Below the pieces are notes generated by a model that worked only from the letters and a program-made list of their open reading frames with translations, did no database searches and was not told where the DNA came from. A stretch of DNA of 11,748 bases from an uncultured Gammaproteobacteria bacterium (lineage in GTDB: Bacteria; Patescibacteriota; Patescibacteriia; UBA1544). Positions 1 to 11,748 of this stretch are shown one piece after another. Positions within the stretch are counted from its first letter, which is position 1. Every line of letters begins with the position of its first letter. The position numbers were made by a program, and so were the translations under genes. The DNA lies in contig CAZZDA010000033.1 of assembly GCA_964652585.1 (NCBI GenBank), positions 1 through 11,748 of the forward strand. Reading direction: 5' to 3'.

Positions 1-266
1 TCTCTTTAGCATACAAATGGTAGTATACCAGATTGTTTGCTAGTCTAGAGCCTTCGGTATTACAGCGGCGGGAAAAAGATAGAATCAATGGCGTATGATC
101 AACCTCTTACTGAATCAGCTTATATCATTATGTCAAAGCCATTCTATAATGTTGCCAACTTCCCTCCGGTAATAGCGGAACGATTGTATATTGTGTATGA
201 AGGGGAGTCAATTATTTTACTCCGTTTTGATTATTAAGACGAATAATGATATTGTAAAGAGAGAAT

Positions 267-1259
267 ATGTCATATCTCGTAAAAAACATTTTAGCAAAGG
301 ATATTGCAACAGCCGCAACACGCTCTGGTTTTGGCGAGGGTTTGGTTGAAGCTGCGAAAAAGAACAAAAATATTGTAGGATTGTGCGGCGATCTGACCGA
401 ATCTACCAAAATGGATGCGTTTGCAAAAGCATATCCTGAACGTTTTATTGAATGCGGGGTGGCTGAGCAAAATATGGCAGGAGTAGCGGCAGGACTCGCT
501 CTTACCGGTAAAATTCCTTTTATGGCGAGCTATGCCGCTTTTTCCCCGGGAAGAAACTGGGGTCAAATACGCGTGTCGGTATGTTATCAGAATGCTAATG
601 TGAAGATCGTTGGGTCACATGCAGGACTTTCAGTAGGGCCGGACGGCGCGACACATCAAGCATTGGAAGATATCGCGCTCACACGCGTGCTGCCCAATAT
701 GACCGTGGTAGTGCCGTGCGATAAAGAACAGGCCAAATATGCCACACTCGCTCTAGCGGCGCACAAAGGTCCTGCATATCTGCGATTAACGCGCAGTGAT
801 ACGCCTGTCTTTACGACATTAAAAACACCTTTTATACTTGGAAAGATAGATACCTATAGAAAAGGAAGAGATATCACACTTATTGCCGCAGGACCCATAC
901 TTTATGAAGCGCTCTATGCCGCGGAATTGCTTTCACAGCGTTATAAGATAGAGGCGCGCGTACTCAATTGCCACACCATTAAGCCGCTAGATGCAGCTAC
1001 TCTCACTCGTGCCGCGCGTGAAACCGGAGCTATCGTCATCGTAGAAGAACATCAAATTGCCGGCGGTTTGGGGAGTGCCGTTGCGGAAGCGGTGAGTGAG
1101 AGCACTCCTGTCCCTATAAAGCGAGTAGGTGTGAAGGATAGTTTTGGAGAGTCGGGAAAATCGGAAGAATTGATGAAAAAGTACAAATTAACAAGAGGAG
1201 AAATTGTACAGCAAGCGCTGAAAGCTATAAACATGAAGCATAAAACTCATAACTCATAA
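267..1259 (+). CDS. Transketolase C-terminal subunit of a split transketolase (pyrimidine-binding and C-terminal domains)
   Basis: The 330-aa ORF begins 'MSYLVKNILAKDIATAATRSGFGEGLVEAA...' and contains 'ECGVAEQNMAGVAAGLALTG' and 'GPDGATHQALEDIALTRVLPNMTVVVPCD', which are typical of this subunit. No N-terminal (TPP-binding) subunit lies upstream, because positions 1-266 are closed in all three plus-strand frames. Only a weak purine-rich ribosome-binding site ('aagagagaat') precedes the ATG. Confidence 0.88.
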   Translation: MSYLVKNILAKDIATAATRSGFGEGLVEAAKKNKNIVGLCGDLTESTKMDAFAKAYPERFIECGVAEQNMAGVAAGLALTGKIPFMASYAAFSPGRNWGQIRVSVCYQNANVKIVGSHAGLSVGPDGATHQALEDIALTRVLPNMTVVVPCDKEQAKYATLALAAHKGPAYLRLTRSDTPVFTTLKTPFILGKIDTYRKGRDITLIAAGPILYEALYAAELLSQRYKIEARVLNCHTIKPLDAATLTRAARETGAIVIVEEHQIAGGLGSAVAEAVSESTPVPIKRVGVKDSFGESGKSEELMKKYKLTRGEIVQQALKAINMKHKTHNS

Positions 1260-1268
1260 CTCATAACC
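1239..1268 (+). repeat. Heptanucleotide tandem repeat, about three copies of CTCATAA after a GCATAAA partial copy, spanning the stop codon of the transketolase-C gene
   Basis: The sequence 'cataaaactcataactcataactcataacc' can be read directly. The TAA stop at 1257-1259 falls inside the repeat and the encoded tail is '...MKHKTHNS*'. Confidence 0.8.
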
Positions 1269-1309
1269 TTTTCTGTGTTATGGGTTCCAAGTTCTAAGCT
1301 GCGAGAACT

Positions 1310-2290
1310 ATGTACGATATTATAACCATTGGCGATACCACGCTTGATACGTTTATGCGGATTCCGCGTGGAAGTGCCGAGCGCGTCAACAAAAATAATG
1401 CATACCAACTTTGCGTTCCGTTTGGCGACAAAGTTCCCATAGATTACTGCAAGCAGTCGACAGGAGGTAATGCGGCAAATGTGGCTGTCGGTTCGGTACA
1501 GCTAGGACTTAAGACGGCTATTTATACGGTTTTGGGTAGCGGTTATATTGGAAAGCTTGCACACGAACAACTCGTGACAAGAGGGGTGGCGGAAAGATTG
1601 ATAATACATCAAAGAAACAGCAGAACGAATGCGGCAACCATTCTCAACTATAAAGGCGAGCGAACGATTTTTTCCTTCCATGAGGAAAGAGCATATACCT
1701 TGCCAAAACTGCAAAAAACAGCATGGATATATCTCACCTCGGTTGGTAAAAATTTTCAAACACTCTATCGCGATGTGCTGGTGCAAGCCCGATATCAAAA
1801 AGCGAAGATTGTACTCAATCCTGGGTCCCGACAAATAGCAATGGGTATAAAAACACTTGCAAAAACACTGAGTGGCGTTGAAGTGCTCGTGCTGAATCAA
1901 CAAGAAGCCGAAAAACTTGTTGGCAAAAAGCCAAAAGACCTGTTGCTTTGTAAGGCACTTGCGCGATATGGACCCAAAGTAGTGGTGCTTACCGATGGAC
2001 TCAAAGGAACGCTGCTTTATGATGGTGAGCGGTTGCTTCACTGCGGAATATATCGTGTGAAAACAATTGCGCAAACAGGGGCAGGAGACGCATTTTCCGC
2101 AGGATTTGTCGCCGCACTTGCTAATGGGCATACACTTGAGGATGCGTTGCACTGGGGCGCGGCAAATGCTGCGTCGGTGGTGCAACAGATTGGTGCTCAA
2201 GAAGGTTTGTTAAGTGCGCGGAATATGGAGAACTTTTTTCGTACACATCAAATGCCGAAGATCACAAAACACAAAACACATAACACATAA
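1310..2290 (+). CDS. PfkB-family carbohydrate or nucleoside kinase (ribokinase-like)
   Basis: The 326-aa ORF starts 'MYDIITIGDTTLD'. It has an N-terminal GG motif context ('STGGNAANVAVG') and the C-terminal anion-hole/ATP motif 'TGAGDAFSAGFVAAL', both characteristic of the ribokinase/PfkB superfamily. Confidence 0.85.
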   Translation: MYDIITIGDTTLDTFMRIPRGSAERVNKNNAYQLCVPFGDKVPIDYCKQSTGGNAANVAVGSVQLGLKTAIYTVLGSGYIGKLAHEQLVTRGVAERLIIHQRNSRTNAATILNYKGERTIFSFHEERAYTLPKLQKTAWIYLTSVGKNFQTLYRDVLVQARYQKAKIVLNPGSRQIAMGIKTLAKTLSGVEVLVLNQQEAEKLVGKKPKDLLLCKALARYGPKVVVLTDGLKGTLLYDGERLLHCGIYRVKTIAQTGAGDAFSAGFVAALANGHTLEDALHWGAANAASVVQQIGAQEGLLSARNMENFFRTHQMPKITKHKTHNT

Positions 2291-2295
2291 CACGG
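2263..2295 (+). repeat. Heptanucleotide tandem repeat (CACAAAA x2, CACATAA x2, then CACGG) spanning the stop codon of the PfkB kinase gene
   Basis: The sequence 'cacaaaacacaaaacacataacacataacacgg' can be read directly. The encoded tail is '...KITKHKTHNT*', which parallels the tail of the upstream gene. Confidence 0.8.
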
Positions 2296-2305
2296 AACAT
2301 ATGTC

Positions 2306-2338
2306 ATTCCCGCGCAAGCGAGAATCCATTCTTTTCTT
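2306..2338 (+). terminator. Possible intrinsic terminator after the PfkB kinase gene
   Basis: An 8-bp stem 'attcccgc'/'gcgagaat' (one mismatch) closes a GCAA (GNRA) tetraloop and is followed by the T-rich tract 'ccattcttttctt'. Confidence 0.4.
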
Positions 2339-2407
2339 GATTTGTAATTCTTTGTCATTCCACATTCGTGTTTTTAACAACTGTTCAGTGAATTTATATT
2401 TGCTATT

Positions 2408-2860
2408 ATGCAATCAAAAAATCACGTCAAAATGGAGTATAATCAAATAACATCCTACATCTTCTTGGGTACGAATCAGTGCTGTGGCGTGCATTTTGGC
2501 AAGCTGATCAAACTTGGTGTGGACGCGGATGTGGATTTGGAAGGTGTGCAGCGTAAGGAGCGCCCGCATAAAACCGCTATGTATGTGTGGCTTCCGACGC
2601 GCGATAAGACAGCGCCAACGCAAGCGCAGCTTTTAGTAGGTGCAAAGTTTTTGAAAGGCTGTGTACTTTCACGCACCAAGGTGTATGTGCATTGCAAATA
2701 CGGTCATGGACGTTCGCCAACGCTCGTGGCGGCATATTTTATACTTGTTGGGCTAAGCGTAGAGCAGGCGCTTGAGAAAATCAAGGAAAAACGACCGGAA
2801 ATTCATCTCACACCTACTCAGATACAAGCGCTCAAACGTTTTGTAAAGTATTTGCGGTAG
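2408..2860 (+). CDS. Dual-specificity (Tyr/Ser/Thr) protein phosphatase with a CX5R active site
   Basis: The 150-aa ORF contains the catalytic P-loop 'VHCKYGHGRSPT' (HCxxGxxRS/T) and a 'YIFLG' N-terminal motif typical of DSP/PTP-like phosphatases. The start could be ATG 2408 or the in-frame ATG 2432 ('MEYNQITSYIFLG'). Neither has a clear Shine-Dalgarno sequence. Confidence 0.8.
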   Translation: MQSKNHVKMEYNQITSYIFLGTNQCCGVHFGKLIKLGVDADVDLEGVQRKERPHKTAMYVWLPTRDKTAPTQAQLLVGAKFLKGCVLSRTKVYVHCKYGHGRSPTLVAAYFILVGLSVEQALEKIKEKRPEIHLTPTQIQALKRFVKYLR

Positions 2861-2878
2861 TAGCCGGCGGTACTGAAT

Positions 2879-2910
2879 AAAAAACCAAGCATAAAATACT
2901 TGGTTTTCTG
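2879..2910 (+). terminator. Rho-independent terminator for the phosphatase gene, possibly bidirectional
   Basis: A perfect 9-bp stem 'aaaaccaag'/'cttggtttt' with the loop 'cataaaata' is followed by 'ctgttgttt'. The flanking A/T runs would let it work on either strand. Confidence 0.65.
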
Positions 2911-2969
2911 TTGTTTGACGGTTTCCGGCTTTCGGCGCCCGGCCTTCGGAATGAGTTATCCACTGGACA

Positions 2970-3018
2970 ACACAACATCTTGTGGTATACTCCTTGTGGA
3001 TACCACTATATATTGTGT
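2970..3018 (+). promoter_or_regulatory. Two NrdR-box-like 16-bp near-palindromes flanking a TATACT -10-like hexamer upstream of nrdJ
   Basis: Box 2 at 3003-3018 ('ccactatatattgtgt') matches 15 of 16 positions of the published NrdR-box consensus acaCwAtATaTwGtgt. Box 1 at 2970-2985 ('acacaacatcttgtgg') matches about 13 of 16. Box starts are 33 bp apart, about three helical turns. A TATACT hexamer sits between them at 2986-2991. The nrdJ ATG follows at 3049. Confidence 0.5.
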
Positions 3019-3048
3019 TCATCATTTTTTAATAATCTTATTTTCCTT

Positions 3049-5406
3049 ATGATACCGGGACAGAACAAACAAGAACTTGACCAAAAAACCTTAACATGGT
3101 TTGAGGGCGATGAGTTGCGAGCTCGCGTCTATCAAGAAAAATACGCTCTGAAAGACATGAGCGGCGATCGTGTAGAATCTCTTCCAACCGAGATGTGGCG
3201 GCGCGTGGCGCATGAGATAGCGACGGCTGAGAATATCTCTGACAAGCAAAAAGAATGGGAAGAAAATTTTTATTGGCTTTTGGAGGATTTTCGTTTTGTG
3301 CCGGGGGGTAGAATTCTCTTTGGTGCGGGACAAGAGCGTAAAACAACGCTACTCAATTGTTATGTAATCCCAATGAAGACAGACTCCATTGAGAGTATTT
3401 TTGATTGGTGCAAAGAAGCCGCGCGCACTTATAGTTATGGAGGCGGTGTCGGCGGTGACATCGGTGTTTTAAGACCAAAAGGCGCGCCTGTTAATAATTC
3501 AGCCATTGTTTCTACCGGCTCGGTGTCTTTTATGGATGTTATGTCGGTAACAACCGGCACCATCGGGCAGGCCGGCAGGCGCGGAGCGCTTATGATCACC
3601 ATGCCGGTTGATCATCCTGATATTGAAGAATTTATTATGGTGAAGCGTAATTTGGATAAAGTGCGCTTTGCCAATATTTCGGTGCGCGTCACGGATGAGT
3701 TTATGGAAGCGGTTGAGAATGATACCGATTTTGAGCTGAAGTTTGTCAACAAAAAGGTTGATGTGCGGAAAACCATACGCGCGCGTGATCTTTGGGAGAC
3801 CTTGGTTGAATCTGCGCATGGACACGCAGAGCCCGGACTTCTTTTTTGGAGCCAGATGGAGAAATATTCTACCACACAATATAATGGCATGGAAATTCTT
3901 TCTACCAATCCTTGTTCGGAAATTCCGCTTGACCCATACGGTTGTTGCTGTTTGGGGAGCTTGAATTTGGCAAAATTTGTAAATAATCCTTTTATGAGCG
4001 ATGCGGGACTTGATTGGGATCGAATGGAAAAGGCGTTACGATACGGCACTCGCTTTTTAGATAATGTATTGACTTACAATGAAGATAAGCACGCGTTGGA
4101 AGAACAAAAACTCGCCTCGCGACGCTCACGCCGTATCGGTGTTGGTTTTATGGGTCTTGGCGATATGCTCATTCAGCTAAAACTCAAATACGATTCTGAA
4201 GAAGCAATTGCGTTTATTGATACGCTTTTTGATTGGATGAAGAATATTGTCTATGACGAGAGTGTGAATTTAGCTCAAGAAAAAGGCACATTTGAAGCGT
4301 GGGATAAAGAGAAGCACATGAGCCAACCGTTTTTACAAGAACGAGTACATGCAAAAGTGCTTGCGCGCATAGAGCAGCACGGTCTTCGCAATGCCGCGCT
4401 TCTCACCATTCCTCCAACAGGGAGTATTGCCATGCTTGCCGGAACCACTTCCGGTGTTGAGCCGATATTCGCGCTGTCCTATACGCGCAGATCCGAATCG
4501 CTCTCACAGGAATTTTTTAAAGTCTATCATCCGCTTGTCAAACAGTATATGGAGCAGGAAGGATTGGAGGACGAAGAACAGTTGCCGGAATTTTTTGTTA
4601 CTTCGCATCAAATTGATCCTTATATGCGAGTGAAGATGCAGGCTGCCATGCAGAAACACATTGATCATGCAATTTCTTCTACCATCAATTTACCGGAAGA
4701 TATCAGCGTAGAAGAGGTAAAAAATATTTATTTCCAAGCTTGGAAGCTCGGGTGCAAGGGTATGACAGTATATCGTGAAGGATCGCGCGAGGGTATTTTA
4801 CTGACTGATGAGAAAGTCGCGGAGCAGGAGAAAGGAACAGAAGAGGTACAAGTAGAAGCGCCATCCGCGGTACAAGAGGAAACACATTTGCATCTTGAGG
4901 ATATGGGCAATGGAAAAGGTAAAGGTCAGGTGACGAATGACCAAGAGATATTTGACAGGGACGATCACTTGGTGCTCACGGGGAAAACAGCGAAATTTAA
5001 AATGCAGCAAGGGAGTATTTATATTACAGCAAATCACAACAGCCGTTCAGATCAACTGCAAGAAGTGTTTGTAACTATTGGTAAATCAGGAAGTGAAGAA
5101 AAAGCGTATGCGGACGCTATAGGAAGATTGATCAGCCTCTACCTGCAGCACGGCGGCGGTACGGAAGAGGTGGTACATACGCTCAAAGGCATTAAGGGAC
5201 GATATAATAGCTGGTATCAAGGAAGGCAGCTGCACTCGGTACCGGATGCGGTGGCAAAAGCATTGGAAATGTTTGAACAGAGCGCGACGCCTGTGCGTGA
5301 GACATCTCCGCTTTTTGAGATATGTCCGAAATGTGATCAGCAAAGCGTGGTCAGCGAGAATGGCTGTTATAATTGTAAGAGTTGCGGGTATACCAAGTGT
5401 GAGTGA
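3049..5406 (+). CDS. nrdJ: Class II adenosylcobalamin-dependent ribonucleotide reductase (NrdJ)
   Basis: The predicted protein is 785 aa from the ATG at 3049 ('MIPGQNKQELDQKTLTWFEGDELRARVYQEKYALKD...'). It carries a glycine-rich 'SYGGGVGGD' motif, the active-site region 'NPCSEIPLDPYGCCCLGSLNL', and a C-terminal Cys-rich zinc-ribbon-like tail 'CPKCDQQ...CYNCKSCGYTKC', all typical of NrdJ. The ORF track begins at a TTG at 2911, but that extension overlaps the upstream terminator and regulatory sites and is not conserved-looking. Confidence 0.9.
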   Translation: MIPGQNKQELDQKTLTWFEGDELRARVYQEKYALKDMSGDRVESLPTEMWRRVAHEIATAENISDKQKEWEENFYWLLEDFRFVPGGRILFGAGQERKTTLLNCYVIPMKTDSIESIFDWCKEAARTYSYGGGVGGDIGVLRPKGAPVNNSAIVSTGSVSFMDVMSVTTGTIGQAGRRGALMITMPVDHPDIEEFIMVKRNLDKVRFANISVRVTDEFMEAVENDTDFELKFVNKKVDVRKTIRARDLWETLVESAHGHAEPGLLFWSQMEKYSTTQYNGMEILSTNPCSEIPLDPYGCCCLGSLNLAKFVNNPFMSDAGLDWDRMEKALRYGTRFLDNVLTYNEDKHALEEQKLASRRSRRIGVGFMGLGDMLIQLKLKYDSEEAIAFIDTLFDWMKNIVYDESVNLAQEKGTFEAWDKEKHMSQPFLQERVHAKVLARIEQHGLRNAALLTIPPTGSIAMLAGTTSGVEPIFALSYTRRSESLSQEFFKVYHPLVKQYMEQEGLEDEEQLPEFFVTSHQIDPYMRVKMQAAMQKHIDHAISSTINLPEDISVEEVKNIYFQAWKLGCKGMTVYREGSREGILLTDEKVAEQEKGTEEVQVEAPSAVQEETHLHLEDMGNGKGKGQVTNDQEIFDRDDHLVLTGKTAKFKMQQGSIYITANHNSRSDQLQEVFVTIGKSGSEEKAYADAIGRLISLYLQHGGGTEEVVHTLKGIKGRYNSWYQGRQLHSVPDAVAKALEMFEQSATPVRETSPLFEICPKCDQQSVVSENGCYNCKSCGYTKCE

Positions 5407-5420
5407 CGTTCGCACTACCT

Positions 5421-5552
5421 GTTTCAAAGGCACGTTACAATCCCCAGCGAGAATTTTCACTCTCGTGTATCCTCATTCCTCTCCGACTATCCGCCAGCTG
5501 GCGGAATCGGAGAGACCATGCTCATTTCGGATACACGACGGCCTTTGAAAAC
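5421..5552. other. Nested-helix element about 130 nt long, 15 nt after the nrdJ stop: a candidate structured RNA (3'-UTR element or riboswitch-like) or a MITE-like inverted-repeat element
   Basis: Five stems are visible in the sequence. A long-range closing helix pairs 5421-5431 'gtttcaaaggc' with 5542-5552 'gcctttgaaac' (11 bp) and adds 3 more bp (5433-5435 with 5538-5540) after a single mismatch. Inside it lie a hairpin 5448-5452/5461-5465 ('cgaga'...'tctcg'), the stem 5466-5472/5529-5535 ('tgtatcc'/'ggataca'), the stem 5479-5486/5507-5514 ('ctctccga'/'tcggagag'), and the apical 14-nt palindrome 5491-5504 'ccgccagctggcgg'. No ORF of significance covers it. Confidence 0.35.
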
Positions 5553-5696
5553 AGTAAAGCTCACTAGAAGTGAATAAAAAAATCACACAACTCCGAACGG
5601 CTCTTACAAATATATAACTCACTAAAAATACAAAAAAGTAAAATCCTTGTCGTGCCGAAAAAGGTAAAACAGAAGTAAAAAAGCTGCAGCCGCTTG

Positions 5697-5736
5697 CCCC
5701 GTACCAAACAAAGTGAAACAAAGCTTTGGTACGGGG
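5697..5736. repeat. Perfect 12-bp inverted repeat (hairpin) with a 16-nt loop, followed by a second 8-bp hairpin at 5760-5782
   Basis: The stem 'ccccgtaccaaa' (5697-5708) pairs with 'tttggtacgggg' (5725-5736). The second hairpin pairs 'cacccctc' with 'gaggggtg' across the loop 'ccaaaaa'. Neither is followed by a clean T-run, so they are not classical terminators. Confidence 0.5.
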
Positions 5737-5793
5737 TAACAAAACAGATATTCCCTTGGCACCCCTCCCAAAAAGAGGGGTGTTGTGGGAAAA

Positions 5794-5823
5794 GAGTTAA
5801 CTCTTGAATTAACTCTAGAGTTA
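5794..5823. promoter_or_regulatory. Two TTAA-centred palindromes (candidate operator) overlapping a putative pduO promoter
   Basis: A perfect 12-bp palindrome 'agagttaactct' lies at 5794-5805 and a perfect 14-bp palindrome 'taactctagagtta' at 5810-5823. They share the half-site AGAGTTAA/TTAACTCT and are 4 bp apart. A -35-like TTGAAT (5804-5809) and a -10-like TAAGTA (5826-5831) fall within or next to them. The pduO ATG is at 5843. Confidence 0.4.
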
Positions 5824-5842
5824 CATAAGTATTTCTTTAGGT

Positions 5843-6394
5843 ATGTCTATCTACACAAAAACAGGAGATAAAGGAGAGACGGGATTGACTGGTGGAAAAC
5901 GTGTATCAAAGCGTAGCTGCAACATCGCGGCGATCGGTACGGTTGATGAGCTAAACGCTATGTTGGGTGTTGCGCGTACACATGCGGGTGATAGCACAAT
6001 AGCGGAGCTGCTTAAAAAAATACAAAACGATTGTTTTGTATTGGGCGCTGACTTGGCAGCCCCCTTGGAATTGAAAGACAAAGTTACGCCGCGTATTACA
6101 CAGGAGCATATCAAATTTCTTGAAGAGCAGATTAACGCATTTTCCAAAGACTTACCGGAGCTCAATCATTTTATACTACCAGGTGGCAATATGCTTGGTG
6201 CGCATCTGCATCTAGCACGTGCAGTCTGCCGTCGTGCAGAGCGAAAAGTTGTTGCTTTTGAAAAACAAGAACGCATCAATCCTTTGAATAAAATGTATTT
6301 GAACCGTCTTTCCGACCTTCTTTTTACACTTGCACGTTGGGTAAATTTGCAAGAGGGGGTAAAAGAAGAAGAGTGGAATACCCCCCTTCGCTAA
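5843..6394 (+). CDS. pduO: ATP:cob(I)alamin adenosyltransferase, PduO type (MMAB family)
   Basis: The 183-aa ORF starts 'MSIYTKTGDKGETGLTGGKRVSK', the hallmark PduO-type N-terminus (Cob_adeno_trans fold), and its length and helical-bundle composition are typical of the family. Confidence 0.88.
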   Translation: MSIYTKTGDKGETGLTGGKRVSKRSCNIAAIGTVDELNAMLGVARTHAGDSTIAELLKKIQNDCFVLGADLAAPLELKDKVTPRITQEHIKFLEEQINAFSKDLPELNHFILPGGNMLGAHLHLARAVCRRAERKVVAFEKQERINPLNKMYLNRLSDLLFTLARWVNLQEGVKEEEWNTPLR

Positions 6395-6438
6395 AGCTAT
6401 GGAGGGGTTGTGTCATACTATAAATAAAGATGAGGCAC

Positions 6439-6473
6439 AAAAAAAACGGCTTGATGTTTTATATCTTGCCGTT
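6439..6473 (-). terminator. Rho-independent terminator for the minus-strand Cys-rich gene
   Basis: On the minus strand the stem 'aacggc'/'gccgtt' (plus-strand 6445-6450 and 6468-6473) with a 17-nt loop is followed by a U8 run, which is the complement of the A8 run at 6439-6446. Confidence 0.5.
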
Positions 6474-6484
6474 CGGGAAAAGCA

Positions 6485-7072
6485 TCATGCTTGAGTGATG
6501 ATATACCCATGTTGGGTGCAATATGTTTTTGAGAGGATGTGATGGCACGAAACGCACTCTACTTGTCGACATCTCGCGTTTGTAGCAATGAAACCGAAAA
6601 GTAGATATCGTTTCATATAAAGTGTCGGACCGTGTTCAGATAATCTGTTGTCTCGCATGCAACTTGGACATACATGTGGAGTTGGTATAACACATGCTTC
6701 ACCTCCGCCACTCTTTCTTGAGAACAGTACTACAAACCATTTCCACAACCATGGCAGAAAATGCCTTATGAGATGAGAAACGATTTGTTCTATTTCTTCC
6801 TTATTCTTCACCCACCTGCGGTAATCAAAGGAGGTCTCGCAGTTCGCGCAGAGAAAATCTTCCCACAAGACGTTTGCAGGTATGGAGGTAAAAAGAGTGA
6901 AATACCCGCGTCTTCGATGCATGAAACGTCGTTTGCCGCACCGATTGCAGCAAATTCCTGCATTAAACTTCTTTTCTTCAATGGTGTGTATTGCAAAAAA
7001 AGCCACAACCCTTTTCCACATATGAAGTAACAAGCTGTAAAAGGTGTTACGGACAAACAAAAGAGATTTCAT
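6485..7072 (-). CDS. Hypothetical protein of 195 aa with four CxxC motifs (two putative zinc ribbons) and hydrophobic segments
   Basis: The ORF is open from 7120, but the probable start is the ATG at 7072 ('MKSLLFVRNTFYS...'), which is preceded by the strong Shine-Dalgarno sequence 'gagggaga' 6 nt upstream. CxxC pairs occur as 'CCNRCG'...'CANCE' and 'CPSCM'...'CVSCHH', each pair separated by roughly 30-37 residues. The protein is W/F/R-rich, with the hydrophobic stretches 'LPWLWKWFVVLF' and 'VVAFFAIH'. It has its own promoter and terminator. Confidence 0.55.
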   Translation of the reverse strand: MKSLLFVRNTFYSLLLHMWKRVVAFFAIHTIEEKKFNAGICCNRCGKRRFMHRRRGYFTLFTSIPANVLWEDFLCANCETSFDYRRWVKNKEEIEQIVSHLIRHFLPWLWKWFVVLFSRKSGGGEACVIPTPHVCPSCMRDNRLSEHGPTLYMKRYLLFGFIATNARCRQVECVSCHHILSKTYCTQHGYIITQA

Positions 7073-7120
7073 TGTATTCTCCCTCGTGAAAAGAGCATGA
7101 ATGAAAGAACGAATGGACAT

Positions 7121-7149
7121 TGTATACCAAAAATTCTATTTTTTGTCAA
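7121..7149 (-). promoter_or_regulatory. Near-consensus sigma70-type promoter for the Cys-rich gene
   Basis: On the minus strand a TTGACA -35 (plus-strand 7144-7149) is separated by exactly 17 nt from a TATACA -10 (plus-strand 7121-7126). This places the transcription start about 40 nt upstream of the 7072 start codon and its GGGAGA ribosome-binding site. Confidence 0.5.
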
Positions 7150-7150
7150 C

Positions 7151-7179
7151 AAAAAACCCCGACAAACATCGGGGTTTTT
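7151..7179. terminator. Bidirectional intrinsic terminator after the minus-strand SPFH gene
   Basis: A 6-bp GC-rich stem 'ccccga'/'tcgggg' with the loop 'caaaca' is flanked by an A6 run on the 5' side and a T5 run on the 3' side. On the minus strand it reads hairpin followed by UUUUUU, directly downstream of the SPFH stop at 7201. Confidence 0.6.
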
Positions 7180-7200
7180 AGCTTGATGCTTACCTCTTTC

Positions 7201-8286
7201 CTACGGTACGTTCTTAAACAGCGGCAGACCATTATTTGGACTGACCGGAACATAAAACGTTCCCGGCTTGTCCTTCAATCCTTGGAGATAAAGAAAGTTC
7301 AAATACTTGTCGGTCAAACTTTCTGTGATGATCTGCTGCGCATCTCGCTGACCAGCTGCTTCCACTCGTTTTCTCTCCGCTTCTTTCTCTTCTTTTTGGA
7401 GAACAAAGTCATAGCGCTGTGCTTCTTGTTCCGCGGTTAATTTACTTTGAATGCTTTCGGCAAGTTTTGACGGCAAGATTACATTGCGAAGCAATACATC
7501 CTCAACTGCAATTCCACGCTGTTCTAAATTGATAGCCAGCTGATCCACGATTTTTCCTGTGGCCTCTTGGCGTTTTTCAGAGTAGATGTCTTTTGCTTCG
7601 TACTGTGCGATAATTTCACGAATAGCGGCGCGAATTGATGGACGAATGATCTTCTCTTCATAGTTGGTGCCGAGTTCTCTGAACACATCTGATGCTTTTT
7701 CTTCTTGCAATCTATAGAAAACGGTGAGATCAAGAGTAACGGTCAAACCCTCTTTGGTGAGTGCGTCAATCGCATCACTCTGCGCACGTTTCCCCTCGCC
7801 TCGTACAATGCTCATGGTGTATTCTTCGGTCCGAATACTCATGAGAGTTACTTGTGCTAAAGGATTAATAAGATGAAAACCGGAACGTACTTCATTGTCT
7901 CGTACCTTGCCAAACAAGTGATACACACCGGTGGTACCTGCCGGTATGATCACGATAGAGTTAATAAGGATGAGTGCGACAATGATAATGCCGACAACCC
8001 ATTGAATAATCTTTCCTGGATGCATAGAGCTATTTGTAAAAAAAGTAAAAGGGTTAGAGTCTTGAGATGTTGATGAAGAAGTAACGTCTATAAATGATTT
8101 ATTTTTCGTACGCTGTTCCCATTGCTTTGCGAGGTGCGGCAAAGATTTGAAAAAGAGAATACTGAGAATAAGCAAAGGGATAAAAAACTGCGGAAATTTG
8201 AGCAATACAATAAAAAGAATGAAAAAGAACAGCGGCAAGAATCTACGTACAGCGTCTAATTGTGGTGGAATACTATATGATTGCAT
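7201..8286 (-). CDS. SPFH/band-7 (prohibitin/stomatin/HflKC-like) membrane protein with an N-terminal extension
   Basis: The core 'MHPGKIIQWVVGIIIVALILINSIVIIPAGTTGVYHLFGKVR...' (a TM helix followed by the SPFH domain) continues into a coiled-coil-like C-terminus 'EAERKRVEAAGQRDAQ', which is typical of band-7 proteins. The frame stays open 110 codons upstream of that Met in AT-rich DNA. This implies an extension carrying two further hydrophobic helices ('FLPLFFFILFIVLL', 'FFIPLLILSILFF') and an S/T-rich linker. The start was chosen at ATG 8286 ('MQSYSIPP...') because a TTGCCA-17-TATACT promoter lies immediately upstream and suggests a leaderless mRNA. Alternative starts are ATG 8025 and TTG 8355. 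Confidence 0.8.
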   Translation of the reverse strand: MQSYSIPPQLDAVRRFLPLFFFILFIVLLKFPQFFIPLLILSILFFKSLPHLAKQWEQRTKNKSFIDVTSSSTSQDSNPFTFFTNSSMHPGKIIQWVVGIIIVALILINSIVIIPAGTTGVYHLFGKVRDNEVRSGFHLINPLAQVTLMSIRTEEYTMSIVRGEGKRAQSDAIDALTKEGLTVTLDLTVFYRLQEEKASDVFRELGTNYEEKIIRPSIRAAIREIIAQYEAKDIYSEKRQEATGKIVDQLAINLEQRGIAVEDVLLRNVILPSKLAESIQSKLTAEQEAQRYDFVLQKEEKEAERKRVEAAGQRDAQQIITESLTDKYLNFLYLQGLKDKPGTFYVPVSPNNGLPLFKNVP

Positions 8287-8295
8287 ACAAAAAGC

Positions 8296-8324
8296 AGTAT
8301 AGCGTGTTTTGCGTGTATTGGCAA
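8296..8324 (-). promoter_or_regulatory. Putative promoter for the SPFH gene, pointing to a leaderless or very short-leader transcript
   Basis: On the minus strand a TTGCCA -35 (plus-strand 8319-8324) is separated by 17 nt from a TATACT -10 (plus-strand 8296-8301). The ATG at 8286 lies about 9 nt downstream of the -10 element. Confidence 0.4.
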
Positions 8325-8380
8325 TAAAAATCGTGGTGTAAAAATCATTTGACAAGTTATGGTGAAAAGGAGCATACTAT

Positions 8381-8614
8381 ATGCAGTCGATCTTTATTTT
8401 TGTCGTGGATCAAAGAGGAGGAGGCGTCATGGAAACAAACTGTTTTGTGTGCCGGATATGTCATTGCAGTGATGAGATGAAAGAGAGGTGTACTTGTGGC
8501 AAGGGATGTTCTCACAAGAGGGTGGTGGCATTGATCGGCTTTGCCGCCGCAACCAGCCTTATAACGGCTTTTGGAGATGTGTCCTCACTGAATGAATATC
8601 TTTTGCTCCATTGA
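8381..8614 (+). CDS. Small Cys-rich protein with a C-terminal transmembrane helix, possibly a zinc-finger anti-sigma-like or metal-binding membrane protein
   Basis: The ATG at 8381 is preceded by 'aaaggag' with an 8-nt spacer. An in-frame ATG at 8429 ('METNCFVC...') is preceded by an even stronger 'ggaggagg' with a 4-7-nt spacer. Seven cysteines are clustered in 'CFVCRICHCSDEMKERCTCGKGC', followed by the hydrophobic helix 'VVALIGFAAATSLITAFG'. The stop at 8612-8614 overlaps the SMC upstream region. Confidence 0.5.
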   Translation: MQSIFIFVVDQRGGGVMETNCFVCRICHCSDEMKERCTCGKGCSHKRVVALIGFAAATSLITAFGDVSSLNEYLLLH

Positions 8615-8703
8615 TCTTGAGTTGCTTCACGCAACTCTTTTTATTGCAAAAAGAACAGTTTTTTCGTACAATAGGTAAAGTCGGTATATCAACCATTGAG
8701 TCA

Positions 8704-11400
8704 ATGTATTTGGAAAAACTTAAAATTCAAGGATTTAAATCATTTGCGAATAAAACCGTGCTTGAGTTTACGCATGCAACGGAAAATGATAAAGGGATAA
8801 CCGCAATTGTCGGACCGAACGGTTCCGGCAAATCAAATGTGGCTGATGCCATACGATGGGTGTTGGGTGAACAGAGTATGAAAACCATGCGTGCAAAAAA
8901 GAGCGAGGATGTTATTTTTTCCGGCTCAAGCAAAAAGGCGCGACTGGGACTCGCGGAAGTGAGCCTCTATTTGCGCAATCAAAAAAATGATACTTTTGCG
9001 GAATCGGAATTAGCAGAAGAAAATGAAGAACAAAAAGAATTTTTTTCACAGTTGCTTGCGCTTCCCGAGATCGTGCTCACTCGCCGGCTTTACCGCAATG
9101 GCGACTCTGACTATCTGCTGAACAATAAAAAGGCTCGGTTGATCGATGTGGTTATGCTTTTAGCGAAGGCTCGCTTTGGGCAAAAAACATATAGTGTTAT
9201 AGGTCAGGGCATGATTGACCATATTCTTGTTGCGACACTTGCCGAGCGCAAGGAATTTTTTGATGAGGCGGTGGGCGTTAAGCCATTGCAGATAAAGCGT
9301 GATCAATCGCTCTTGAAATTGAAAAACACAGCGGAAAATCTTCAACAGGTGGAACTCTTATTAACAGAGATAGAGCCAAGACTCAAGTCACTGACACGGC
9401 AGGTAAAACGACTTGAAAAAAGAGAGGAGGTTGAAAAAGAATTGCACGAGAAACAAAAAACATATTACCACTATTTTTGGCATGAGCACACCGCGGCAAT
9501 GGAAAAAGAACAGCAGGCGGTGAAAGAAAAGAATCACATACAATTGGAGGTGCAAGATGCCATAAAAAAATTAGCGAGTAAGCTTGGCAGTTTGGAGCAA
9601 GAGTCAAGCGTCAGCGAGCAATTTTCTGAATTGCAAGAGAACTATCAAAAACTTCTTACGAAAAAAAATACTTTACTCAAAGAGGATGGGCGGCTAAAAA
9701 CTGACAGGGAGCGCGCGCTTCTCAAAGAAGGAAAGAGTGATGTTGTGTGGTTTGAAAGAAGAGAGGATGAAATGCAAGCAAAGATCAAGGAGTTGATCAA
9801 AGACCGCCAGCAGGTGCAGCAACAAAAAAAAGAACAAGAAAATAGTATCGCTCAATTTGAAAAAGATGCTCAGAAGCAAGAGGATCGTTATCAAGAAGCG
9901 GTAAAGCAGTTGAAGGCTTTGCAACAAGAAGTACGTTTAACTGTGCCTGAATTTGCACAAGAGTTGGAAAAAGTATTTATTGAACAGGAGCAGACGCTTA
10001 GCGTGCTTTTTGAAACGAATGACTTGCAAGAAGTTCGTCAAGCGGCAGATACGCTACAAAAACAGCTTCACGCTATGAGGAAGCTGCATACAACGGTACA
10101 GCGCGCATCTCAAGATACTGCTTCAAAAGAACGAGATGATATGGAGAACGCCTATGAAGACGTAGGTAAAGAAAGAGAAAAAAGTATTGCGGTAGTAGGT
10201 GAAGCGAAATTACAATATAAACTTCTTGAGGAAAAAGAACAGCTTCTTGCGTGCGCGGTAGAACAGACAGAGCATGAGCTTACTCAAGTGAAGAAAGAAA
10301 TCACCTTCAATAAACAGCGTGAAAATACTAACTCCTCTGTTGTAACAACCGCGGCATTGGAAGAAGAGCAGCAAAAAGTACAGACCGCGCTTGAACACTT
10401 GGCAAAAAATATTGTTCAAGTGGAACAAGAACTTCGCGTGCTGACTGAAAAAGAGAGTGAGAAGAAAAAAGATTTTTTTGTGCTCCAAAAAGGATTGAGC
10501 GAACAACAACAACAGCTGCAGGCGGTTATGGCGGAGCGCAACACTCATGAAGTATCGCTTGCGCGGTCCGAAACAAAACGAGAGGATTTGGAAAAAGAGA
10601 TAGGTGAAGAACTTCCTCGGGATGCGCGTAAAGATGTTATGCAAGGCCATGCGTCAACGGCAGATGAAGCAATGGTGGAACAACTTGGCATGCGGATACA
10701 TCAGCTCAAAAATCAATTGGAAGTGATTGGCGGTATTGATGAAGAGGTAGTTGCTGAACACAAAGAGATTGACGAGCGCTATACATTTTTACACACGCAG
10801 GTAGCTGATCTCACAAAAGCACGCGCACATCTTGAAAAAACCGTTGAAGAATTGGATAATCTCATACAGAAGCAATTTACGGTTGGATTTACACACATTA
10901 ATAGAGAATTTCAACAGTATTTTACAAAATTATTTGATGGTGGTGTGGCAAAGCTTGTGCATGTACATGAGCGTCGTAAGAAGAAGCAAGATGAAAATGA
11001 AGAAGGGGAAGAAAAGTCTACAAAAAAGGAAAAAGAAAAAGTATTCGAGGGTATAGAAATTCAGGTAACGCCTCCGGGAAAAAAGTTGAAAGATATTTCA
11101 GCATTGTCCGGCGGGGAACGAGCGCTTACCTCTATTGCACTTATCTGCGCAATTATTTCTACCAATCCCTCACCGTTTGTTGTTCTTGACGAGGTGGATG
11201 CGGCATTGGATGAATCGAACTCTGAGCGTTTTGCGGATATTTTAAAACACCTTTCACATAAATCGCAGTTTATCACTATTACGCACAATCGCGCGACTAT
11301 GCGTAGAGCTCGCTTGCTCTACGGAGTGACCATGGGAGATGACAGCATATCGCAATTATTGAGCGTGAAACTGGAAGAGGCAGAAGGTGAGAGAGTATAG
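8704..11400 (+). CDS. smc: SMC-family chromosome-segregation ATPase, 898 aa, with no recognisable hinge domain
   Basis: The canonical SMC N-terminus 'MYLEKLKIQGFKSF' is followed by the Walker A motif 'GPNGSGKSN' and the conserved 'YSVIGQGMIDHIL' and 'ERKEFFDEAVGV' motifs. The C-terminal head has the signature 'LSGGERALTSIAL' and the Walker B/D-loop 'FVVLDEVDAALDE'. The roughly 500-residue coiled-coil region in the middle is glycine-poor and lacks an SMC hinge motif of the G(x)6G(x)3GG type. The ORF track starts at a TTG at 8611, but the conserved SMC start is the ATG at 8704. Confidence 0.85.
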   Translation: MYLEKLKIQGFKSFANKTVLEFTHATENDKGITAIVGPNGSGKSNVADAIRWVLGEQSMKTMRAKKSEDVIFSGSSKKARLGLAEVSLYLRNQKNDTFAESELAEENEEQKEFFSQLLALPEIVLTRRLYRNGDSDYLLNNKKARLIDVVMLLAKARFGQKTYSVIGQGMIDHILVATLAERKEFFDEAVGVKPLQIKRDQSLLKLKNTAENLQQVELLLTEIEPRLKSLTRQVKRLEKREEVEKELHEKQKTYYHYFWHEHTAAMEKEQQAVKEKNHIQLEVQDAIKKLASKLGSLEQESSVSEQFSELQENYQKLLTKKNTLLKEDGRLKTDRERALLKEGKSDVVWFERREDEMQAKIKELIKDRQQVQQQKKEQENSIAQFEKDAQKQEDRYQEAVKQLKALQQEVRLTVPEFAQELEKVFIEQEQTLSVLFETNDLQEVRQAADTLQKQLHAMRKLHTTVQRASQDTASKERDDMENAYEDVGKEREKSIAVVGEAKLQYKLLEEKEQLLACAVEQTEHELTQVKKEITFNKQRENTNSSVVTTAALEEEQQKVQTALEHLAKNIVQVEQELRVLTEKESEKKKDFFVLQKGLSEQQQQLQAVMAERNTHEVSLARSETKREDLEKEIGEELPRDARKDVMQGHASTADEAMVEQLGMRIHQLKNQLEVIGGIDEEVVAEHKEIDERYTFLHTQVADLTKARAHLEKTVEELDNLIQKQFTVGFTHINREFQQYFTKLFDGGVAKLVHVHERRKKKQDENEEGEEKSTKKEKEKVFEGIEIQVTPPGKKLKDISALSGGERALTSIALICAIISTNPSPFVVLDEVDAALDESNSERFADILKHLSHKSQFITITHNRATMRRARLLYGVTMGDDSISQLLSVKLEEAEGERV

Positions 11401-11403
11401 TCG

Positions 11404-11432
11404 TTGACGAAGATGGTTGTTTCTGTTAGAGT
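11404..11432 (+). promoter_or_regulatory. Putative promoter for the tRNA pair
   Basis: A TTGACG -35 (11404-11409) is separated by 17 nt from a TAGAGT -10 (11427-11432). The mature tRNA begins 22 nt downstream. Confidence 0.4.
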
Positions 11433-11453
11433 GGCAACGTAAATTCGGAATAT

Positions 11454-11528
11454 GTCCTCGTAGTTCAACGGATAGAACGGGAGCCTTCTAAGCTCTTAAT
11501 GGGGGTTCGATTCCCTCCGGGGACACCA
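11454..11528 (+). tRNA. tRNA-Arg (anticodon TCT) with its CCA end encoded
   Basis: A manual cloverleaf gives an acceptor stem 'gtcctcg'/'cggggac' (one G-U pair), a D-stem gttc/gaac, an anticodon stem ggagc/gctct with the loop 'cttctaa' (anticodon TCT), a T-arm 'ggggg-ttcgatt-ccctc', a discriminator A and the 3' CCA. Confidence 0.85.
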
Positions 11529-11576
11529 GTAAAATTACGAGACACAAAGTACGTAACAAAAAACAAAGACTATTAT

Positions 11577-11652
11577 GGTGCCTATGGTGTAATGGTTAAC
11601 ACAGCGGGTTGTGATCCCGCCGATTCGGGTTCAATTCCCGATAGGCACCCCA
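11577..11652 (+). tRNA. tRNA-His (anticodon GTG) with an encoded G-1 and an encoded CCA
   Basis: The acceptor stem 'gtgccta'/'taggcac' is a perfect 7-bp helix. An extra 5' G at 11577 lies opposite the discriminator C73, which is the bacterial tRNA-His hallmark. The D-stem is gtgt/acac, the anticodon stem gcggg/cccgc has the loop 'ttgtgat' (anticodon GTG), the T-arm is 'tcggg-ttcaatt-cccga', and the 3' CCA is at 11650-11652. Confidence 0.85.
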
Positions 11653-11658
11653 CAAGGA

Positions 11659-11686
11659 AATCTCTCTTCACAGGGAGGTTTTTTTG
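11659..11686 (+). terminator. Possible intrinsic terminator after the tRNA pair
   Basis: A 7-8-bp stem (11659-11666 with 11673-11680, including two G-U pairs) with the loop 'ttcaca' is followed by a T7 run at 11679-11685. Confidence 0.4.
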
Positions 11687-11748
11687 TCTCAAGCTAGAGA
11701 GAAAAGAGTTTGTAAAATGATAAGGTTATGGTAGTATGAATGTATAAT

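Follow-up and report, generated by a model that had tools for sequence, protein, structure and literature searches.

Stable stem-loops in intercistronic regions or 3' untranslated regions are known to stabilise bacterial mRNAs, as in the case of the REP hairpins, for example those of malE-malF in E. coli, and of the hairpins of the puf operon in Rhodobacter. The REP sequences, at about 35 nt, are short, and are present in hundreds of copies per genome. Palindromic sequences in bacterial genomes may also be MITEs, such as the IS630-derived elements with their TA duplications and the Correia/NEMIS elements. To our knowledge, gene regulation in the reduced genomes of the Patescibacteria is almost unstudied, and a full-text literature search returned nothing on elements like the one described below in CPR bacteria.

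The locus considered here lies within a window of 11,748 nt, by which is meant the whole stretch of DNA that was analysed, and consists of nrdJ, the gene for a PduO-type cobalamin adenosyltransferase (ATR), and the spacer between them (Table 1). A preliminary description, made from the letters of the sequence, had drawn attention to a nested palindromic element in a 436-bp gap between a B12-dependent ribonucleotide reductase and a B12 adenosyltransferase, and this setting is confirmed both by the protein domains and by the gene coordinates. The element begins 10-15 nt past the nrdJ stop codon and is separated by 290 nt from the ATR start codon; the spacer as a whole retains the A-rich plus-strand bias of the plus-strand genes that flank it, a compositional hint at the plus strand. 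The reading that we prefer, tentatively and with a probability of about 0.4, is that the element functions in cis as a lineage-restricted RNA structure of the nrdJ-ATR intercistronic spacer and protects or processes the 3' end of nrdJ. With regard to the upstream gene itself, the best NrdJ homologues beyond a Parcubacteria relative with 82% identity are only 56-61% identical, and many are labelled Nitrososphaerota or Nitrososphaerales (archaea), labels which suggest that nrdJ may have reached the clade by horizontal transfer.

Table 1. Features of the nrdJ-ATR locus, in window positions (L105, a metagenomic contig with a homologous locus, is introduced in the text)
Feature	Position	Strand	Evidence or remarks
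Promoter-like site upstream of nrdJ (TGGACA, 16 nt, TG-n-TATACT)	2964..2991	+	
nrdJ, upstream gene	3049..5406	+	Ribonuc_red_lgN/lgC and TSCPD domains
Whole imperfect palindrome, multi-helix, three-way junction	5416..5556	+ (strand tentative)	Folds, helix list
Closing helix, 5' strand, TAC-C-TGTTTCAAAGGC-A-CGTT	5416..5436	+	Pairs with 5537-5556
Side hairpin CGAGA / TCTCG, 8-nt loop	5448..5465	+	Pairs 5448-5452/5461-5465
Long arm	5465..5536	+	Helix list
Segment homologous to L105 1-63	5517..5580	+	Helix 3' strands and 24-nt unpaired tail
Closing helix, 3' strand, with bulged A5548	5537..5556	+	Homologous to L105 21-39
Conserved tail AAAGCTCACTAGAAGTGAATAAAAA beyond the palindrome	5557..5580	+	20/24 nt identical in L105
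A-rich unstructured linker	5581..5639	+	Unalignable between lineages
PduO-type cobalamin adenosyltransferase (ATR), downstream gene	5843..6394	+	Cob_adeno_trans domain

The five helices that had been proposed are all present at coordinates 5416-5556, as judged from the sequence and the helix list. The closing helix, initially given as 14 bp with one mismatch, has its core at 5420-5431/5541-5553, where a single A is bulged at 5548, and is extended inwards by 5433-5436/5537-5540 and further out by 5416-5418/5554-5556; its pairs are all Watson-Crick with the exception of U5436-G5537. The side hairpin was found where it had been described, on the left arm only, which makes the palindrome asymmetric. 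Along the long arm, a stem proposed as 7 bp (5466-5472/5529-5535) proved to be of 8 bp (5465-5472/5529-5536), and it is followed by a 3-bp stem (5474-5476/5518-5520), by the expected 8-bp stem (5479-5486/5507-5514), and at the apex by a 6-bp hairpin (5490-5505) that contains the palindrome CCGCCAGCTGGCGG, perfect over 14 nt at 5491-5504 as claimed and 16 nt long if T5490 and A5505 are counted. The three-way junction that had been envisaged corresponds to the minimum-free-energy fold of the plus strand.

It had also been asserted that random DNA would not produce such a structure, and comparison with shuffled sequences agrees: as plus-strand RNA the element reaches -59.4 kcal/mol, whereas 200 dinucleotide shuffles gave -32.0 +/- 3.7 and none was as good (z -7.4); as minus-strand RNA it reaches -67.5 kcal/mol, 8 kcal/mol better than the plus strand (z -6.4). 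When 140-nt windows were slid along the whole contig, the element was the most stable segment on the minus strand and ranked second on the plus strand, behind a block of the same spacer (5681-5820). An assembly artefact was considered and ruled out, as the palindrome is imperfect, a diverged homologue exists, and an identical spacer is present in the independent Logan assembly of run SRR8146440, so that the element is not the product of one assembler.

The fold has a further property that bears on the level at which the element might act. On the plus strand 49 of the 50 pairs are Watson-Crick and one is G-U, and the minus-strand fold gains 6 G-U pairs that correspond to A-C mismatches on the plus strand. 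Such near-pure Watson-Crick pairing, with folding on both strands, is more often seen in palindromes that act as DNA, or in inverted repeats of recent origin, than in an evolved RNA. One could therefore envisage a cruciform or a protein-binding palindrome acting as DNA, for example as a recombination- or replication-related site; the symmetry of Watson-Crick pairs, a significant fold as single-stranded DNA (z -5.5 with DNA parameters), and the abundance of other palindromes in the adjoining spacer are all compatible with this idea. We nevertheless regard it as quite improbable, as long asymmetric bulges, for example the one of 28 nt at 5437-5464, would be unexpected in the operator of a dimeric protein and no recombinase, relaxase or replication gene is found nearby.

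The clade, as represented in public data by NrdJ and ATR homologues, comprises three lineages: that of the window; one Parcubacteria species from Crystal Geyser (CG; loci L002, L097-L104 and L106-L109), whose NrdJ is the 82% identical one mentioned above; and a single 3.2-kb JGI contig, Ga0114931_10069874 (L105), which was found by a pattern search for a conserved block downstream of the element. This contig ends inside the element and retains the 3' strands only. The synteny between CG and the window is complete (transketolase, PfkB, nrdJ, spacer, ATR, Band_7), but the element is absent from CG, where about 30 nt separate the nrdJ stop codon from the conserved block, which starts with AAAAATCTTGTCGTGCC. 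A possible remnant of the element in this 30-nt spacer was not significant, since 931 of 1000 shuffles scored as well. CG retains both nrdJ and ATR along with the remainder of the spacer, so that the element is dispensable. Its absence there had led to the view of an orphan insertion, a view that was overturned by the homology with L105.

A covariance model of the element gave a weak match at L105 1-45, at the contig end, and a local alignment of window positions 5525-5580 with L105 9-63 showed 43 of 56 nt identical (77%) with one gap, at a score of 50 against 18 +/- 2.5 for shuffles (maximum 32; z about 13). The bulged A5548 is deleted in L105, and five of the seven substitutions in the paired 3' strands are transitions. 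Between the window and L105, saturation is seen at the four-fold degenerate sites of the ATR and Band_7 genes (identities of 0.29-0.38), and first codon positions are 0.77 identical; an identity of 77% over the 56 nt is thus conservation above the neutral rate. In terms of sequence, the part of the element that survives in L105 is as conserved as constrained coding positions, and the linker at 5581-5639 is unalignable. For ATR and Band_7, the proteins of L105 and CG are 72% and 76% identical, versus 69-70% with the window, and four-fold identities are 0.44-0.51 versus 0.29-0.39 with the window, which gives the gene tree (window,(L105,Crystal Geyser)). Given this tree, the simplest account of why both the window and L105 have the element is one of ancestral origin and a single loss in CG; the element was probably ancestral, constrained, and lost once. 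The L105 homology and the saturation of neutral sites together favour a constrained, vertically inherited element. The upstream sequence of L105 offers no analogous structure, positions 1-165 being not unusually folded (z -0.9).

The same comparison bears on the notion that the conserved letters encode a small protein, either in a 54-aa frame at 5403-5567 or in a frame ending at TGA 5546-5548. Two plus-strand frames are indeed open across the element, the TGA is common to the window and L105, and in one frame the changes are conservative. However, no homologue was detected among 5.8 billion proteins or in six-seed scans, gene callers place no ORF here, and no credible start codon or ribosome-binding site is apparent; moreover, the substitutions do not favour third codon positions, an indel of 1 nt disrupts the frame, and conservation runs 32 nt beyond the shared stop codon. 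A coding role was accordingly rejected as exceedingly improbable.

A separate observation concerns the surroundings of ATR, where the inserted small gene differs from lineage to lineage, so that the neighbourhood of the spacer has the look of an insertion hot spot. In the window this is a minus-strand gene (6485-7120) for a 211-aa protein with a sub-threshold match to the SinI restriction endonuclease, in CG a minus-strand gene for a 124-aa protein (L002 8765-9139), and in L105 a plus-strand gene for a 135-aa protein rich in CxxC cysteine pairs (321-728).

If the element acts as RNA, the question arises from which strand and from which promoter it is transcribed. Scans for simple consensus matches detected no promoter-like (sigma-70-like) or terminator-like sites on either strand of 5300-5950. 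The earlier suggestion that the element is not a simple terminator is in keeping with this, and the element has no U-tract, its closing helix being followed by GUAAAGCUCAC, as would not be expected of an intrinsic (Rho-independent) terminator. From the lack of such sites between the two genes we infer that nrdJ and ATR form a single transcription unit and share one transcript, and it is most likely that the element is transcribed on the plus strand within it. The promoter-like site upstream of nrdJ (Table 1) has the joint top score in the window, 10/12, tied with eight other sites, but is alone among these top scorers in having a TG before the -10 hexamer; it precedes the nrdJ ATG (3049) by about 58 nt. 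A terminator-like hairpin (AAAACCAAG...CTTGGTTTT) followed by a T-rich run was noticed by eye at about 2880-2908, after the phosphatase gene, which it would close, and was not listed by the scanner.

The alternative that the element is an independently transcribed small RNA, possibly from the minus strand and antisense to the 3' flank of nrdJ, draws on the more stable fold of the minus strand with its extra G-U pairs, and on the conserved 24-nt tail, which in minus-strand orientation lies upstream, at the place expected of a promoter. Against it stand the lack of promoter-like or terminator-like sites on both strands, the lack of any Rfam match, and the absence of the element from the sister lineage. 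In addition, the L105 substitutions fit pairing on the plus strand better: assuming unchanged 5' partners, four of the seven are pairable on the plus strand and two of the seven on the minus strand. The five transitions among the seven and the deletion of the bulged A5548 likewise speak for a plus-strand RNA. We consider a separate small RNA unlikely, and a plus-strand structure within the nrdJ-ATR message remains the preferred reading.

Could the element then belong to a described RNA family? At the gathering score, Rfam 15 returned two tRNAs only for the whole window. With the threshold relaxed to E<=10, the best hits in 5300-5950 (651 nt) and 5400-5600 (201 nt) scored 11-15 bits (E 1.3-10) and belonged to unrelated families, and the cobalamin, TPP, purine, c-di-GMP, 6S, and SRP models had no match in either segment. 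Nothing relevant was found by Rfam in the homologous spacers of L105 and L002. The preliminary description, which had seen no fit to the cobalamin, TPP, purine or c-di-GMP riboswitches and had proposed an Rfam search, is upheld on this point.

These results weigh on the proposal that the element is a ligand- or protein-responsive cis-regulatory RNA, responding for example to a cobalamin-related signal and controlling ATR. In favour of such a device one may cite the three-way-junction architecture, the location between two B12-related genes, and two short stretches that look, by eye, like the B12 box (GAGACC-A-TGC) and like GCCACUG (GCCAGCUG). The element thus shares with the cobalamin riboswitches (RF00174, RF01482, RF01689) a B12-related neighbourhood, a multi-helix junction, and these two motifs. 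Yet the cobalamin models gave no score at all, for which reason the resemblances were dismissed as chance, and no other riboswitch family scored at E<=10 over the 201 nt; the element lies 3' of nrdJ and not in a 5' leader, 290 nt from the ATR start codon and lacking a neighbouring expression platform; in L105 a further gene stands between the element and ATR; and CG keeps both genes without the element. Control of ATR by a ligand is for these reasons very improbable. A likeness to 6S RNA (RF00013) may also be drawn, in that the element is likewise long, irregular and rod-shaped (about 150 nt), a large unpaired region lying between the closing and apical stems. In the element, however, this region is one-stranded (28 nt opposite 0 nt) and therefore provides no open-promoter mimic, and there is no model match, promoter, or terminator.

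A more serious competitor is the view that the element is a palindromic mobile or ex-mobile insert, MITE- or REP-like and with no function of its own, that, with a preference for the site, came into this one spacer independently in the two lineages, or that was inserted long ago. The preliminary description had named the inverted-repeat core of a miniature mobile element among its options, and the terminal inverted repeats that this would require do exist (CCTGTTTCAAAGGC and GCCTTTGAAAACAG; 5418-5431 versus 5541-5554, 12-14 bp with one bulge). Like bacterial MITEs, the element is 130-140 bp long, folds over its entire length into a hairpin of near-pure Watson-Crick, strand-symmetric pairs, has a TA at either flank in the window (5416-5417 and 5555-5556), and is present in some relatives and absent in others at the orthologous site; the spacer is moreover a hot spot for other insertions, namely the 124-aa CG gene and the 135-aa L105 gene.

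Other observations speak against the MITE option or lend it no support. No convincing target-site duplication was found around the element, the relatives offering no empty site that aligns, and the right-hand TA is GA in L105. Homology between the window and L105 does not end at the terminus but continues for 24 nt past the right arm, to 5580, which is a misfit for an element whose ends are set by its inverted repeats. The surroundings contain no transposase, there is no parent IS, and two independent gains would be less parsimonious than one loss. Nor was a second copy detected, whether in the window (11.7 kb of genome), in about 700 kb of fetched loci that include all relatives (about 100 kb) and were scanned with a covariance model of the element, in JGI metagenomes and viral contigs (IMG/VR) queried with six degenerate 24-nt seeds from the open frame of the element, or in phage and plasmid collections searched by blastn; spurious ORFs lying over other copies were likewise missing from the collection of 5.8 billion proteins. 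These copy searches are to be read with the rest of the genome lying outside all the DNA collections, the GTDB collection being without the window's own genome (no self-match). The terminal-repeat pattern TTTCAAAGGC-N90-120-GCCTTTGAAA occurs at 92 loci in GTDB representative genomes, which are alike in the pattern alone; by blastn and the covariance model they show no likeness outside it, and they were set aside as chance matches. With neither extra copies nor a convincing target-site duplication, the MITE reading is without positive support. We hold a mobile origin to be rather unlikely, though more likely than the other alternatives to the preferred reading of a constrained intercistronic RNA.

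The pattern scan did bring to light a genuine palindromic repeat family in the Spongiibacteraceae MAG DATIED01, about 130 nt long, with the ends TGCCTGAGTTTTTCAAAGGCC...GGCCTTTGAAAAACTCAGGCA and at least 4 copies on three contigs (L067 75-184 and 391-500; L054 5406-5515; L078 2493-2602), one of them inverted inside. This family is unrelated to the element, with which it has only the forced 10-mers in common, and its detection indicates that the scan is able to find such families.

The spacer contains a second non-coding segment, which is present in all three lineages (window 5640-5792; L002 8404-8520; L105 152-262). Its order is AAAATC(C)TTGTCGTGCC, a variable hairpin, AAAACAGA, a hairpin at 5758-5784 of the form GG[C][A/G]CCCCTC-CCAAAAA-GAGGGG[T/C]G, and a tail, TTGTGGGAAAA. 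A 31-nt stretch composed of the CCCCTC-CCAAAAA-GAGGGG hairpin and this tail is the same in all three lineages apart from one covarying pair, which closes the hairpin and is A-U in the window and G-C in CG and L105. Identity at every codon position between lineages that are otherwise saturated rules out constraint at the protein level alone. No Rfam family matches the block, which is more strongly conserved than the focal element and is arguably the better candidate of the two for a conserved functional nucleic-acid motif. As a minus-strand gene separates the block from ATR in CG, the block travels with the 3' end of nrdJ.

One may go further and regard the element with its tail (5416-5580) and the block (5640-5792) as parts of one structured RNA of a new class, confined to this clade of Parcubacteria and with no Rfam relative, that would couple the expression or processing of the AdoCbl-dependent reductase to that of the adenosyltransferase, for instance as a processing switch that responds to a protein or a corrinoid. 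This is a speculative extension, and we think it decidedly unlikely.

Several smaller features of the same region may be recorded. At 5695-5738 the window has a perfect 12-14-bp hairpin (CCCCGTACCAAA / TTTGGTACGGGG, 16-nt loop), and at this site the relatives have a 5-bp hairpin, TGCGG-GACG-CCGCA; the window hairpin is either a stem that varies within a single RNA or another palindromic insertion, one specific to the window. The block hairpin has on its 3' side an arm, GAGGGG, that is Shine-Dalgarno-like in all three lineages and is followed 4 nt on by GTG GGA AAA, which opens short ORFs (MGK...) of 28, 7, and 13 codons (window 5775-5871, L002 about 8500-8535, and L105 about 230-280, respectively). 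The 5' arm, CCCCTC, would sequester the Shine-Dalgarno-like sequence, and in the window the short ORF overlaps the ATR start codon; this ORF may serve as a leader peptide or in translational coupling, or it could be due to chance. Four AGAGTTA/TAACTCT half-sites at 5793-5823, 20-50 nt upstream of the ATR start codon, form the palindromes AGAGTTAACTCT (5793-5804) and TAACTCTAGAGTTA (5810-5823), which are absent in the relatives and represent a candidate operator. Finally, a hairpin of the window lineage only (CCCCTTC...GGAGGGG, 6381-6412) spans the ATR stop codon and is followed by TTGTG, an arrangement that echoes the GAGGGG-TG-TTGTG tail of the block 5640-5792.

How might the element itself act? 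Its roughly 45 stacked base pairs would constitute a stable block right behind the nrdJ stop codon, one that could shield the nrdJ segment of the transcript against 3'-to-5' exonucleases, serve as a double-strand processing site, or both. By analogy with the REP or puf-type intercistronic hairpins, the nrdJ message would then outlast the ATR message and stay above it in abundance. Among the options first listed for the element (stability element of the 3' UTR, cis-regulatory RNA, small RNA, core of a mobile element), the structure itself is real and the 3'-UTR or intercistronic RNA is the best supported, by virtue of the L105 homology and the saturated neutral sites, although its role as stabiliser or processing site, and hence its effect on the mRNA, is a predicted one. 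The conserved tail at 5557-5580 is a feature that a pure stem-loop barrier model leaves unexplained.

Were the element indeed to stabilise or process RNA, it would join the very few cis-acting RNA elements described in Patescibacteria, and it would bear on the balance that a B12-scavenger strikes between its only ribonucleotide reductase and the enzyme producing that reductase's cofactor. The significance is limited by the occurrence of the element in two lineages only and by its dispensability in a third.

Returning to the described systems, the closest parallel is with the REP and puf hairpins, with which the element has in common a very stable hairpin directly after the upstream stop codon, a probable operon, the lack of a U-tract, and a downstream gene that plausibly needs lower expression. 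In comparison with REP sequences, however, the element is large (about 140 nt), branched, apparently single-copy, and equipped with a conserved unpaired tail, and its stabilising effect is a prediction. The likeness to intercistronic stabilising hairpins is an analogy of position and stability only. In kind, the element takes its place among gene-proximal structured RNA or palindromic elements, and is not categorically new.
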